A stretch of 64,000 bases of DNA, taken from NCBI GenBank assembly GCA_034660035.1, contig JAYEIJ010000062.1:11522-75521 (forward strand), read 5' to 3'. The notes beneath the pieces were generated by a model, which searched no databases, was not told where the DNA came from, and worked only from the letters and a program-made list of their open reading frames with translations. This document shows, in pieces, positions 1-64,000 of the stretch. How positions within the stretch are numbered: the first letter of the stretch is position 1; each line of letters starts with the position of its first letter. The DNA is from Actinomycetota bacterium. Lineage in GTDB: Bacteria > Actinomycetota > Acidimicrobiia > Spongiisociales > UBA5794. Both the position numbers and the translations under genes were made by a program.

Positions 1-138
1 TGTCAGAAGCCGCGGAAGTACGAAGTTGGCAGCGGCGAATGCGCCGACCTGGGCAACCGACACCGCGCCGACGGCGCCCTCAGAGACCCCGTAGCGTTCG
101 GCGATCACGGGGATGAGGAAAGGAGTCGCCGCATACAT
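1..138 (-). CDS. MFS-type transporter, N-terminal fragment (continues beyond window start)
   Basis: Reverse-complement of 1..138 reads MYAATPFLIPVIAERYGVSEGAVGAVSVAQVGAFAAANFVLPRLLT (hydrophobic TM1-like segment). ATG at 138..136. Too short for the ORF track. Divergent from the ADH gene. Confidence 0.3.
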   Translation of the reverse strand, partial: MYAATPFLIPVIAERYGVSEGAVGAVSVAQVGAFAAANFVLPRLLT

Positions 139-402
139 GAGAGCGACCGCAGCGGTAGCACCCACGAGGGCGACCGATGCATGCCGACCCGCGGCATAGG
201 CTATTCGAGTTGGGCCTTGCACACCCGGATTGTTGCAGGTGAGCGCGGGCACTCCTATTGCTCCGGTCGACCGGTGATCCGGTCTCGAATGGCCGAGGGG
301 CGATACGATGGCCCGAGCAGGCGAACAGAAAGGCCGACCGGGTATGAGCTTCGAGATCCAGGCCGGTCGCGTTGCGCTCACTGCACCGTGCGGGGCACAC
401 GG

Positions 403-1443
403 ATGAAAGCCGCCCTCTACTCGCGATTCCGGGGTCCGATCACCATCGAAGAAGTGCCGGATCCCGCACCGGAGTCCGACGGGGTGGTGGTGAGGGTCGA
501 AGCGACGGGACTGTGCAGGAGCGACTGGCACGGCTGGATGGGGCACGATCCGGACATCCTTCTGCCGCATGTTCCGGGTCATGAACTGACGGGAGCGATC
601 GTCGCCACTGGTTCAGACGTCAGTCGCTGGCGAGTCGGAGACCGCGTGACGGTTCCCTTCGTCGCCGGATGCGGCGAGTGCGAACCGTGCCGAGGCGGGG
701 ACCAGCAAGTCTGCGAGCGACAGTTCCAGCCGGGATTCACCGCATGGGGCTCCTTCGCCGAGTTGGTCGCGCTCCGATACGCAGATGGCAACCTGGTCGG
801 CGTTCCCGACGAGATCGATGCCGTCACTGCGGCGACCCTCGGCTGCCGCTTCGCAACGGCGTTCCGAGCAATCGTCGACCAGGGCAGGGTCGGCGCCGGT
901 GAGTGGGTTGCGGTGCACGGCTGTGGGGGCGTGGGACTTGCGGCAATCATGATCGCTAGGGCGTACGGCGCGGGTGTGGTGGCGATCGATCCGAACGTCG
1001 AAGCGAGAGAGCTCGCTCGGTCACTCGGCGCGACGACTCTGAGTAGCGATGTCGACGTAGACACGGTTCTCACGGCGCTGATGGATACGACCGGTGGCGG
1101 GCCCCATCTGTCCATCGATGCGATCGGCAACGCCGCCACGGTGGCGGTCTCGATCGATTCACTGCGGCCGCGAGGGCGCCACGTCCAGATCGGCCTTCTT
1201 CCCGAGAACAAGACCACCATCCCGATGGGGACCGTCATCGCAAAGGAGTTGGAGGTCCTCGGCAGCCACGGCATGCAAGCGCGTCGCTACCCCGCGATGA
1301 TGGAGATGATCCTCGACGGCCGTCTCGAGCCGGACCGGCTCGTAACGCGCACCATCCCTCTCTCGAATGTCACCGAGGCGCTTCCCGCAATGGGAACCGC
1401 CCAGAGACCGGGTGTGACCGTCATCGATCGCCTCGACGACTGA
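403..1443 (+). CDS. Zn-dependent alcohol dehydrogenase (MDR superfamily)
   Basis: ORF 181..1443, trimmed to ATG 403 (MKAALYSRF...). Has GHE motif, the Cys-rich structural Zn loop GCGECEPCRGG, and the Rossmann motif GCGGVGLAA. Confidence 0.85.
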   Translation: MKAALYSRFRGPITIEEVPDPAPESDGVVVRVEATGLCRSDWHGWMGHDPDILLPHVPGHELTGAIVATGSDVSRWRVGDRVTVPFVAGCGECEPCRGGDQQVCERQFQPGFTAWGSFAELVALRYADGNLVGVPDEIDAVTAATLGCRFATAFRAIVDQGRVGAGEWVAVHGCGGVGLAAIMIARAYGAGVVAIDPNVEARELARSLGATTLSSDVDVDTVLTALMDTTGGGPHLSIDAIGNAATVAVSIDSLRPRGRHVQIGLLPENKTTIPMGTVIAKELEVLGSHGMQARRYPAMMEMILDGRLEPDRLVTRTIPLSNVTEALPAMGTAQRPGVTVIDRLDD

Positions 1444-1459
1444 CTGGTAGGGTCCCTGC

Positions 1460-1789
1460 ATGACCAAAGAGCCATCCTTCACCGTACTGGAGAACCTCCT
1501 CGACGAAGTTGAGATCCCGGAGAACGGGACCCTCAGTCGTGTTGTGTTCAATGCCGACGGCCTGCGCGTTGTTCTCTTCGCGTTCGATACGGGCGAGCAG
1601 CTGACCGACCACGCCGCCACCGTGCCGGCCGTCGTCCAGGTGGTCAAGGGGCGTCTCGAGATGACGCTCGGTGATCAGAAGATGGAGATCGATCCCGGTT
1701 CCTGGGTCCACATGGATGCGCACCTCGTCCACGCTCTCGTCGCCCTCGAGCCCAGCGTCGTCATCCTCACTCTCCAACGGAACACCTGA
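1460..1789 (+). CDS. cupin domain protein
   Basis: 109 aa. Small beta-barrel-like sequence with His-containing motifs (HMDAHLVHAL). Confidence 0.5.
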   Translation: MTKEPSFTVLENLLDEVEIPENGTLSRVVFNADGLRVVLFAFDTGEQLTDHAATVPAVVQVVKGRLEMTLGDQKMEIDPGSWVHMDAHLVHALVALEPSVVILTLQRNT

Positions 1790-1795
1790 AACGAT

Positions 1796-2245
1796 TCAGC
1801 GAGAGCCTCGGGAGGCTTCGTACTGCTCGATGAACTCATCGAGTGGCATCGAGTTGATCGATTCGGCAATGACTTCCATCGCCAGATCGTCGGCCGTCTT
1901 GAAGCGGAGACATGACCGGCCCATGTCCAGTTTCTTCCCCGTTGCGAGGTACTTCGCCTTGAACGTCTCTTCGCCGTCCCGGACGAACGCCACGTTCATC
2001 AGGTAGAGGGCGATGTGTCGCTTCTGCGCCGCCAGGGCGGCGAACATGAGCGGCTTGCCGTTGTACGTGTCCGGGTACGTCTCGAGCGGCACCTCATATG
2101 TGATCATCCCCCACCGCATCACCTCCACATAGCCGGCGGGCAGGTTCTTGAGAATGAGATCCCGGACGGTTTCGACGTCGCTGCGCCGATCATCAGGAAT
2201 CTCGGCCAGGTATTGCTCAACCGTCGTCGCGTCGCTGGAGACCAT
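1796..2245 (-). CDS. DUF1801 (YdhG-like) domain protein
   Basis: 149 aa. N-terminal VEQYLAEIPDDRR and KRHIALYL motif typical of DUF1801. Confidence 0.5.
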   Translation of the reverse strand: MVSSDATTVEQYLAEIPDDRRSDVETVRDLILKNLPAGYVEVMRWGMITYEVPLETYPDTYNGKPLMFAALAAQKRHIALYLMNVAFVRDGEETFKAKYLATGKKLDMGRSCLRFKTADDLAMEVIAESINSMPLDEFIEQYEASRGSR

Positions 2246-2284
2246 GCGCCGGACCCTACCGGACCCATCCGTCCTTCGGAAGGT

Positions 2285-3376
2285 TCAATGCGGTGACTCG
2301 AAGACCTTCCCCGACCACATCGCGCGGATCGTTCTTGCAGCAACGGTTATCCACGCGCCGAAGAGGGCTACGAGCACAGCGATGTAGAACCAGTGGATGC
2401 TCTCGAAGTCGCTCACCTTCCACGCGACACCGGTGGCGACGGCGAGTGAACCGAGCGGGAACGTGTACGCCCACCACGACAGGGCGTAGGGCAGTTCCAG
2501 ATGGCGGACGTATGAGATGACGATGATGACCGCCATGATGAAGGACCAGGCGGCGAAGCCCCAGGCCGCGAGGATTCCGAGTGTGGAGATCGCTTCGATG
2601 GCGTGTGCATCGATGTCGATCGGTGTCCCCGCATCGAAGAGATGCATCATCTTGAACAAGGCCACGGTGATGATCGCCATCGGAGCGATCGCGATGAAGG
2701 ACGTCGCTGCGAACTTGTTGGCCGGGAGCGACTCGAGCACGTAGCGGTGGTAGACGAGTGAGCCGACGAAGAGGAACAGGAAGAATCCGATCCCGAAGCT
2801 GATGATCGAAAGACCGAACGTCAACTCGAAGCGGTCGGTGAAGACCATAGCGAGCTCGAAGCCGGCGACCGGGATGAGGAGCTTCGCTACCGGCGGGATG
2901 AACCATCCGAAGTTCGCATGGGACAGCTCGATGGCGTCGCTTCGGTAGATCTTCGGCAGCACGATGAACGCTGCCAGATAGATCCCGATCGAACCCACGA
3001 GCCACATCCAGAAGGCGATCTCGTGCGATGTGCCTTCTGAGAAGAACATGTCGGGGTACTTCAGAAGGTCGAGGGCGATGATGATGACAGCGATAGGCAT
3101 GGTGGGGAAGAAACTCGCCGCTATCGGATGGTGAAGATCATCCCGAACGACCTCGGGATACATGAAGAAGCGGAGCGTCCACGGGATCAAGATCGCGAAG
3201 AACATCAGCACCGAGATCACGACGAACGCTCCTGCGATGCCGCGTACCCACGAGCCGGTGAGGAACGAGATCGCGAGTGGCACGACCGCAGTCCCCATGA
3301 CGGCTGCGAACCATGCCGGGTTGAAGTGCTCGATGGTTTCGCTGAGGCTCGGGCGGTCGCCGCCTTTTCCCGTCAT
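2285..3376 (-). CDS. TDT-family transporter (TehA/Mae1/Ssu1-like, C4-dicarboxylate/tellurite/sulfite exporter family)
   Basis: ORF 2285..3427, trimmed to ATG at 3376 (MTGKGG...). About 10 predicted TM helices. Preceded by an AAGGA RBS. Confidence 0.55.
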   Translation of the reverse strand: MTGKGGDRPSLSETIEHFNPAWFAAVMGTAVVPLAISFLTGSWVRGIAGAFVVISVLMFFAILIPWTLRFFMYPEVVRDDLHHPIAASFFPTMPIAVIIIALDLLKYPDMFFSEGTSHEIAFWMWLVGSIGIYLAAFIVLPKIYRSDAIELSHANFGWFIPPVAKLLIPVAGFELAMVFTDRFELTFGLSIISFGIGFFLFLFVGSLVYHRYVLESLPANKFAATSFIAIAPMAIITVALFKMMHLFDAGTPIDIDAHAIEAISTLGILAAWGFAAWSFIMAVIIVISYVRHLELPYALSWWAYTFPLGSLAVATGVAWKVSDFESIHWFYIAVLVALFGAWITVAARTIRAMWSGKVFESPH

Positions 3377-3501
3377 TCGTGGTCCTTGATCGTCATCGAA
3401 TCCGTGGATCGTGAGGATACGGCGCAACGCGTGGGCCGAGTCCTCCGGGCACCGAAAGAGCCGGCCTCGGGAGGACAGCGCCGGCCCTTGGACGATTCCC
3501 C

Positions 3502-4128
3502 TCAGACGGTCGCTGGCTCCTCCTCCGGCGCATCCTCGATGTCTTCATAGCCCGTGACCATCGCCGTCACGTTGCTCAAGGGTGTCTCTCCCGTTGATGT
3601 CATGTAGACATGGACGATCAGGAAGATCACCAGGATGAACGCACCGAACGCATGAATGATCGCAACCCAGGCCAACCCACCGGGCCAGATCGACGACCAC
3701 GAGTTGTAGAACACGTACAGCAGACCGGTCGTCACCATCACGGGGACGATCAGTATCTTGAACGCAAGATACGTCGTCTTCTGGAGCGGGTTCAGCTTGC
3801 TCAGCTCGGTCTTCCGATACGGATGATCCTCACCTTTGAAGATCCCGAATGCGTAGTAACGCCCCTGGGTGACGAGCGAGCGTTCACCGGTCGGCTGGTA
3901 CTGGCGCCATGCACCGGTCGTGATATGCCAGAAGATGGCGAACACGATGAGGATGATGAACGACCAGGCGATGATGTTGTGGATTCGCACGGCCGTCTCG
4001 AACCCGAAGAGCGTGTAGGACCCGTGGATCTCGAAGCCCGTGATCATCAAGATGATGATGAACAGGGCCTGGAGCCAGTGCCAAAGTCGTTCGAACCCTG
4101 CGTAGATCTTGACCCGGTGTGCCGACAT
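3502..4128 (-). CDS. b-type cytochrome (Ni/Fe-hydrogenase b-type cytochrome / PF01292 family) membrane subunit
   Basis: ORF 3502..4212, trimmed to ATG 4128 (MSAHRVKIYAGFERLWHW...). Four TM helices with conserved His. GGAGGAG RBS. The ATG overlaps the TGA of the upstream octaheme cytochrome (ATGA coupling). Confidence 0.7.
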   Translation of the reverse strand: MSAHRVKIYAGFERLWHWLQALFIIILMITGFEIHGSYTLFGFETAVRIHNIIAWSFIILIVFAIFWHITTGAWRQYQPTGERSLVTQGRYYAFGIFKGEDHPYRKTELSKLNPLQKTTYLAFKILIVPVMVTTGLLYVFYNSWSSIWPGGLAWVAIIHAFGAFILVIFLIVHVYMTSTGETPLSNVTAMVTGYEDIEDAPEEEPATV

Positions 4129-5780
4129 CAGGAGCTCCTCCGCTTCGATCCCACAACTCTCATGACACCGTGGACGATGACCACCACCAGCGTGATGGCG
4201 ACCAGGCCCCACATCAACCAGTCGAGCGAGCCGCCATCACGTCCAGGGAGATAGAACCCGCCGAGAGAGGCAAGCACGCCGGCCCTACTGTGGCACGACT
4301 GGCATTCGACGGCATCACCACTCGGTGCAACCATGTGCGTCGCGGGCTCGTAGAAGACGGTCTCCATCCAGCCGACTTCACCGCTGTATGGAACGGCGGC
4401 ACCGGCGCTGTAAGGAGTACCGGCGACTTCCATCCCCGCAGCGATGGCGGTGTTCCAGTCGAACGACTTCCAGTACGCGGCGTCGTCTTTGCCGAAGAGA
4501 TGCGGCAAGGCGACCGTGTTGTTCCCGCCATCGATCGGCTGGATCCCCCTGAACGCCTTCACCGGATAGATCCGGGAATCCTCGTCATCATATGAACCCG
4601 CGTAGGCGTTGAGTTCCATCACTCCGTCTTCGTTGAGCACGACGGGGTCGCCTGCGATGGTGACATCCACGAGCCCGTTGAACCAGACATAGGCGGGAAC
4701 GAAGTCCCGGTCCCACTCGAAGTTGCCTTTGATCGTTGTGTATTCGACGTTCCCGTTCTCATCCTTCGTGGTGATCTTCGCACCGTCGGGGGCGAATTCA
4801 CCGGCCGTGGACCAATCCCACCAGGTCTTCGTGTACGTCTCCCCCCTGGCGAGTTTCGGGATGTGGCACGTCTGGCATGCAACCTTGTCGGTGTGCTCGT
4901 TGAGCTTGTCGCTGTCCATCGGCTGTGTGCCGTGGCACGACTGGCATGTTGCCTGATTCCCGTCGTCGAGCGGGAGATCGACACCGGATTCATCGGACGG
5001 ACTCATGTAGACCGATGACCCGTTGAGCTGGTGGTTGCGGCCCTCATGACAGTCGGAGCAGACCATGGCGGCACCGTCGGCCGACATGTGCACGTCGACG
5101 TCTTTCGATGCAGTCAACAGGTCGGGGTTGAGATCACCGTGCTTGACTCCGGCTCCGCCGCCACCGAAGAAGTGGCACGAGCCGCACGTCGCGTTGCTGG
5201 TCTTACCGACATTCTGAGCAATTGCCGACAGATCCGGCGGGTTCCACGTCTTGCCGCCGAAGTCCATCGGTTCGTAAGCGGGGTGGCCGGCTGCAGTCGG
5301 GAACTTCTTGTAGGTTCCGGTGGTGTCGTGGCACGACACGCAGTCCACGTTCTCCTCGATCGTGAAATCGAACGTGTGGTCCTTCCAGCCGTAGCCGGTG
5401 TGACAGCTCGTGCACCGCGGTTCGTTCGACTGAACGCCGATGCAGAAGTTGTTGATCTGGGTGGTCTTGCCGACGCCTTCGCCGAAGTGGTTGTCCCACG
5501 TCCAGTGCGTCGTCGCCTGGATCTGCTTAGCCGCTTCGGTATGGCACGACAGACACGCGGCAGTGAGGTCCGGTCCGGTGGCGAATGGCTGCTGGAGGAT
5601 CTCGAACTTGGAGTGGTCGGCGGTCGCATCGGAGCGTTCCACGGAGACCGGAACGGGCTCCTCCTCCTGTGCCACCGTCTCGGTCTGCCCGGTCGCTCCG
5701 GCTACGACGACGAAAAGTGCCGCGGCAACCAGCGCGAGCAGGATGAGGACCCGCTGCGTGAACCGACCTCGCGATGCCAT
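4128..5780 (-). CDS. octaheme c-type cytochrome (OTR/ONR/HAO-like multiheme family), N-terminal signal/anchor and C-terminal TM helix
   Basis: 550 aa. Eight CXXCH motifs: CLSCH, CTSCH, CVSCH, CGSCH, CSDCH, CQSCH, CQTCH, CQSCH. N-terminal hydrophobic signal peptide (RVLILLALVAAALFVVVAG). C-terminal hydrophobic helix (LMWGLVAITLVVVIVHGV). Confidence 0.8.
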   Translation of the reverse strand: MASRGRFTQRVLILLALVAAALFVVVAGATGQTETVAQEEEPVPVSVERSDATADHSKFEILQQPFATGPDLTAACLSCHTEAAKQIQATTHWTWDNHFGEGVGKTTQINNFCIGVQSNEPRCTSCHTGYGWKDHTFDFTIEENVDCVSCHDTTGTYKKFPTAAGHPAYEPMDFGGKTWNPPDLSAIAQNVGKTSNATCGSCHFFGGGGAGVKHGDLNPDLLTASKDVDVHMSADGAAMVCSDCHEGRNHQLNGSSVYMSPSDESGVDLPLDDGNQATCQSCHGTQPMDSDKLNEHTDKVACQTCHIPKLARGETYTKTWWDWSTAGEFAPDGAKITTKDENGNVEYTTIKGNFEWDRDFVPAYVWFNGLVDVTIAGDPVVLNEDGVMELNAYAGSYDDEDSRIYPVKAFRGIQPIDGGNNTVALPHLFGKDDAAYWKSFDWNTAIAAGMEVAGTPYSAGAAVPYSGEVGWMETVFYEPATHMVAPSGDAVECQSCHSRAGVLASLGGFYLPGRDGGSLDWLMWGLVAITLVVVIVHGVMRVVGSKRRSS

Positions 5781-5977
5781 CGTCGAACCTCCTCAAGCCA
5801 ATGTCATTCGCTCAAGCACATTCAACCGAACACCGGTCGTGCTGACCTCCAGTTCGTAGGGTCGAAAGTCCCCATCTGGAGACGCGCCCCACCGATACAA
5901 CGCCACATCAGAGGCGAACGGCCATAGACGTGTCCCGTTTTGGGCCGTTCTCTCGATGTGGGAGTTCTGTCCCTCCG

Positions 5978-7060
5978 CTAGAAGCCGAGCGCTTTTCGGG
6001 TGTTGCTTCCGACCAGTCCGTCGACGCGAAGGCCGTGGTCGTCCTGGAAGGCGAGGATCGCCAGTTCGGTCTTGGGACCGAAGATGCCGTCGATGGGTCC
6101 CGGTGCATACCCGGCAGCAACGAGGAGGTCCTGGGTCCGGAGGACGTCGGCACCGCGACTGCCCTTTCTGAGGATCCCGGACGAGTTCGTCGTTGGGACC
6201 GGCGTGTCATCGCCTGCGGGGGCGATGGTGCTCGCGACGGTGCCATTCTCGTGGCGGGTCACGAGTGCGGCTCGTGTGGCACGTCCCGCAAGTCCGTCGG
6301 CCGTCAAGCCCGCGTCGGTCTGGAACGCTGTCACTGCTTCGATCGTCCGCGTTCCGCTGATCCCGTCGATCGGTCCCGGTTGGTAGCCGAGTCCGGTCAG
6401 GACATCCTGAAGACGTCGGACGTCGGCGCCCCTGGTACCTTCTTCGAGCAAGCGGTAACCGTCGAACAGCGGATCGGCGGGACCCGCACCGAGCCAGTTC
6501 GCGCCGGCATTGGCGAGCGATCGGAACGGGTTGACGATCACTCCCGAGGGGTCGCGTAGTTCGAAGTGGAGATGAGGGTTGGTGAGTTCAGCGGTACCGG
6601 AGTCGCCAACCCAACCGAGGAGCTGTCCGGCCTTCACGGGTGTTCCGGGAACGATGCCGTCTGCGATCCCCCACGCGAGCCCGTCGTCCGTCCCGGGGGT
6701 GTCATTGTTGAGATGGATGTACCACGATTCCCATCCGTCATTGTGTCGGAGCGCGATCGTGCAGCATCGCTCCGGATTCATGTGTTCCGCGCTCGTCCAG
6801 TTGACGAGGCGCACCGTTCCATCGGCCGCTGCGACCACAGGTGTCAGCTTCGGCGACATGAGATCTTGGGCGTGGTGGATGCCATGAGAGCGCGCGGCCC
6901 AGAACCAATCCCAGAAATGGTGTTCACCGTCGACGGGAGCGGTCAGCGGGTAGTCGACCAACTCCCCCAGTTCGTGTGCCGATGCCGAAGCGGCAGGCAC
7001 AACGGTGAATGCGAGCAGGACCGTGACGGTGGCGGCGATAGACCGCAGGGTGTTCTTCAT
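5978..7060 (-). CDS. M23 family metallopeptidase with two peptidoglycan-binding (PG_binding_1) domains
   Basis: ORF 5978..7228, trimmed to ATG 7060 (MKNTLRSIAATVTVLLAF, signal peptide). HxxxD and HLHFE M23 motifs. Two C-terminal LxxGxxGxDVxxLQ repeats. Confidence 0.8.
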   Translation of the reverse strand: MKNTLRSIAATVTVLLAFTVVPAASASAHELGELVDYPLTAPVDGEHHFWDWFWAARSHGIHHAQDLMSPKLTPVVAAADGTVRLVNWTSAEHMNPERCCTIALRHNDGWESWYIHLNNDTPGTDDGLAWGIADGIVPGTPVKAGQLLGWVGDSGTAELTNPHLHFELRDPSGVIVNPFRSLANAGANWLGAGPADPLFDGYRLLEEGTRGADVRRLQDVLTGLGYQPGPIDGISGTRTIEAVTAFQTDAGLTADGLAGRATRAALVTRHENGTVASTIAPAGDDTPVPTTNSSGILRKGSRGADVLRTQDLLVAAGYAPGPIDGIFGPKTELAILAFQDDHGLRVDGLVGSNTRKALGF

Positions 7061-7146
7061 TGTGTACTCCAGTGACGTGTCTTCCTCCCTTTGTATCGGT
7101 CGCGCCGAGCACGACCTGAGGGATTCCACCGGGGAACGAGTGTCGT

Positions 7147-7638
7147 TCAGATGAGAGGTAGATCGATCTCGACTGTGACGATCGGGTCGACCCGCAGCAT
7201 GAGCAGGCGCGGAGGTTCGAGGCCCCACCAGCGAACGTCGAACTCGCCGGTGCCGCTGAGGCGGGGACCGGGGAGGAGGTTGAGTTCCCCCTCCACCAGA
7301 ACCTCCGCATCGAGAAAGCGGACCGTGCCGGTGATCTTGGCTGTGTTCCCGCCGGTGTCTTCGGTTGTTTCGATCTCGGCAACGATTCTCGGGTGTGTCG
7401 TCGTATCGACACGGCGATTCATCTCCCGGTCGATGAGGCGATTGCCTGATGAGAGGTCGTCGAGGGGAACGTCGAGCCGTCCATGCAGGGGATGGGTCGG
7501 CACGAACCCGTCATCGTCGAACGCCGCCTCGAACCACCCTGAGGCCTTGCCGTTCGTACGGATGGGATGAACCGAAGACGTGGCGACGAATGTGATGGAT
7601 CCGGCCGGAGCGTCGATCGACCAACGTCGCAGTTTCAT
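7147..7638 (-). CDS. YceI-like domain protein
   Basis: ORF 7147..7788, trimmed to ATG 7638 (MKLRRWSIDAPAGSITF...). YceI-like beta-barrel pattern. Confidence 0.45.
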   Translation of the reverse strand: MKLRRWSIDAPAGSITFVATSSVHPIRTNGKASGWFEAAFDDDGFVPTHPLHGRLDVPLDDLSSGNRLIDREMNRRVDTTTHPRIVAEIETTEDTGGNTAKITGTVRFLDAEVLVEGELNLLPGPRLSGTGEFDVRWWGLEPPRLLMLRVDPIVTVEIDLPLI

Positions 7639-7757
7639 GCTCTCGCGCCTCCCGTGCTCGTGCTGTGTCCACAGCGTCGACGACGCACGCGAATCTAGCG
7701 CCCTGCTTGCCGGATACACTCTGCGAATGCGATCCGCGACCAGAAAGGGAATCGCGC

Positions 7758-8408
7758 ATGGACACCGATACCCCGACCCAGCCATCACTCCCCCGACTCA
7801 ACGAACCGGCTCCGGCATTCAGAGCCCCAACGACCCACGGCGTCAAGGAACTGTCGGACTACGCCGGCAAGTGGTTGGTTCTGTTCTCCCATCCGGCCGA
7901 CTTCACCCCGGTCTGCACGACCGAGTTCATGGCATTCGCGAACGCCTACGAGGACTTCCAGGCGATGAACACGGATCTCCTCGGCCTGTCCATCGACTCG
8001 CACTTCTCCCACATCGCGTGGACACGCACGATCGAAGAGAAGTTCGGCGTGAACATCCCGTTCCCGATCATCGCGGACCTCTCCATGGAAGTCGCGAACG
8101 CATACGGCATGATCCAACCCGGAGAGAGCGACACATCGGCGGTTCGATGCACCTTCATCATCGATGACAAGGGCGTTGTCCGGGCGATGGTCTACTACCC
8201 CCTCGCAAACGGGCGCTCGATCGCCGAATTCGTGCGTCTCGTCAAGGCACTGCAGACATCCGACGAGCACGGAGTTGCCACGCCCGAAGCATGGCAGCCC
8301 GGCGATCGGGTCATCGTCCCACCGCCGGCAACAGCAGCCGGAGCGAAAGCGCGACTCGAAGAGGGATATGACTGCATCGACTGGTGGTTCTGCACCAGGG
8401 AACTCTGA
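7758..8408 (+). CDS. peroxiredoxin (1-Cys Prx6-like, AhpC/TSA family)
   Basis: ORF 7665..8408, trimmed to ATG 7758 (MDTDTPTQPSLPRLNEPAPAF...). Has the FTPVCTTE peroxidatic Cys motif. AAAGGGA RBS. Confidence 0.85.
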   Translation: MDTDTPTQPSLPRLNEPAPAFRAPTTHGVKELSDYAGKWLVLFSHPADFTPVCTTEFMAFANAYEDFQAMNTDLLGLSIDSHFSHIAWTRTIEEKFGVNIPFPIIADLSMEVANAYGMIQPGESDTSAVRCTFIIDDKGVVRAMVYYPLANGRSIAEFVRLVKALQTSDEHGVATPEAWQPGDRVIVPPPATAAGAKARLEEGYDCIDWWFCTREL

Positions 8409-8480
8409 GCCATACGCGCTCTTCGGATTTGACTGGCGTGTGGGAAGAGTTGGTGGTGGGTCGGGTGATGGTTGGGAGAG

Positions 8481-8660
8481 CCCGTAGTAGGTAGTGGCGA
8501 AGTAGGTATGACGTAGTACGACTCGGAGGTCTTGTGTCGGTTGGTTGCGTGGTGTATCTGTGTACTGATGCACGACTATCGACAGCGAGGATGTCTCCCC
8601 CCCCCTGATCGGGGGTCGTACTACGTCATACGTCGTACGTACTACTCCCCGGTTCTCGCC
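8481..8660 (+). repeat. structured intergenic repeat element, copy A (MITE/REP-like)
   Basis: Terminal inverted repeats GTATGACGTAGTACGAC (8506-8522) and GTCGTACTACGTCATAC (8617-8633). An 18-nt block ACGTAGTACGACTCGGAG is identical to copy B (27574-27591, reverse). Near-palindrome GTCGTACGTACTAC. Poly-C tract. Confidence 0.6.
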
Positions 8661-8706
8661 GACCCCGCTCATTCCCGAAGGCTTCGCTATACGCGACATG
8701 CCCCAA

Positions 8707-8728
8707 GGGACCCGCTTCGACGGGTCCC
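8707..8728 (-). terminator. stem-loop terminator downstream of trkH
   Basis: GGGACCCG-CTTCGA-CGGGTCCC, an 8-bp GC-rich stem just 3' of the trkH stop (8737). Confidence 0.5.
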
Positions 8729-8736
8729 CGTCGCGT

Positions 8737-10215
8737 TTACCGCCTCCAGAACGATGCCGTGAAGAGCAGGATCACCGGGTAGATCTCGAGGCGTCCGAGG
8801 ATCATCAACATCCCGAGAACCCACTTCCCCGGCGCAGCGACCTCGGCGTAGGTCGATGCGGGACCAACCGTTCCGAGTGCGGGGCCGACGTTGCTGATAG
8901 CAGACGCTGCTGCCGACAGACCGGTCACGAGATCCATGTTGGCACCCCAGGCGCTCTCGAAATAGAGCAGCAGCACCGTCCCTATGCCGAACGCGAGCAT
9001 GTACACGACGACGTAGCTGTGGACGGCGGAGACGATCTCCGCCGGAACGGGAGCGCGGCCGAACCGGGTGATCGACACCGATCGGGGCCGTGTGAGACGC
9101 CGTACCTCGGCGGCGGCCGACTTGAGAACGATCGCGACGCGGTACGTCTTGAGGGCGCCGGTCGTGGACCCCCCCATGCCACCGATGAACATCATCATGA
9201 GGATGACGCCTCCCATGGCCGCCGGCCAGACCCCGTAGTTGGTAACCGTGTATCCGGTTCCCGTGATCGTGGCGATCGCCGTGAAGATCGACTCACGAAC
9301 AGGGACGCCAACGTTGTCGAGAGCCACGCCGCCCATCAACAGAGCAACGCCGGTCAGCAGACTCATGAGGTAGTAGCGGAACTCCGGCTTCCTGAGGTAC
9401 TCGCTCGGATCGCGAAGCGCTCTGATGTGCAGAGTGAACGAGGCCCCCGCCACGATCATCAGTGCGATGATGACCCACTGGGAGTATGCAGAGAACGCTC
9501 CGAGGGATCCAGATTCGGTGCTGAATCCCCCGGTAGAGACAGAAGTCAGAGCATGGGCTATCCCCTCGAACACCGTCATGTCACCGAAGGCCAGAAGTAC
9601 TGCTGCGGCAACGGTGAGTGCGACGTACAGGCCCCACAGGCGCAGTGCCGTTCCCCGGAATCGCGGTGTGAGCCGGTCTGGCTCCGGACCGGCTGTTTCC
9701 GCTCGTACGAGGTGGAGGCCACCTGCGCCCACAAGGGGCAGTACGGCGATCGACAGAACGATGATCCCCATGCCGCCCAGCCACTGCGTCGTTGCCCGCC
9801 ACATGAGAAGACCCTTTGCGACGCCCGACAGATCCACGATCACGGTTGCCCCGGTCGTGGTGAATCCGGCGGTGCTCTCGAACAGAGCGTCGGTGGCGCT
9901 GAAAGAACCCGTCAACAGGTAGGGAACGGAACCGAAAGCGATCACCGCGACCCATGCGATGGCGACACCCGCAAACGCATCTTTCGGACGGAGGCGCTCG
10001 GGGCGACCGACGACCACGATCGTCAGCCCGCCGATCCCGACCGCCAATACCAGAGTGAGACCGAGATGAAGAGCGGTCTCCCACTCCCGATAGATCGCTG
10101 CTACCACGATCGCCGGCGTCACCGCCAGTCCACCCGCGACGAGAACGATGCCGACGATATAGGCGATGCGGCGCGGTGTAGGTGTGGCCGCCCAGCCTCG
10201 GGTGCGGAGAGGCAC
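8737..10215 (-). CDS. trkH: Trk/Ktr potassium uptake system, membrane subunit TrkH
   Basis: 492 aa. Multi-pass membrane protein with repeated TGG/TGF selectivity-filter-like motifs (TAGFTTTG, STGGFST, TGTGYT, GGMGGSTTG). Confidence 0.85.
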   Translation of the reverse strand: MPLRTRGWAATPTPRRIAYIVGIVLVAGGLAVTPAIVVAAIYREWETALHLGLTLVLAVGIGGLTIVVVGRPERLRPKDAFAGVAIAWVAVIAFGSVPYLLTGSFSATDALFESTAGFTTTGATVIVDLSGVAKGLLMWRATTQWLGGMGIIVLSIAVLPLVGAGGLHLVRAETAGPEPDRLTPRFRGTALRLWGLYVALTVAAAVLLAFGDMTVFEGIAHALTSVSTGGFSTESGSLGAFSAYSQWVIIALMIVAGASFTLHIRALRDPSEYLRKPEFRYYLMSLLTGVALLMGGVALDNVGVPVRESIFTAIATITGTGYTVTNYGVWPAAMGGVILMMMFIGGMGGSTTGALKTYRVAIVLKSAAAEVRRLTRPRSVSITRFGRAPVPAEIVSAVHSYVVVYMLAFGIGTVLLLYFESAWGANMDLVTGLSAAASAISNVGPALGTVGPASTYAEVAAPGKWVLGMLMILGRLEIYPVILLFTASFWRR

Positions 10216-10218
10216 GGT

Positions 10219-11550
10219 CTACGCCCCGAAGAGGCGCTCTACGGCACCGATGATGTCCGGGGTAGAGAGCACAACGACCCGGTCACCCTTCCTGAAACGA
10301 GATGAACCTCGAGGCACGATCGCCTCGCCGGATCGGAGTATCGCTCCGATGACCGCTCCGTCGGGCAAACGCAGGTCACCGATCGAGATCCCGATTGCAG
10401 GTGCATGTTCCATGATCTCGATCTCCAGGGCTTCGATGCCACCCGTCATGAAGTCTGCCGCCGACACGATGGCGCCCCGGCGCACGAAGCGAAGAACGGC
10501 ATTCGCTGCAGCGACCTTCGCCGAGACCCCGGCGCTGATCCCAACGGCGGGCATGAAGTCGAAGAGCGCGACTCTGTTGAACCGCGAGACCGTTGTGGAT
10601 GCTCCGAGACGATCGGTGATCAGGCACGCGAGCATGTTGACAGCGTCGCTTCTGGTCAGGGCCAGCACACCGTCGCCCTGTCCTATCTCAAGGTTCTGGA
10701 AGACCATCGGGTCGGTAGGATCCGCCACGATGACGTCGATCTTCGGGTTGCGGGCCGCGATGGCGTGAGCCCGGTCGGGATTGTTGTGAATGACAAGCAC
10801 GCGGCGACCTTCACTCCGAATGGCGGCGGCGCTGAGTTCGGCGACTCGTCCCCCACCGATGATGATGACGCGATCGATTTCCTCCGAGGTCGCACCGATG
10901 AGTTCGCTCGCCCTGGTCACATCTTCGGCTTTGGCCACGAGGAGTATCTTGTCGAAAGCCTCGATGACCGTCGCGCCTCTTCCGACGAGCGCTCGGTCGT
11001 TCCTGATGATCGAGGCGATCACGCAATCCCATCCCTTGAGGGATTGTCGCATCTCCGCCAGGGACTGCCCGACGAGATCTGAGCTCGAACTGACGATCCC
11101 GCCGAGGATCACGATGGAACCGTCGCAGAACATGAAGTAGTCCGACAACCCTGGATGGGCAATGAGGCCGACGAGCTTCTCCGCAACCGAGGCTCGTGGG
11201 TCGATGACGGCTTCGACACCCGACTGAAGGACGATGTCCTGGAGTTCGCGGTGCTCGATCCGCGCAACGGTTCGCTCAAGACCGAGCGCACGCGCCGTCT
11301 GACAGGCGAGAACGTTCGTTCCATCGTCATCCGACACGGCGAACAGGATGTCGGCGCGTTCCACACCGGCTCGACGAAGAACGCTCGGACTCGCCCCATT
11401 GCCCTCGATGACCTGTGCATCCAGACGCTCCCGAAGATGGGCCGCCCGGTGAGCATCGGCCTCCACGATCGCGACGTCGTCACCCTCAGCAACGAGACGC
11501 TCAGCAAGGTGCGATCCGTCGGCTCCTCCTCCAACGATCACGATCCTCAT
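10219..11550 (-). CDS. trkA: Trk potassium uptake system NAD-binding subunit TrkA (two RCK domains)
   Basis: 443 aa. Two Rossmann motifs: VIVGGGADGSHLA and IIIGGGRVAE. Adjacent to trkH. Confidence 0.85.
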   Translation of the reverse strand: MRIVIVGGGADGSHLAERLVAEGDDVAIVEADAHRAAHLRERLDAQVIEGNGASPSVLRRAGVERADILFAVSDDDGTNVLACQTARALGLERTVARIEHRELQDIVLQSGVEAVIDPRASVAEKLVGLIAHPGLSDYFMFCDGSIVILGGIVSSSSDLVGQSLAEMRQSLKGWDCVIASIIRNDRALVGRGATVIEAFDKILLVAKAEDVTRASELIGATSEEIDRVIIIGGGRVAELSAAAIRSEGRRVLVIHNNPDRAHAIAARNPKIDVIVADPTDPMVFQNLEIGQGDGVLALTRSDAVNMLACLITDRLGASTTVSRFNRVALFDFMPAVGISAGVSAKVAAANAVLRFVRRGAIVSAADFMTGGIEALEIEIMEHAPAIGISIGDLRLPDGAVIGAILRSGEAIVPRGSSRFRKGDRVVVLSTPDIIGAVERLFGA

Positions 11551-11665
11551 GCCTGCTCCCGGATGTCTCTCGATACGAGGCTAGTCCGCCGACCCGTGCG
11601 AACCTCGCACATGCCGCTCGACAGATCATTGTCCGGCGTGACCTGCGCTCCCCTACTCTGTTCGT

Positions 11666-12286
11666 GTGACCGAAGACAACGTACCGAGGGAGATCGGGGT
11701 CGGCCCCTATCCGGAGCCGTGGCCCGACGATCCGAGGATGGATCACGAACTTCTGGCGGAGGGCGACCGTCGCAACGTCATCGATCGGTACCGCTACTGG
11801 TCGCAGGAAGCCATCATCGCCGACCTCGACCTGCGACGGCACCCGTTCCACGTGGCGATCGAGAACTGGCAGCACGATTTCAACATCGGATCCATCGTCC
11901 GCAATGCGAATGCCTTCCTCGCTGCCGGTGTCCACATCGTCGGGAAGCGTCGATGGAACCGTCGGGGCGCCATGGTCACGGACCGTTACCTCCGCGTGGA
12001 GCATCACTCCACGATCGCGCATCTCATCGATTGGGCTGCCGATGAGGGGCTGCCGATCATCGGAATCGACATCCTGCCCGGTGCAGTTCCGATCGAGACA
12101 ACCCATCTACCGAAGCGCTGCATCCTGCTGTTCGGACAGGAAGGTCCAGGCCTTTCCATCGAAGCACGGGACGCGTGCGACATGGTCTGCTCGATCGCCC
12201 AGTTCGGATCGACCCGGTCCATCAACGCAGGCGTGGCCTCAGGAATTGCCATGCACATCTGGATCCAGCAGCACGTGGAGTTCTGA
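11666..12286 (+). CDS. TrmH/SpoU-family RNA 2'-O-methyltransferase
   Basis: 206 aa, GTG start. NIGSIVRNANAF and LLFGQEGPGLS motifs of the SPOUT family. Confidence 0.7.
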   Translation: MTEDNVPREIGVGPYPEPWPDDPRMDHELLAEGDRRNVIDRYRYWSQEAIIADLDLRRHPFHVAIENWQHDFNIGSIVRNANAFLAAGVHIVGKRRWNRRGAMVTDRYLRVEHHSTIAHLIDWAADEGLPIIGIDILPGAVPIETTHLPKRCILLFGQEGPGLSIEARDACDMVCSIAQFGSTRSINAGVASGIAMHIWIQQHVEF

Positions 12287-12343
12287 CCGATGAGCTGTGG
12301 GCGAGAGGGGTGAGATCTCTTCCTGTGTGTTCTTGCTCATGGC

Positions 12344-13591
12344 TCAAGGCTCATAGCTCAGGGCTTCCGGCTCAAGGCTCCCTCCGGCCGACACTTCCAC
12401 GGCTCCATACCCATGGATCACGAACGCGGGGTTCCGCGTCGGAGGCTCCACGAGGTGTAATCCGGGCATCAGTGCCGCCATACGTTCTACCGCTACCGAG
12501 AGTTCGAGCCGCGCGAGCGGGGCTCCGATGCATGTGTGGATCCCGCCTCCGAACGTGATGTGCGAGGCATCCCCGCGACCGACGACGAACTCGTCCGGAT
12601 CGTTGAAATGCCGGGGGTCGCGGTTCGCCGAGCCGAAGAGCATCGCGACCTTCTCGCCGCGGATGAATTCGCGCCCTGCATAGGAGACTCCGTCGGCGAG
12701 CACCCATCGTTCGAAGAGTTGCAGCGGCGGATCGAAGCGGATCATCTCCTCGACGGCCGTTCTCGGGGCCACTCGTTGCGAACGGATCGACTCCCACGCA
12801 CCCGGAGTCGAGAGCACCGAAACCATCCCGTTTCCGAGCGAGTTGACGGTGGCCTCATGGCCGGCGTTGAGGAGAAGCACGATCGTCGAGATGATCTCGC
12901 TGTCGCTCAGCCGGCCGTCCGACGTCTCGACCGTACAGAGACCCGAGATGAGATCGTCCGCAGGGTGCGCCCGCCGTTGGGCGATGAGGTCCCGACACCA
13001 CGAAGAGAAGTCCGCTGACGCCCGAACCGCGGCGGCAGCCTGGTCGTCGCTCGTGTCGAGTTCGTACATCTTCACGATGCGATGCGACCAATCGAGGTAC
13101 CGAGGCCAGTCCTCGAGTGGTGCTCCCAGCAGTTCGGCGATCACATGTATGGAGAAGGGCTGTGCGAAATCGGAGAGAAGATCGAAACGCGGGTTGTTCG
13201 ATGCTTTCTGTAGAAGCCGGTCGGCGTGACCGACGATCGCCGATCGGAGTCCCTCGATGCGCTTCGGTGTGAACTCCCGATACACCAGTTGCCGCAGGCG
13301 GCGATGCTCCGGCGGTTCGAGCATCAGGAGAGACCACTGCTCGATGTCGTTGTATGGACCCCACTCAGGCCTCAGCGGTGGAAGGCCGACTTCGGCTCTG
13401 GTCATAATCGGCTCCGGTACCCGCCCGAGGCGTCGGTCTCGCAGCACGCGGAAGACGTCCTCGTATCGGGTCAGGAACCAACGCCGTGTTCCGTCATCGC
13501 CTACCTGATCGAAGATCGGAGTGGCTTCGCGAGCGGCATTGAGGATGGGATACGGGTCCTGGAGGAAGTCGGGATCGGAGAAGTCGATCAT
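12344..13591 (-). CDS. cytochrome P450
   Basis: 415 aa. Heme-binding FGGGIHTCIGAPLARLE. ExxR motif (EEMIRFDPP). I-helix AGHEAT. Confidence 0.9.
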   Translation of the reverse strand: MIDFSDPDFLQDPYPILNAAREATPIFDQVGDDGTRRWFLTRYEDVFRVLRDRRLGRVPEPIMTRAEVGLPPLRPEWGPYNDIEQWSLLMLEPPEHRRLRQLVYREFTPKRIEGLRSAIVGHADRLLQKASNNPRFDLLSDFAQPFSIHVIAELLGAPLEDWPRYLDWSHRIVKMYELDTSDDQAAAAVRASADFSSWCRDLIAQRRAHPADDLISGLCTVETSDGRLSDSEIISTIVLLLNAGHEATVNSLGNGMVSVLSTPGAWESIRSQRVAPRTAVEEMIRFDPPLQLFERWVLADGVSYAGREFIRGEKVAMLFGSANRDPRHFNDPDEFVVGRGDASHITFGGGIHTCIGAPLARLELSVAVERMAALMPGLHLVEPPTRNPAFVIHGYGAVEVSAGGSLEPEALSYEP

Positions 13592-13654
13592 GGTGACGAA
13601 GCTACACGCGAACGAACCGCCGCGTCGTGCGGCGGTTCGTCGGTGATCGGTGTT

Positions 13655-13837
13655 CTACTTTTCGGGTTCGATGATCGGTCCGTCGTACGTGCCCTTGAGG
13701 AGTTTCTCAAGCGTCGACCGCGCCGATGCGCGCTTGGAGTAACCCTGGCTTTGGGCAACGATCTGCCCATTGGAGGCCTTCACTCGGAAAGCCCACTTCC
13801 CATTCCGCTGCTGATAGAGCTCGCCTTTACCCGCCAT
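13655..13837 (-). CDS. DUF1508 (YegP-like) small protein
   Basis: 60 aa. GKWAFRVKASNGQIVAQSQGYSSRASA pattern typical of YegP repeats. Confidence 0.55.
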   Translation of the reverse strand: MAGKGELYQQRNGKWAFRVKASNGQIVAQSQGYSKRASARSTLEKLLKGTYDGPIIEPEK

Positions 13838-13918
13838 GCCGTGTTTTCCTCCTTAGGAATTTCTTGCACCATAGTCCGCGAAATCCGTCGGTAGCGATTC
13901 ACGACGTCCAAGAGCCCG

Positions 13919-14314
13919 TTAGAGATGCGTCTCTCGTTCCAGATCGAGGGCCGCAGAATTGATGCAGTACCTCAGGCCGGTGGGATTCGGCCCATCGTCG
14001 AAGACGTGGCCGAGGTGGGCGCCGCACTCCGCACAAGTGACCTCGGTCCGCAAACGAAGAAGGCTGCGATCATCCCGGGTGTCGATAACACCTTCTGCGG
14101 ATGGCTGCCAGAAACTTGGCCATCCGCTCTCCGAATCGAACTTGGTTTCACTCGAGAACAACCCGGCGCCGCACACCACGCAGCGATACTCTCCTACTTC
14201 CTTCGTGTCCCAGTATTCGCCGGTGAATGCCTGCTCAGTTCCCGCTTCCTGGGTGACGTGGATCTGCATCGGGGACAGGTCCGATAGATCACGTTCGTTG
14301 GTGCCGCTCATCAC
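13919..14314 (-). CDS. msrB: peptide-methionine (R)-S-oxide reductase MsrB
   Basis: 131 aa. Two CxxC pairs (CVVCGAGLF, CAECGAHLGHVF), SGWPSF, and the RYCINSAAL catalytic Cys motif. Confidence 0.9.
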   Translation of the reverse strand: MMSGTNERDLSDLSPMQIHVTQEAGTEQAFTGEYWDTKEVGEYRCVVCGAGLFSSETKFDSESGWPSFWQPSAEGVIDTRDDRSLLRLRTEVTCAECGAHLGHVFDDGPNPTGLRYCINSAALDLERETHL

Positions 14315-14328
14315 GCGAGGCTACCGTC

Positions 14329-16041
14329 ATGGCTATGGATACGAACACGATCGACATCGCGATTGCGTCCCTCAACGCCAACAAGACCCGGTGGGCCCGT
14401 CTGCCCATTGCGACGAAGATCTATCTCCTCGACGACATGCGCAGGCGCGTGGGGACCGTGGCCCATGAATGGGTCGAAGCGGCCGCGGTTGCGAAACAGA
14501 TTCCGACCGGTTCGCAGCTTGTGGGCGAGGAATGGACGAGCGGCCCGTATGCCCTTGCAGCCGGTGCCGCTGCCATCGCCGACACGCTCCGACGTATCGA
14601 AGACGGCACACCCATCCTCGAGGGTTTCTCCAGCAAGAAGATGGCCGACGGGCAACTCGCGGTGCAGGTGTTTCCTGCGAACTTCGAGGACCGTCTCTTC
14701 CTCAGCGGTCACACCGCAGAGGTCTGGATGAGGCCCGGCGTCGAGGAGGAAGACCTCGAACGAGGGGCAGCATCGTTCTACCGCACACACGACCCAGAAG
14801 GTTCCGTCACGCTGGTGCTCGGCGCCGGCAACATCGCATCCATCGCGCCACTCGACGTTCTCACCGAACTCTTCAACTACGGCTCCGTGACAGCGGTGAA
14901 ACTCAATCCGGTCAACGCCTACCTCGGCCCCTTCCTCGAAGAGATCTTCGGCTCATTCGTCGATGGCGGATTCGTACGCTTCGTCCACGGAGGCACCGAG
15001 GAAGGCGTCTATCTCACCCGACACGACCTCATCGAACACATTCATGTCACCGGGGCCGCCACAACGCACGACGCGATCGTGTACGGCGTCGGTGAGGAGG
15101 GCGCTCGTCGGAAGATCGCTGACGAACCGGTCAACTCCACGCCTGTGACGAGTGAACTGGGCGGGGTTGGACCGACGATCGTCGCGGGCGGTGAGTGGTC
15201 CGACGCCGATCTGCGCTATCAGGCCGCGCACATCATGAGTCAGAAGCTGCACAACCACGGGTTCAACTGCATCGCATGCCAGGTTCTGGTTCTTCCCGAG
15301 GAGTGGGACCAGGCCGACGCGCTTCTAGATGCCATGCGGGCCGTGGTGGTCGACCTCGGCCAGCGAGGCGCCTACTACCCGGGTGCCAGAGAGCGCCACA
15401 GCGCTGCCGTCGCCGCTCACGAAGATGCAGAGATCCTGACCGATGGTGAGGGACCGGTGACGTTCATCACCGACCTCGACCCGGCCGCGAGCGATGACAT
15501 CTGCTTCACCACCGAGTTCTTCGGTGCCGTGCTGGGCGTGGTTCGCCTGCCGGGGTCCACCACGGAAGAGTTCCTTGAGAACGCCGTGAAGTTCGCGAAC
15601 GAAACGCTGGACGGCAACCTGGGAGCGAATCTGATCATCCACCCGGCTACCGCCAAGCGAGATCCAGAGGCGTTGGAAGCCGCGATCCACGACCTCCGTT
15701 ACGGAACGATCGCGGTGAACTCCTGGGTTGGTATCGCCTTCGCTATGAACCGGGCGACCTGGGGAGCGTTTCCCGGCAACCCTCGCAACGATATCGCATC
15801 GGGAACCGGTGTGGTCCACAACTCCCTCATGCTCGAAGACACCGAGCGCACGGTGGTCCGCGGCGCGTTCGCACCGTTCCCGCGAACGCTGCGGCAGGGC
15901 GTGGTTCACACTGAGCCCACTCCACCGTTCTTCGTCACCAACCGTCGGGCAGCGCACCTCGGCGAGCTACTGACCGAAGCCGTCGTGAGCGGATCACGGA
16001 AGAACCTCCCTGCGATCGTTGCGACGGCGATGCGCGGTTAG
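14329..16041 (+). CDS. aldehyde dehydrogenase family protein (long, divergent form)
   Basis: 570 aa. ELGG(V) general-base motif and a GFNCIAC catalytic Cys region. C-terminal extension relative to canonical ~480-aa ALDHs. Confidence 0.7.
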   Translation: MAMDTNTIDIAIASLNANKTRWARLPIATKIYLLDDMRRRVGTVAHEWVEAAAVAKQIPTGSQLVGEEWTSGPYALAAGAAAIADTLRRIEDGTPILEGFSSKKMADGQLAVQVFPANFEDRLFLSGHTAEVWMRPGVEEEDLERGAASFYRTHDPEGSVTLVLGAGNIASIAPLDVLTELFNYGSVTAVKLNPVNAYLGPFLEEIFGSFVDGGFVRFVHGGTEEGVYLTRHDLIEHIHVTGAATTHDAIVYGVGEEGARRKIADEPVNSTPVTSELGGVGPTIVAGGEWSDADLRYQAAHIMSQKLHNHGFNCIACQVLVLPEEWDQADALLDAMRAVVVDLGQRGAYYPGARERHSAAVAAHEDAEILTDGEGPVTFITDLDPAASDDICFTTEFFGAVLGVVRLPGSTTEEFLENAVKFANETLDGNLGANLIIHPATAKRDPEALEAAIHDLRYGTIAVNSWVGIAFAMNRATWGAFPGNPRNDIASGTGVVHNSLMLEDTERTVVRGAFAPFPRTLRQGVVHTEPTPPFFVTNRRAAHLGELLTEAVVSGSRKNLPAIVATAMRG

Positions 16042-16610
16042 CGGGTAGGCTCGATCCCCGCCCTGCGAAGCGCCGCGACGATCGGCTTCAGCGGCAGTCC
16101 GATCACGTTGCTTCTCGAGCCCGCAACACCGCTCACGAAACGCGCTCCCTCGCCCTGAAGCGCGTACGCACCCGCCTTGTCGAGCGGCTCGCCCGATTCC
16201 GCGTAGGCGTCGGCCTCCTCCCGCGTCACGGAACGCATCGACACCAGCGACGTGTCGAAACCGTCCTCGATGACGGTCCCGTCGGCGGCGATCGCCCAAC
16301 CCGTGAGCACGAGATGTGTTCGGCCCGCAATGGAGAGGAGCATGTCCGCTGCGCCGGCGTTGTCCGTCGGCTTCCCGAGAATCAGGCCATCGAGAACCAC
16401 CGTCGTATCGGCACCAAGAGCGACCAGTCCATCCCTTGCTTCGGCTGCGATCGCCTTCTCCCCGGCAAGGCGTACGACCATGCGATCCGGCTCTTCATCC
16501 CTCAGGATCTGCTCGTCGACATCGGGTGATCGGATGGAGAACTCGAAGCCGGCCGCCGACAGCAGCAACCTTCGGCGGGGTGATGAACTTGCGAGGATCA
16601 GGCGGGTCAC
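16038..16610 (-). CDS. maf: Maf-like nucleoside triphosphate pyrophosphatase
   Basis: ORF 16038..16685, trimmed to GTG 16610 (VTRLILASSSPRRRLLL...). Conserved LILASxSPRR N-terminus. Confidence 0.75.
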   Translation of the reverse strand: MTRLILASSSPRRRLLLSAAGFEFSIRSPDVDEQILRDEEPDRMVVRLAGEKAIAAEARDGLVALGADTTVVLDGLILGKPTDNAGAADMLLSIAGRTHLVLTGWAIAADGTVIEDGFDTSLVSMRSVTREEADAYAESGEPLDKAGAYALQGEGARFVSGVAGSRSNVIGLPLKPIVAALRRAGIEPTR

Positions 16611-16674
16611 GTACCCATGTTCGCAGGGTCCCGTGTAGATGAGGTACGGTTGCTTCCATCCGCCCGGAGGATCC

Positions 16675-17820
16675 ATGCGTCGCACCGTCTTCGAAACCGA
16701 TCACGACATCTTCCGGCAGAGCGTCGAGCACTTCGTCGAAACCGAGATCGTTCCTTTCCATGAGCACTGGAGCGCCGAGGGGAAGATCGACAAGTCGATG
16801 TTCCGGGCAGCCGGCGGTCGGGGTTTGCTCGGGATGGCGGTTCCCGAGCGCTACGGAGGCGGTGGCGTCGACGACTTCCGCTACAACGCCGTCATCGACG
16901 AGGTCGTGACCGCTTCCGGCGCGGCAGCCTCCGGCGTGTGCATAACGCTCCACAACGATGTCTGCATCCCCTATTTCATCTCATACGCGAACGAAGAGCA
17001 ACAGGAACGATGGTTCCCGGGGCTCGTATCGGGCGACCTCATGACGGCGATCGCCATGACCGAACCCGGTACCGGTTCGGATCTGGCAGCGATCGCCACA
17101 ACCGCCACCGTCGACGGCGATGACTACGTCGTCAACGGTTCGAAGACCTTCATCACGAGTGGCATCAACGCGGACCTCGTGATCATCGTGGCGCGAACCG
17201 GGCCGGACCCTCACGGAGGCCTCACGCTCCTCGTCATCGAAGAAGGCATGGACGGTTTCGAGAGGGGTCGGAACCTCGACAAGATCGGGATGCACGCTCA
17301 GGACACGGCGGAGATGTTCTTCTCTGATGTCCGGGTCCCCATCGCGAATCGTCTCGGTTCGGAGGGGATGGGCTTTGTGCAACTCATCGGCAACCTCCCC
17401 CAGGAACGCCTCAGCATCGCGATCGGGGCGGTAGCCGCCGCCGAGGCCGCGCTGTCACTGACGATCGAGTACGCGAGGGAACGAACGGCGTTCGGCCGTC
17501 CCATCGGTCGCTTCCAGCACAACCGGTTCGTGCTCGCCGAGTTGAAGACCGAGGTCGACATCGGGCGCGTGTTCGTTGATCGACTGCTGGCGGAACACGT
17601 GGCCGGCATGCTGACGATCGAACAAGCGGCAGAGGCGAAGTGGTGGACGACGGAGATGCTCCGCCGGGTGGTCGATGCTGGCGTGCAGATGCATGGCGGG
17701 TACGGTTACATGGCGGAGTACCCGATCGCACAGGCCTACCTGGATGCCAGGGTCCAGACGATCTACGGTGGAACCACCGAGATCATGAAGGAGATCATCG
17801 GACGGGGATTGGGTCTCTGA
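16675..17820 (+). CDS. acyl-CoA dehydrogenase
   Basis: ORF 16639.., ATG 16675 (MRRTVFETDHDIF...). ACAD motifs (TEPGTGSD, YGGTTEI), FAD/CoA binding. Confidence 0.85.
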   Translation: MRRTVFETDHDIFRQSVEHFVETEIVPFHEHWSAEGKIDKSMFRAAGGRGLLGMAVPERYGGGGVDDFRYNAVIDEVVTASGAAASGVCITLHNDVCIPYFISYANEEQQERWFPGLVSGDLMTAIAMTEPGTGSDLAAIATTATVDGDDYVVNGSKTFITSGINADLVIIVARTGPDPHGGLTLLVIEEGMDGFERGRNLDKIGMHAQDTAEMFFSDVRVPIANRLGSEGMGFVQLIGNLPQERLSIAIGAVAAAEAALSLTIEYARERTAFGRPIGRFQHNRFVLAELKTEVDIGRVFVDRLLAEHVAGMLTIEQAAEAKWWTTEMLRRVVDAGVQMHGGYGYMAEYPIAQAYLDARVQTIYGGTTEIMKEIIGRGLGL

Positions 17821-17940
17821 ATTCGTGTATCTGAGTAGCCGAGGCAGACGGGCAAGCGATGAACTGCGACCAAAGGGCAAGATTGGGGAGTCTTCACCCG
17901 TCACCAGATACAAAGCCGGGCCGCGAATTGTTGTGTCGTG

Positions 17941-17967
17941 ATACGGACTACGGATTACGGACTACGG
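17941..17967 (+). repeat. tandem heptad repeat TACGGAN x4 (ATACGGACTACGGATTACGGACTACGG)
   Basis: Direct read of the sequence. Lies 30 nt upstream of a small ORF. The same 13-mer ATACGGACTACGG occurs in reverse orientation at 30945-30957, upstream of garA. Confidence 0.5.
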
Positions 17968-17995
17968 CGCCGCAGGCGCCAGACAGGGAGATGGA

Positions 17996-18154
17996 ATGGA
18001 TCGGATCAACGGCACTGTCGTGGCCCTCGTTGCCACTATCGTCATCGTTCTCGCCTGGATGTTCTTCTCGGTTGCAGCAGCCCTCGCCACCACATTTCTC
18101 GCCGGTGGTGCAGTCGCTCTAGCAGCAGTCCTGAAAGGAAAGTACGGCGGCTAG
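17996..18154 (+). CDS. small hydrophobic (membrane) peptide, 52 aa
   Basis: MDRINGTVVALVATIVIVLAWMFFSVAAALATTFLAGGAVALAAVLKGKYGG. GGGAG RBS 8 nt upstream. GC3-biased codons. The alternative-frame track ORF 17859..18122 is low-complexity. Confidence 0.3.
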   Translation: MDRINGTVVALVATIVIVLAWMFFSVAAALATTFLAGGAVALAAVLKGKYGG

Positions 18155-18213
18155 CGCCCGCCCGGTTTCGGGTACTGACTACCGAATACCGACGACATCG
18201 CCGAAGGCGATCC

Positions 18214-19398
18214 TCAGTTGAACGCAGGGATACCTGTGATGGCTTGGCCGAGCACGAGCGTGTGGACCTCGTTGGTCCCCTCGTAGGTGATCACCGATTC
18301 GAGATTGTTCATGTGCCGGATGACGGGGTATTCGAGCGTGATCCCGTTGGCGCCGAGGATGCTCCGGGCTTCACGAGCCACCTCGAGTCCGGATCGAACG
18401 TTCTCCATCTTCCCGAAGCTGATCTGTTCCGACGTGAGCGTTCCGTCGTCGTGCTTGCGTCCCAAATGGACCGAGAGGAGCATCGACTGATTCACCTTCA
18501 CCATCATCTCCGTGAGTTTGCGCTGCGTGAGTTGGAACGAGGCGATCGGGCGTCCGAACTGGATCCGGTCCTTCGCATAGGCCAACGCCGTTTCGTAGCT
18601 CGCACGGCCGGCGCCCACAGCACCGAAGAGGATCCCGAAGCGGGCCTCGTTGAGACATGCCAACGGCCCTTTGAGTCCGACGACGTCGGGGAGCACCGCG
18701 TCTTCGGGTAGTCGAACGCTGTCGAGGACGAGTTCCGACGTGATCGACGCACGAAGAGACAGCTTGTGGTGGATGTTGTTCGCCGAGAACCCCTGCGTGT
18801 CGGTGGGAACGATGAATCCACGAATGCCCTCATCTGTCTGGGCCCACACGACGGCCACGTCGGCGATACCCCCGTTCGTGATCCACATCTTCGTGCCATC
18901 GAGGATCCAGTCCGAACCGTCACGGCGGGCCCGGGTCTTCATCGAACTTGGGTCTGAGCCGGCATCGGCCTCGGTGAGTCCGAAACAGCCGACGATGTCC
19001 CCGGCGGCCATGCCGGGGAGCCATCGCTGTTTCTGTTCCTCTGAACCGAACGCCCAGATCGGGTACATCGCAAGCGATCCCTGTACGGACACGAAGCTGC
19101 GGATGCCCGAGTCTCCGGCCTCGAGTTCAGTGCAAGCCAGGCCGTAGCTGACGGCGTTCGTTCCGGCGCAGCCGTATCCATCGAGGTGCATGCCGAAGAG
19201 TCCGAGCGCACCCATCTCCTTGGCGAGTTCCTTGGGAAGCGTCCCTTCTTCGAACCAGTCGGCTACGTAAGGGAGGACCCGGTCGCCGACGAACTCCCGG
19301 ACGGTGTCACGAATGAGGCGCTCTTCGTCGTCGAGGAGTGCGTCGATCTGGAGGAAGTCGTGCGGGGTTTCGCCCCCGGGGCGGATCATGGAGCTCAT
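18214..19398 (-). CDS. acyl-CoA dehydrogenase (glutaryl-CoA dehydrogenase-like)
   Basis: ORF 18214..19554, trimmed to ATG 19398 (MSSMIRPGGETPHDF...). ACAD fold motifs. C-terminal YEGTNEVH. Confidence 0.8.
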   Translation of the reverse strand: MSSMIRPGGETPHDFLQIDALLDDEERLIRDTVREFVGDRVLPYVADWFEEGTLPKELAKEMGALGLFGMHLDGYGCAGTNAVSYGLACTELEAGDSGIRSFVSVQGSLAMYPIWAFGSEEQKQRWLPGMAAGDIVGCFGLTEADAGSDPSSMKTRARRDGSDWILDGTKMWITNGGIADVAVVWAQTDEGIRGFIVPTDTQGFSANNIHHKLSLRASITSELVLDSVRLPEDAVLPDVVGLKGPLACLNEARFGILFGAVGAGRASYETALAYAKDRIQFGRPIASFQLTQRKLTEMMVKVNQSMLLSVHLGRKHDDGTLTSEQISFGKMENVRSGLEVAREARSILGANGITLEYPVIRHMNNLESVITYEGTNEVHTLVLGQAITGIPAFN

Positions 19399-19408
19399 GA
19401 CCCTCAGC

Positions 19409-20281
19409 CTACAGGCCGGGGGCCTCCGGTCGGCTGTCTGGATCGCCCCACCAGAGCGTGCGCTGGGGGAAGGCGATGACGATGCCTTCTCGAGCGAAGG
19501 CCCGAGCCACGGTCCTTGCGACACCATCCACAGCCCGATACTGATCGAGCACAAGAGGATCGTGCCAGAACAGCAGTCGGAACTCTACGGCGTGATCCCC
19601 GAACTCCGCGACGAGCGCTTCCGGCGCAGGTTCGGCATGCGCCAGCTTGCAGGCTTCAGTAGCCTCTTCGAGGACCTGTTTCGCGTGATCCAGGTCGGTG
19701 CCGTATGCCACGCCGACATTGAGCGTCGATCGGCGACTGCCCAGGTCCGTCAGATTGACGACGGGGTTGTCGATCACCATCTTGTTGGGGATGTGGACGT
19801 TCTCGCCGTCGATCGTCTCGATGACGACGGTTCTTCCCGTGATCTCGAGGACGGTACCGGTTCCACTCTCGGTCACGATCTGGTCCCCTGCTGCGAACAT
19901 CGGTGCGCTCTGGAGGACGAGCCCGGAGGAGAAGTTGTCCATCAACCTGCGGCCGGCGAAGAACACCACCACGCCGATCACGAGGATGAGCAACAGAGCA
20001 GGTCCGATGTCGATGCCGAGAAGCACGATGGCGTAGATGATCCCGACGAGTATGACGACCCAACCGGAGGCTCTCGCTATCAGGGAGGCTACCTCCTCGG
20101 ACAGATGAGGGAAACGAAGGAGAGCCTTCCGCAGCACGTGCCGCAGCAGTCGGGCGAGGATGAGCGACACGACGACCACCAGGCCGGCCCAGACGAAGTC
20201 CCAGGCCGTCATCTGGTCGGCATTGACGAGATCCTCCAGTTGCTCGGTGCTCGGAATCGGTACCTGGGTCCAGATCCTCAT
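19409..20281 (-). CDS. mechanosensitive ion channel MscS family protein
   Basis: ORF 19409..20368, trimmed to ATG 20281 (MRIWTQ...). Three TM helices followed by an MscS beta-domain (VIDNPVVNLT...). Confidence 0.75.
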   Translation of the reverse strand: MRIWTQVPIPSTEQLEDLVNADQMTAWDFVWAGLVVVVSLILARLLRHVLRKALLRFPHLSEEVASLIARASGWVVILVGIIYAIVLLGIDIGPALLLILVIGVVVFFAGRRLMDNFSSGLVLQSAPMFAAGDQIVTESGTGTVLEITGRTVVIETIDGENVHIPNKMVIDNPVVNLTDLGSRRSTLNVGVAYGTDLDHAKQVLEEATEACKLAHAEPAPEALVAEFGDHAVEFRLLFWHDPLVLDQYRAVDGVARTVARAFAREGIVIAFPQRTLWWGDPDSRPEAPGL

Positions 20282-20928
20282 GTGCGAACCCCTGCGAACA
20301 ACCGCTCCTGGCCACCGGGCGCCGTCCGGCGAACTCCCGACCACGGCAGATCGTCGATGAACGACCAACTCGTCCGATGGATCACGGTCGGCCCGGATGC
20401 GGAGAGAGCAGCGCGGTGGCGGGGGCAGGGGTAGCCCTTGTTCCGATCGAAGTCGAACCCGGGGAAAGATGGCGCCATCGTTCGCATCAGCCGATCACGT
20501 GTCACCTTCGCCAGGATGGATGCTGCAGCGATCGTCAGCGATGTGGCATCTCCGCCCACGATCGTTCTCGTGTTGCCGGTGTCGACGAAGTCCCAGCGGC
20601 CATCGACGAGGACCCGGTCCGGTTCAACACCCAAGCCCCCGAGCGCTCGCCTGGCAGCGAGTCGCTGAGCAGCGGACATGCCGAGTCGATCGCATTCCTC
20701 GGGGGAAGCATGGCCGATGCTCCACGCCGCGCACCAGTTCGCGACGCGCGCGAAAAGGCCTTCGCGTTCGCGTTCGTTGAGCATCTTTGAATCGCGGATC
20801 TTGTAGATGCGCTTCCCGGTCGGAACGACCGCGGCTGCCACCGTGAGGGGTCCGGCCCATGATCCTCGCCCAACCTCATCCACCCCGGCGACGATGCGGT
20901 CTCCGTCGGCCCACAGTTCACGCTCCAC
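20278..20928 (-). CDS. rnhB: ribonuclease HII
   Basis: IVAGVDEVGRGSWAGPLTVAAAVV catalytic N-terminus. The track ORF extends to 21096 but would overlap yqgE by 78 nt, so GTG 20928 is proposed. Start is uncertain. Confidence 0.7.
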   Translation of the reverse strand: MERELWADGDRIVAGVDEVGRGSWAGPLTVAAAVVPTGKRIYKIRDSKMLNEREREGLFARVANWCAAWSIGHASPEECDRLGMSAAQRLAARRALGGLGVEPDRVLVDGRWDFVDTGNTRTIVGGDATSLTIAAASILAKVTRDRLMRTMAPSFPGFDFDRNKGYPCPRHRAALSASGPTVIHRTSWSFIDDLPWSGVRRTAPGGQERLFAGVRT

Positions 20929-21017
20929 GGCAAGGCCGGGTGCCTTTGAGCGAATCGATGGGCGCAGTCGGGTGGAACTCACGAGACGAGGATACCCCCT
21001 TCGGCCCCCAGGACCGC

Positions 21018-21569
21018 TCAGTTGTTCCTTGGGTCGATCGGGTAGTTGGCGTACCGGGCGATGTGCGCCTCCTGCCTCAGCAAAACCCGTCGCCACAAGG
21101 TCGTCGGAACCGGATCGAATACGTCATCGACCGATCCTTCAACCGGGAACCACGATCCGATGCCCAGTTCCATCTCCAGTTGGCCTGCGCCCCATCCCGC
21201 GTATCCCGAGAAGACTCGCATCTCCTCGAGACCGTCGACATCGTCCGGATCACGGGAGACGTCCACGAACCCTACGAAGTCGGGGGTCGGCTGCCAGATG
21301 TCGTCTGCAGCGATTCCCGGCCGATGCGCCACACCGATCGCCGTCTCCGGTTGGACGGGACCACCCTCGAAGACCCGGGCGGGAGGAGCCAGACGATCGC
21401 ACCAGGCGGGCAGATGGTCTCTGACCTCCAGGTCCAGCGGCCGGTCGAGCACGACGCCCACAGCCCCGTTCTGGTCGTAGTCGACGAGCAAGACGACCGA
21501 TCGGAAGAAGTTGGGATCAGCGAGAACGGGCGAAGCCACGAGAAGCATGCCGCGACGGAGTTCGGCCAT
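21018..21569 (-). CDS. YqgE/AlgH family protein (UPF0301)
   Basis: 183 aa. LLVASPVLADPNFFRSVVLLVDYDQNGAVGVVLDRP signature of the DUF179/YqgE family. Confidence 0.8.
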   Translation of the reverse strand: MAELRRGMLLVASPVLADPNFFRSVVLLVDYDQNGAVGVVLDRPLDLEVRDHLPAWCDRLAPPARVFEGGPVQPETAIGVAHRPGIAADDIWQPTPDFVGFVDVSRDPDDVDGLEEMRVFSGYAGWGAGQLEMELGIGSWFPVEGSVDDVFDPVPTTLWRRVLLRQEAHIARYANYPIDPRNN

Positions 21570-21623
21570 GTCCGTAGGTTGGCAGGTTCGAGCGACGATT
21601 GCCGCTCTGCCGTGGCCTGATCG

Positions 21624-21803
21624 TCAGTGCGGAGCAGGGTCCCTGTCGGGGATGAGCGCTCCACCGGACAGAATCGAGATATGGCCGTCGTTCCACCGAA
21701 CTTCGACGGTTCCGGCCTCCACCCGTTGGATGACCCCTCGCCGCGGCTCCCGCCCGACGACCTTGGTGAGGGTCTTGACTCGCTGGCCCTTGTGCAGACT
21801 CAT
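21624..21803 (-). CDS. DUF1918-family small protein (59 aa)
   Basis: Not in the ORF track (<60 aa). MSLHKGQRVKTLTKVVGREPRRGVIQRVEAGTVEVRWNDGHISILSGGALIPDRDPAPH. GGAGGA RBS 6 nt upstream. The VRWxDGHxSxxxPG motif is typical of DUF1918. Confidence 0.5.
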   Translation of the reverse strand: MSLHKGQRVKTLTKVVGREPRRGVIQRVEAGTVEVRWNDGHISILSGGALIPDRDPAPH

Positions 21804-21936
21804 CGCAATGATCCTCCGTCGACTCTTGTCTCGATCTTACGTGATATCGGCTTCCCACGGGAGGGCCATTCGCCTCTCCTGCGGACGATTCGAGACCACC
21901 GTTCCGGGCCGCTATCGTCGGAGCCAGGAGGTGCCC

Positions 21937-22560
21937 ATGGAACTCTGGAGCAACGACTTCTCTGAAGGTGAGCCGATCCCCGGTGAGTTCGCCTTCTGTC
22001 TGCCTCATGCAGAACAGCACGCGACCTTCGGGTTGAACCGCAATCCACATCTGGCGTGGTCCGGCCTGCCCGAGGGGACTCGCAGTCTTGCGGTCATCTG
22101 TCACGACCGGCACGCGCCGACGAAACCCGACGACGTCAACGTCGAGAGCAGGGAGATCCCTGAAGATCTGCCGCGGGCGGACTTCTTCCACTGGCTGCTC
22201 TTGGGTCTCTCACCCGAGATCACGGAGATCGGTACCGCAGCGTGTTCGGACGGTGTCACAGAACGCGGCAAGGGCAGCGAGTCTCCGTTCGGTTGCCGAC
22301 AGGGTATCAACGACTACACCGGCTGGTTCGCCGGAGATTCGGACATGGAGGGTGACTACTACGGGTACGACGGGCCCTGCCCACCCTGGAACGACAGCCT
22401 GGTGCATCACTACCTGTTCACCCTCTTCGCTCTCGATACAGAGTCATTCGAACTCCCCGATCGGTTCGGAGGCGCGGACGCCCGTGCAGCGATCGAGGGC
22501 CATGTCCTCGCATCTGCCGTCATCACCGGCACGTACACGCTGAATCCGCGGCTGTCCTGA
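21937..22560 (+). CDS. YbhB/YbcL-family phosphatidylethanolamine-binding (PEBP/Raf-kinase-inhibitor-like) protein
   Basis: ORF 21511.., ATG 21937 (MELWSNDFSEGEPIP...). AGGAGG RBS. PEBP motifs (HHYLFTLFALD, GYDGPCPP). Confidence 0.7.
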   Translation: MELWSNDFSEGEPIPGEFAFCLPHAEQHATFGLNRNPHLAWSGLPEGTRSLAVICHDRHAPTKPDDVNVESREIPEDLPRADFFHWLLLGLSPEITEIGTAACSDGVTERGKGSESPFGCRQGINDYTGWFAGDSDMEGDYYGYDGPCPPWNDSLVHHYLFTLFALDTESFELPDRFGGADARAAIEGHVLASAVITGTYTLNPRLS

Positions 22561-22608
22561 ACGCGAGTCGTCGCTCGGTTGTTCGATTCTTGGTGTAGGT
22601 TCGTTGGT

Positions 22609-23100
22609 ATGAACGTACGGCTCGCTCAGCATGATGATCTTGCGGCGATTGAGGAACTCACTCGCTGGGCTTGCTCGGAGGCGATCGGAGAGATGGTGCC
22701 CGAAACCGTCGTCGACACCGAGATCCGTCGCCGGTTCCGCAAGTCGATCCTCTCGGAACACCTCCTGGCCCGGCGGCTTCTCGTCGGTGCCGACTCCGCC
22801 GGACAACTCGAACTCGCCGTCATGATCAACGACAGGTCGGACCACCTTGAGCTCGTCGGGGTCGTCGTTCCGATTCACCCCGGCGGAGCCGTCGACGGAC
22901 GTTCCCTCGTGGATTCCCTCCGCTTGATGGGATGGGTCGGTCCGATCTCATCGAGCGTCGCTCTCGGTCACACCGTCCAGGAACGCTTCCACGAAGCAGC
23001 GGGGTTCACGCCGGGCGAGATCACCATGGATCGAGTCGCCGGGCACGAGGTATTCAGACGCGAGTGGTGGCTCGACCCTGTTCTCTCAGCCGCCGGGTAG
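22609..23100 (+). CDS. hypothetical protein (possible acyl-CoA N-acyltransferase fold)
   Basis: ORF 22579.., ATG 22609 (MNVRLAQHDDLAAIEEL...). No firm motif. Weak GNAT-like layout. Confidence 0.3.
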   Translation: MNVRLAQHDDLAAIEELTRWACSEAIGEMVPETVVDTEIRRRFRKSILSEHLLARRLLVGADSAGQLELAVMINDRSDHLELVGVVVPIHPGGAVDGRSLVDSLRLMGWVGPISSSVALGHTVQERFHEAAGFTPGEITMDRVAGHEVFRREWWLDPVLSAAG

Positions 23101-23110
23101 TCTGCGCGGC

Positions 23111-24187
23111 ATGGATTATCGAGCCCTTCCCAAAGCCCTCTTACATGATCATCTCGATGGCGGCGTACGCGTCGAGACCATCCTCGAGTTGGCAGAAGCT
23201 CAGGGATACACGGACCTACCGGCCAGCGACGTCGACGGCCTCGGTGAGTGGTTCGATCAGGGTCGATCCGGCTCCTTGGAGCGCTATCTCGAAGCGTTCA
23301 CACACACGGTCGCGGTGATGAGCAGTGAAGATTCCATTCAACGGATCGCGTATGAAACCGGTATCGACCTCGCGGGCGATGGAGTCGTATATGCCGAGAT
23401 TCGCTTTGGGCCCAGCCTGCACATGATCCACGGTTTGACCCGGGAAGCCGCTATCGAAGCCGTTCTCGACGGTTTCGCAGCTGCGAGCCGCGAGACCGGG
23501 ATCGTGATGTATGCCATCGCATCGGCGCTGCGCCACGAGACCGACTCCGAAGAGGTCGCCCGCGCAGCGATCCCTTATCTCGATCAGGGTCTCGTCGCTT
23601 TCGACCTCGCCGGTCCCGAAGCGGGGTTCCCCGCCGATGATCACCTGGCTGCTTGCAGGCTCGTCCGTGATGCCGGGCTCGGTCTCACGATCCACGCGGG
23701 AGAAGCCGACACGGCGTCTTCGATCTGGAAGGCGGTCGCGAGATGTGGGGCAACGAGAATCGGTCACGGTGTTCGTATCGCTGATGAGACCGACTTCGAC
23801 GGACGCACGATCACTTCCCTTGCTCCACTGGCACGCAGGATCCGCGACCATCGCATCCCGCTCGAAGTAGCGATCACATCCAACCTCGATACGTCGGCGT
23901 TCCCATCGGTCGCGACGCATCCGTTTGGAGCGCTCTACAGGGCCGGATTCACGGTCACGCTCAACACCGACAATCGCCTCATGAGCCGGGTCGACCTCTC
24001 GGACGAGTACGAACTCGCCGCGAACGCGTTCGGTCTCACGCCGGCAGACTTCGAGCAGATCACAGTCAACGCGCTCGAAGCGGGCTTCGGCGATTGGCCC
24101 GAGCGCCGACGCCTGATCGACGAGGTCGTTCGTCCCGCCTACGCCAGCGTCGCGTCGAGCCAGGTAGCGATCTCGGAGAGCACCTGA
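23111..24187 (+). CDS. add: adenosine deaminase
   Basis: 358 aa. LLHDHLDGG N-terminal metal motif, SLERYLEAF, HAGE, and TLNTDN C-terminal motif. Confidence 0.9.
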   Translation: MDYRALPKALLHDHLDGGVRVETILELAEAQGYTDLPASDVDGLGEWFDQGRSGSLERYLEAFTHTVAVMSSEDSIQRIAYETGIDLAGDGVVYAEIRFGPSLHMIHGLTREAAIEAVLDGFAAASRETGIVMYAIASALRHETDSEEVARAAIPYLDQGLVAFDLAGPEAGFPADDHLAACRLVRDAGLGLTIHAGEADTASSIWKAVARCGATRIGHGVRIADETDFDGRTITSLAPLARRIRDHRIPLEVAITSNLDTSAFPSVATHPFGALYRAGFTVTLNTDNRLMSRVDLSDEYELAANAFGLTPADFEQITVNALEAGFGDWPERRRLIDEVVRPAYASVASSQVAISEST

Positions 24188-24957
24188 ACTTGCTCGGGTT
24201 CGTTGTGCAACTCGTGTCGGAGCCCCGGGTAGACCTTGCGGTCAACCGAATCTGCCGCGGCGAGTGGAGCGGATGCCGAGGGTGGAACCAGCGTGTCCTC
24301 GCCGCCGTGGACCACCAACGTGGGCGTGTCGATATGACCGATCAACTCGGTTGACCGATCCTGTGCATTGAAGATCTCCAGACCGAGTCGCGTCGTCGTC
24401 TTCGTCTGCACGAGGGGGTCGGCGAAGTAAGCCTCCCCGACCGCTGCGTCGCGGGAGAGTTGATCACCATCGAATGGGTTACCCAACGCCATCTTCGGAG
24501 CGATCCTCCCGAGCACCTGGGCAGCCACTCGCAACGCACCGGGTACTTCCGCCTCGAGGGCCGGTGCCGATAGGACGGCCGCGTCCGGATGTGGACGATC
24601 CTCAGCCAGATAGAACGCCTCGATCAAACCGCCAAGCGAGTGCGAGTAGAGAACCCACGGAAGATCGGTACGCACGAGACCGGACTCCACAACGCCCTGA
24701 ACGTCATCGACGAATTCGTCGAAGGACCCGGCATACGCTCGAGTTCCCTCCGATTCCCCGTGCCCCCTGAGGTCGAACGCAGCGACCGCGTAACCTCGAT
24801 CGGCGAAGAACCGCGCGACGTGATCCCAGCGCCCGGAGTGCTCTCCGATACCGTGCACGATGAGCAGACCGCGTTGTGGCTCGTCGTCCGGCACCCATGT
24901 CCTTGTGAGCAAGGCAAGACCGTCCTGGGTCGTGTAGGTCCCGGTGGTCTCGCTCAT
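24139..24957 (-). CDS. alpha/beta hydrolase (lysophospholipase/monoacylglycerol-lipase-like)
   Basis: 272 aa. HGIGEHSGRW and GHSLGG nucleophile elbow. His near the C-terminus. Confidence 0.8.
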   Translation of the reverse strand: MSETTGTYTTQDGLALLTRTWVPDDEPQRGLLIVHGIGEHSGRWDHVARFFADRGYAVAAFDLRGHGESEGTRAYAGSFDEFVDDVQGVVESGLVRTDLPWVLYSHSLGGLIEAFYLAEDRPHPDAAVLSAPALEAEVPGALRVAAQVLGRIAPKMALGNPFDGDQLSRDAAVGEAYFADPLVQTKTTTRLGLEIFNAQDRSTELIGHIDTPTLVVHGGEDTLVPPSASAPLAAADSVDRKVYPGLRHELHNEPEQVQVLSEIATWLDATLA

Positions 24958-25697
24958 CTCTCACTCCTAATCGATGCTGCGAATGCAGCGCCCACGATAC
25001 CGGCTTGGTTTCTGAGAACGGCGGGCACGATGCGTGCCTGTGCTGTGAAGTGGTGCGAGTAGGTCTCGAACCGCTTCGAGATCCCACCGCCGAAGACGAA
25101 GAGATCAGGCCAGAAGAGCTCTTCAACGTACGCAAGGAACTCATCGACTCTGGATGCCCACCAGTTGATCTTGAGTTCGCCACGCTTGACAAGACGCCCC
25201 GCGGCATAGTTCTCCGCCTTCTGGCCGTGGAAGATCAGGTGCCCGAGTTCAGTGTTGGGGACGAGACGTCCATCGTGGAGATAGGCGCTACCGATTCCGG
25301 TACCGAACGTCAGGAGGATCACGACACCGTCGACGCCCGCAGCCGCTCCGTACTTCGCTTCAGCAAGCCCAGCGGCGTCGGCATCGTTGAGGACCGTGAC
25401 CGGCATTCCGAGACGATGACTGAGCATCGCGGCCGCATCGATTCCGATCCATCCATCGTCGATGTTCGCCGCCGTTTCGATGACTCCGGCACGCACGACT
25501 CCGGGGATCGTGATGCCGACCGGTCCGTTCCATTCACTGGTGTGGACGATCTCGACGATCGCGTTCGTGACGGCGTCCGGTGTGGAGGGCTGGGGAGTCG
25601 GGATCCTCAAGCGCTCCCCTGCAAGAGCTCCGGTCTCAAGATCCACCGGGGCGCCTTTGACTCCCGATCCACCGACGTCGACACCGAATACCCGCAC
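24954..25697 (-). CDS. ppgK: polyphosphate glucokinase (ROK family)
   Basis: 247 aa. FGVDVGGSGVKGA N-terminal ATPase motif and GTGIGSA. Typical ppgK size. Confidence 0.8.
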   Translation of the reverse strand: MRVFGVDVGGSGVKGAPVDLETGALAGERLRIPTPQPSTPDAVTNAIVEIVHTSEWNGPVGITIPGVVRAGVIETAANIDDGWIGIDAAAMLSHRLGMPVTVLNDADAAGLAEAKYGAAAGVDGVVILLTFGTGIGSAYLHDGRLVPNTELGHLIFHGQKAENYAAGRLVKRGELKINWWASRVDEFLAYVEELFWPDLFVFGGGISKRFETYSHHFTAQARIVPAVLRNQAGIVGAAFAASIRSER

Positions 25698-25699
25698 GC

Positions 25700-26287
25700 C
25701 TACGCCTCCTCCATGATGAACCGTTCCAGGTCGGCAGCATATCGGGCGAGGCCGGATCGAACCGCATCCAGCGGTGGCTCGATCCTGACTCCACCCGGAT
25801 ACTCTGGGAAGTCACTCCCCAGAGTCGTCACGCCGGCAAGCGCCAGGACACGATCTCCGGGTGAGTGAGGAAGGAGCACAACGATCACGGGGCTCTGGGA
25901 GCGGATCACCACCTCAACTCCCCGCACCTGCCGAAGGCGCTTGGAAAGGCGACGCGTCTGTCGCAGTGCCTCTTCAGCGACAGCCCGGGGCACGGATTCC
26001 TCGATAGCGATGACGGTTGCATTTGAGGGCACCGGACGAAGACTCGACCATGCACCCGTGAACACGATCGTTCGGTTGGCCCCGAGCCGATCGAAGACAC
26101 CGAGGTAGTTCGGGTACCCCACGACGACCGTCTCGACGCACGCGTCGGGCACGATCGTTCGGCCTCGCACACACGGCAGTTCTCGGGATCCTGGCTCCGC
26201 GAGAAGTCGCCTTCTCAGCTCCGGATCCAGAGCCCGCGAGATCGCCCTTCCATCCACGGAGGCCTCGATGACGCATTCGACGGTCAC
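25700..26287 (-). CDS. hypothetical protein
   Basis: 195 aa. Coding-like composition. 4-nt overlap with ppgK suggests co-transcription. No recognised motif. Confidence 0.4.
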   Translation of the reverse strand: MTVECVIEASVDGRAISRALDPELRRRLLAEPGSRELPCVRGRTIVPDACVETVVVGYPNYLGVFDRLGANRTIVFTGAWSSLRPVPSNATVIAIEESVPRAVAEEALRQTRRLSKRLRQVRGVEVVIRSQSPVIVVLLPHSPGDRVLALAGVTTLGSDFPEYPGGVRIEPPLDAVRSGLARYAADLERFIMEEA

Positions 26288-26363
26288 CGTTCCAGGCTAC
26301 TCCCAAGCGTCGTGCCTATAGACGGCACACCAGTGCGCTGCCGGCTCCCGGGTGGGATGGCGG

Positions 26364-26726
26364 CTAGACCGCGTCGGATGCAGAGGAGAGATTGGTCACG
26401 GCGGGTGGGCCGGGAATCCGGGTGGGTGCCTTTGGAAGTTCGACGTCCTCCGGCTCTTCCAGACCGTACTTCACCAGCAGGTGGTGGAAGTCCCGTTGAT
26501 AGAAGATCTTGCACTGGACGTCCGGATACAACTCCCTCAGGCGCCGGATCTTGCCGTTCTTCTTGGTGACGAGCTTCTGATTCATCGTCGTTATCTCGAT
26601 GAACAGATCATCGTCGGGCAGGTAGAAATCCGGACGGAACTGCTTGGTGGCCGATCCTGATTCATCCCACTCGATGACGAACGCCCTCGGCTCATACTCC
26701 CATGGGACGTCGTAGAAGTCGAGCAA
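26364..26726 (-). CDS. hypothetical small protein, possible PD-(D/E)xK / Vsr-DUF559-like nuclease fold
   Basis: 120 aa. FRPDFYLPDDDLFIEIT...K...IRRLRELYPDVQCKIFY resembles the DUF559/Vsr-like layout (FRVDF..P..LVVEVDG...R..L...GW.VLRF). Call is weak. Confidence 0.3.
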   Translation of the reverse strand: MLDFYDVPWEYEPRAFVIEWDESGSATKQFRPDFYLPDDDLFIEITTMNQKLVTKKNGKIRRLRELYPDVQCKIFYQRDFHHLLVKYGLEEPEDVELPKAPTRIPGPPAVTNLSSASDAV

Positions 26727-26797
26727 TCGCGCGAACTCCCCCTCGCTGGAGTGGGCGAACGCGACCCTGTCGGCCGGCCCCGCGAGAAGATCGTCGA

Positions 26798-27295
26798 TCA
26801 GTGAGCCGCTGCCGTCGATGCCTTCACCTCGCGCTCGCCCGGGGTCGCCCGGTCAGGGAACAGACGGTGGATCTCACCTACAAGCTCTTCTTGCACAGGT
26901 CCAACAGCGATCCCGAAGACACCCTGGCCACCGCGGAAAACGTCGACGACTTCGGACGGGCTGTGCGCCGCGTAGATCGTCTTACCATCGGAGAGCAGCG
27001 TGACATTGGACAGCGGACTCTCAGACTCCAGTTCCGCTCTCAGGATGTCCATCGCTCTGCGGATCTTCTTCAGCGACATGCCGGCATCGAGGAGGCGTTT
27101 CACCACCTTGAGCTGCACGATATCGGGGAAAGCGTAGAGCCGCTGGCTCCCCGACCCCGTCGCTTGCTGGAGCGACGGCGTGATGAGCCCGGTGCGGGCC
27201 CAGTAGTCGAGCTGACGATATGTGATGCCGACCAGATTGCACACCTGAGGGGCCCGATACCCATCGATGGCCTGATCGATCCTGCTATCCACCAT
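26798..27295 (-). CDS. MerR family transcriptional regulator
   Basis: ORF 26798..27319, trimmed to ATG 27295 (MVDSRIDQAIDGYRAPQVCNLVGITYRQLDYWARTGL). GGGAGG RBS. HTH of MerR type. Position matches the second MerR of the conserved actinobacterial garA locus. Confidence 0.75.
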   Translation of the reverse strand: MVDSRIDQAIDGYRAPQVCNLVGITYRQLDYWARTGLITPSLQQATGSGSQRLYAFPDIVQLKVVKRLLDAGMSLKKIRRAMDILRAELESESPLSNVTLLSDGKTIYAAHSPSEVVDVFRGGQGVFGIAVGPVQEELVGEIHRLFPDRATPGEREVKASTAAAH

Positions 27296-27435
27296 TTCCG
27301 TGTGCCTCCCAGTTCGCACAGCTTACATCAACGTAATTCCGCCAGCTGAACTACGGCGGTGAAACTAGGACAGGACGACACGCGTTGTCAACAACCTTTG
27401 TGGATAAGTCGCACTTCGGGAAAGCAGGGTCGGCT

Positions 27436-27596
27436 GGAACCGGGGAGACTACGGGCAGTAGTACGTCCTCCCAGTCGTAGTACGTATGACGTAGTACGTA
27501 CTACGAAGACGCGCGGACGGGGCAAAGCGGCGAGTGGTTCTGTTCCCCCCTCAGCCAGGGTCCACGGTTTCTCCGAGTCGTACTACGTTCACGCCG
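27436..27596 (-). repeat. structured intergenic repeat element, copy B (inverted relative to copy A)
   Basis: Contains the perfect 14-bp palindrome GTAGTACGTACTAC (27491-27504) and several GTAGTACG units. Its reverse complement shares ACGTAGTACGACTCGGAG and ...GTACTACTxCCCG...TCCCCGGTTC with copy A. Confidence 0.6.
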
Positions 27597-27612
27597 AATG
27601 CGCTCCGTTGTG

Positions 27613-28110
27613 TCAAGAAGTCGAGTCGCGCTCGAAGTCGTCCGGCGTCACATCATCAAGGAACTCTCGAAAGCGCTCGATCTCCTCTTCTTCTGTGTCG
27701 TCGTGGATCTCGATGCCCGCTTCGTCGAGCAGCTCTCTCGATGCGAACACGGGCGCTCCCGCTCTCGTGGCCAGGGCGATGGCGTCTGAGGGTCTGGACG
27801 AGATCGTCAACTCCTCCCCCTCCGACTCGATGACGAGTTCGGCGAAGAACGTCCCTTCATCCAGCGACGTCACGTCGACCCTTTCGATGTCAGCGCCGAG
27901 AGCGTCGAGAAGCGTCTTCATCAGATCGTGAGTGAGGGGCCGGGCAGTCTCGACTCCTTCGAGGGCCAGAGCGATCGCCGTCGCCTCCGGCGTGCCGATC
28001 CAGATCGGAAGGTATCGAGCGCCCTCCCGCTCTCTGAGCAGCAAGATCGGCGTGTTGGTGGGGAGCTCCACCCGAACGCCGACGACTTCCATGGCAACCC
28101 GATCGTTCAT
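27613..28110 (-). CDS. bifunctional nuclease family protein (BFN, DUF151)
   Basis: 165 aa. MEVVGVRVELPTNTPILLLRE...LPIWIG signature of the DNase-RNase domain, plus an acidic C-terminal tail. Confidence 0.8.
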   Translation of the reverse strand: MNDRVAMEVVGVRVELPTNTPILLLREREGARYLPIWIGTPEATAIALALEGVETARPLTHDLMKTLLDALGADIERVDVTSLDEGTFFAELVIESEGEELTISSRPSDAIALATRAGAPVFASRELLDEAGIEIHDDTEEEEIERFREFLDDVTPDDFERDSTS

Positions 28111-28156
28111 ACATTCAGCCTATCACCAGTGAGCAGGTCAGACCGAGACGCGTCGT

Positions 28157-28717
28157 TCAGTGGAGAGCGTGCCGGGCGAACGAATCCGGATCCGACGTGA
28201 GCACGGAGAGATCCATCACAGCCCAGATCGATGGAACGTTCCGGAAGCGTCCCCTCCAATCCATCCCGTACCCAAGGAGGAACTCGTCTCCGACCTCGAA
28301 TCCACGATGTTCAACGGGAACGTCCACGATCCTCCGCTTCACCTTGTCGAGGAGAGCGACCGTCGTCACGCTCTTGGCACCTCTGGCGGCCAACATCTTG
28401 CGCATGGTTGTGAGCGTCAATCCCGTGTCGACGATGTCCTCGACGATCAGCACCGAGCGCCCTTCGACCGGCACGGAGAGATCCATCGCGATCGAGACCC
28501 TCCCCTCACGCCCGAAACGCGTCAAACTCAGGAAATCGAGCTCGATCGTCAGCGGGAGATGCCGGGCGAGATCGGTCAGGAAAGGGACCGATCCCTTCAG
28601 AACTCCGATCACGACGGGATCGAGATCGGTCAAGCTCTCGGTGATCTCCTCGCCGAGCTCAGCGACCCGCTGCTGAAGCGCTCCCTCGTCGATGACCTCG
28701 ATGAACGGCTCGATCAT
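28157..28717 (-). CDS. hpt: hypoxanthine-guanine phosphoribosyltransferase
   Basis: ORF 28157..28810, trimmed to ATG 28717 (MIEPFIEVIDEGAL...). GGAGG RBS. PRPP-binding motif VLIVEDIVDTGLT. The ATG overlaps the stop of the upstream dacB (ATGA). Confidence 0.85.
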   Translation of the reverse strand: MIEPFIEVIDEGALQQRVAELGEEITESLTDLDPVVIGVLKGSVPFLTDLARHLPLTIELDFLSLTRFGREGRVSIAMDLSVPVEGRSVLIVEDIVDTGLTLTTMRKMLAARGAKSVTTVALLDKVKRRIVDVPVEHRGFEVGDEFLLGYGMDWRGRFRNVPSIWAVMDLSVLTSDPDSFARHALH

Positions 28718-29766
28718 CGGTCGCCTCCGGCCACGCTTGGCAAGGCTGCCTTCAACCACTCGCTGATCAACGACGCCTTCGGAAGGTCCGTCAATGCAGA
28801 CATTCGCCAACGTCCATCATCGATTCTCTGCATGGCTTGAAGCCGTCGCTCTTCGGATTCGGTCAGATCGAGGTTCGCGTTGACGGTCGCACCGCCGCCC
28901 TGCTCCGAGAAGAAGGGGCGCAACCATCGGTCATGCAGCCCATAGGTGCCGTATGCCCAGTCGATGAGTTCCCGCGTATCACTGAAGTGGTCGTCGGAAC
29001 CCATGACTACGGTCACGATTCTTCGCGGACCCCGTTCGGACACGCCGAGCAAGACCTTGTTCGCGAACGGCGTATCACCGGTCTTCAGCCCAACGACTCC
29101 TGGATACGTCCCGAGAAGCCGATTGGTGCTGTTGACGTGGCGCGTCTTGCCCGTTGGGTCTTCCGGCATCTTGATCGTCTTGATCCTGGCGATCTGCTGA
29201 ATATCCGGGTAGTCGAGCGAGGCAACCGTCATCGTGACCAGATCATTGGCGGTCGAGAAGTGGTCGGCATGATCGAGACCGTTCGGATTCACGAAGTGCG
29301 TGTCGCTCATGCTCAGTTCCGAGGCACGCGCGTTCATCTTCCCGACGAAGGTATCGATGTCTCCATCGCCGACGTGCCACGCCAGGGTCAGAGCTGCATC
29401 GTTCCCGGACCGGACGAGCATGGCAACCAGGAGGTCGTAGACCGTCCACTGCTCCCCCGCTACGAGACCGGCACTCGATCCCCGGCTCGCTGTTGCCTCC
29501 GACGGAATCGTCACGATCTCGTCGAGTTCGGCCTCATCGAGGACGATCATGGCGGTCATCACCTTGGTGACCGATGCCATCGGACGACGTTCGTCGGCGT
29601 TCCACGTCGTAAGCATCACATCGGCCGTCTCGTCGTACACGGCCCACTCGTACGCGGTCACGGTTGGAGGGAGTGGTGGCGCGATCGGTTCAATCGGCAT
29701 CGTGGCGGACGATCCGAGCGGTGCGAGGAGCGCGAGAACGAGCGTGGCGGTGGCAGTGGAGATCAT
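28714..29766 (-). CDS. D-alanyl-D-alanine carboxypeptidase (peptidase S11, PBP5-like)
   Basis: 350 aa. Signal peptide. SxxK motif (MASVTKVMTAMIVLD), SGN (SGNDAALTLA), and KTG (GLKTGDT). Confidence 0.8.
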   Translation of the reverse strand: MISTATATLVLALLAPLGSSATMPIEPIAPPLPPTVTAYEWAVYDETADVMLTTWNADERRPMASVTKVMTAMIVLDEAELDEIVTIPSEATASRGSSAGLVAGEQWTVYDLLVAMLVRSGNDAALTLAWHVGDGDIDTFVGKMNARASELSMSDTHFVNPNGLDHADHFSTANDLVTMTVASLDYPDIQQIARIKTIKMPEDPTGKTRHVNSTNRLLGTYPGVVGLKTGDTPFANKVLLGVSERGPRRIVTVVMGSDDHFSDTRELIDWAYGTYGLHDRWLRPFFSEQGGGATVNANLDLTESEERRLQAMQRIDDGRWRMSALTDLPKASLISEWLKAALPSVAGGDR

Positions 29767-30473
29767 CGTTCGAGGAGGCTTCGAAGCCTACCCCGCGCGA
29801 TGCTTTCTTGAAGCACTGCTGCCGCCTGGGCGCAGTCCGCCAGCGTTTCCGCGGCTCGGTGACGATTCTCAGGATTGCGGTGGCGCAGCAGCGGCGCAAC
29901 GAGTTGGCCCAGAAGGTCGGTCTGGCGGTCGGCAGCGAGGCGAATGGGCCGCAGGTGCCGCACCTCCAGACCGTGACTCAGCAAGCGATGTGTTGCCCGT
30001 GCGATCGAAAGATCATGATCCCGGAACACTTCGCTTCCATCCGGGAGTTTCATCGGCTCCAGGATCCCGGCATCGATCAGACTGGTGAGCTGGTGGGCGG
30101 ACAGCCCGGAAGATCGCATCAATTCGGCCGGTGTCAGCGAGACTCCCGACGTTGCGAAGTAGGCTTCCGGCGGCGGCCCGGCTTCAGGCGAGACGGGCGA
30201 CTCGTCCCCATGCTCCCAGGCTGCGAGCTTCGACTTGATCACCTTAAGCGGCAGATAGTGGTCCCGCTGCTCCTTCAACACGTACTCGATGCGACGTACA
30301 TCCTCTTCGGTGAAGATCCGATAGCCGGATGCGGATCGGCTCGGTTCGACCAGTCCCTGGCTCTCGAGGAACCGCAGCTTTGACACAGTGACGTCCGGGT
30401 ACTCCGGCTTGAGTAGGTTGATGACCTCGCCGATGCTCCGAGTCCGAGCGGCCCGTAGCGGCACCGTCGCCAT
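29763..30473 (-). CDS. MerR family transcriptional regulator (FtsR-like, garA-locus MerR)
   Basis: ORF 29763..30557, trimmed to the ATG at codon 29 (MATVPLRAARTRSIGEVINLLKPEYPDVTVSKLRFLESQGLV). MerR HTH. Sits immediately downstream of garA, as in other actinobacteria. Confidence 0.7.
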   Translation of the reverse strand: MATVPLRAARTRSIGEVINLLKPEYPDVTVSKLRFLESQGLVEPSRSASGYRIFTEEDVRRIEYVLKEQRDHYLPLKVIKSKLAAWEHGDESPVSPEAGPPPEAYFATSGVSLTPAELMRSSGLSAHQLTSLIDAGILEPMKLPDGSEVFRDHDLSIARATHRLLSHGLEVRHLRPIRLAADRQTDLLGQLVAPLLRHRNPENRHRAAETLADCAQAAAVLQESIARGRLRSLLER

Positions 30474-30895
30474 CAGATGCTCCCGCGAGCGACGATGAGG
30501 TGGAACTTCCCGATGATCACTTCGTCCCCTGCGGAGAGGGCGTACGCGTCGATCCACGTGCCGTTCACATAGGTCCCGTTCGTGGAACCGAGGTCCTGGA
30601 CCCGCAGCGCGTCCCCGTCGACGTTGAAAAGGGCGTGGTGGCGGGACACCGTTATGTCGCCGAGGAAGATGTCGCAGTCCGCACCTCGCCCTGCGATCGT
30701 GTCACCATCGGCGAGAACGTACGTCAACCCGGCCTGGGGACCCGTCTCAACGATGAGCGCCCATCCGAAGGCGCCGGCGACGGTACTCCCCGACGCCCCG
30801 ATGGCAGAGGCATCCCGCGCTGGGGTGAAGGTGATGGTCGGATCTCGTTCGACGTCCGGTATCTGCTGCTCTTCTTGGCGTGCCATGCACACCAT
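30473..30895 (-). CDS. garA: FHA-domain regulator GarA/OdhI
   Basis: 140 aa. N-terminal ETTS-like phospho-site region (DVERDPTITF). C-terminal FHA domain (GRGADCDIFLGDITVSRHHALF...GSTNGTYVNG). Confidence 0.85.
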   Translation of the reverse strand: MVCMARQEEQQIPDVERDPTITFTPARDASAIGASGSTVAGAFGWALIVETGPQAGLTYVLADGDTIAGRGADCDIFLGDITVSRHHALFNVDGDALRVQDLGSTNGTYVNGTWIDAYALSAGDEVIIGKFHLIVARGSI

Positions 30896-31067
30896 GCTAC
30901 ATCAACCCTCGACCATTCCTTGAAGGTTTCGGCTTCGCAGTACTCCGTAGTCCGTATTCCGCGATCCGTACCGGACCCCTTGGCCCGCTCTTGGTTCTCA
31001 GCTCTTGGCTCTGGCTGTCCGCTGTCCGCAGTCCGCTTCTGCCTGTTGCCTGTCCCCTGCCCCCTAC

Positions 31068-31451
31068 TCACTCCTCCGTGAACGCCGTATATGCAACAGC
31101 ATCCATCAGGTCGTCGAGGCTCGAACCTTCTGCCGGCGTGATCGTCACGATCCAACCGGCACCGAAGGGATCGGAGTTGATGAGTTCGGGTGCGTCCATC
31201 AACAACTCGTTGACGGTCGCCACAACGCCTGAGATCGGGGAGTAGACGTCGTTGACCGACTTCGTGGACTCAACCTCTGCGATGCCCTCCCCCGCTTCCA
31301 CGATTCGATCCACGTCGGGCAGGTCCACGTACACGACGTCATGGAGCGCCTTCTGTGCGTAATCGCTGATACCAAGGGTCACGGCGCCGTCGCTCTCCAC
31401 ACGGACCCACTCATGATTGTCTGTGTATCGAAGGTCTTGCGGGATCTGCAC
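31068..31451 (-). CDS. gcvH: glycine cleavage system H protein
   Basis: 127 aa. YTDNHEWV start and lipoyl-lysine motif (EVESTKSVNDVYSPISG). Confidence 0.9.
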   Translation of the reverse strand: MQIPQDLRYTDNHEWVRVESDGAVTLGISDYAQKALHDVVYVDLPDVDRIVEAGEGIAEVESTKSVNDVYSPISGVVATVNELLMDAPELINSDPFGAGWIVTITPAEGSSLDDLMDAVAYTAFTEE

Positions 31452-31484
31452 GTGTCGTCTCCTGTCCTCGCGGGTTCAACCACT

Positions 31485-32051
31485 CTACCGCTCTGAGCCG
31501 GGCCTCTCGCCCGCGGCTATCGCTGCTCGCATGTCTCCGAGATAGCTGAACCCGACGATGTAGTAGGTCACGAGACCGGGTACTCCGACGGCGAGAGCAG
31601 CCCACCACAACCATCTCGTGTCGAGACCGTGCGCCACGTAGAACATCGTGATCGAGAAGTAGAGCAGGAGCGTTGCGAGCTTGCCTAGCCAGCGCACGTC
31701 GAGCCGCCGGACGCCTTTCGTCCATCCGTAGGCGGCTCCGATCGCGATGACGATCTCCCTGATGATGATGGCCCATGCGAATACCCATGGGAGAACACCT
31801 GTGGTCAGTCCCAGGATCACGGCGACCGCCACAGCGAGCCGATCGGCGATCGGGTCGAGCATCTTCCCGACCTCTGTGACCTGATCGAGCCGTCGGGCCA
31901 GGTAGCCGTCGATCCAGTCGGTGGCCCCGATGACCCCGAGCAACGCTCCTGCCCAGGCGGTCTCACCGGTCAGAACGAGCCAGATGAAGACCGGGATGAG
32001 AAGCAATCGGAGGACCGACACCGCGTTCGGGATGTTCACTGCTCCCTGCAC
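31485..32051 (-). CDS. pgsA: CDP-alcohol phosphatidyltransferase (PgsA-like)
   Basis: 188 aa. DGxxAR...G...D motif (TDWIDGYLARRLDQVTEVGKMLDPIADRL). 4-5 TM helices. Confidence 0.85.
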   Translation of the reverse strand: MQGAVNIPNAVSVLRLLLIPVFIWLVLTGETAWAGALLGVIGATDWIDGYLARRLDQVTEVGKMLDPIADRLAVAVAVILGLTTGVLPWVFAWAIIIREIVIAIGAAYGWTKGVRRLDVRWLGKLATLLLYFSITMFYVAHGLDTRWLWWAALAVGVPGLVTYYIVGFSYLGDMRAAIAAGERPGSER

Positions 32052-32054
32052 GTT

Positions 32055-32462
32055 CTACGACACCTGAACGACCCGGAAACGCACTCGCGCGATCTCCTGA
32101 TCCTCGAACGAGACCACGAAGGCGTAGCCCTTGGCTTCGGCGAACTGGACGTTGTGGAAGGGGCTGACGATCGGCACGATGCTCGTCGCTCCCGGCGGGA
32201 GGTTCGGTGGCGCTCCCACCCTCAGTTTCCCTCTAGCCTCCACGTCGAGTCCGTGACCGTCCTCGTCGACAAGGGTGATCACGATCTCGAGCTCGCGGTG
32301 TCGCTCCTCCGGTTCGATCTCGGCAACCATCGCCAGTGTCAGATTCCGGTGCACCACCGGCAGCGATCGCGCGCTGATCGTGTCGAAACCCCCACCGAGG
32401 ACGAACAGTTTCCCTCCCTGGACCTGTGCCGCGTCGGCAAGCATCGCCGTGGTCAATCTCAC
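32055..32462 (-). CDS. hypothetical protein (135 aa)
   Basis: Coding-like composition. Tightly packed between the sulfatase-like gene and pgsA. No recognised motif. Confidence 0.4.
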   Translation of the reverse strand: MRLTTAMLADAAQVQGGKLFVLGGGFDTISARSLPVVHRNLTLAMVAEIEPEERHRELEIVITLVDEDGHGLDVEARGKLRVGAPPNLPPGATSIVPIVSPFHNVQFAEAKGYAFVVSFEDQEIARVRFRVVQVS

Positions 32463-32684
32463 GTCTGTTCCTTCATCTCGAGAGCGTTCGTTCGGCCGTT
32501 CGGATCACGCAGACAGATCGACCCCCTACAGAGGTGATTCGAGTCGCGGAGTGCCGTGATCATGTTCGCACGATACCGGCTTGCCGGACGTCAACGGACA
32601 CCACGCTGTCCCCTGTCCGACGTGATCACCATGAAGATGCGTCGCATCCACGAGGAGCGGGATGTGCCCGCTAATGAGGAATCA

Positions 32685-34802
32685 CTAGAAGCGGACCCGC
32701 CAGAACTGCCGATCGTCTCCGACTCCGCGTATCAGGACGAGGTCGACGTCGTTCTTGCCGTCTACGAAAGCGTCCGGCCGGATCATCGCCCCGAACTCCG
32801 TCTTCCCGTCCTCCGTCTCATCGGAGCGTGTAACGGCAGCGATACGACCGTTCACGACCACGGCGAGGACAAGGTCGTCATGGTCATCGCCGTCCTTGTT
32901 GATCGTGCCGCTGATCCACGCAGGCACCGACGGTCCATCCACGTCAACAGCACCGAACGCGGAGAGATCCCGGACCCTCGCCGTGATGCCGGCGCCGGAC
33001 TGCACCTCGAACTCCTCGATCCGACGGCCGAGGAGATCGGCGTGTCCGGGTGGAGCGAGCCCGAACGGTCCACCGGTCCCGAAATGATCGATCTTGCGAG
33101 CGGCAACCGCCCGAGCCTCGGAGCCGTCTGCACCGATAACGATCGTTCCTTCGGTGCCTTCGATCCGGCTTTCGGTTCGCTCCGGCCGGTCATCCCCGAA
33201 CAGCGAGATGCCGTCGGTCGTCCACGGCAGTTCGATCCCGAGCACGTCCGCCAGCGTGGGAAGAACGTCAACGGTCTCTGCCCGATAATCGTCGATCTCT
33301 CCCTGCCCGTGATAGGGACGCTTGATGAAGAGGGGAATGGCGGCGACGTCCCCGACGGTCTCCTCGGTGACGACGCGCCGGTGCCGGGTGTCCGGTCGTA
33401 CAGTGATCCCATGGTCGGCTAGGACGACGATCATCGTCTCGTCGTACAGTCCGGCCTCCTCCAGTTCTGCGATCAGATCTTCGATGACGCCGTCGACGTA
33501 CCCGACCTGAGCGAGGTGCATCTGGTAAGCCTGATCGACGAGCCACACGTCATCACCCCAGCCGGGACTCACGCTCCCTGGTGCAGCTCCCGGAGCCGAG
33601 TATGTCTGCCCCGATGGAAGATACTCCCACGGTACGTGCGGAACGAGAGCATGAAGGAAGAAGAGCCTCGGCTCCTCTCCGGATGTTCCGACGCTCTGTG
33701 TGAACTGGGCGATCGGTTGGCGGCGGTCCGCCGAGTACGTCAACTCCTGGAAACGAGCGGTGATGTCATAGTCATTTCCGGCATCTCCACCGGAGAAGTT
33801 GGACCACGTCGTGTCGACCGGCGGCAGGTCGTCGGCCATGTCGTTTGGCAGGAACAGGTGTCCGGAGATGATCCTCAGATCGTTCACGAGGGCACGCCAT
33901 CTCTCCCCCATCGGACGCACCGGGCGGCTGGCGTTCTCGCATGCGTACTCAGGGCAGAGGTCGGTCACGGCTTCCTGTACCTGGAGGTCGTATGTGTCGG
34001 CCAGGAGTGTGAACAGCGTGAACGGATGATCTCCTGCGGTCGGTAGTTTGTTGGGAGGCGGGTTCTTCCCGGAGAGAATGGCCGGAAGCGAGTTCTCCGT
34101 CTGTTGCTGTACGGTGACCGCGTTCCTGAACCACGTTCCGTCCTCTGCGAGTCGCGCGAAGCCGGGATAGACATCCTCCTGGATGTTCCCGTCGCCGTCC
34201 ATCAGAGACGCGATCGGGAACTCGTCGAAGATCACCATGACGATCGGGGCGGGATCCTCGATGGTGATGTGGGATGGCTGCGCGATCTCGTTGGATGCGA
34301 ACACGAGTTGCGAGACTGAGGAACCGAAGAGGAACAGACCGAGGACGACGATCGGCGCGATCGCCGAGAAGCGGCCCACCGACCGAAGCGATTCGTAGCG
34401 GTAGAAGGCGAACGCAGTGGCCAGGCCGGCGGCCCCGGCGAGTACCAGTTCGACCCAGGCCGGGAGACCGGCGAGCGGCGTGTGCGAGATGATCTGGAGA
34501 ACGAGCATTCCCCCAAAGATCGCCAAGACGATCCAGTGCAGCACTGTCCCCGTCGGATGATGGAGTTTCCGAACCCCGACGACCCCCAATCCGATGAGGA
34601 GCGGCATCACGATCGTCAGGAGGAGGCCCAGGAGAACGATGTCGATCGGCGGGGCCGCTCGCGCTAGGAAGAACTCCGCGTTTCGGCCGAGCAGATCGAG
34701 GAGCGGTTGTGCCACCGCGAGCACGAAGAGAACGACACATGACACGACTACGTCGAGCGGCCCGATCCCCTCCGCTCTCGTTCGGGAGGTCGTTCCGGTC
34801 AT
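32685..34802 (-). CDS. sulfatase/alkaline-phosphatase-superfamily membrane protein (LtaS/phosphoglycerol-transferase-like)
   Basis: 705 aa. Five N-terminal TM helices, then an extracytoplasmic sulfatase domain (VMVIFDEFP, ...LADHG...). Confidence 0.7.
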   Translation of the reverse strand: MTGTTSRTRAEGIGPLDVVVSCVVLFVLAVAQPLLDLLGRNAEFFLARAAPPIDIVLLGLLLTIVMPLLIGLGVVGVRKLHHPTGTVLHWIVLAIFGGMLVLQIISHTPLAGLPAWVELVLAGAAGLATAFAFYRYESLRSVGRFSAIAPIVVLGLFLFGSSVSQLVFASNEIAQPSHITIEDPAPIVMVIFDEFPIASLMDGDGNIQEDVYPGFARLAEDGTWFRNAVTVQQQTENSLPAILSGKNPPPNKLPTAGDHPFTLFTLLADTYDLQVQEAVTDLCPEYACENASRPVRPMGERWRALVNDLRIISGHLFLPNDMADDLPPVDTTWSNFSGGDAGNDYDITARFQELTYSADRRQPIAQFTQSVGTSGEEPRLFFLHALVPHVPWEYLPSGQTYSAPGAAPGSVSPGWGDDVWLVDQAYQMHLAQVGYVDGVIEDLIAELEEAGLYDETMIVVLADHGITVRPDTRHRRVVTEETVGDVAAIPLFIKRPYHGQGEIDDYRAETVDVLPTLADVLGIELPWTTDGISLFGDDRPERTESRIEGTEGTIVIGADGSEARAVAARKIDHFGTGGPFGLAPPGHADLLGRRIEEFEVQSGAGITARVRDLSAFGAVDVDGPSVPAWISGTINKDGDDHDDLVLAVVVNGRIAAVTRSDETEDGKTEFGAMIRPDAFVDGKNDVDLVLIRGVGDDRQFWRVRF

Positions 34803-34804
34803 CG

Positions 34805-36262
34805 TCAGGCGATCGGTCGGAGAGCGAACATGATTCGGGTGCCGCCCGGCAGTTCCTCTTCGCTCTCAATCACGAAGTGTTCCTTGAGATATGAGCGCAG
34901 ATCCGTCTGGTTGTAGTCCCGGTGGATCTCGTGAGGCTTTCTGTTCACCGTGAGTCCACGGACCATCGGATCGTCGGGTGAGACGAATTCGAAGATCACC
35001 CTTGCATCCAGGTCCGCCAGCCAGTCGACGAATGCCTTGAGCGGAACGTTCCGTCCGATGACAAGGTGATGGACCACCGCCAGGCAGAGGACGAGATCCG
35101 GCGACGACCGATCGACCACCGGTGGCCGTTCGAGTCCGCGCCACCCGATGCCGGGCGACGGATCGGCCAGATCCTGGACCATCGGAAGAACGTTGTCGGG
35201 GCCACTCGCGGACAGCGACCGGTAGAACTCATCGAGGATCACCTCGTCGGCGTCCAGGGCAAGCACATAGCCCGCGGTCCCGGCAGCCAGTCTCGAGAAG
35301 TATCCGTCGTTCGCTCCGACGTCCCAGACAATGGTCGGGGCGTCGGCAGCCAGAGAGCGCGTGATGAATGCCGCCTTGGCGCCCCGGTGCACTCGCACGT
35401 GGTCGCACTCTGTTGCGTATTCGTTCCAACGCGACGAGCCGGGATTCCATTCGAGTCCGCTCACGATCCGACGGAGACCGTTGACGTTGGACTCGATCAT
35501 CTCCTTGGTGAACCCGGCGTCCTTGAGTTCGGAGCGGACGTTTCGGCCCCCACCGTGGTCTCGGCGCTCGGCCCGCGCCGGGAGCACCACGTGGAGCAGT
35601 CCGCTCCTACGGAGCAGGTCGCGTGAGGACATGACCCGGCGAAGCTGCTCTGCTGTGAGACCATCGGGCTGGCCGCGCAGCCAGGGCTGGAACGGGATGC
35701 CAACGTGCGCGGTCAGCATCAAGGGGTAGAGGTACTGGCCGAGGAACTGGCGGTATCCGACCCATATGTCGCCCTCTTCGAGCGCTTCGAACGAGCCGAT
35801 ATCGATGAAGACGGGTTTCCGACCGAGCCACTGAACGTTGAACGGTGTCGAGTCCTTGAGGATCATGTCTTCAGCGAGCGCCGCCGAAAGAAGATCGAGT
35901 TGGAGCATGGCAGCGTCTCGCAGCATCGAGAAGGTCCATTCGTACGGGTACGAGACGATGGGGATCGGGTCGTGTCGCAGTACCCCGGCCCACTCGACTC
36001 CGTCGATCGGCTTCACGTCGACCGCCGGCGTCGTCCCAATGATTCGACCGTCTGCAACGCCTTCGGCGAAGAACCGTGTGCCTGCGAGTTTCCGCCAGTT
36101 CTCCATGGACCGCTGGTCGAGCGCTCGGTAGATCTCGCCGTTCTGATGGAATACCCGACTTCCGGGGTCCCGGAACGAACCGGGGTTCACATGGCGAGCA
36201 CTATCGATCCCGGCCCTTTCCGATTGATGTGCCGCGGCGTCGGGGATTGCGTCGTCCATCAT
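34805..36262 (-). CDS. SAM-dependent methyltransferase fusion protein (C-terminal FkbM-like methyltransferase domain, N-terminal uncharacterised domain)
   Basis: 485 aa. C-terminal VWDVGANDGYFSRLAA...VLALDADE motif (DVGANxG, FkbM type). The ~300-aa N-terminal domain is unrecognised. Confidence 0.5.
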   Translation of the reverse strand: MMDDAIPDAAAHQSERAGIDSARHVNPGSFRDPGSRVFHQNGEIYRALDQRSMENWRKLAGTRFFAEGVADGRIIGTTPAVDVKPIDGVEWAGVLRHDPIPIVSYPYEWTFSMLRDAAMLQLDLLSAALAEDMILKDSTPFNVQWLGRKPVFIDIGSFEALEEGDIWVGYRQFLGQYLYPLMLTAHVGIPFQPWLRGQPDGLTAEQLRRVMSSRDLLRRSGLLHVVLPARAERRDHGGGRNVRSELKDAGFTKEMIESNVNGLRRIVSGLEWNPGSSRWNEYATECDHVRVHRGAKAAFITRSLAADAPTIVWDVGANDGYFSRLAAGTAGYVLALDADEVILDEFYRSLSASGPDNVLPMVQDLADPSPGIGWRGLERPPVVDRSSPDLVLCLAVVHHLVIGRNVPLKAFVDWLADLDARVIFEFVSPDDPMVRGLTVNRKPHEIHRDYNQTDLRSYLKEHFVIESEEELPGGTRIMFALRPIA

Positions 36263-36276
36263 GATCGAACCGAACG

Positions 36277-36477
36277 TCAGTCCGACGACGGATTGGGTGC
36301 CGCGTTCTCGTCGGCCTTACTCGGATCAGTGTCCTGCCCCGCCTCGGCCGCCTTGTTCTTCCTGGCCAGCCGACTGCGCTTGGTCTTGAACAACACTGCG
36401 ACGCCCGCAGTGCCTCCCAGGAGGGCCTGCACGATAAGGGTGCCGGTTCCGGGATCGAGATATGCAAAGTGAGTCAT
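36277..36477 (-). CDS. small membrane-associated protein (66 aa)
   Basis: One hydrophobic helix (TLIVQALLGGTAGVAVLF), then a basic stretch and an acidic tail. First gene of the minus-strand string. Confidence 0.3.
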   Translation of the reverse strand: MTHFAYLDPGTGTLIVQALLGGTAGVAVLFKTKRSRLARKNKAAEAGQDTDPSKADENAAPNPSSD

Positions 36478-36639
36478 GGGAAAGTCCTGTACCGTCCACC
36501 CGGGACCGTGCTCGGGCCGACGCGTCGCACGCCGACCGGAGGAAGTCTAACCCTGGATCCTGTCTCGACGGATCGAATCCCCTGAAATCGTGGCTGATGG
36601 TGCTCATCGATTCACCGCCCGAGGCCCTCAACGGGTACC

Positions 36640-38202
36640 GTGGCCGCCATGAACGCACCCTCGCATGTACTCGCCATCGACCTTGGAACGTCCGGGCCGA
36701 AGGTCGCGCTCGTATCGAACCGGGGGGAAGTCCTGGCCAAGGCTTCCGAGTCCGTTGAACTCATCCTGCACGAGGGTGGTGGTGCAGAGCAGGATCCTCA
36801 CGCCTGGTGGAGGGCGATCACCACCGCAGTGCGGCGAACGGCCGCGGCCTCCCCATCGACCAGGATCGCAGCGGTCTCGGTCACGACGCAATGGTCGGGC
36901 ACGGTGACCATCGATGAGGGGGGAGAGCCGATCGGCAACGCGATCATCTGGATGGACTCCCGGGGGGCCCGCTATCTCAAGGATCTCACAGCCCCGGGGC
37001 GGTTCAACATCCAGGGATTCGATCCGCGAAGGGCACGCCGGTGGGTGGCATCCACAGGGGGTGCTCCTTCGGGAGCCGGGAAAGACCCGATCGCCCACAT
37101 CCTCTACCTGAGAAACGAACGGCCCGATGTCTATGACGCGGCAGCGAAGTTCCTGGAACCGAAGGACTACATCAACCTTCGGCTCACCGGTAGGACCGTC
37201 GCGTCCTATGACTCGATCGCCCTGCACTGGCTGACCGACAACCGTGATCCTGACTCCGTCGACTACGACGATGTTCTCCTCGACTATGCCGGACTGACGC
37301 GGGATCAACTCCCGACCCTGTGCCACGCGACCGAGGTGATCGGCGGACTGACCGCCTCCGCCGCCGAGGAACTGGGGATCCCCAAAGGAACTCCCGTCGT
37401 CGCCGGCACACCCGACGTTCACTCCGCTGGTATCGGCGCCGGTACCGTGCGGGATTACGCCGCACACCTCTACATCGGCACGTCGTCCTGGCTCAGCTGT
37501 CACGTGCCGTACAAGAAGACCGATCTGCTGCACTCGATCGCATCCCTGCCGGCCGCCGTTCCCGGGCGGTGGCTGGTGGCCAACGAGCAGGAAACCGCGG
37601 GGAAGGCGGTCGACTGGCTGGCTTCCATCCTGTACCCCGGACGTGACGTCGATGCATCGGTGTACGAGGAACTGAACGCGGCCGCGGCCTCCGTCTCTCC
37701 GGGGTCCGGTGGAGTGGTCTTCACACCGTGGCTCTACGGTGAGCGCACCCCCGTAGAGGACGCCAACCTGCGGGCCGGCTTCTTCAACCAATCCCTCGAC
37801 ACGGGCCGGGAGGAGATGATCAGATCGGTGTTCGAAGGCGTGGCCTACAACACCCGCTGGCTCCTCGAGACCGTCGAACGATTCACGAGGCGGCGTCTCG
37901 ACCCCATTGCCATGGTCGGCGGTGGCGCCCGATCTGCACTCTGGGCCCAGATCCACGCGGATGTACTCGACCGGACGATCGTCCGCCGCGACGAACCGAT
38001 CTGGGTGAACGTCCGCGGCGCCGGGATGCTGGGACATGCCGCCCTCGGACACATCGGATGGGACGAGATCGACGCGATGGCACCCACGGCAGCCACCCAT
38101 GAACCCAACCCGGCCAACCGGGTCGTCTACGACAACCTGTACGACACGTTCCGTCGTATCCACAAAGCCAACCGCGGCATCTATCGCCGCCTGAACGGTT
38201 GA
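36640..38202 (+). CDS. FGGY-family carbohydrate kinase (xylulokinase-like)
   Basis: 520 aa. LAIDLGTSGPKVALV N-terminal motif and FGGY C-terminal domain (GGGARSALWAQI). Confidence 0.85.
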   Translation: MAAMNAPSHVLAIDLGTSGPKVALVSNRGEVLAKASESVELILHEGGGAEQDPHAWWRAITTAVRRTAAASPSTRIAAVSVTTQWSGTVTIDEGGEPIGNAIIWMDSRGARYLKDLTAPGRFNIQGFDPRRARRWVASTGGAPSGAGKDPIAHILYLRNERPDVYDAAAKFLEPKDYINLRLTGRTVASYDSIALHWLTDNRDPDSVDYDDVLLDYAGLTRDQLPTLCHATEVIGGLTASAAEELGIPKGTPVVAGTPDVHSAGIGAGTVRDYAAHLYIGTSSWLSCHVPYKKTDLLHSIASLPAAVPGRWLVANEQETAGKAVDWLASILYPGRDVDASVYEELNAAAASVSPGSGGVVFTPWLYGERTPVEDANLRAGFFNQSLDTGREEMIRSVFEGVAYNTRWLLETVERFTRRRLDPIAMVGGGARSALWAQIHADVLDRTIVRRDEPIWVNVRGAGMLGHAALGHIGWDEIDAMAPTAATHEPNPANRVVYDNLYDTFRRIHKANRGIYRRLNG

Positions 38203-38208
38203 GGTCCC

Positions 38209-39732
38209 ATGAGCACTATCGACCGCGCGAAGAACCTTCTCGACAGGCTTCCACCTCGGGTCGCCTCGGCGCTCATCGGTGGAGCGGCGAAGATCCCCAA
38301 GATGCGGAGCGTCCTCGAAGCCGAGTACGAGACGATGCTGGATGCCGCCCCGGTCGTGCGGCCGGACGCCGACGTGCCTGTCTACTCGCGCCTCCCGGAG
38401 ACGGGTCGGGATCGCGACGAGATCATCGCGTTCGTTGCAGCACTCGCCGAGTCGGAGCAGGGCGAGTGGAGTGACGGTTATGCCTCGGGGGCCGTCTACC
38501 ACGGAAACGCCCAGCACATCGAGTTCCTCAACGAGGTCTACGCCTTGCAGTCACAGTCCAATCCCCTCCACCTCGACGTCTGGCCATCGGGCATGAAGTT
38601 CGAAGCCGAAGTCGTTGCCATGACCGCAGGGATGCTCGGATCGTCAGCAGCGGCAGAGCGAGGCGACGAGATCGTGGGGACCGTCACGTCGGGAGGCACG
38701 GAGTCGATCATCATGGCGATGAAGGCGTACCGGGATCGTGCCGGCATCGCCAAACCCGAGATGGTCATCCCCGACTCGGCTCACGTGGCATTCGACAAGG
38801 CGGCGGCCTACTTCGGCTACAAACAGATCCGGGTCCCCGTCGGAGCCGACTACCGGGCCGACGTCGATGCGATGGCTTCTGCCGTGACGAAACGAACGAT
38901 CGTCGTTGCCGGGTCTACGCCCGGCTTCCCCCACGGCGTCATCGATCCCATTCCGGAACTCTCCGACATGGCCCGCGAACGGGGAGTGGGCTTCCACACC
39001 GATGCGTGCCTCGGTGGCTTCGTACTCCCCTGGGCCGAACGTCTTGGATATCGCGTTCCCCTCTTCGACTTCCGGCTTCCCGGTGTGACGTCGATGTCGG
39101 CCGACACCCACAAGTACGGGTACTCCGCGAAAGGAACGTCGGTTGTTCTGTACCGCGGCAGAGACCTCCGCAGGTATCAGTTCCACGTGGCCACCGAGTG
39201 GCCGGGCGGCCTCTACTACTCCCCCACCCTCGCGGGCAGTCGTCCGGGAGCCCTCCTGGCAACCGCATGGGCCGCGCTCGTGGCCACGGGAGAAGACGGC
39301 TATCTCCGAGCGACGGAGTCGATCTTGGAGACAGGCACCCGGATCCGGGAGGGCATCGCTGAGATCGAAGGCCTGCATGTCCTCGGTGATCCCTTGTGGG
39401 TGATCGCGTTCGGCGCCGAGGACATCGACATCTACGAGGTCATGGCTCGAATGGCCGAGCGAGGATGGAGTCTCAACGGCCTGCACCACCCACCGGCCGT
39501 TCACATCGCCGTCACTCTCCGCCATACCCAACCGGGTGTTGCTGAACGCTTCCTCGATGACCTCTCAGCGTCCGTTGATGGAGCACGGGCCGCCGGAGGT
39601 GGAGCGACCACGGGCGCTGCACCCATGTACGGCATGGCAGCCACGTTCCCCTCACGTGGCGCCGTCAACGAGTTGATGACGCGCTACATCGACAGGATCT
39701 ACGAGGTCGAAGACGAAGACCCGGCCGGCTGA
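38209..39732 (+). CDS. PLP-dependent group II decarboxylase-fold enzyme (sphingosine-1-phosphate-lyase / glutamate-decarboxylase-like)
   Basis: 507 aa. SGGTESI motif and DTHKYG (PLP-lysine motif, as in SPL/Dpl1 and GadB). Confidence 0.8.
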
Positions 39733-39753
39733 GGTACGTGCGCTAACGCCTTG

Positions 39754-39808
39754 AGGTGTCTGGCGTAGAAAACGGCACGGATCCGTCGCTTTTCTACGCC
39801 AGACACCT
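39754..39808 (+). terminator. long perfect hairpin (19-bp stem, 17-nt loop with internal ACGGATCCGT palindrome)
   Basis: AGGTGTCTGGCGTAGAAAA-cggcacggatccgtcgc-TTTTCTACGCCAGACACCT, 22 nt after the stop of the PLP enzyme gene and 60 nt before a small ORF. Confidence 0.55.
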
Positions 39809-39869
39809 CCATGTCGCGTTTGTGTGGCACTATGGAACCGTCATCAAGGACCATTCGAGAGGAGACACC

Positions 39870-39986
39870 CATGGCGAACAAGGACAAGGGTGGGCGGAGC
39901 AGCAAGAAGGCCGCCTCGCGAAGCTTGAAGGAGAAGCGTCAGGCCAAGAAGGCCAAGAGGGCAGGCGATGAGCGAAAACCTCTCTA
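39870..39986 (+). CDS. lysine-rich small protein (38 aa)
   Basis: MANKDKGGRSSKKAASRSLKEKRQAKKAKRAGDERKPL. GAGAGGAG RBS 6 nt upstream. Not in the ORF track. Coordinates +-1. Confidence 0.35.
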
Positions 39987-40094
39987 GGAGTTGACTTCCG
40001 CAAGACCTCTTTCCAACGAATCCCTCCCTTCGATCGGCGCCGGCGCTCCCGGCGATAGGATGCCGGTGGCCGGATCCTCCATCTCGGGACAGGT

Positions 40095-41831
40095 ATGACC
40101 GTCGTTGAAACCTTTGAGAGCCTCCGCACCCGCCCCATCGAGGATTTCGACGACATAGGACTCGCTCTCGACGAACTGGAAGACCGGCCTCTGCCCCCGG
40201 TACCGGACGACGTCCCATTTCTCGCCACCGTCGCCCGAGGCGTTGCATTCGTGACCTTCGCGTACGACATCGACGGTGTCGCCATGGAGATCGCGAAGTA
40301 CGGGATGGCACTTGTGGCGTTGCTCCGTGAGGGGGGGTACGAGCCCAGAGTGCACTGCGTTGGCGGCAATTTCGCGGAGAAGGCCGATGTGGTGCTCCCG
40401 GCGGATTGTCCGCGCATCCTGCTCCACACCGCTGACGGATGGGACAAGTGGGAAGGCGGGAAGTGGTTCGCGCGGCTGTTCTTCAAGGACATGCCGGAGG
40501 GCAGCGCCGCATCGCGCAAGATGGCGACGAAGATGTGGTCCGAGGCGGTGCGCATGGCGGAGGAGCTGGCAACGCTCGTGGCGAACGACGAGATCGGTCT
40601 CCTGATCCCGGTCAACGTCAACTCGAACCCAGGCAACTTCGCACTGGCCCTCGCGATGGTGCTGGTGTCGGAGGTGACCGGATGCCCCGTGTTGAACAAC
40701 AATCACGACTTCTACTGGGAGGGTGGTCGCCCGACCGAGGAGCGGCCCTCGGGCGAACCGGCCGGACCTCGCGACCACTTCTTCCGCAATCACGAGAACA
40801 CGGCCTTCTTCGACGTCTTCCGGCGCATCCTGCCGTGGAACGGCCGGCGCTGGATGCAGGTCAACATCAATCCCGTTCAATCGGTACGACTCGTGGAGCA
40901 GGACGGATTCCCCGCCGATCGCGTCTTCCTCATCGGCACGGGCATCGACGAGGGATTCTCCCAACCCTGCTCCCCCGGGACGAAACGCGAGTACCGACGG
41001 CGAATGGCACACATCCTCTCCGACGGAGAGCCGACGGTCGCCGCAACGCCGATGGCGCAGTTCTTGCAGCACACGGCGGAGTGGATGAGCGATCAGCGCC
41101 CGATCGTGTGCGGGCTACGAGAGGGCACTACGCTCGACTTCGCCTCGCCGAAGACACTGGTTCTGCTGCAACCCACCCGCGTCGTGCCGCGCAAGCGTAT
41201 TCCAAGGGACTGGGCCCTGCTCGACGCATTGTTCCACTACCCCTCGTTCCGGAACGCGTTCGAACAGGACGAGGACATGGCACTCATCTTGCTCGTCACC
41301 GGTCCGGTGCCGATCGAACACAGGATCGACCTCGAGGACGTGCTGACCGCCTTCGGTGATGTCCTGAAATCCGTGCCCGAGTCGATCGGTGAGAGAGTCT
41401 TCCAGGCGTTCTCCGTGGGGAACCAGAACCATTCCTCCCTGTCCGAAGGCCTGGAGATCTTCGACATCTACCACACCGCCGACATGGTTCTGTTCCCGAG
41501 CGAAACCGAGGGGCGGGGTCTTCCCATACCGGAATCCGCGGCGGCCGGCATCCCGATCGTGTGCTCTCGATACGATCCCGTCCTCGTCTTCGACGATGTA
41601 GTAGGCGCGAACCGACCCGAATCCGAACGGTTGAAGTACCTCGAGTTCCCCGAAACCGGGTTCGACAACGAACTCCTCGAACAGATCACTGCCATGCTGC
41701 TCGATCCCACCTCCTTCGCCGACCGAACTCGCCACAATCGGGACGTCGTACAAGCGCGCTACTCGCTGGCGGATCTGCAGCGTTCCTTCTCTGAATACCT
41801 ATCACGCCTGGAATCCGTTCACGGGCGGTGA
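40095..41831 (+). CDS. GT4-family glycosyltransferase with long N-terminal extension
   Basis: 578 aa. C-terminal GT4 signature FPSETEGRGLPIPESAAAGIPIV (E-x7-E motif). The ~350-aa N-terminal region is atypical. Confidence 0.65.
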   Translation: MTVVETFESLRTRPIEDFDDIGLALDELEDRPLPPVPDDVPFLATVARGVAFVTFAYDIDGVAMEIAKYGMALVALLREGGYEPRVHCVGGNFAEKADVVLPADCPRILLHTADGWDKWEGGKWFARLFFKDMPEGSAASRKMATKMWSEAVRMAEELATLVANDEIGLLIPVNVNSNPGNFALALAMVLVSEVTGCPVLNNNHDFYWEGGRPTEERPSGEPAGPRDHFFRNHENTAFFDVFRRILPWNGRRWMQVNINPVQSVRLVEQDGFPADRVFLIGTGIDEGFSQPCSPGTKREYRRRMAHILSDGEPTVAATPMAQFLQHTAEWMSDQRPIVCGLREGTTLDFASPKTLVLLQPTRVVPRKRIPRDWALLDALFHYPSFRNAFEQDEDMALILLVTGPVPIEHRIDLEDVLTAFGDVLKSVPESIGERVFQAFSVGNQNHSSLSEGLEIFDIYHTADMVLFPSETEGRGLPIPESAAAGIPIVCSRYDPVLVFDDVVGANRPESERLKYLEFPETGFDNELLEQITAMLLDPTSFADRTRHNRDVVQARYSLADLQRSFSEYLSRLESVHGR

Positions 41832-41848
41832 ACCGGAGGGACACGGCC

Positions 41849-42973
41849 ATGCACATATGCTTCATCGAGGACACGTACCTGCACGGTGGAACCCAGATCT
41901 GGGTCGCTGAGGCCATGCGCGACTTCTTGGCCAAGGGCCACGACGTGACGCTCTTGACCGCCGCCGACGGCTTCAACGCCCGGGACGGCCTCTTGACCGA
42001 TGCACGGGTCGTGACGTACGACTTCAGCGACGTGGTCACTGAAGATGACCAGCACCGCGACATCTGGAAGGATGCGCTGGCCGGCACCGACGTGGCGGTG
42101 TGCACCGTCCACCCTCCGCGAGACGGCTTCCATTGTTCGGTTTTCGCCGCCCGCTGCATCGAAGAGGCGGGACTGGACACGGTTCTGGAGCCGAAGACCG
42201 GCACGATCGTCCCCGAGTACGAACGCGAGTTCTACCTGCCACCGCGGGACATCCGGAGCCATGTGATCTCCATCACGGACTTCACGCGTCGGTATCTGAT
42301 CGAGAACCTCGGAATCCCCGAGCACGGGGTTTCCCTGGTCTACCAGGGGACGGAGGTCTCGCGCTTCACGCCCGACGAGGACCGTCGGCGGGAAGCCCGG
42401 ACGCGATACCCGCTGCCCTCCGACGCAGCGCCGATCCTCGGAAGCGTGGGTTCGTTCGAACACCGCAAGGGCCAGGTCGTGTTGCTCGAGGCCGTCGTCG
42501 AGATGCGACGGACGCTTCCCAATGTGCACCTGATGCTGGTGGGAGACGGGCCCGACGAGGACTTGCTGAAGGCCAAGGTCGAGGAGTTGGGACTCGAAGC
42601 GAACGTCACGTTCTTCCCGTTCACGAAGGAACCAGTCCACGTCTTCGAGGTCATCGACATCCTCGTTCTCTCCAGCCTCTACAAGGAGGGGTTGCCCAAC
42701 GTGATCCTCGAGGCGATGTCGATGGGCCTTCCCGTCGTCGCGTCGCGCATGGCGGGTGTTCCCGAGGTGGTGATTGACGGCCGCACCGGTTGGATGACCG
42801 ACCCCGGCGACGCCCACGGCCTGGCCCGCGCCGTAGAACGGCTCTGGGAAGACCCGGTGGCCTGCCGGGAGATGGGGTATGAGGGTCGCCGGCTCATGGA
42901 AGAGAAGTTCGACAAGGTGCACCAGTTCGATGCCTTCCTCGAACACTTCGCGACTCAGATCGGTCAGTCGTGA
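41849..42973 (+). CDS. GT4-family glycosyltransferase (GT-B, retaining)
   Basis: ORF 41828.., ATG 41849 (MHICFIEDTYLHGGTQIW...). GGAGGGA RBS. LSSLYKEGLPNVILEAMSMGLPVVAS EX7E motif. GlgM/PimA/MshA-like size. Confidence 0.8.
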   Translation: MHICFIEDTYLHGGTQIWVAEAMRDFLAKGHDVTLLTAADGFNARDGLLTDARVVTYDFSDVVTEDDQHRDIWKDALAGTDVAVCTVHPPRDGFHCSVFAARCIEEAGLDTVLEPKTGTIVPEYEREFYLPPRDIRSHVISITDFTRRYLIENLGIPEHGVSLVYQGTEVSRFTPDEDRRREARTRYPLPSDAAPILGSVGSFEHRKGQVVLLEAVVEMRRTLPNVHLMLVGDGPDEDLLKAKVEELGLEANVTFFPFTKEPVHVFEVIDILVLSSLYKEGLPNVILEAMSMGLPVVASRMAGVPEVVIDGRTGWMTDPGDAHGLARAVERLWEDPVACREMGYEGRRLMEEKFDKVHQFDAFLEHFATQIGQS

Positions 42974-43025
42974 GGATCAAAGGCTCCGCGGTCTTGCCCC
43001 CATCTCAGCGACTGGTTCTCGCTCG

Positions 43026-43919
43026 TTGACCACGCCGACCGATACCGGGACCGACGACGACGCGATCCTCCGAGATGTTGCTGCTCGCGTGCCGGAGCTT
43101 GCTCAAGCCACACACCTGAGCGTCACGCACCTGGTCGGTGGCCTCACCAACAGGAACTACCTCGTCGGCACCGACGACGTCCAGTTCGTGATTCGGATTG
43201 CCGGCGAGAACGGACCGCTCCTCGGTGTCGATCGTGCGCGGGAGAAGGACGTGATCGATATCGTCGAAGCGGCGGGCATCACACCGCAGCTTGCAGCTTT
43301 CGTCCTACCCGATGGCCACGCTGCGACCCGCTTCCTCGCAGGAGCCCATGCGCTCAGCATCGACGAGTTCACCTCCCCGGCAATGGTCCCGCGCCTCGCT
43401 GCGAAGCTGCGCGAGGTGCACAACCTCGGACCTGTGCAAGGCGTGTTCGATCCACACGCCGACATCACCCGCTGGATGGACCTGCTGAGGTCGAAGGGCA
43501 CACCCTTGCCGTCCCGTCTCGACCCGCTCCTCGAACTCGTTGCCGCATCGCATGCCGTTCGACCCCGACCAGCGGAACACGAGATGGTGCTCTGCCACAA
43601 CGATCCCTATCACCTGAACTTCCTCGACGATGGGACCCTCTGGCTCATCGACTGGGAGTACGCGGGGATGAACGATCCGATGTACGACCTCGCGGGCATC
43701 GCATACACGCTCGACGACAAGGGCCGTGATCTGCTGCTCGAGGCCTACTTCGGCTCGGTTGCACCACAGACTCGCCGTGATCTCGAAGCACTCATGCCGG
43801 TGTATCTGTGCTGGAACGTGGTCTGGTCCCTCATCCAGATCGATGGCGGCCTCAGAGGTTTCGACTACTTCAGCTACTCCGAAGAGCTCCTCGACTGGAT
43901 GCCGGCGCTTCGGACCTGA
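43026..43919 (+). CDS. phosphotransferase-family kinase (APH/choline-kinase-like fold)
   Basis: ORF 42879..43919. LVGGLTNRNY Gly-rich loop, LCHNDPYHLNF (Brenner HxDxxxxN motif), and LIDWEYAG (DxE). Start uncertain (TTG 43026 proposed). Confidence 0.65.
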   Translation: MTTPTDTGTDDDAILRDVAARVPELAQATHLSVTHLVGGLTNRNYLVGTDDVQFVIRIAGENGPLLGVDRAREKDVIDIVEAAGITPQLAAFVLPDGHAATRFLAGAHALSIDEFTSPAMVPRLAAKLREVHNLGPVQGVFDPHADITRWMDLLRSKGTPLPSRLDPLLELVAASHAVRPRPAEHEMVLCHNDPYHLNFLDDGTLWLIDWEYAGMNDPMYDLAGIAYTLDDKGRDLLLEAYFGSVAPQTRRDLEALMPVYLCWNVVWSLIQIDGGLRGFDYFSYSEELLDWMPALRT

Positions 43920-44085
43920 ACCTGTAGTCGAAGCAGTCGGCCGCCCCGGTTGTGGCATTCCGATCTCGGTACCTCGCTCTTCCGTCCAACCGGAAGACGC
44001 CAAGCTCAGTCAGCTTGTCTGATTAGGGTGACCTTTCAAGACGTTCCCCACCATGGACCGGCGTCCATTACCGAAGGAGATACCT

Positions 44086-44472
44086 ATGGCGCAACAACCC
44101 GGAGGTTGGTACACCGACCCGACCAGGCAATACATGTACCGCTACTGGAACGGGACCCAGTGGACCAACCAGGTGAGCAGCAGCGGGATCACCAGCACCG
44201 ACCCGAACGCCATGGACCCGTCGGCTGCCATCACGCCCCCGGCTCCGGGTTCCGAGGTAGCGACTCCACCCCAGGCTGCACCGGCGCCGACGGTTCAGGT
44301 CTCGCAGAAGAGTGGAACGGGAATCGGCGTCATCATCGGTGTCCTCGTGGCCGTTGTGGCGGTCATCGTGTTGATCCTCGTGCTGATGAACAGCTCGGGG
44401 GGCGACTCACCGACGTCGACCACCGGCGCTCCGGCAACGACAGTAGCCCCGGCAACGACCGTCGCTCCGTAG
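44086..44472 (+). CDS. DUF2510 domain membrane protein
   Basis: ORF 44053.., ATG 44086 (MAQQPGGWYTDPTRQYMYRYWNGTQWT). AAGGAG RBS. C-terminal TM helix and Pro/Thr-rich tail. Confidence 0.7.
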   Translation: MAQQPGGWYTDPTRQYMYRYWNGTQWTNQVSSSGITSTDPNAMDPSAAITPPAPGSEVATPPQAAPAPTVQVSQKSGTGIGVIIGVLVAVVAVIVLILVLMNSSGGDSPTSTTGAPATTVAPATTVAP

Positions 44473-44520
44473 CGAGCAACCCATCTGGGAAGGGGTTGAA
44501 GCACTCCCCCCGCTTCATGA

Positions 44521-44555
44521 CAGAACCCTGTAACCGTTCCGGTTACAGGGTTCTG
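44521..44555 (+). terminator. perfect 16-bp hairpin (CAGAACCCTGTAACCG-ttc-CGGTTACAGGGTTCTG)
   Basis: Direct read of the sequence. 48 nt after the DUF2510 stop. Resembles the hairpin at 48522-48554. Confidence 0.55.
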
Positions 44556-44852
44556 CCGCATCGTTTCGCGCCTCTTCTCAGCACTGCTCGGTGTCATGTG
44601 GACGCGGTGTGGTCGCGAACCCAAACCTGCCGAACCCAGTGGATAGACAGACCGTCCATGATCGACACAGCGAACGGCTCGCAGAGCGGTGCATAACGAC
44701 CGCGCCTCCATCACCACCCTGATCATCACGAATCCAACACACCCAACCGGGTATGAGCGGCCGGGAGAACGATCTAACCCTTGACCGGGAGTAAGCGCTG
44801 GACTGAGATTGGGGTGTAGATATTCGTCGGGATTACCGGAAGGGAGGCTGGA

Positions 44853-45719
44853 GTGTTCGAGTTCAGCAAGCCGGACCTGACCCCTGAGACCAGACAGGAC
44901 TTGCCGGGGAGCTTCGTCGGATTGTCGGCAGGCGTCACGCACTACGAGTTGAGCGGGGACGCAGACGGCCGGCGTGTCGTTCTGATCCATGGCAATGCCG
45001 CACCCTACGTGCAATGGGACAACACGATTGGGGATCTGCGCGATGCCGGGTGCCGGGTGCTCAGGTATGACGTGATCGGGCACGGCTTCACGGATAGGCC
45101 GCGATTGCGCACCTACGACGCACAGCTGTACAACACGCAACTCGCCGAGTTGATTGACCGTCTCGACATTCCCTATCCGGTCTCTGTAGTGGGAACGTCC
45201 CAGGGTGGGAGCATCGGCGCCTGCTTTGCAGCGGCGTATCCGGGGAGGGTCGAGAGGCTCGCCCTGCTCGCGCCGTTCTTCGACACCCACGGAGGAGGCA
45301 TAGGCGCTGTGCTTCTCAAGACCCCCATCGTCGGGGAACTCCTTCTAGGACTGGCGCCCGACAGCAAGATCATCGATCGAACGAACTATTTCGTTCAGTC
45401 CGCCGACAAGAGAACGGCTCTTGAACACGAGATCGCAAAACAACTCCGTTTTCGGGGGAAACGGAGAGCAATGCTGGCCAACGCGAGAGGGGACGCACTG
45501 GTCGACGCAACATCCTGGTACGAAGGCGTCAAGGCTCAGGGCATTCCCACGCTGCTCACATGGGGAACCCAAGACAAGCTGCTACCCGAAGACTCCATGA
45601 GCAGATTGCGCGATCTGCTCCCCGACATCGAATACCACGAACTCGAAGGGGCTGCACATCTAGCGCACTATGAGTTCCCGGACCGCATCAACCCGATCCT
45701 GACTCGATTCTTGAGATAG
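44853..45719 (+). CDS. alpha/beta hydrolase
   Basis: 288 aa, GTG start with GGAAGGGAGG RBS. HGNAAP, the nucleophile elbow GTSQGG, and a C-terminal His. Confidence 0.8.
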   Translation: MFEFSKPDLTPETRQDLPGSFVGLSAGVTHYELSGDADGRRVVLIHGNAAPYVQWDNTIGDLRDAGCRVLRYDVIGHGFTDRPRLRTYDAQLYNTQLAELIDRLDIPYPVSVVGTSQGGSIGACFAAAYPGRVERLALLAPFFDTHGGGIGAVLLKTPIVGELLLGLAPDSKIIDRTNYFVQSADKRTALEHEIAKQLRFRGKRRAMLANARGDALVDATSWYEGVKAQGIPTLLTWGTQDKLLPEDSMSRLRDLLPDIEYHELEGAAHLAHYEFPDRINPILTRFLR

Positions 45720-45749
45720 ACCGCCCGTATGAGGCACGTTTGCGCTGCC

Positions 45750-45959
45750 TCAGCTGCTGGCTCCCGCAACGAGGGTAGCGACGATGTGGGTGGCGTGTCG
45801 GTCGAGGGAGCGGCGTGCACGGTCGTAGCGCGTCGTCGTTCTCGGGTCTGCATGCGATGCCGCCTCATGCACATCTCGCAGTGGGACTCCTGCATCGAGG
45901 GCCGCGGTGATGAACCAATGGCGCAGCGAATGCGGATTGATGCGCTTGTCGACCTGCAC
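45750..45959 (-). pseudogene. tyrosine recombinase (phage integrase) C-terminal fragment
   Basis: 69-aa ORF. NPHSLRHWFITAALDAGVPLRDVHEAASHADPRTTTRYDRA matches integrase catalytic box II/III (HxxRH...Y). No N-terminal or core-binding domains upstream. Confidence 0.6.
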
Positions 45960-46094
45960 GCCGCCAACTCAACCACCCAATCAGACAGCGCGGATGCGCC
46001 GGCATGGGCGGATCTCGGTCCTGAATTCCCTGTGCGTGCTGGCTGTCCGGTGGGTAGCCTTGGCATGGGATGGCAAGGAGAATCGGGGTGCGCG

Positions 46095-46604
46095 ATGCGC
46101 AGACTCGCCAAGATACTCGCCGTGGTGCTCGGTGTAGTCATAGTGGAACAGCTGGTCGAGACCGTACTGATGATGTGGGCGTTTCACTCCCGCAGCCCGC
46201 TGGCGATGGGGTTGCTCAAGCGCTACCACAAGTACGTGACCAATCCGGTGATGGTCCGGTTCATCTCGGGCCGGTCAGCGCACGCCGCGTTGCTCCATCA
46301 CGTCGGTAGGCGGTCGGGGAAAGCTTACGAGACGCCCCTGACGGCTCACCGGACGGAAGACACCATCATCGTGGGGCTGCCCTACGGCACGGGAGTCGAC
46401 TGGTTGCGCAACCTGCAAGCTGCCGGTCAGGGTGTTGTGGAACTCGATGGCCAGAGTGTCACTGTCGATGAACTGGAGGTGGTTCCAGTCGACCGCGTCA
46501 TGGCGCTCCTTCCCCCTTTCATGGTTCGAATCTTCCATCTGCACGACACCGAACACGCCCTCCGCCTACACGTCGCGGGACCCGGCGAGCGACTGTCCGC
46601 CTGA
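46095..46604 (+). CDS. deazaflavin (F420)-dependent nitroreductase-family protein (Ddn/DUF385-like)
   Basis: ORF 45729.., ATG 46095 (MRRLAKILAVVLG...). Small split-barrel-like protein with a conserved GVDWLRNLQAAGQGVVELDG region. Confidence 0.6.
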   Translation: MRRLAKILAVVLGVVIVEQLVETVLMMWAFHSRSPLAMGLLKRYHKYVTNPVMVRFISGRSAHAALLHHVGRRSGKAYETPLTAHRTEDTIIVGLPYGTGVDWLRNLQAAGQGVVELDGQSVTVDELEVVPVDRVMALLPPFMVRIFHLHDTEHALRLHVAGPGERLSA

Positions 46605-46661
46605 AGCCCGCTGTCTGCCTCGCTAGCGGCTTTCGCCGCGCTGCGGCAACGCGTCGACCGG

Positions 46662-47357
46662 CTAGGTCAGGGATTCTGCGAATCTTCGGAAGGCTCCTGA
46701 GGCCTGGGTGTGGATCGGTTTGGAATGGCAGAAGGCTGCGATCTCGAACTCGAATTCGGCGAGGTGGCGCAGACTGCCGTCGATTTCTGGTGTGGACCGG
46801 TTGTACCCGCGTTTCACCCTGCCATCTTTGGTAGCCCAGGCGGCGTCCCCCACAAGCAGGAGCCCGCCGTCTCGATCCAGAAGGTAGGAGGTATGTCCGG
46901 GAGTGTGTCCGGGCGTGTCGATGGCACGAAGATCTCCTGGAAGCAGTTCCTTGGCGTCTTCGGTGACGAAGTGGTCCACCTCTACGGGAGGTGCGTCCGG
47001 GAAGAAGACCGCCAACCAGAACAACGGCCGGAAATACCAGTGGGTAGGCGGTGTGGGTGGTTTCACGACTCCCTGAATCGCAGGCGTGTCTCCTTCGGAT
47101 GCATAGACGCTGGCCTTGGATGCCGCCTTGATTGCTGCAGCGCTCCCCGCGTGGTCGCCGTGGGAATGGGTGAGCAGGATCGCTCTGACATCGTCGAGAG
47201 TACGGCCGACCTCTTTCAGGTTCTGGGAGATTGCACCTTCTCTGCCACGGACCAGAGTGTCCACCAACGTCACGCCCTCATCACCATCGATGATGTACGA
47301 GTTCACTATCCCGGTGCCGAGCTGATACACGCCGTCGACAAGGAGTTCCATCCTCAT
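46662..47357 (-). CDS. MBL-fold metallo-hydrolase
   Basis: 231 aa. THSHGDHAG (HxHxDH) motif and a later GHTPGH. Confidence 0.8.
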   Translation of the reverse strand: MRMELLVDGVYQLGTGIVNSYIIDGDEGVTLVDTLVRGREGAISQNLKEVGRTLDDVRAILLTHSHGDHAGSAAAIKAASKASVYASEGDTPAIQGVVKPPTPPTHWYFRPLFWLAVFFPDAPPVEVDHFVTEDAKELLPGDLRAIDTPGHTPGHTSYLLDRDGGLLLVGDAAWATKDGRVKRGYNRSTPEIDGSLRHLAEFEFEIAAFCHSKPIHTQASGAFRRFAESLT

Positions 47358-47373
47358 TGCAGCTCCTCTTCGT

Positions 47374-48147
47374 TCACCTACCGGTTGCTTCGCTCGATGC
47401 TCCGGGTTGTGGTTGACCGCAGGTTCGCTCGACGAACTCGGGAGGCCAGGGAGCGGATGTCACCCCCTGCTTGGAGTACCGGAAGTCGCATCGGTCGCAG
47501 CCCCAGGCCAGGGTCTTGGTCCGTCGAAGTCCGGTTCCTATCCCCTCGTACTTCACATAGTCGAGGTCGCAGAGATACGGGCCGAGCTCGTCGGCCTCTT
47601 GGGCGTGGAAGAACTTGACGATGCCGCACTCGGTCGTGTCCATCCCGAAGTCGAAGGTTTCCCCGTCGCCGTCGATGCGCTCGAACACCCAGTCTCCCGG
47701 ATAGCGGCGGGCCTGCGACTTGCGAGCAGCCCTCTCCAATCGCCACCTCCTCAGCCTGGTGAAGTAGTATCTGCCGGCCCCGTGACGAACCACTCGGGGA
47801 AACCGCTCCGTCTCCGCTTGTGCCGTCCGGTGAAGCAACTCTCCGGTGTCCTCGAGACTCCCGCCGTGCCGGATGACCACCCGGTACAACGCCAGCGCCC
47901 GCGCCGCGAACGAGAGATGGCCGGATTTGCTGTTCCGCCATCCCCCGATGTACGGAACCTCGGGGATCAGACGCCGATACTCGTCCAGCATCTCCCCCCG
48001 CATCACCACCACCGTCTCCTCACCGAAACGGTCAACCAGGGCATCACCCCACCGCTCCGAGTACCGGTCGAATCTGCCTACCAGCTTCTCCATCTGCCGA
48101 CTCGAAGTCGGTGCCTTCGTCTCAGGCCGGTTCTTCTCGACCCTCAT
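47374..48147 (-). CDS. hypothetical protein, ATC-hydrolase-like (L-2-amino-thiazoline-4-carboxylate hydrolase family)
   Basis: 257 aa. Cys-rich C-terminal region (CGIVKFFHAQE...LCDLDYVKYEG...GCDRCDF). Family assignment tentative. Confidence 0.4.
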   Translation of the reverse strand: MRVEKNRPETKAPTSSRQMEKLVGRFDRYSERWGDALVDRFGEETVVVMRGEMLDEYRRLIPEVPYIGGWRNSKSGHLSFAARALALYRVVIRHGGSLEDTGELLHRTAQAETERFPRVVRHGAGRYYFTRLRRWRLERAARKSQARRYPGDWVFERIDGDGETFDFGMDTTECGIVKFFHAQEADELGPYLCDLDYVKYEGIGTGLRRTKTLAWGCDRCDFRYSKQGVTSAPWPPEFVERTCGQPQPGASSEATGR

Positions 48148-48521
48148 GGTGACCTCCTAGGATCGCCCCGCACAGACCACTCCACTCTTCAACCTCAGTC
48201 TCACTTTCCATCCCTGTCAAGGGTCACAATGGTTCTCCCGACCCTGGATCGTCGTTCCTGTGGGAATCGAGCACGCTGATGGCCGCCCGGAGCCCTCACC
48301 GCCCCACCGCTGTACCGAAGTGGATACGTCTATACCCGGTGATATGCGCAGGGAAGTGGCCCGATGGTCTGCGACGACTCCGGGAGCTGCGGTGACGCCG
48401 ATTGTCGAAGCCGGCGGGAATCTCGACCTCAGCACGAGCTCCGCGTAGCGGCATGCCTGGAGAGCCATTCGACCTTGTTGGCTCCCCTGGGCCTTCTTGG
48501 GCGTTCCGATCCGGATACTGA

Positions 48522-48554
48522 GAAACCCCGTAACCGCTATGGCTACGGGGTTTC
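48522..48554 (-). terminator. hairpin immediately 3' of tRNA-Pro
   Basis: GAAACCCCGTAACC-gctat-GGCTACGGGGTTTC. Stem of 13 with one mismatch. Shares the GTAACCG core with the 44521 hairpin. Confidence 0.45.
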
Positions 48555-48560
48555 TACTCG

Positions 48561-48634
48561 TCGGGCTGGCCGGATTTGAACCGGCGACCTCTTGACCCCC
48601 AGTCAAGCGCGCTGCCATGCTGCGCCACAGCCCG
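48561..48634 (-). tRNA. tRNA-Pro (anticodon GGG)
   Basis: Reverse-complement CGGGCTGTGGCGCAGCATGGCAGCGCGCTTGACTGGGGGTCAAGAGGTCGCCGGTTCAAATCCGGCCAGCCCGA. 7-bp acceptor stem, D arm GCGC/GCGC, anticodon stem CTTGA/TCAAG with loop CTGGGGG, T arm GCCGG-TTCAAAT-CCGGC. No encoded CCA. Ends +-1. Confidence 0.8.
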
Positions 48635-48685
48635 GACTACGGCATCCTACCGTCGGCTTCGAAGAAGCCTCCGGAGGAGTCTCGC

Positions 48686-49264
48686 CTACTCTTCGGTTTC
48701 GAACTCTTCAACGGCGATCGCAGCCGCATCGGGGATACCGTCACCGTCGAGATCCACTGCAACGGCCTCAGCCACCACGGCCTCGACGTGATCGAGGGAT
48801 CCGTCACCGTCGAGGTCGATACCGGCCGCTTCGACCACGACCGTCTCCGCAACGTCCGGGAGTCCGTCCCCCGTCGTGTCATAGGCAACCGTCGTTGTCT
48901 CGGTGATCTCGATCGAGTCGGGCGTCCCGTCACCGTCGAGGTCCATGACGACCTGCTCGGTCACGACTCGCGTGCCGACGTCCGGTACGCCGTCGCCATC
49001 CACGTCAACCACGGTCTCAACGATCGTGGTCGTCTCGACGATGTCGGGAACTCCGTCTCCGTCGACATCGATCTCACGCACCTCGGTGCTGGTTACCGCG
49101 ACTCCGTCGGCGATCCCGTCGCCGTCGACGTCGATCTCGGAGGCCACTACGTCTGACATGACGATGCCGTCATCGGTCACACCGATCGTGATCTCTTCCA
49201 CTACGTCTTCGACGGCGATTTCTTCTTCGATCGTCTCGGACGCGTCATCGAATGTGGACTCCAT
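48686..49264 (-). CDS. hyper-acidic repeat protein with seven DxDGDGxPD (EF-hand-loop / thrombospondin-type-3-like) calcium-binding repeats
   Basis: 192 aa. Seven repeats of ~21 aa: DVDGDGIAD, DVDGDGVPDIVE, DVDGDGVPD, DLDGDGTPDSIE, DTTGDGLPDVAE, DLDGDGSLDHVE, DLDGDGIPD. No signal peptide. Very high Asp/Glu/Val/Thr content. Confidence 0.6.
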   Translation of the reverse strand: MESTFDDASETIEEEIAVEDVVEEITIGVTDDGIVMSDVVASEIDVDGDGIADGVAVTSTEVREIDVDGDGVPDIVETTTIVETVVDVDGDGVPDVGTRVVTEQVVMDLDGDGTPDSIEITETTTVAYDTTGDGLPDVAETVVVEAAGIDLDGDGSLDHVEAVVAEAVAVDLDGDGIPDAAAIAVEEFETEE

Positions 49265-49412
49265 CGGGTTACCTCTGTGGTTGGGAAACCGCAGCGTACC
49301 CGTGTGGTGGCGCCCATGTCACCGATGACCCACGTTGCGGGCGCATGATTCGATAGGATTGCCCGATGCACGTTCGTCCACGGCAAGCCACCGCACCTCC
49401 GCGGACACTCCC

Positions 49413-51068
49413 ATGACCGAATCCCCCGACTGGTTCACCCTCGTCATGGGGCTGACCGGTGGCCTGGCGATCTTCCTGATCGGCATGGATCGAACGGTCA
49501 GCGGGCTGAAGGGCATCGCGGGCAATCGCCTCCGATGGATCTTGTCTCATCTCACCGGGAACCGATGGTTCGGCGCAGCGACCGGCGCCGGGATCACCGC
49601 AATCATCCAGTCATCCAGCATCACGACCGTCGTCGTCGTGGGCCTTGTCTCTGCCAAGGCGATGACACTGACTCAATCGGTCGGAGTGATCTTCGGGGCG
49701 AACGTCGGCACGACGATCACGGCGCAGATCATCGCATTCAAGGTGACCAAGTACGCTCTCGCCGCGGTCGCTATCGGTTTCGCCATCGAGTTCTTCTCTC
49801 GATCGGAACTCGCCGAGCGCATCGGAAGAACCGTCCTGGGTCTCGGGTTGGTCTTCTTCGGCATGGCCGTGATGGGCCTCGCCATGGAACCCCTCACCGA
49901 GTACCAGCCCTTCCTCGATGCGATGGCAGCGATCTCGAACGTCTGGATCGGCGTCCTCATCGGTGCGGTCTTCACGGCCCTCATCCAGTCTTCGTCGGCG
50001 ACGACCGCCATCGTCATCGCCATGGCCGCGACCAACTTGATCTCACTCGAACTCGCCATCGCCTTCGTGCTCGGTGCCAACGTGGGCACCTCGGTCACCG
50101 CCCAACTCGCAGCCATCGGAAAGCCGGTCGAGGCGAAGCGAGTCGCGATGGTTCACACGCTCTTCAATGTGATCGGCGTCGTGATCTGGATACCGTTCGT
50201 ACCGTTCCTCGCCTCGGTAGCGATCCGCCTCTCCCCCGCCGGCGACGTGGCCCGGCAGGTTGCGTGGGCACACACGACGTTCAACGTGGCCAACCTCTTC
50301 ATCTTCATCTGGTTCACGACATGGTTCGCCAAGGCGGCGACCTTCCTCGTGAAAGACCGGAAAGCGGCAGATACCCCCGTCATCGAAGCCCGGTATCTCA
50401 GCGTGGAGTTGCTCGCGACGCCCTCCATCGCCCTCGATCGTGCCCGCATGGAGATCGCTCGGATGGGTACCCGGGTCCGCGACATGGTGATCGCAGGCGT
50501 ACCGGCAGCGGTTTCCGGCACAGAAACCGATCTCGCTGCCGTGGAAGCTTCCGACGACGAAGTGGACGAGCTTCACGCTCAGGTCGTGGCCTACCTCGGT
50601 CGTATCTCCGAACGCGATATCACCCGGGAACAGACCAACGAGCTCCTCGGACTCCTCGAGGCGGCGGGAGACATGGAGGCCATCGGCGATGCCGTGGAGA
50701 TCAACCTCGTCTCCGACGGCAGGCGCCGCCTGGAAGCGGGTCTCATGATCTCTCCCTCAACGGCCGCTGTCATCAACGACATCGCCACCGAGGTCATTAC
50801 GGCTGTCGACATCGCCGTGGGGGCCGTCGGTCGCAGCAGTCCGGAGGCCGCGCGTCGGGCGATCGACATGAAGCCCGAGATCACCGCCCGAACGACCCAC
50901 GCGATCGAGTACCAGCTCGAACGGCTGACGGCCGACGAGCCCGATCGCGTCGAGGCGTACCGCATCGAGTCGGACATCATCGAGGACCTGAAGCGCATCT
51001 ACTACTACGCGAAGCGGGCCGCCCGAGTCGGTGTTCCCGATGAGCAACCAACAGAGTCCCCCGAGTAG
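49413..51068 (+). CDS. Na+/phosphate cotransporter family protein (NptA-like) with C-terminal PhoU-like domains
   Basis: ORF 49335.., ATG 49413 (MTESPDWFTLVMGLTGG...). Duplicated Na_Pi_cotrans motifs (QSSSITT, QSSSATT). Soluble helical C-terminal domain. Confidence 0.85.
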   Translation: MTESPDWFTLVMGLTGGLAIFLIGMDRTVSGLKGIAGNRLRWILSHLTGNRWFGAATGAGITAIIQSSSITTVVVVGLVSAKAMTLTQSVGVIFGANVGTTITAQIIAFKVTKYALAAVAIGFAIEFFSRSELAERIGRTVLGLGLVFFGMAVMGLAMEPLTEYQPFLDAMAAISNVWIGVLIGAVFTALIQSSSATTAIVIAMAATNLISLELAIAFVLGANVGTSVTAQLAAIGKPVEAKRVAMVHTLFNVIGVVIWIPFVPFLASVAIRLSPAGDVARQVAWAHTTFNVANLFIFIWFTTWFAKAATFLVKDRKAADTPVIEARYLSVELLATPSIALDRARMEIARMGTRVRDMVIAGVPAAVSGTETDLAAVEASDDEVDELHAQVVAYLGRISERDITREQTNELLGLLEAAGDMEAIGDAVEINLVSDGRRRLEAGLMISPSTAAVINDIATEVITAVDIAVGAVGRSSPEAARRAIDMKPEITARTTHAIEYQLERLTADEPDRVEAYRIESDIIEDLKRIYYYAKRAARVGVPDEQPTESPE

Positions 51069-51074
51069 GTCCTT

Positions 51075-51230
51075 CTACCCCGAGATCCACCCGATGAGCG
51101 CCCCGATCCCCTGGATGAGTCTCCAACCGAGGTAGAGGGCCGTGAGGCCGATGAGCAGCATGAATCCGATCGGCCAGCGCTGCTGCTCGGCGTCCCGGTC
51201 CGTGTCGTCCGCCGTTCGCTCTTCGGTCAT
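51075..51230 (-). CDS. small membrane peptide (51 aa) translationally coupled to the carboxyltransferase
   Basis: MTEERTADDTDRDAEQQRWPIGFMLLIGLTALYLGWRLIQGIGALIGWISG. The ATG overlaps the accD-like TGA (gtATGAcc). It is the C-terminal part of track ORF 51075..51740, in the same frame. Confidence 0.35.
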   Translation of the reverse strand: MTEERTADDTDRDAEQQRWPIGFMLLIGLTALYLGWRLIQGIGALIGWISG

Positions 51231-52759
51231 ACGGGCGGGATGCCGTGGCGCCGTTCCGAGAAGCTCCGGTCCTTTCGTGCGGCGTATCGGAGCCGGGCGA
51301 TGATCTCCCGACGCAGTTCCTCCGGCTGGATGACCGCATCGATGACGTTCTCCGAGGCGAGTCTCAGCAGATCGACGTCCGCGGAGTACTCCGCGCGGCG
51401 TTCCTCGACGAACGCCTCCCTCTCGTCTTCCGGTAGCGACTCGATCTTGTTGAAGTACACGGCGTTGATGGCCGCTTCCGGCCCCATGACGGCGATCTCC
51501 GCTGTCGGAAGTGCCAGGGTGGCGTCCGGACGGAATCCCGGTCCTGAGAACGCATAGAGGCCCGCCCCGTACGCCTTGCGCACGATGACCGAGATCCTGG
51601 GAACCGTCGCCTCGGCGATCGCAGTGAGCATCTTGGCGCCGGCACGAATGATGCCTTCTCGCTCGACCTTCGTGCCGATCATGAAGCCGGGAACATCCGC
51701 GAAGAAGAGCAGCGGGATGTTCATTGCGTCGCACAGCCACATGAAGCGGGCCGCCTTATCCGCTGAGTCCACGAACAGTACGCCACCGAGATGCTTCGGC
51801 TGCGACGCAACGATCCCGACGGGCTTTCCGTCGAGCAGCGCGAACGCGGTGATCACCTCCGGGGCGAACAGCTCCTTGACCTGGAAGAGCGACCTCGCAT
51901 CGACGATCCCCTTCAAGAAGTCAAGCATGTCGTAACCGGCCTTCGGATCCTCCGGAAGCGTCTCGGCCGGTCGGAATCCTTCCTCCGGGGACTCCGGGGC
52001 GTACACCGGAGGGAGAACCCGGGTGTGGTCGGCGACGTAGCTGAAGTAGTGCTGGGCCCAGGAGATCGCTTCTTCGTCGCTCGACACGAGGGCATCTCCG
52101 CAGCCGGAGGTCTCGCAGTGCATTCGTGCACCGCCCATCGCTTCGAGCGTCGTCTCCTCGCCGATGACCATCTGCGCCATGCGAGGCGAACCGAGGTACA
52201 TCGACGCGCGCCCCTCGACCATCACGACGACGTCGCAGAACGATGGGATGTACGCGCCGCCCGCAGCGGACGGTCCGAAGAGGCAACACACCTGGGGGAC
52301 GCGCCCGGAGAGACGGATCTGGTTGTAGAAGATCTTCCCTGCTCCCCGTCGTCCGGGGAAAAGATCGACCTGGTCGGTGATGCGTGCTCCTGCGGAGTCC
52401 ACGAGGAAGAAGACCGGCAGAAGCTCGTCATAGGCTGCCTCGAGGGCGCGGATGATCTTCTCGACGGTCAGACGCCCCCAACTCCCGGCTTTCACGGTTG
52501 GGTCGTTGGCGATGACCATGATGGGGCGTCCGTCGATCGTTCCACGACCGGTCACCACCGCATCGGCTCCATGGCCTTCAGTGGCGGCGTTGGCGAGCAG
52601 ACCATCCTCGACGAACGACCCCGGATCGCACAGCAGATCGACTCTGTCGCGGACGAAGAGCTTCCCACGCTCCTTCAGTATCTCGTGGTACTTCTCCGGG
52701 CCGCCTGTTGCAGCCCGATCGGTTTCTGCATGGAAGCGATCGCTCAAGGATCCGGTCAC
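51227..52759 (-). CDS. acyl-CoA carboxylase carboxyltransferase (beta) subunit (propionyl-CoA carboxylase beta-like)
   Basis: 510 aa. Duplicated crotonase-like carboxyl-transferase domains (VVTGRGTIDGRPIMVIANDPTVKAGSWG, FADVPGFMIGTKVEREGIIRAGAKM). Confidence 0.9.
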   Translation of the reverse strand: MTGSLSDRFHAETDRAATGGPEKYHEILKERGKLFVRDRVDLLCDPGSFVEDGLLANAATEGHGADAVVTGRGTIDGRPIMVIANDPTVKAGSWGRLTVEKIIRALEAAYDELLPVFFLVDSAGARITDQVDLFPGRRGAGKIFYNQIRLSGRVPQVCCLFGPSAAGGAYIPSFCDVVVMVEGRASMYLGSPRMAQMVIGEETTLEAMGGARMHCETSGCGDALVSSDEEAISWAQHYFSYVADHTRVLPPVYAPESPEEGFRPAETLPEDPKAGYDMLDFLKGIVDARSLFQVKELFAPEVITAFALLDGKPVGIVASQPKHLGGVLFVDSADKAARFMWLCDAMNIPLLFFADVPGFMIGTKVEREGIIRAGAKMLTAIAEATVPRISVIVRKAYGAGLYAFSGPGFRPDATLALPTAEIAVMGPEAAINAVYFNKIESLPEDEREAFVEERRAEYSADVDLLRLASENVIDAVIQPEELRREIIARLRYAARKDRSFSERRHGIPPV

Positions 52760-54075
52760 GACTCCCTCCTTTGACGCTTGCGGACCACGACCCGAACGGG
52801 TGTCCCGGTGAAGTCGTATGTCTCCCGCAATCGACGCTCGATGAACCGAAGATAGTCAGGTGCCAGATCGCCGCCGCGCACGAAAAGGATGAACGTTGGA
52901 GGATCGGTCTCGGCCTGAACGGCGTAGAGGATGTGAGGCCGTTTGTTCTTCCGAACGGGAGGCGGATGCGCCTCCTGCCATGTGCGGACGAGCCGATTCA
53001 GTTCCGGCGTGGGAACCCGGCGACGCCGGTTCTCGAGCACCGATCGCACAGCTGCGGGCAGGCGGACGAGCCGCGATCCGGTCTCCGCCGATACCCTGAG
53101 GATCGGCGCCCAGGCGACGAACGCGAGTCGATCCGCGACCGAGTCCTCCGTGTGGAGACGTTCGTCCTCATTGCGGATGTCCCACTTGTTCAACACGAGG
53201 ATCAGCCCCACACCGGCGCCGACGATCTCCTCAGCGAGGCGTTGCTCCTGGTGGGTTGCTCCTCGCGTCCCGTCGATCATCAAGAGAGCGACGTCGGCCT
53301 GGCTGAGCACGCTCCTGGCCCTCATCACCGCGTACTTCTCTACGTCGTCGGTGATCTTCGTCCTGCGCTTGATCCCTGCCGTGTCGATGACCTCGAACGG
53401 TTCGCCGTCGAGTTCCACCACGAAGTTGATCGGGTCACGTGTCGTGCCGGGCACGTCTGAGACCAGGACCCGATCTTCGCCGGCGAGACGATTCAAGAGC
53501 GTTGACTTGCCCACGTTGGGTCGTCCGATGATCGCAAGACTGGCGATCACCGTGTCTGCCACGGCGTCTCCAAGATCCGGCAGCGTTTCAACGAGACGGT
53601 CGAGAAACTCTCCCGTGTTGCGTCCGTGCAGGGCCGAGATCGGCATCGGTTCGCCGAGACCGAGTGACCAGAGGTGAGCGAGATCCAGTTCAACGGCGGG
53701 GCCGTCCACCTTGTTCGCAACGAACAGGTACGGGACGCCGCTGCGCTGCAGGATCCGGGCGACACCGATATCGTCGTCGGTCACCTCAGATGTGCCGTCG
53801 GTCACGAAAACGACGACGTCAGCACCACCGACCGCTATCTCCGCCTGTTCGCGGATGTCGGCGGTCAGTCGCTCGCCCGGCCTGGACTCCCAGCCACCTG
53901 TGTCGACAACGGTGAAATCCCGGCCGCTCCAGTCGGCGCTGAACTCCCTCCGATCGCGTGTTACACCGGCCTGCTCGTCCACGACCGCGGCCTTGTAGCG
54001 CACGATGCGGTTCACGAGCGTCGATTTGCCGACGTTCGGGCGCCCAAGGATGACCACGACGGGGAGTCGACTCAT
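52756..54075 (-). CDS. der: ribosome-biogenesis GTPase Der (EngA), tandem GTPase domains
   Basis: 439 aa. Two P-loops (GRPNVGKST x2) and DTGG/DTAG motifs. KH-like C-terminus. Confidence 0.9.
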   Translation of the reverse strand: MSRLPVVVILGRPNVGKSTLVNRIVRYKAAVVDEQAGVTRDRREFSADWSGRDFTVVDTGGWESRPGERLTADIREQAEIAVGGADVVVFVTDGTSEVTDDDIGVARILQRSGVPYLFVANKVDGPAVELDLAHLWSLGLGEPMPISALHGRNTGEFLDRLVETLPDLGDAVADTVIASLAIIGRPNVGKSTLLNRLAGEDRVLVSDVPGTTRDPINFVVELDGEPFEVIDTAGIKRRTKITDDVEKYAVMRARSVLSQADVALLMIDGTRGATHQEQRLAEEIVGAGVGLILVLNKWDIRNEDERLHTEDSVADRLAFVAWAPILRVSAETGSRLVRLPAAVRSVLENRRRRVPTPELNRLVRTWQEAHPPPVRKNKRPHILYAVQAETDPPTFILFVRGGDLAPDYLRFIERRLRETYDFTGTPVRVVVRKRQRRES

Positions 54076-55454
54076 GCCGCTGCTCCTTCGATGAGGCCCC
54101 GGCCTGTTGCCGGGGTGACGATGACCGGGACCGGACTTGCTTCCCTGAGATCCTCGAGCGATGTGTCGTCGAGGAAGACGTCCCCCGACAGCGCAACGTC
54201 GGGGAGAAGGTATCGGGCAACCGACTCATTATCGCTCTCGATGGCATGCTTCAGGTCGGAGCCGACCAGAAGTCCGGCGACCGCTGTGTTCCCCCCGAAG
54301 AAATGATTCTTGACCTCGACAAGCCGTAGCGAGCGTCCACTGAGACGTTCCAGTTGCGGCAGCAACGGTTCCAGTGCTGCCGCGCCGTAGGTTCCCGTGA
54401 GGATGCCGACGGGGCCTTCGTGCGCCGCAGGATCCGAACCGGTGTGGCGAGGCGCCCGGTACCCCTCGCCCGGGGCAGATGGGATCGTTCTCCATTCCCC
54501 CGTGACGATCGGAGAAGATGTCGCTCCCCCGGTCGAGAGGGTGACGATCTCATCGGTGAAGGTTCGAACCATGCCGATTCCGTTCTCGTGCTGCGGGAAG
54601 TCCTCGTAAGCGTTCCGGGGCGGGACCTCGCGTCCCGCAACCAGATAGAGCTCATCCGAGGCGAAGAACATGCGTCTCCCGAGTCTGCGCATCGCCTCAT
54701 CCTGCCAGAAGTGGATGGTGTCCAGATCGGCATCGGCTTCTTCGACCGAGTGCACGCGGAGGTTCCGCTCGGTGTTGTAGCGGGACAGGCCGAGAGGCAC
54801 GATCCCCACAGACGCGAGTTCCGGGTAGCGGGCCAGGATCTCTGCTGCGGTTCGTTCAAGTGTGGCGCCGTCGTTGATACCCGGACAGAGCACGATCTGC
54901 CCGTGCACGGTGACCCCGTGTTCCAGGAGCGCTCTCAACCATCGGAGAGACGTCGCTCCTCGTGGGTTGCGCAGCATCCCTGTTCTCACCTCGGGATCGG
55001 TGGCGTGGATCGAGACGTAGAGAGGGCCAAGGCGCTCTTCGACGACGCGCGCAAGGTCGAGTTCCGTGAATCGGGTCAGCGTCGTGAAGTTCCCGTAGAG
55101 AAAGGACAGCCGGTAGTCGTCGTCCTTGAGATACAGCGACTCACGCATCCCCGGGGGAAGCTGATAGATGAAACAGAACTCGCAATGGTTGTCGCACGTC
55201 TGAACCCGATCGAAGATCGATGACGAGAGACGGATGCCCAGAGGCTCACCCGCGATCTTGTCGAGGCGAACGGTACGATCACCCTTCTCTCCACGGATCG
55301 TGACTTCGGGGTCCGCGTCGTCGATGAGTTGTTGGTACTCGATCACGTCGGACGGGACGATCCCGTTCACCGCGATGAGTTCATCACCGATCGACAGCCC
55401 CGCCTCAGCGGCCGGGCTGTCTCCAACGATCTCGATCACAGTGGGATTGGACAT
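54072..55454 (-). CDS. DUF512 domain protein (PDZ + radical-SAM-like)
   Basis: ORF 54072..55574, trimmed to ATG 55454 (MSNPTVIEIVGDSPAAEAGL...). N-terminal PDZ, Cys cluster CDNHCEFCF. Often encoded next to der. Confidence 0.75.
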   Translation of the reverse strand: MSNPTVIEIVGDSPAAEAGLSIGDELIAVNGIVPSDVIEYQQLIDDADPEVTIRGEKGDRTVRLDKIAGEPLGIRLSSSIFDRVQTCDNHCEFCFIYQLPPGMRESLYLKDDDYRLSFLYGNFTTLTRFTELDLARVVEERLGPLYVSIHATDPEVRTGMLRNPRGATSLRWLRALLEHGVTVHGQIVLCPGINDGATLERTAAEILARYPELASVGIVPLGLSRYNTERNLRVHSVEEADADLDTIHFWQDEAMRRLGRRMFFASDELYLVAGREVPPRNAYEDFPQHENGIGMVRTFTDEIVTLSTGGATSSPIVTGEWRTIPSAPGEGYRAPRHTGSDPAAHEGPVGILTGTYGAAALEPLLPQLERLSGRSLRLVEVKNHFFGGNTAVAGLLVGSDLKHAIESDNESVARYLLPDVALSGDVFLDDTSLEDLREASPVPVIVTPATGRGLIEGAAA

Positions 55455-55497
55455 CGCCGCCGATGGTACCCGTCCGATCTGCAGACCCGACGCCCCT

Positions 55498-56556
55498 ATG
55501 CTCGCTCGCATGAGCCCCCAGGTACTGCTCGCCGAACCCCGCGGCTTCTGCGCCGGTGTTGAGATGGCGATCAAGGCGTTGACATGGATGGTCCAGACGT
55601 TCGAGCCTCCGGTCTACTGCTACCACGAGATCGTCCACAACGCTGCGGTCGTCGACGCGTTCGAGCGAGCCGGCGTCGTGTTCGTAGACGATGTTGCCGA
55701 CGTCCCGATCGGCCGACCGGTCATGTTGTCTGCGCACGGCTCTGCACCGGAAGTGGTTGCTTCTGCCGAGGATCGCGCTGCGGTCATGATCGACGCCGTG
55801 TGTCCCCTCGTCACGAAGGTCCATCACGAGATGCGCCGCATCTCTGATCGTGGCTACGACATCATCTACGTCGGCCATGAAGGTCACGACGAAGCGATCG
55901 GAGCGATCGCCGAAGCCCCGAACGCGGCCACGCTGATCGATCCCGTTGAGGGACTTGGTTCCTTCGACCCGATCGATCGCAAGAAGGTGGCGCTCCTTGC
56001 TCAGACCACGCTCGGACTGTACGAGTGGGAAGGCGTCCTGGCCGACGCCAACGCACGCTTCCCCGGACTCGAGACGGCGAGGAAGAGCGACCTCTGCTAC
56101 GCCACCACGAATCGACAGTCGGCGATCCTGCGACTCGCCGAATCGGCATCGGTCATACTCGTCGTTGGCTCCGAGAACTCGTCGAACACACAGGCTCTGG
56201 TCCGGGTCGCCCGGATGGCCGGTGTGCGTGCGCATCGGGTCGACGGTCCCGACGACGTCGACCCCTCGTGGTTCGCGGATGACGACGTCGTCGGAGTGAC
56301 GGCCGGCGCATCGGCCCCCGACCAGCGTGTTCGCGCCGTCATCGAGGCCGTCGCACCGGGTGGCACTGTCGAGATCGTTCGCGTAACCGACGAGGATGAG
56401 TACTTCCCGCTCCCCCCTCGCCTCCGGACGTTCGTCAAGACGATGCAGGCTCTCGTGGAGGGAGCGTTCGCCGCCCCGAACCCGGGAGCCCACGGCCCGA
56501 TAGAAGACGATCGCGGTTGGGATGCGAGCGAGGCCCTCGCGCTGCTTGGGGTCTGA
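55498..56556 (+). CDS. ispH: 4-hydroxy-3-methylbut-2-enyl diphosphate reductase
   Basis: ORF 55234.., ATG 55498 (MLARMSPQVLLAEPRGFCAGVEMAI...). Three conserved Cys (FCAGV, AVCPLV, DLCYATTNRQ) and HEGH. Confidence 0.9.
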   Translation: MLARMSPQVLLAEPRGFCAGVEMAIKALTWMVQTFEPPVYCYHEIVHNAAVVDAFERAGVVFVDDVADVPIGRPVMLSAHGSAPEVVASAEDRAAVMIDAVCPLVTKVHHEMRRISDRGYDIIYVGHEGHDEAIGAIAEAPNAATLIDPVEGLGSFDPIDRKKVALLAQTTLGLYEWEGVLADANARFPGLETARKSDLCYATTNRQSAILRLAESASVILVVGSENSSNTQALVRVARMAGVRAHRVDGPDDVDPSWFADDDVVGVTAGASAPDQRVRAVIEAVAPGGTVEIVRVTDEDEYFPLPPRLRTFVKTMQALVEGAFAAPNPGAHGPIEDDRGWDASEALALLGV

Positions 56557-56615
56557 GTAGCTGAGTAGATCAGTAGATCAGAGAGATTCTTGGCGGCTGC
56601 GGGCTGCGGGCGCCG

Positions 56616-57269
56616 CTACGGATTGCCTGCCTTCTCAACGAGCGCCAATACCCGTTCAACCACTTCGTCGATGCTCAGGTCACTTGTGTCGACGGTCACG
56701 GCGTCTTCCGCCGGTTTCATGGGGGACGCTTTGCGGCTTGAGTCTGTGTGATCTCTCGCTGCCAATTCAGCGGCGATCTGATCCCTGGACTTGTCTGCGG
56801 CTTCGGCGTCGCCGGATCGGCGTGCCGCCCGGATCTCGGGTCGTGCGGTCAGGTAGACCTTCACCGGCGCTTCAGGGAATACCACGGTTCCGATGTCGCG
56901 CCCTTCGACGACGGCCGAGCCGCCACGGTCCTCAACCCACGAGCGCTGCAGGGCAACGATTCGGGAACGGACTTCCGGATGGGTAGCGACAACGCTTGAA
57001 GCTTTCGTCACCTCGTCGGTCCGGAGAGCCTTGGTCACATCGATACCGTCGATGCTGACGACTCCCTCGACGATCCGTATGTCAACAGCGTCGAGCGCTG
57101 CGACTATCCCGTCGCTGTCGTCGAGCGCTGCGCCGCTGCGTAGCGCTGCGAGACCGGCCGCCCGGTAGGTTGATCCGGTGTCGAGGTGAGGTAACCCGAC
57201 GGATAGGGCAACACGGCCGGCGACCGTCGACTTCCCGACACCTCCGGGTCCGTCTACTGCGATGACCAC
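56616..57269 (-). CDS. cmk: cytidylate kinase
   Basis: 217 aa. P-loop IAVDGPGGVGKST and LDTGSTYRA. Confidence 0.9.
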   Translation of the reverse strand: MVIAVDGPGGVGKSTVAGRVALSVGLPHLDTGSTYRAAGLAALRSGAALDDSDGIVAALDAVDIRIVEGVVSIDGIDVTKALRTDEVTKASSVVATHPEVRSRIVALQRSWVEDRGGSAVVEGRDIGTVVFPEAPVKVYLTARPEIRAARRSGDAEAADKSRDQIAAELAARDHTDSSRKASPMKPAEDAVTVDTSDLSIDEVVERVLALVEKAGNP

Positions 57270-58528
57270 ACTGCCTCCAGAGTCTCGTAGAACGTGGGCC
57301 AGGATACGTTCGCTGCGGATGCCCCGAGGATCGTGACCGGACCGTCTGATGCCGTGGCGGCCACGGCGGCCGACATGGCGATCCGGTGATCACCGGCCGC
57401 GTCGACCGTACCCCCGTCGAGGAACCCCGTGCCGATGACCGCGAATCCGTCTTCGGTCGCTTCGGCGCCCCCACCGAGAGCGCGGATCATCCCGGTCGTG
57501 CTTGCGATACGGTCGCTCTCCTTCGCGCGCAGTTCGGTTGCTTCGCGAACGATCGTGATGCCCTCGGCGTACGCCGCGAGAACGGCAACGAGCGGGAGTT
57601 CATCGATCGCTGCAGCCACCGTGTCTCCGAAGACCTCGACGGCCTGCAGTTCCCTTCCCGTGACCGCCACGCTCCCGATCGGATCGCCGTGTATCGATCC
57701 CGTTACGTCACCTTCTACGACGGCACCCATCCGCTCGAGGATGGTCAGGAAGCCGAGCCGGCCGGGATTGAGCGAGATCCCCGGGGTCACGACGTGGGCG
57801 CCTTCTACCAACGCGGCGCTCGCCCACAGGTATGCGGCGCTCGACGGGTCACCCGGGATGTCGTATCTGGCACCGGGAATCCGCCCGGGGACGATCTGCG
57901 TCTTCGTTCCGTCGCCGGCCGTGCCAAGGCCGAACGTCTCCAGCCACCGTTCCGTGTGATCCCGGTATCCGGCCGGACTGTTGATCGACGATGGCCCTTC
58001 CGCCTGGATCGCGGCGAGTTCGAACGCCGTACGAACCTGGGCAGATGCGACGTCGATGCTCACGTCGGCGCCGCGGAGTGAGGCGCCACCCGTCGTGATC
58101 GGCGCCGTGCCATCAGACTGTGTAACGAGTTCAACGCCGAGCGCACCGAGCGGCCCCACGAGTCGGCCCATCGGACGCGACCGCAGTGAGGCGTCGCCGG
58201 TGAGCGTGATCCTGAACGGCGCAGCAGCGAGGCTGCCCGAGAGCAGTCGCATCGTTGTCCCGGAGTTGGCGCAATCGACAGGTCCGAAGGGTTCCGAGAT
58301 GCGTTCTGCCGGCGAGAATCGGTCGCCGGCGCGCTGCAACCCGAGTTGCTCCAGTGCCGCCGCGGTCGTAGCCACATCCCGCCCGGGGGCGAGACCCGTG
58401 ATCTCGCTCTCGTCTTCTGCAAGCGACGCGAACACCAACGCACGGTGCGATAGCGACTTGTCTCCCGGGATCTGAACACCGGTGCGGAACACTCCTCCGG
58501 CCGGCTCAACCTTCCTGGCGTCCTCCAT
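57254..58528 (-). CDS. aroA: 3-phosphoshikimate 1-carboxyvinyltransferase (EPSP synthase)
   Basis: 424 aa. VQIPGDKSLSHRAL, NSGTTMRLL, and a C-terminal RIAMS-type motif. Confidence 0.9.
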   Translation of the reverse strand: MEDARKVEPAGGVFRTGVQIPGDKSLSHRALVFASLAEDESEITGLAPGRDVATTAAALEQLGLQRAGDRFSPAERISEPFGPVDCANSGTTMRLLSGSLAAAPFRITLTGDASLRSRPMGRLVGPLGALGVELVTQSDGTAPITTGGASLRGADVSIDVASAQVRTAFELAAIQAEGPSSINSPAGYRDHTERWLETFGLGTAGDGTKTQIVPGRIPGARYDIPGDPSSAAYLWASAALVEGAHVVTPGISLNPGRLGFLTILERMGAVVEGDVTGSIHGDPIGSVAVTGRELQAVEVFGDTVAAAIDELPLVAVLAAYAEGITIVREATELRAKESDRIASTTGMIRALGGGAEATEDGFAVIGTGFLDGGTVDAAGDHRIAMSAAVAATASDGPVTILGASAANVSWPTFYETLEAVWSSQ

Positions 58529-59186
58529 CGGGCACCTCCTCCCCCGCCTGGTACAAGGCCCGAACCTCTTCGATCGTGAGCGGGCGACACTGGCCCGGAG
58601 ACAGGGATCCGTCCCTCAGCGGACCGATCGACGTGCGGACCAGTCGTTGGACCGGGTGGTCGACGGCGTCGAACAACCGTCGAACGATCCGCTTCCGCCC
58701 TTCGCCCATGGTCATCTCGACCAACGAGGTGCCGGCGGATCGATCGATGACGCGGGCCGACACCGCCGCGGCCGGGCCGTCGTCAAGTTCCACGCCGCTC
58801 GTGAGCCGGCGGATCGTCGCCGGTTCCACGACACCGCTAACCAGAACCACATAGGTCTTGTGCACACCGAATCGCGGATGGGTCACCCTGAGGGTGAGGT
58901 CTCCGTCGTTGGTGAGGAGCATGAGTCCCTCAGAGTCGGCATCGAGGCGCCCCGCCGGGTAGACCCGGGGCCCGTCGGGTGCCAGATCGACGACCGTCGG
59001 TCTTCCCTGCGGATCGTTTGCGGTGCTGACCGTCCCCACCGGTTTGTAGACGGCGTAGTAGGCCAGATCCGGAGCGATCGGAAGCGGTACGCCGTCGATC
59101 TCAACCCGGGCGATCGTCGGATCGACCTTCTGCCCGAGATGCGCCGGTTCACCGTCGACCGTGACTCGGCCTTTTCCGATCAGCAC
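58506..59186 (-). CDS. rluB: 23S rRNA pseudouridine synthase RluB-like (RsuA/RluB family); true N-terminus extends upstream
   Basis: Track ORF starts at a GTG. Motifs YVVLYKP-like (YAVYKPVGTVST), GRLDADSEGLMLLTNDG, and KTYV. The same frame stays open to ~59276 and encodes the S4 motif ERLQKLIGRSGFVSRRHAEVLIGKGRV, with no ATG/GTG/TTG. Confidence 0.8.
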   Translation of the reverse strand: MLIGKGRVTVDGEPAHLGQKVDPTIARVEIDGVPLPIAPDLAYYAVYKPVGTVSTANDPQGRPTVVDLAPDGPRVYPAGRLDADSEGLMLLTNDGDLTLRVTHPRFGVHKTYVVLVSGVVEPATIRRLTSGVELDDGPAAAVSARVIDRSAGTSLVEMTMGEGRKRIVRRLFDAVDHPVQRLVRTSIGPLRDGSLSPGQCRPLTIEEVRALYQAGEEVPDGGRQEG

Positions 59187-59224
59187 TTCGGCGTGACGGC
59201 GTGAGACGAAGCCGGATCGGCCTA

Positions 59225-59803
59225 TCAGCTTCTGGAGTCGTTCGATGATCCCTCCGGTCGGAAGGGCCGTTCGAGTGTTTCAACGATCTCGGCGGGCGGC
59301 ACGTGGTCGGCCAGCGGCGGCAGGTCCCCTGGGCTGTTGACCCCGAGTTTTTCGAGGAACAGTTCGGTTGTCCCGTACAGGAGCGCCTGTCCCGGCCCCG
59401 GAGCGGTGCCGATCTCCCGAACGAGCCCCCTCCGTTCGAGGGTATGAAGTGCACGTTCGGAGTCGACGCCCCGAACCTCGGCGATCTGACCACGTGACAC
59501 GGGCTGCTTATAGGCAACGACAGCGAGTGTCTCGAGCGCCGCGTTCGAGAGCCGCGTTGCTCGCTCCGATGCGGCGAAGCGCTCAACATACGGCAGCATC
59601 TCCGGTGCGGTGTAGAGACGCCATCCACCCGCAAGGCGGCGCAGGACGAAGCCGCCCTGCCGGTCGGTCAACTCCTGCTCGATATCTTCGAGCATCGAAT
59701 CGACGTCCGTGAGCGGAGCTTCGACCACTTCGGCGAGTTCCTGTGAAGTGATCGGTGTCTCCGCCACGAACAGGATCGCCTCGAGGGCACTGCGGATCTC
59801 CAT
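59225..59803 (-). CDS. scpB: segregation and condensation protein B
   Basis: 192 aa. LEAILFVAETPIT N-terminus and two winged-helix repeats. Confidence 0.85.
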   Translation of the reverse strand: MEIRSALEAILFVAETPITSQELAEVVEAPLTDVDSMLEDIEQELTDRQGGFVLRRLAGGWRLYTAPEMLPYVERFAASERATRLSNAALETLAVVAYKQPVSRGQIAEVRGVDSERALHTLERRGLVREIGTAPGPGQALLYGTTELFLEKLGVNSPGDLPPLADHVPPAEIVETLERPFRPEGSSNDSRS

Positions 59804-60576
59804 CAGAGGGGTTCCTCTCCATTGAGCAGCGCCTCGAGCCGTTCGGCCGCCACCGCTTCGCTGTATCCGATCATGATCGGCGACTGCCGATCATCTTGTG
59901 AGACTCTCAGGATCCCCCAGCGGGCGAGCTCAAGTAGCCCGAGGAAGTACGCAACGACCTCGACCGAACGCGAGCAGTGAGCGACCACGGATTCGAAATC
60001 GGTCTCGACCGCAGCCGCCATACGATCCTGGAGATCGAGCATCGCTTCTTGCACGGACGGCAGTTCCAGGTCCAGGTGGTCCACGTCCACCGTGTCATCT
60101 TCATCGGCGAAGACCCGTTCGGCGATCGCGGCCAACCCTGCGGCGTCGACTGGAAGCACGAACGAGGGAGGCGGAGGTGTCACGTCCTCCAGACCGACCG
60201 ATCTGGCGACGTACCGCTCGTTCGCTGCGATCCGGTGGGCGAACACGGCGGCCACGTCCTTGAACGTCAGATTCATGAGAAGGCGTGACAGCAGGCGATC
60301 GCGCTCTTCAGCGAGCGCCAGTTCCTCATCGAGGTCGATCTCCCGATCGTCGGGGAGCAGGTGTCGGGCTTTCAGTTGGATGAGCGTCGATGCGATCAGC
60401 AGGAACTCGCTCGTGACGGTGAGGTCCATCTCGCTCATCACATCGAGGTACCCGACGTACTCGGTGACGAGGTCGGAAAGGCTCAGTTCGGTGATCTGCA
60501 CCTGATGGGATGTGATCAGTTGGAGCAGCAGATCCAACGGTCCTTCGAAGACCCGGGTCTTGACCTCATACGTCAT
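59803..60576 (-). CDS. scpA: segregation and condensation protein A
   Basis: ORF 59803..60654, trimmed to ATG 60576 (MTYEVKTRVFEGPLDLLLQLI...). Kleisin N-terminal motif. Confidence 0.85.
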   Translation of the reverse strand: MTYEVKTRVFEGPLDLLLQLITSHQVQITELSLSDLVTEYVGYLDVMSEMDLTVTSEFLLIASTLIQLKARHLLPDDREIDLDEELALAEERDRLLSRLLMNLTFKDVAAVFAHRIAANERYVARSVGLEDVTPPPPSFVLPVDAAGLAAIAERVFADEDDTVDVDHLDLELPSVQEAMLDLQDRMAAAVETDFESVVAHCSRSVEVVAYFLGLLELARWGILRVSQDDRQSPIMIGYSEAVAAERLEALLNGEEPL

Positions 60577-60623
60577 GGCTGATGATGGTATCGCCGGAAT
60601 GCTCGGAGCACGAGGAACGGCGG

Positions 60624-61127
60624 TCATCCGTCCGCATCGGCCAGCACTTTCCATCGCTCTCTGTCCACACCGGGTGGCACCGGACCCGGGTGACTTCGTG
60701 CGAACGAGACGGCCAGGTCGCCGCAGCCTGCCTCTTCGATGTCGATCGCACCGCGCCGTCCGTGATCGCGGTAGATGCGCATGCGGGTGGTCATCGGCAT
60801 CCGGATGGCATCGAGAACCGTCGCGATCGATCGGGAGATGGCGCCGATGTCCGTTCGCCGCTTGCCGACGTCATGTAGAAGGGCTGCCTCTACCGCTCCC
60901 GTGTCATCGGGAAGGACGGCGTGAACACGGCGAGCAACGTCGACGGCGTGCCTCTGATCGGGGAAGCTCTGGGACCAGAACAGCTGGGCACACGGAGCGT
61001 CGAGGTGGTCGTGCACGAAGCGCTGGTCTTCGGGACCCGGGGGCTCTGCGTGCAGATGTCCGAAGAAGCGCCCAACGAGGTGACCGGCCTTGTCAAAGCG
61101 GGTCGTCACGAGGCTGCTTTTTTGCAC
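60624..61127 (-). CDS. HD-domain protein
   Basis: 167 aa. H...HD motif (LLHDVGK). Small metal-dependent phosphohydrolase fold. Confidence 0.55.
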   Translation of the reverse strand: MQKSSLVTTRFDKAGHLVGRFFGHLHAEPPGPEDQRFVHDHLDAPCAQLFWSQSFPDQRHAVDVARRVHAVLPDDTGAVEAALLHDVGKRRTDIGAISRSIATVLDAIRMPMTTRMRIYRDHGRRGAIDIEEAGCGDLAVSFARSHPGPVPPGVDRERWKVLADADG

Positions 61128-61471
61128 CTCACGCAGCGCCTCACGGCGGGAAGGTACTGGATGCGATCCGTGCCGATCTGTTCGCCGCAGGTTTCGCAGA
61201 TCCCGTACCTGCCGTCGGCGATCTTGCCCAGCGCAACGTTGGCACGGTCGAGCCGAATCTTGAGCGTTTCGGCAAGGCGGAGGACTTCGGTTCGCTCTGC
61301 GGTGACCGCTCCGGCGTCGGCGAAAGCATCGCCGTAGTCGACGGTGCCGTTGAGCTGTCCGGATTCATCCGCTCCGATTTCGTCGAGTTGACGCAAGACC
61401 TTGGTGCGTTCCTCGATGAGGAGCACTTCGGCAGCTGCGGTGTCGATCGTCTCGGTCATTGGGGAACTCAT
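61106..61471 (-). CDS. TraR/DksA-family C4-type zinc-finger protein
   Basis: 121 aa. Coiled-coil N-terminus and a C-terminal CETCGEQI...CVRCK (CxxC-x17-CxxC) motif. Confidence 0.7.
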   Translation of the reverse strand: MSSPMTETIDTAAAEVLLIEERTKVLRQLDEIGADESGQLNGTVDYGDAFADAGAVTAERTEVLRLAETLKIRLDRANVALGKIADGRYGICETCGEQIGTDRIQYLPAVRRCVRCKKAAS

Positions 61472-61485
61472 CCTCCTCTGCGTCC

Positions 61486-62367
61486 CTACCGGGCGCGTGG
61501 GTGCGCCGTAACGTACACCTCGTAGAGGTGCTCGGGGGACACAAGCGTGTAAACCTGTGTGGTGCTGATACTAGCGTGACCGAGCATTTCTTGGACGGTT
61601 CTTAGGTCCGCTCCCCCTTCGACCATGTGGGTTGCCGCTGAATGACGGAGAACGTGCGGGGAAAGAGCAGCGTCTTCGATACCGGCGCGTCGACCGTTTC
61701 GCTTCACGATGTCCCACATCCCCTGGCGCGTCAGCGACGTTCCCCTGGCGTTGACGAACAGGACATCACTCCGTTCCCTCTCACTGAGAAGCTCCAGTCG
61801 GACGGGGAGGTACGTCTCGATCGCGGCCCTCGCGTGGCGCCCGAGGGGTACGAGGCGTTGCCTGTCCCCCTTGCCCGTCACGATCACGGTCCCGGATTCG
61901 AGATCCAGATCCGTGAGACCCACCGTGACCGCCTCTGTGACGCGCGCCCCGGTCGCGTAGAGGAACTCGAGGATCGCCACATCGCGAAGACCGAGCGGTG
62001 TCGATCGATCGGGCGCATCGAGCAGATCCTCTATCAGGTCGATCGTGAGGGCCTTCGGAAGGTTGCGCGACCTCCGGGGTGCTTCGATCAGGACCGTCGG
62101 ATCCTCGGTCACGCGACCTTCGACGACGAGGAACCGGTGATAGCCACGCACTGCCGCGAGTTTCCGCGCGCGTGTCGATCGCGCCAGGCCGCGGTGCGCC
62201 AGATCCGCTACGAATCCCCCGACGTCACCGGATGAACCCTCATCATCGAGGAATCCGAAGTAGTCGCGAAGGTCGCGCCGGTATGCGGCCACCGTGTTCG
62301 ATGAGAGGCCACGCTCGGACCGCAGCGCACCCAGGAATTCCTCTGCGTCGGCCGGTAGCGGACTCAT
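61486..62367 (-). CDS. xerD: site-specific tyrosine recombinase XerD
   Basis: ORF 61486..62544, trimmed to ATG 62367 (MSPLPADAEEFLGALRSERGLS...). Catalytic R...HxLRHSxATH...LGHASISTTQVY. Position downstream of pyrG-nudix as in other actinobacteria. Confidence 0.85.
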   Translation of the reverse strand: MSPLPADAEEFLGALRSERGLSSNTVAAYRRDLRDYFGFLDDEGSSGDVGGFVADLAHRGLARSTRARKLAAVRGYHRFLVVEGRVTEDPTVLIEAPRRSRNLPKALTIDLIEDLLDAPDRSTPLGLRDVAILEFLYATGARVTEAVTVGLTDLDLESGTVIVTGKGDRQRLVPLGRHARAAIETYLPVRLELLSERERSDVLFVNARGTSLTRQGMWDIVKRNGRRAGIEDAALSPHVLRHSAATHMVEGGADLRTVQEMLGHASISTTQVYTLVSPEHLYEVYVTAHPRAR

Positions 62368-62894
62368 CGCCCCGCGACGAGGAGAAGCCCTGCCACGGTC
62401 TTGGCATCGGTGATCACACCGGAACGGACTTGCTCGACGGCTTCGTCGAGGGGTATCCGGACGACGCGAGCGTGATGCTCCTCCGCCCCCATAGGCCGCA
62501 TCGCTACCGCTATGAGGTCGGTCGCGAGGTAGATCGTGATGCATTCATCGCTGAATCCCGGAGTTGTGAGGAGATCGATCAGATGCTCCAGGTTCCCCGG
62601 AGTGAAACCGATCTCTTCCTCGAGTTCGCGCTCGGCCGTATGCCGTCGATCCTCGCCGGGGATGTCCAGTTTTCCGGCCGGGATCTCCAGGAGCGGTCGA
62701 CCGACGGCAGCACGGTGCTGCTCGATCATGATCACGTCGTCACCGACGATCGGTACAACGGCTACGGCCCCGGGATGAACGACAACGACCCTCTTGATCG
62801 GATTGCCGTCCGGTGTCGTAACGGTGGCCCGGTCGAGTCTCAGGAACGCCTCTTCGGCGATCGTCCTCGACCCCAGGGTCCGGAAGCCGCTCAT
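62364..62894 (-). CDS. NUDIX hydrolase (ADP-ribose pyrophosphatase-like)
   Basis: 176 aa. Nudix box GKLDIPGEDRRHTAERELEEEIG. Confidence 0.85.
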   Translation of the reverse strand: MSGFRTLGSRTIAEEAFLRLDRATVTTPDGNPIKRVVVVHPGAVAVVPIVGDDVIMIEQHRAAVGRPLLEIPAGKLDIPGEDRRHTAERELEEEIGFTPGNLEHLIDLLTTPGFSDECITIYLATDLIAVAMRPMGAEEHHARVVRIPLDEAVEQVRSGVITDAKTVAGLLLVAGR

Positions 62895-62895
62895 A

Positions 62896-64000
62896 TCAAC
62901 GATTCGTGACGATCGGGGCCCCGGAGACCGCCGACTCGGAGGCCATATGGGTCCGGCGGCGCTCGAGGGCCGCAGCGACGAAGCCCATGAACAGGGGATG
63001 CGGATCGTCGGGTCGCGACTTGAACTCCGGGTGGAACTGCGACGCGATGAAGAACGGATGCGACGGCAGTTCGATGATCTCGACCAAACGATCGTCGGGA
63101 GACAGACCTGAGAAGACGAGTCCGTTGGCCTCTAGATCGGCCCGATAGCGGTTGTTGACCTCCCACCGGTGTCGATGTCGCTCGTAGATCACCGGCTCCC
63201 CGTAGAGATCTTCCGTCAGCGTGCCGGCCGTCAGCTTCGCCGGGTAGATGCCGAGGCGCATCGTCCCGCCGAGATCCTCGACGTCCGCCTGGTCCTCCAT
63301 CAGATCGATCACAGGATGCCGCGTCGTTGGGTCGAACTCCGAGCTGTGCGCGCCTGCGAGGCCCAGCACGTTCCGCGAGTACTCGACGACCGCGCATTGC
63401 AGGCCGAGGCAGAGTCCCAGGAACGGCACGCCGTTCTCGCGGGCATGACGGATCGCTTCGATCTTGCCCTCGATACCGCGGATGCCGAATCCCCCCGGCA
63501 CGAGGATCCCGTCGAGACCGTCCAGATGTGTCGACGCTAGGAGACCCTCGATCTCCTCTGCCGGAATCCACCGGATCTCGACATCAGCACCGTTCGCCGC
63601 GGCCGAGTGGCGAAGAGACTCAACGACCGACAGATACGCATCGGGAAGCTCAACGTACTTGCCGACGAGACCGATGGTTACCGGTTCGGTCGCGCTCTGC
63701 ATGCGGTCCACCATCGCGCGCCACGCTTCGAGGTCCGGTGCTTCCGTCTCGAGCCCGAGTTCGCGACAGACCACCGAGTCGAGGCCGGCCTCGTTGAGGG
63801 CCAACGGAACGCCGTAGATATTCGGGACATCGACCACGCTGATCACCGCATCGGGTTCAACATCGCAGAAGAGACTGATCTTGCGCCGGGCCGAGTCATC
63901 GATCGACCGATCCGATCGAACGACGATCACCTCAGGGAGGATGCCGTGTGAACGCAGTTCGGCAACGCTGTGCTGCGTCGGCTTGGTCTTCAGTTCGTCA
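62896..64000 (-). CDS. pyrG: CTP synthase (C-terminal glutamine amidotransferase domain; 5' end beyond window)
   Basis: GATase catalytic triad region (GLCLGLQ, HRHRWEVN, HPEF). The frame stays open to the window edge and encodes LKTKPTQHSVAELRSHGILPEVIVVRSD of the synthetase domain. Confidence 0.9.
   Translation of the reverse strand, partial: DELKTKPTQHSVAELRSHGILPEVIVVRSDRSIDDSARRKISLFCDVEPDAVISVVDVPNIYGVPLALNEAGLDSVVCRELGLETEAPDLEAWRAMVDRMQSATEPVTIGLVGKYVELPDAYLSVVESLRHSAAANGADVEIRWIPAEEIEGLLASTHLDGLDGILVPGGFGIRGIEGKIEAIRHARENGVPFLGLCLGLQCAVVEYSRNVLGLAGAHSSEFDPTTRHPVIDLMEDQADVEDLGGTMRLGIYPAKLTAGTLTEDLYGEPVIYERHRHRWEVNNRYRADLEANGLVFSGLSPDDRLVEIIELPSHPFFIASQFHPEFKSRPDDPHPLFMGFVAAALERRRTHMASESAVSGAPIVTNR

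What the first reader, a model, noticed from the sequence alone, without database searches (positions are those of the whole stretch)
48686..49264. Hyper-acidic cytoplasmic protein with seven EF-hand-loop/TSP3-like DxDGDGxPD repeats beside tRNA-Pro
The 192-aa protein has no signal peptide and is almost entirely D/E/V/T/G. It contains seven ~21-residue repeats, each starting D-x-D-G-D-G-x-(P)-D, with Glu at position 12 in four of them. That matches the 12-residue EF-hand Ca-binding loop (D1, D3, D5, G6, E12) and thrombospondin type-3-like repeats. Each loop is followed by a short Val/Thr-rich (beta-like) segment. Such calcium-buffer or scaffold-like repeat proteins are poorly characterised in Actinobacteria. 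It is transcribed divergently from a Na/Pi cotransporter-PhoU gene, so a role in divalent-cation or phosphate homeostasis is conceivable.
Basis: partly seen in the sequence, partly recalled or inferred. Interest (0 to 1): 0.55.

Follow-up and report, generated by a model that had tools for sequence, protein, structure and literature searches.

The report
Acidic protein of tandem calcium-loop hairpins
This is a real, conserved gene for a very acidic 192-residue protein made of seven calcium-binding loops, each followed by one beta-strand; it belongs to an unnamed family seen so far only in Acidimicrobiia, whose loops are of the integrin/FG-GAP type rather than EF-hands and whose cellular role is unknown.

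Summary
The ORF at 48686..49264(-) encodes 192 aa with 58 D+E, 2 R and no K. It carries seven D-x-[D/T]-G-D-G-x-x-D motifs at an exact 21-residue spacing. It has no signal peptide, lies next to tRNA-Pro(GGG) and is divergent from a Na/Pi-PhoU gene.

It is a real gene. Two Acidimicrobiia orthologues (83-86% identity) have the same length and no indels, with dN/dS of 0.06-0.10.

The classification needs correcting. Across 71 relatives the conserved residues are D1, D3, G4, D5, G6 and D9. Position 12 is Glu in only 31% of internal repeats. The only Pfam model above threshold is FG-GAP, and it matches only the loop part of that model. EF-hand, TSP_3 and Excalibur all score below threshold.

AlphaFold2 (pLDDT 83; above 90 in the repeat core) places one 12-residue strand between successive 9-residue loops. 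That gives an up-and-down antiparallel beta-meander. It is not helix-loop-helix, a propeller blade or a TSP3 wire. No solved structure matches it.

The suggested link to phosphate transport fails. The Na/Pi gene is reduced to a remnant in the closest orthologue's locus, and more distant family members have unrelated neighbours.

Best reading: a protein with no export signal, taken to be cytosolic, that binds several Ca2+ (or other divalent cations) and probably folds on binding. It is a new structural context for a known motif. Its physiological role is inferred, not shown.

The parts
48686..49264 (-). CDS of the 192-aa hyper-acidic repeat protein (the stop codon is 48686-48688)
   Evidence: ORF listing. 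Orthologues are 83-86% identical, of the same length, with dN/dS 0.06-0.10. 80 homologues have E<=1e-3.
49133..49264 (-). N-terminal acidic tail, aa 1-44 (net charge -15). It is modelled with low confidence apart from a first strand at aa 34-44, and contains a degenerate out-of-phase TDDG element at aa 30-38.
   Evidence: pLDDT is 48-77 over residues 1-40. Charge by segment. This is the least conserved part between orthologues, at 68-75% identity.
49070..49132 (-). Repeat 1, aa 45-65: loop DVDGDGIAD plus strand GVAVTSTEVREI
   Evidence: Motif position. AF2 strand E54-65.
49007..49069 (-). Repeat 2, aa 66-86: loop DVDGDGVPD plus strand IVETTTIVETVV (Glu at position 12)
   Evidence: AF2 strand E75-86. 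D66, D70 and D74 are invariant in the 71-sequence alignment.
48944..49006 (-). Repeat 3, aa 87-107: loop DVDGDGVPD plus strand VGTRVVTEQVVM
   Evidence: AF2 strand E96-107. D91 and G92 are invariant.
48881..48943 (-). Repeat 4, aa 108-128: loop DLDGDGTPD plus strand SIEITETTTVAY (Glu at position 12)
   Evidence: AF2 strand E117-128.
48818..48880 (-). Repeat 5, aa 129-149: variant loop DTTGDGLPD (Thr at position 3) plus strand VAETVVVEAAGI (Glu at position 12)
   Evidence: AF2 strand E138-149. The same DTTGDGLPD is kept in both orthologues.
48755..48817 (-). Repeat 6, aa 150-170: loop DLDGDGSLD plus strand HVEAVVAEAVAV (Glu at position 12). In the 50%-identical subfamily members this loop is degenerate (DPEDGNFKD).
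   Evidence: AF2 strand E159-170. P0001-P0004 sequences.
48689..48754 (-). Repeat 7 and acidic C-terminus, aa 171-192: loop DLDGDGIPD plus AAAIAVEEFETEE
   Evidence: AF2 strand E184-189 at lower confidence. This is the best FG-GAP stretch, aa 167-183.
49272..49275 (-). Shine-Dalgarno GAGG, 8 nt upstream of the ATG
   Evidence: Sequence. GAGGT is invariant in the three orthologous upstream regions.
49293..49298 (-). Candidate -10 element TACGCT (TACGAT in L001 and L002), 29-34 nt upstream of the ATG. This is inferred only.
   Evidence: GGTACG is a conserved block in an otherwise diverged upstream region. It fits the actinobacterial TANNNT -10 consensus (own knowledge). The sigma-70 consensus scan found nothing.

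Best explanation
The gene encodes a soluble protein with no signal peptide. Each 21-residue unit is a 9-residue Dx[DN]xDG-type Ca2+ loop followed by one 12-residue beta-strand. The proposed ligands are the Asp side chains at positions 1, 3, 5 and 9 and the backbone carbonyl of residue 7. This is the integrin / FG-GAP 'calcium-blade' hairpin geometry.

Successive strands pair antiparallel, so the seven loops are the hairpin turns of a nine-stranded up-and-down beta-meander. Loops 1, 3, 5 and 7 lie on one edge of the sheet and loops 2, 4 and 6 on the other. That gives up to seven cation sites in two rows.

The chain carries a net charge of -56 and has no Lys. The apo form is therefore expected to be expanded or unfolded, and cation binding to drive folding, as in RTX repeats (inference).

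The most likely physiological role is an intracellular, high-capacity, modest-affinity buffer or sensor for Ca2+ or other divalent cations (inference).

Shown here: the gene is real, the repeat anatomy, the conservation pattern, the predicted topology, and the absence of conserved gene partners. Inferred: metal binding itself, its stoichiometry, cation-induced folding, cytosolic location and the cellular role.
For: - Exact 21-residue period of seven motifs. This is far beyond chance: at most 1 motif in 100,000 shuffles, and no motif elsewhere in the window.
- Purifying selection with dN/dS 0.06-0.10 and no indels.
- Between orthologues the loops are the most conserved part, at 94% against 82-86% for strands and 68-75% for the tail. 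Within the protein the repeats share 73% identity in loops and only 19% in strands. So each repeat has its own conserved identity, as in a folded protein rather than a low-complexity region.
- TRF finds no 63-bp DNA repeat, so the array is old.
- Family logo from 194 internal repeats: D1 1.00, D3 0.92, G4 0.97, D5 0.99, G6 1.00, D9 0.97, and position 12 Glu only 0.31. This is the calcium-blade ligand pattern: Dx[DN]xDG plus a side chain two residues later (PMC3123361). [quoted passage not shown]
- Pfam FG-GAP scores 47.5 bits against a cut-off of 22.1, in seven stretches on profile positions 5-21. 59 of 71 relatives hit FG-GAP.
- AF2 gives pLDDT 83 and pTM 0.72, with more than 90 over residues 41-130. 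It predicts strands 34-44, 54-65, 75-86, 96-107, 117-128, 138-149 and 159-170, separated by exactly the 9-residue motifs.
- An independent model of a 120-aa relative gives the same strand-loop alternation plus a C-terminal helix, with pLDDT 85.
- Foldseek's nearest PDB hits are up-and-down antiparallel sheets: porins, and the capping-protein sheet at TMq 0.57.
- No family member examined has an N-terminal signal.
Against: - No metal-binding experiment exists, and AF2 does not model ions or electrostatics. A chain with net charge -56 may be disordered in vivo.
- MSAs of repeat proteins can inflate AF2 confidence.
- Dx[DN]xDG / FG-GAP-type loops are overwhelmingly found in extracellular proteins (PMC3123361). 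A cytosolic location would be unusual, and free cytosolic Ca2+ is far below the affinities typical of such loops, while Mg2+ competes (own knowledge).
- Gene neighbourhood gives no functional support at all.
- Repeat 5 has Thr at position 3 here, and repeat 6 is degenerate in the 50%-identical subfamily members, so fewer than seven sites may be functional.
Confidence: 0.55

Rival explanations
1. One reading: a tandem EF-hand-like or thrombospondin-type-3-like calcium protein. The 12-residue loops would use Glu12 as a bidentate ligand, and the protein would be functionally tied to the neighbouring Na/Pi-PhoU transporter in cation and phosphate homeostasis.
For: - Four of the seven loops have Glu at position 12.
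- Weak hits to EF-hand_5 (E=0.002) and to lanmodulin and CaBP chains.
- The last repeat of most 110-aa relatives is a canonical-looking DxDGDGx[IF]SxDE loop, with E12 in 80%, followed by a helix.
- NCBIfam TSP3-type models MtsD and CglD give E=7e-9 and 3e-7, but at 34 and 28 bits against cut-offs of 800 and 400.
- The Na/Pi-PhoU gene is divergent here and in L002.
Against: - All EF-hand, TSP_3 and Excalibur scores are below the Pfam gathering thresholds.
- Position 12 is not conserved in internal repeats, at 31% Glu.
- The loops are flanked by predicted strands, not helices.
- There are no Cys residues for TSP3 or Excalibur disulfides.
- The Na/Pi gene is deleted in L001 and absent from the other family loci.
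Confidence: 0.1
2. An exported or envelope-associated Ca2+-dependent structural or adhesive protein that leaves the cell by a non-classical route. It would fold only outside the cell, where Ca2+ is abundant, as RTX proteins do.
For: - Dx[DN]xDG / FG-GAP / TSP3-type loops are mostly extracellular (PMC3123361).
- The exhaustive search is dominated by large surface-type repeat proteins that share the loop.
- Extreme acidity and Ca-dependent folding resemble secreted RTX domains (own knowledge).
Against: - No Sec or Tat signal, TM segment, lipobox, sortase motif or RTX nonapeptide in this protein or in any of the small relatives inspected.
- No secretion-system genes lie nearby in any locus.
- The large hits share only the loop, in different linker contexts such as YHTNPL.
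Confidence: 0.15
3. A polyanionic decoy or mimic, such as a mimic of DNA or polyphosphate, or an electrostatic chaperone. Its function would lie in the regular array of surface carboxylates, and the DxDGDG turns would be merely structural hairpin formers.
For: - Net charge -56 with no Lys.
- Glu-rich strands and tails beyond the loops: -13 in the strands and -15 in the N-tail.
- Small, stand-alone gene with no operon partners.
Against: - The most conserved residues are exactly the metal-ligand and Gly positions of a known Ca2+ loop. The scattered Glu residues vary.
- No nucleic-acid-related neighbours or domains.
- This reading is not exclusive of cation binding.
Confidence: 0.07
4. Not a gene: a chance open frame, or the shadow of a gene on the opposite strand, in GC-rich DNA.
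For: Overlapping ORFs of 141-179 aa exist on the + strand, as is common at 63% GC.
Against: - dN/dS is 0.06-0.10, with 70-74% of differences at third codon positions in this frame, and the 192-codon length is conserved.
- The Shine-Dalgarno is conserved.
- There are dozens of protein-level relatives.
- GC by codon position is 0.74/0.37/0.76, typical of a coding frame.
Confidence: 0.01

Closest known systems
Calcium blades of FG-GAP / integrin-type beta-propellers (integrin alpha, Psathyrella PVL lectin, B. subtilis rhamnogalacturonan lyase YesW, PilY1)
   Same: The same 9-residue loop, Dx[DN]xDG plus an acidic ligand two residues later, set as a beta-hairpin turn with hydrophobic residues on both flanks. 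It is the only Pfam family scored above threshold (FG-GAP, 47.5 bits). PVL lectin loops are the only non-EF-hand hits in the PDB profile search.
   Different: Only profile positions 5-21 of 37 are matched. There are no FG or GAP motifs. The period is 21 aa (19 in most relatives), which is too short for a four-stranded blade. AF2 predicts one strand per repeat and no propeller. There is no signal peptide. The whole protein is only 192 aa.
EF-hand proteins (calmodulin, actinobacterial calerythrin/CabB-type, lanmodulin)
   Same: The first six loop residues are DxDxDG. Glu12 is present in four loops. The protein is small, acidic and has no signal peptide, like cytosolic EF-hand buffers. The terminal repeat of most relatives looks like a genuine EF loop followed by a helix.
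   Different: No helix-loop-helix and no paired-hand domain. Position 12 is not conserved. All EF-hand Pfam models score below threshold. PDB sequence hits have E>=0.005 and cover loops only.
Thrombospondin type-3 repeats and bacterial TSP3-like repeats (OmpA-family, MtsD, CglD)
   Same: Tandem Asp-rich DxDxDGxxD units with a period of about 21-23 residues. The large TSP3-like proteins dominate the exhaustive search.
   Different: TSP_3 scores E=1. There are no Cys residues. The linkers here are V/T/E beta-strands, not the '(Y)HTNPL' or Cys-containing wire segments. NCBIfam scores are 34 bits against a cut-off of 800. Those proteins are secreted or outer-membrane proteins.
RTX beta-roll repeats (GGxGxDxUx) and the 19-residue Ca2+-bound repeats of Marinomonas MpIBP region IV
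   Same: This is a similarity of working principle, from my own knowledge. Both are short tandem repeats in which every turn between beta-strands holds a Ca2+. Both are hyper-acidic chains expected to fold only when Ca2+ is bound, with rows of ions along the edges.
   Different: The motif differs. Those are parallel beta-roll or beta-helix folds, whereas an antiparallel meander is predicted here. No T1SS signal. No sequence similarity was detected.
Pfam DUF6802 (PF20615), an uncharacterised family
   Same: It is the only whole-protein-type Pfam family with a near-threshold hit: 26.4 bits against a cut-off of 27. 19 of 71 relatives hit it weakly.
   Different: No family member reaches the cut-off. 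Only profile positions 13-49 of 102 are matched, about two repeats' worth. Nothing is published on it.

Membership tests
EF-hand | 12-residue loop with a conserved bidentate Glu (or Asp) at position 12 | tested here: not met
   Glu12 is present in 4 of 7 loops here but in only 31% of 194 internal repeats of the family. D9 is 97% conserved.
EF-hand | Helix-loop-helix: the loop is flanked by an entering and an exiting alpha-helix, usually in paired hands | tested here: not met
   AF2 puts 12-residue beta-strands on both sides of every loop, with pLDDT above 90. The same holds in a 120-aa relative, except for its last loop.
EF-hand | Score above the Pfam gathering threshold for an EF-hand model | tested here: not met
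   EF-hand_5 18.0 against 25.9; EF-hand_1 15.5 against 25.4; EF-hand_6 12.7 against 25; EF-hand_7 7.2 against 30.
Thrombospondin type-3 repeat (TSP_3) | Match to the TSP_3 profile | tested here: not met
   9.6 bits against a cut-off of 25, E=1. NCBIfam MtsD scores 34 against 800 and CglD 28 against 400.
Thrombospondin type-3 repeat (TSP_3) | Disulfide-bonded Cys residues, with the chain wrapped around Ca2+ and little regular secondary structure | tested here: not met
   No Cys in the protein. AF2 predicts regular beta-strands between loops.
FG-GAP / integrin-type beta-propeller blade | Dx[DN]xDG Ca2+ loop with an extra acidic ligand two residues later, as a beta-hairpin between strands | tested here: met
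   Seven DxDGDGxxD loops. Family conservation of D1/D3/G4/D5/G6/D9 is at least 92%. FG-GAP scores 47.5 bits against 22.1. Loops lie between strands in AF2. The definition is from PMC3123361 and PMC3192720.
FG-GAP / integrin-type beta-propeller blade | Four-stranded blade with the FG...GAP/Cage consensus at the opposite end, with blades closing into a 7- or 8-bladed propeller | tested here: not met
   No 'FG' or 'GAP' in the sequence. Only profile positions 5-21 of 37 are matched. The period is 21 aa with one strand per repeat. Foldseek finds no significant propeller match.
Excalibur | DxDxDGxxCE motif with a conserved Cys, in an extracellular domain | tested here: not met
   12.3 bits against 22, E=0.23. 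No Cys. No signal peptide.
RTX / hemolysin-type calcium-binding repeat | GGxGxDxUx nonapeptide repeats and a C-terminal T1SS signal | tested here: not met
   No Pfam hit to the hemolysin-type Ca-binding repeat at E<=10. The motif is absent from the sequence.
DUF6802 (PF20615) | Score above the Pfam gathering threshold over most of the 102-position profile | tested here: inconclusive
   26.4 bits against 27, with positions 13-49 of 102 matched. None of the 71 relatives does better (best E is 7.2e-6, from this protein).
Functional Ca2+-binding protein (any kind) | Measured, saturable Ca2+ binding at the predicted sites | not testable with these tools
   Needs ITC, 45Ca overlay or a structure with ions. 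AF2 as run here does not model ions.

The most novel reading that the evidence does not exclude
The family is a previously unrecognised fold class: a Ca2+-templated, single-layer antiparallel beta-sheet in which every hairpin turn is a metal site. That gives two parallel rows of cations roughly one nanometre apart, bordering flat Thr/Val-rich faces. Such an object could act as a ruler that binds a periodic partner rather than as a simple buffer. Candidate partners are polyphosphate or Ca-phosphate granules, a mineral or ice lattice, or a polyanionic wall polymer. It would also be a rare intracellular use of the integrin-type calcium loop, and a natural minimal scaffold for metal (for example lanthanide) capture.
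Probability: 0.1. Interest if true: 0.75.

Novelty: new variant of a known kind. Interest (0 to 1): 0.42.

Why it matters
The Dx[DN]xDG calcium loop is known in more than a dozen structural contexts (PMC3123361). None of them is a protein made only of such loops, each joined to the next by a single beta-strand.

If the prediction holds, this family would be the minimal 'hairpin-only' form of the integrin/FG-GAP calcium blade. It would be a candidate intermediate, or an offshoot, in the evolution of calcium blades. It would also be one of the few candidate intracellular high-capacity Ca2+ binders in bacteria, where calcium buffering is poorly understood.

Its regular, short, Cys-free repeats would make it an attractive scaffold for engineered metal binding.

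The finding also corrects an annotation trap. Pfam reports 'FG-GAP' for these proteins, although they cannot form propeller blades.

Tried and rejected
- **Gene-neighbourhood inference.** All-against-all BLAST of ORFs from 21 family loci plus the window found shared neighbours only among the closest relatives. Three look-ups of 110-aa members and a Pfam scan of L004, L007 and L014 neighbours gave unrelated genes: isochorismatase, GSH peroxidase, diadenylate cyclase, PPDK, EamA, hydrolases. I rejected this as a source of function.
- **Na/Pi link.** tblastn shows that only a 28-aa remnant of the transporter remains in L001. Rejected.
- **Riboswitch or regulatory RNA upstream.** Rfam at E<=1 finds only the tRNA. 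The sigma-70 promoter and intrinsic-terminator scans found nothing.
- **DNA-level tandem repeat.** TRF finds only a weak 6-bp CCGTCG run and no 63-bp period. So this is not a recent slippage product.
- **Solved relatives by sequence.** phmmer and a profile search against the PDB gave nothing significant, only loop-level hits.
- **Solved relatives by fold.** Foldseek against the PDB gave no hit with E<=1e-3 for either model.
- **Literature.** Searches for DUF6802, DxDGDG/DVDGDG/'calcium blade', and Acidimicrobiia with calcium-binding found no description of this family.
- **Non-Acidimicrobiia loci from the genome scan (L017-L032).** These are large surface, TSP3-type or WXG-like proteins that share only the loop. 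I did not count them as family members.
Full report
**1. What is at the coordinates**

The ORF 48686..49264 on the minus strand is open for 192 codons from an ATG. A GAGG Shine-Dalgarno lies 8 nt upstream. tRNA-Pro(GGG) follows on the same strand at 48560..48634. The divergent gene 49335..51068(+) is a Na_Pi_cotrans + PhoU protein. The other neighbours are a metallo-beta-lactamase-fold protein, an ATC_hydrolase-family protein and a carboxyl transferase.

The product has 33 Asp, 25 Glu, 35 Val, 21 Thr and 19 Gly. It has only two Arg and no Lys, Asn, Cys or Trp. Net charge is -56 and computed pI is about 4.

Seven motifs D-x-[D/T]-G-D-G-x-x-D begin at residues 45, 66, 87, 108, 129, 150 and 171, an exact 21-residue period. 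Pro is at position 8 in five loops. The N-terminus is acidic and has neither a basic n-region nor a hydrophobic core, so there is no Sec or Tat signal.

**2. Is it more than chance, and is it a gene?**

Shuffling this already extreme composition 100,000 times never produced more than one motif; one motif appeared in 0.2% of shuffles. The motif occurs nowhere else in any frame of the 64-kb window.

A scan of one genome per species found two orthologues in Acidimicrobiia MAGs: L001 at 86% and L002 at 83% identity. Both are exactly 192 codons with no indels. Differences concentrate at third codon positions (19/14/93 and 22/12/79), and dN/dS is 0.06-0.10. The 'not coding' refutation fails. This is a gene under strong purifying selection.

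Tandem Repeats Finder sees no 63-bp period. Within the protein the repeats are 73% identical in the loops but only 19% in the strands. Yet each repeat is 82-94% conserved between orthologues. The array is therefore old and each unit has its own conserved identity. That is the behaviour of a folded repeat protein, not of a low-complexity tract.

**3. The family**

A word-indexed search of 5.8 billion proteins returned 80 relatives. Nearly all are 105-200 aa, acidic, lack a signal peptide and are named 'hypothetical protein'. The few that carry an organism name are from Ilumatobacteraceae, Acidimicrobiales or Actinomycetota MAGs.

Genome loci add Microthrixaceae, Iamiaceae, Acidimicrobiaceae and the cultured Aquihabitans sp. 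McL0605.

The commonest form is about 110 aa with four repeats of period 19. Its consensus is ...ETExxDVDGDGxxDxVxETTTTxxDVDGDG...AVRxDL. The window protein belongs to a subfamily with seven repeats of period 21. That architecture is kept down to about 50% identity in P0001-P0004, P0091, L003 and L004, although loop 6 is degenerate there.

The exhaustive HMMER search found 845 proteins with E<=1e-3. It is dominated by very large proteins. On inspection these share only the loop, set in other linker contexts: TSP3-like 'DTDGDGLSDYEEVKIYHTNPL', M23-peptidase-linked 'GFDLDGDGKPDI...', and others. Within the data I could reach, the small stand-alone form appears only in Acidimicrobiia.

**4. Which kind of calcium loop?**

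I built a logo from 194 internal repeats of 71 family members:

| Loop position | Residue | Frequency |
|---|---|---|
| 1 | Asp | 1.00 |
| 3 | Asp | 0.92 |
| 4 | Gly | 0.97 |
| 5 | Asp | 0.99 |
| 6 | Gly | 1.00 |
| 9 | Asp | 0.97 |
| 12 | Glu | 0.31 |

The pattern is Dx[DN]xDG plus an acidic ligand two residues after the motif. Rigden et al. describe this pattern for the 'calcium blade' of integrin-type propellers (PMC3123361). [quoted passage not shown]

Pfam agrees. FG-GAP is the only model above its gathering score (47.5 against 22.1 bits, seven stretches), followed by FG-GAP_3. EF-hand_5 (18.0 against 25.9), EF-hand_1, TSP_3 (9.6 against 25, E=1) and Excalibur (E=0.23) are all below threshold. 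59 of 71 relatives hit FG-GAP. The NCBIfam TSP3-type models score 28-34 bits against cut-offs of 400-800.

The FG-GAP match covers only profile positions 5-21 of 37, which is the loop and its flanks. The protein has no FG or GAP motif. A 21-residue period cannot hold a four-stranded blade. So the loop is of the FG-GAP type, but the protein is not an FG-GAP propeller.

DUF6802 scores just under threshold (26.4 against 27) over about a third of its profile. I leave this as inconclusive. Nothing is published on it.

In most 110-aa relatives the last repeat does look like a true EF-hand loop, DxDGDGx[IF][SD]xDE, with E12 in 80% and a following helix. The window protein's last repeat (DLDGDGIPDAAA) does not.

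**5. Predicted structure**

AlphaFold2 with the 71-sequence alignment gives mean pLDDT 83 and pTM 0.72, with pLDDT above 90 over residues 41-130. It predicts strands at 34-44, 54-65, 75-86, 96-107, 117-128, 138-149 and 159-170. Each pair of strands is separated by exactly the nine motif residues.

A separate model of the 120-aa relative P0023 (pLDDT 85) gives five strands with the same alternation plus a C-terminal helix.

Foldseek against the PDB found no match with E<=1e-3 for either model. The nearest hits are up-and-down antiparallel sheets. For the window protein these are 12-stranded porins and FapF at TMq about 0.3. For the short form it is the five-stranded sheet plus helix of actin-capping protein alpha, at TMq 0.57 and rmsd 2.9 Å.

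The topology is therefore a beta-meander whose hairpin turns are the calcium loops. Odd-numbered loops lie on one edge and even-numbered loops on the other.

Assuming hairpin register, one face of the sheet is more hydrophobic: mean Kyte-Doolittle 1.45, with 4 of 36 residues charged. The other face scores 0.5, with 10 of 36 charged. This leaves room for dimerisation or curling.

**6. Context and the phosphate idea**

The tRNA-Pro neighbour is kept in L001 and L002, and in L007 it lies on the other side. It is absent from the other 18 family loci.

The Na/Pi-PhoU gene is present in L002 at 75% identity. In L001 it is reduced to a 28-residue remnant next to the intact, selected acidic gene.

The 55%-identical subfamily member in L004 sits between an EamA transporter and an alpha/beta hydrolase. 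Three 110-aa members have entirely different neighbours. An all-against-all comparison found no neighbour shared beyond the closest relatives.

No riboswitch or other Rfam element lies upstream.

The gene is a stand-alone unit, and the proposed coupling to phosphate transport is not supported.

**7. Most likely mechanism**

Shown here: a conserved, signal-less, hyper-acidic protein made of seven FG-GAP-type DxDxDGxxD loops alternating with single beta-strands, predicted with high confidence to form an antiparallel meander.

Inferred:
- Each loop binds one Ca2+ through Asp1, Asp3, Asp5, the residue-7 carbonyl and Asp9, giving up to seven ions in two rows.
- A chain with net charge -56 and no Lys is probably expanded without cations and folds on binding, as RTX repeats do. 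Even seven Ca2+ leave about -42, so further low-affinity cation binding is likely.
- The physiological role is then a high-capacity, modest-affinity intracellular buffer or sensor for Ca2+ or other divalent cations.

The main weakness is that such loops are typically extracellular, and their affinities are typically far above cytosolic free Ca2+. Export by an unknown route remains a serious rival. A polyanion-mimic role is a minor one.

**8. Novelty and verdict**

The motif and its chemistry are well known. What is new is the context: a protein family consisting only of calcium hairpins, with no blade, helix pair or disulfide wire, no signal peptide, no Pfam family of its own, no solved relative and no literature.

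I classify it as a new variant of a known kind. Interest is moderate. It is a clean target for calcium-protein biochemistry and a correction to the automatic 'FG-GAP' label. There is no functional evidence, and nothing here challenges current understanding.

Noticed in passing
window 48655-48678 (minus strand), between the stop codon and tRNA-Pro: Two overlapping GC-rich palindromes, CCTCCGGAGG and GGCTTCnnCGAAGCC, are conserved in L001 and L002. They have no T-tract and were not called as a terminator. They may be a processing or pausing hairpin between the acidic gene and the tRNA, and they suggest possible co-transcription.
   Followed up: partly
L001 5771-5854: In the closest orthologous locus, the Na/Pi-PhoU transporter gene survives only as a remnant of about 28 codons of its 5' end. 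This remnant lies directly beside the carboxyl-transferase gene, so it is a recent deletion.
   Followed up: yes
P0103 (460 aa, metagenomic): An M23-peptidase-like N-terminal region is followed by about ten tandem 22-23-residue units 'GFDLDGDGKPDIxPxFVRxxxxx'. This is a second, basic-residue-rich example of an array that repeats only the calcium hairpin, in a different protein context.
   Followed up: no
L024, L025, L026 (Micromonospora, Dactylosporangium): Proteins of 630-840 aa with a helical N-terminal region, repeated 'TGVDVNGDGKPDI' units and Pro/Gly-rich C-termini. They share only the loop with the window protein. Their function is unknown.
   Followed up: no
window 48686-49264: The exact protein sequence is absent from the 15-billion-protein collection. 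The best database relatives outside the two MAG orthologues are only about 50% identical. The window's organism is therefore a poorly sampled Acidimicrobiia lineage.
   Followed up: partly
P0004 (201 aa): This subfamily member carries an internal insertion, 'REHDLAFLPESLMIRREHDLDGDG', that duplicates the REHDL junction. It is either a recent partial duplication or an assembly artefact within the repeat array.
   Followed up: no
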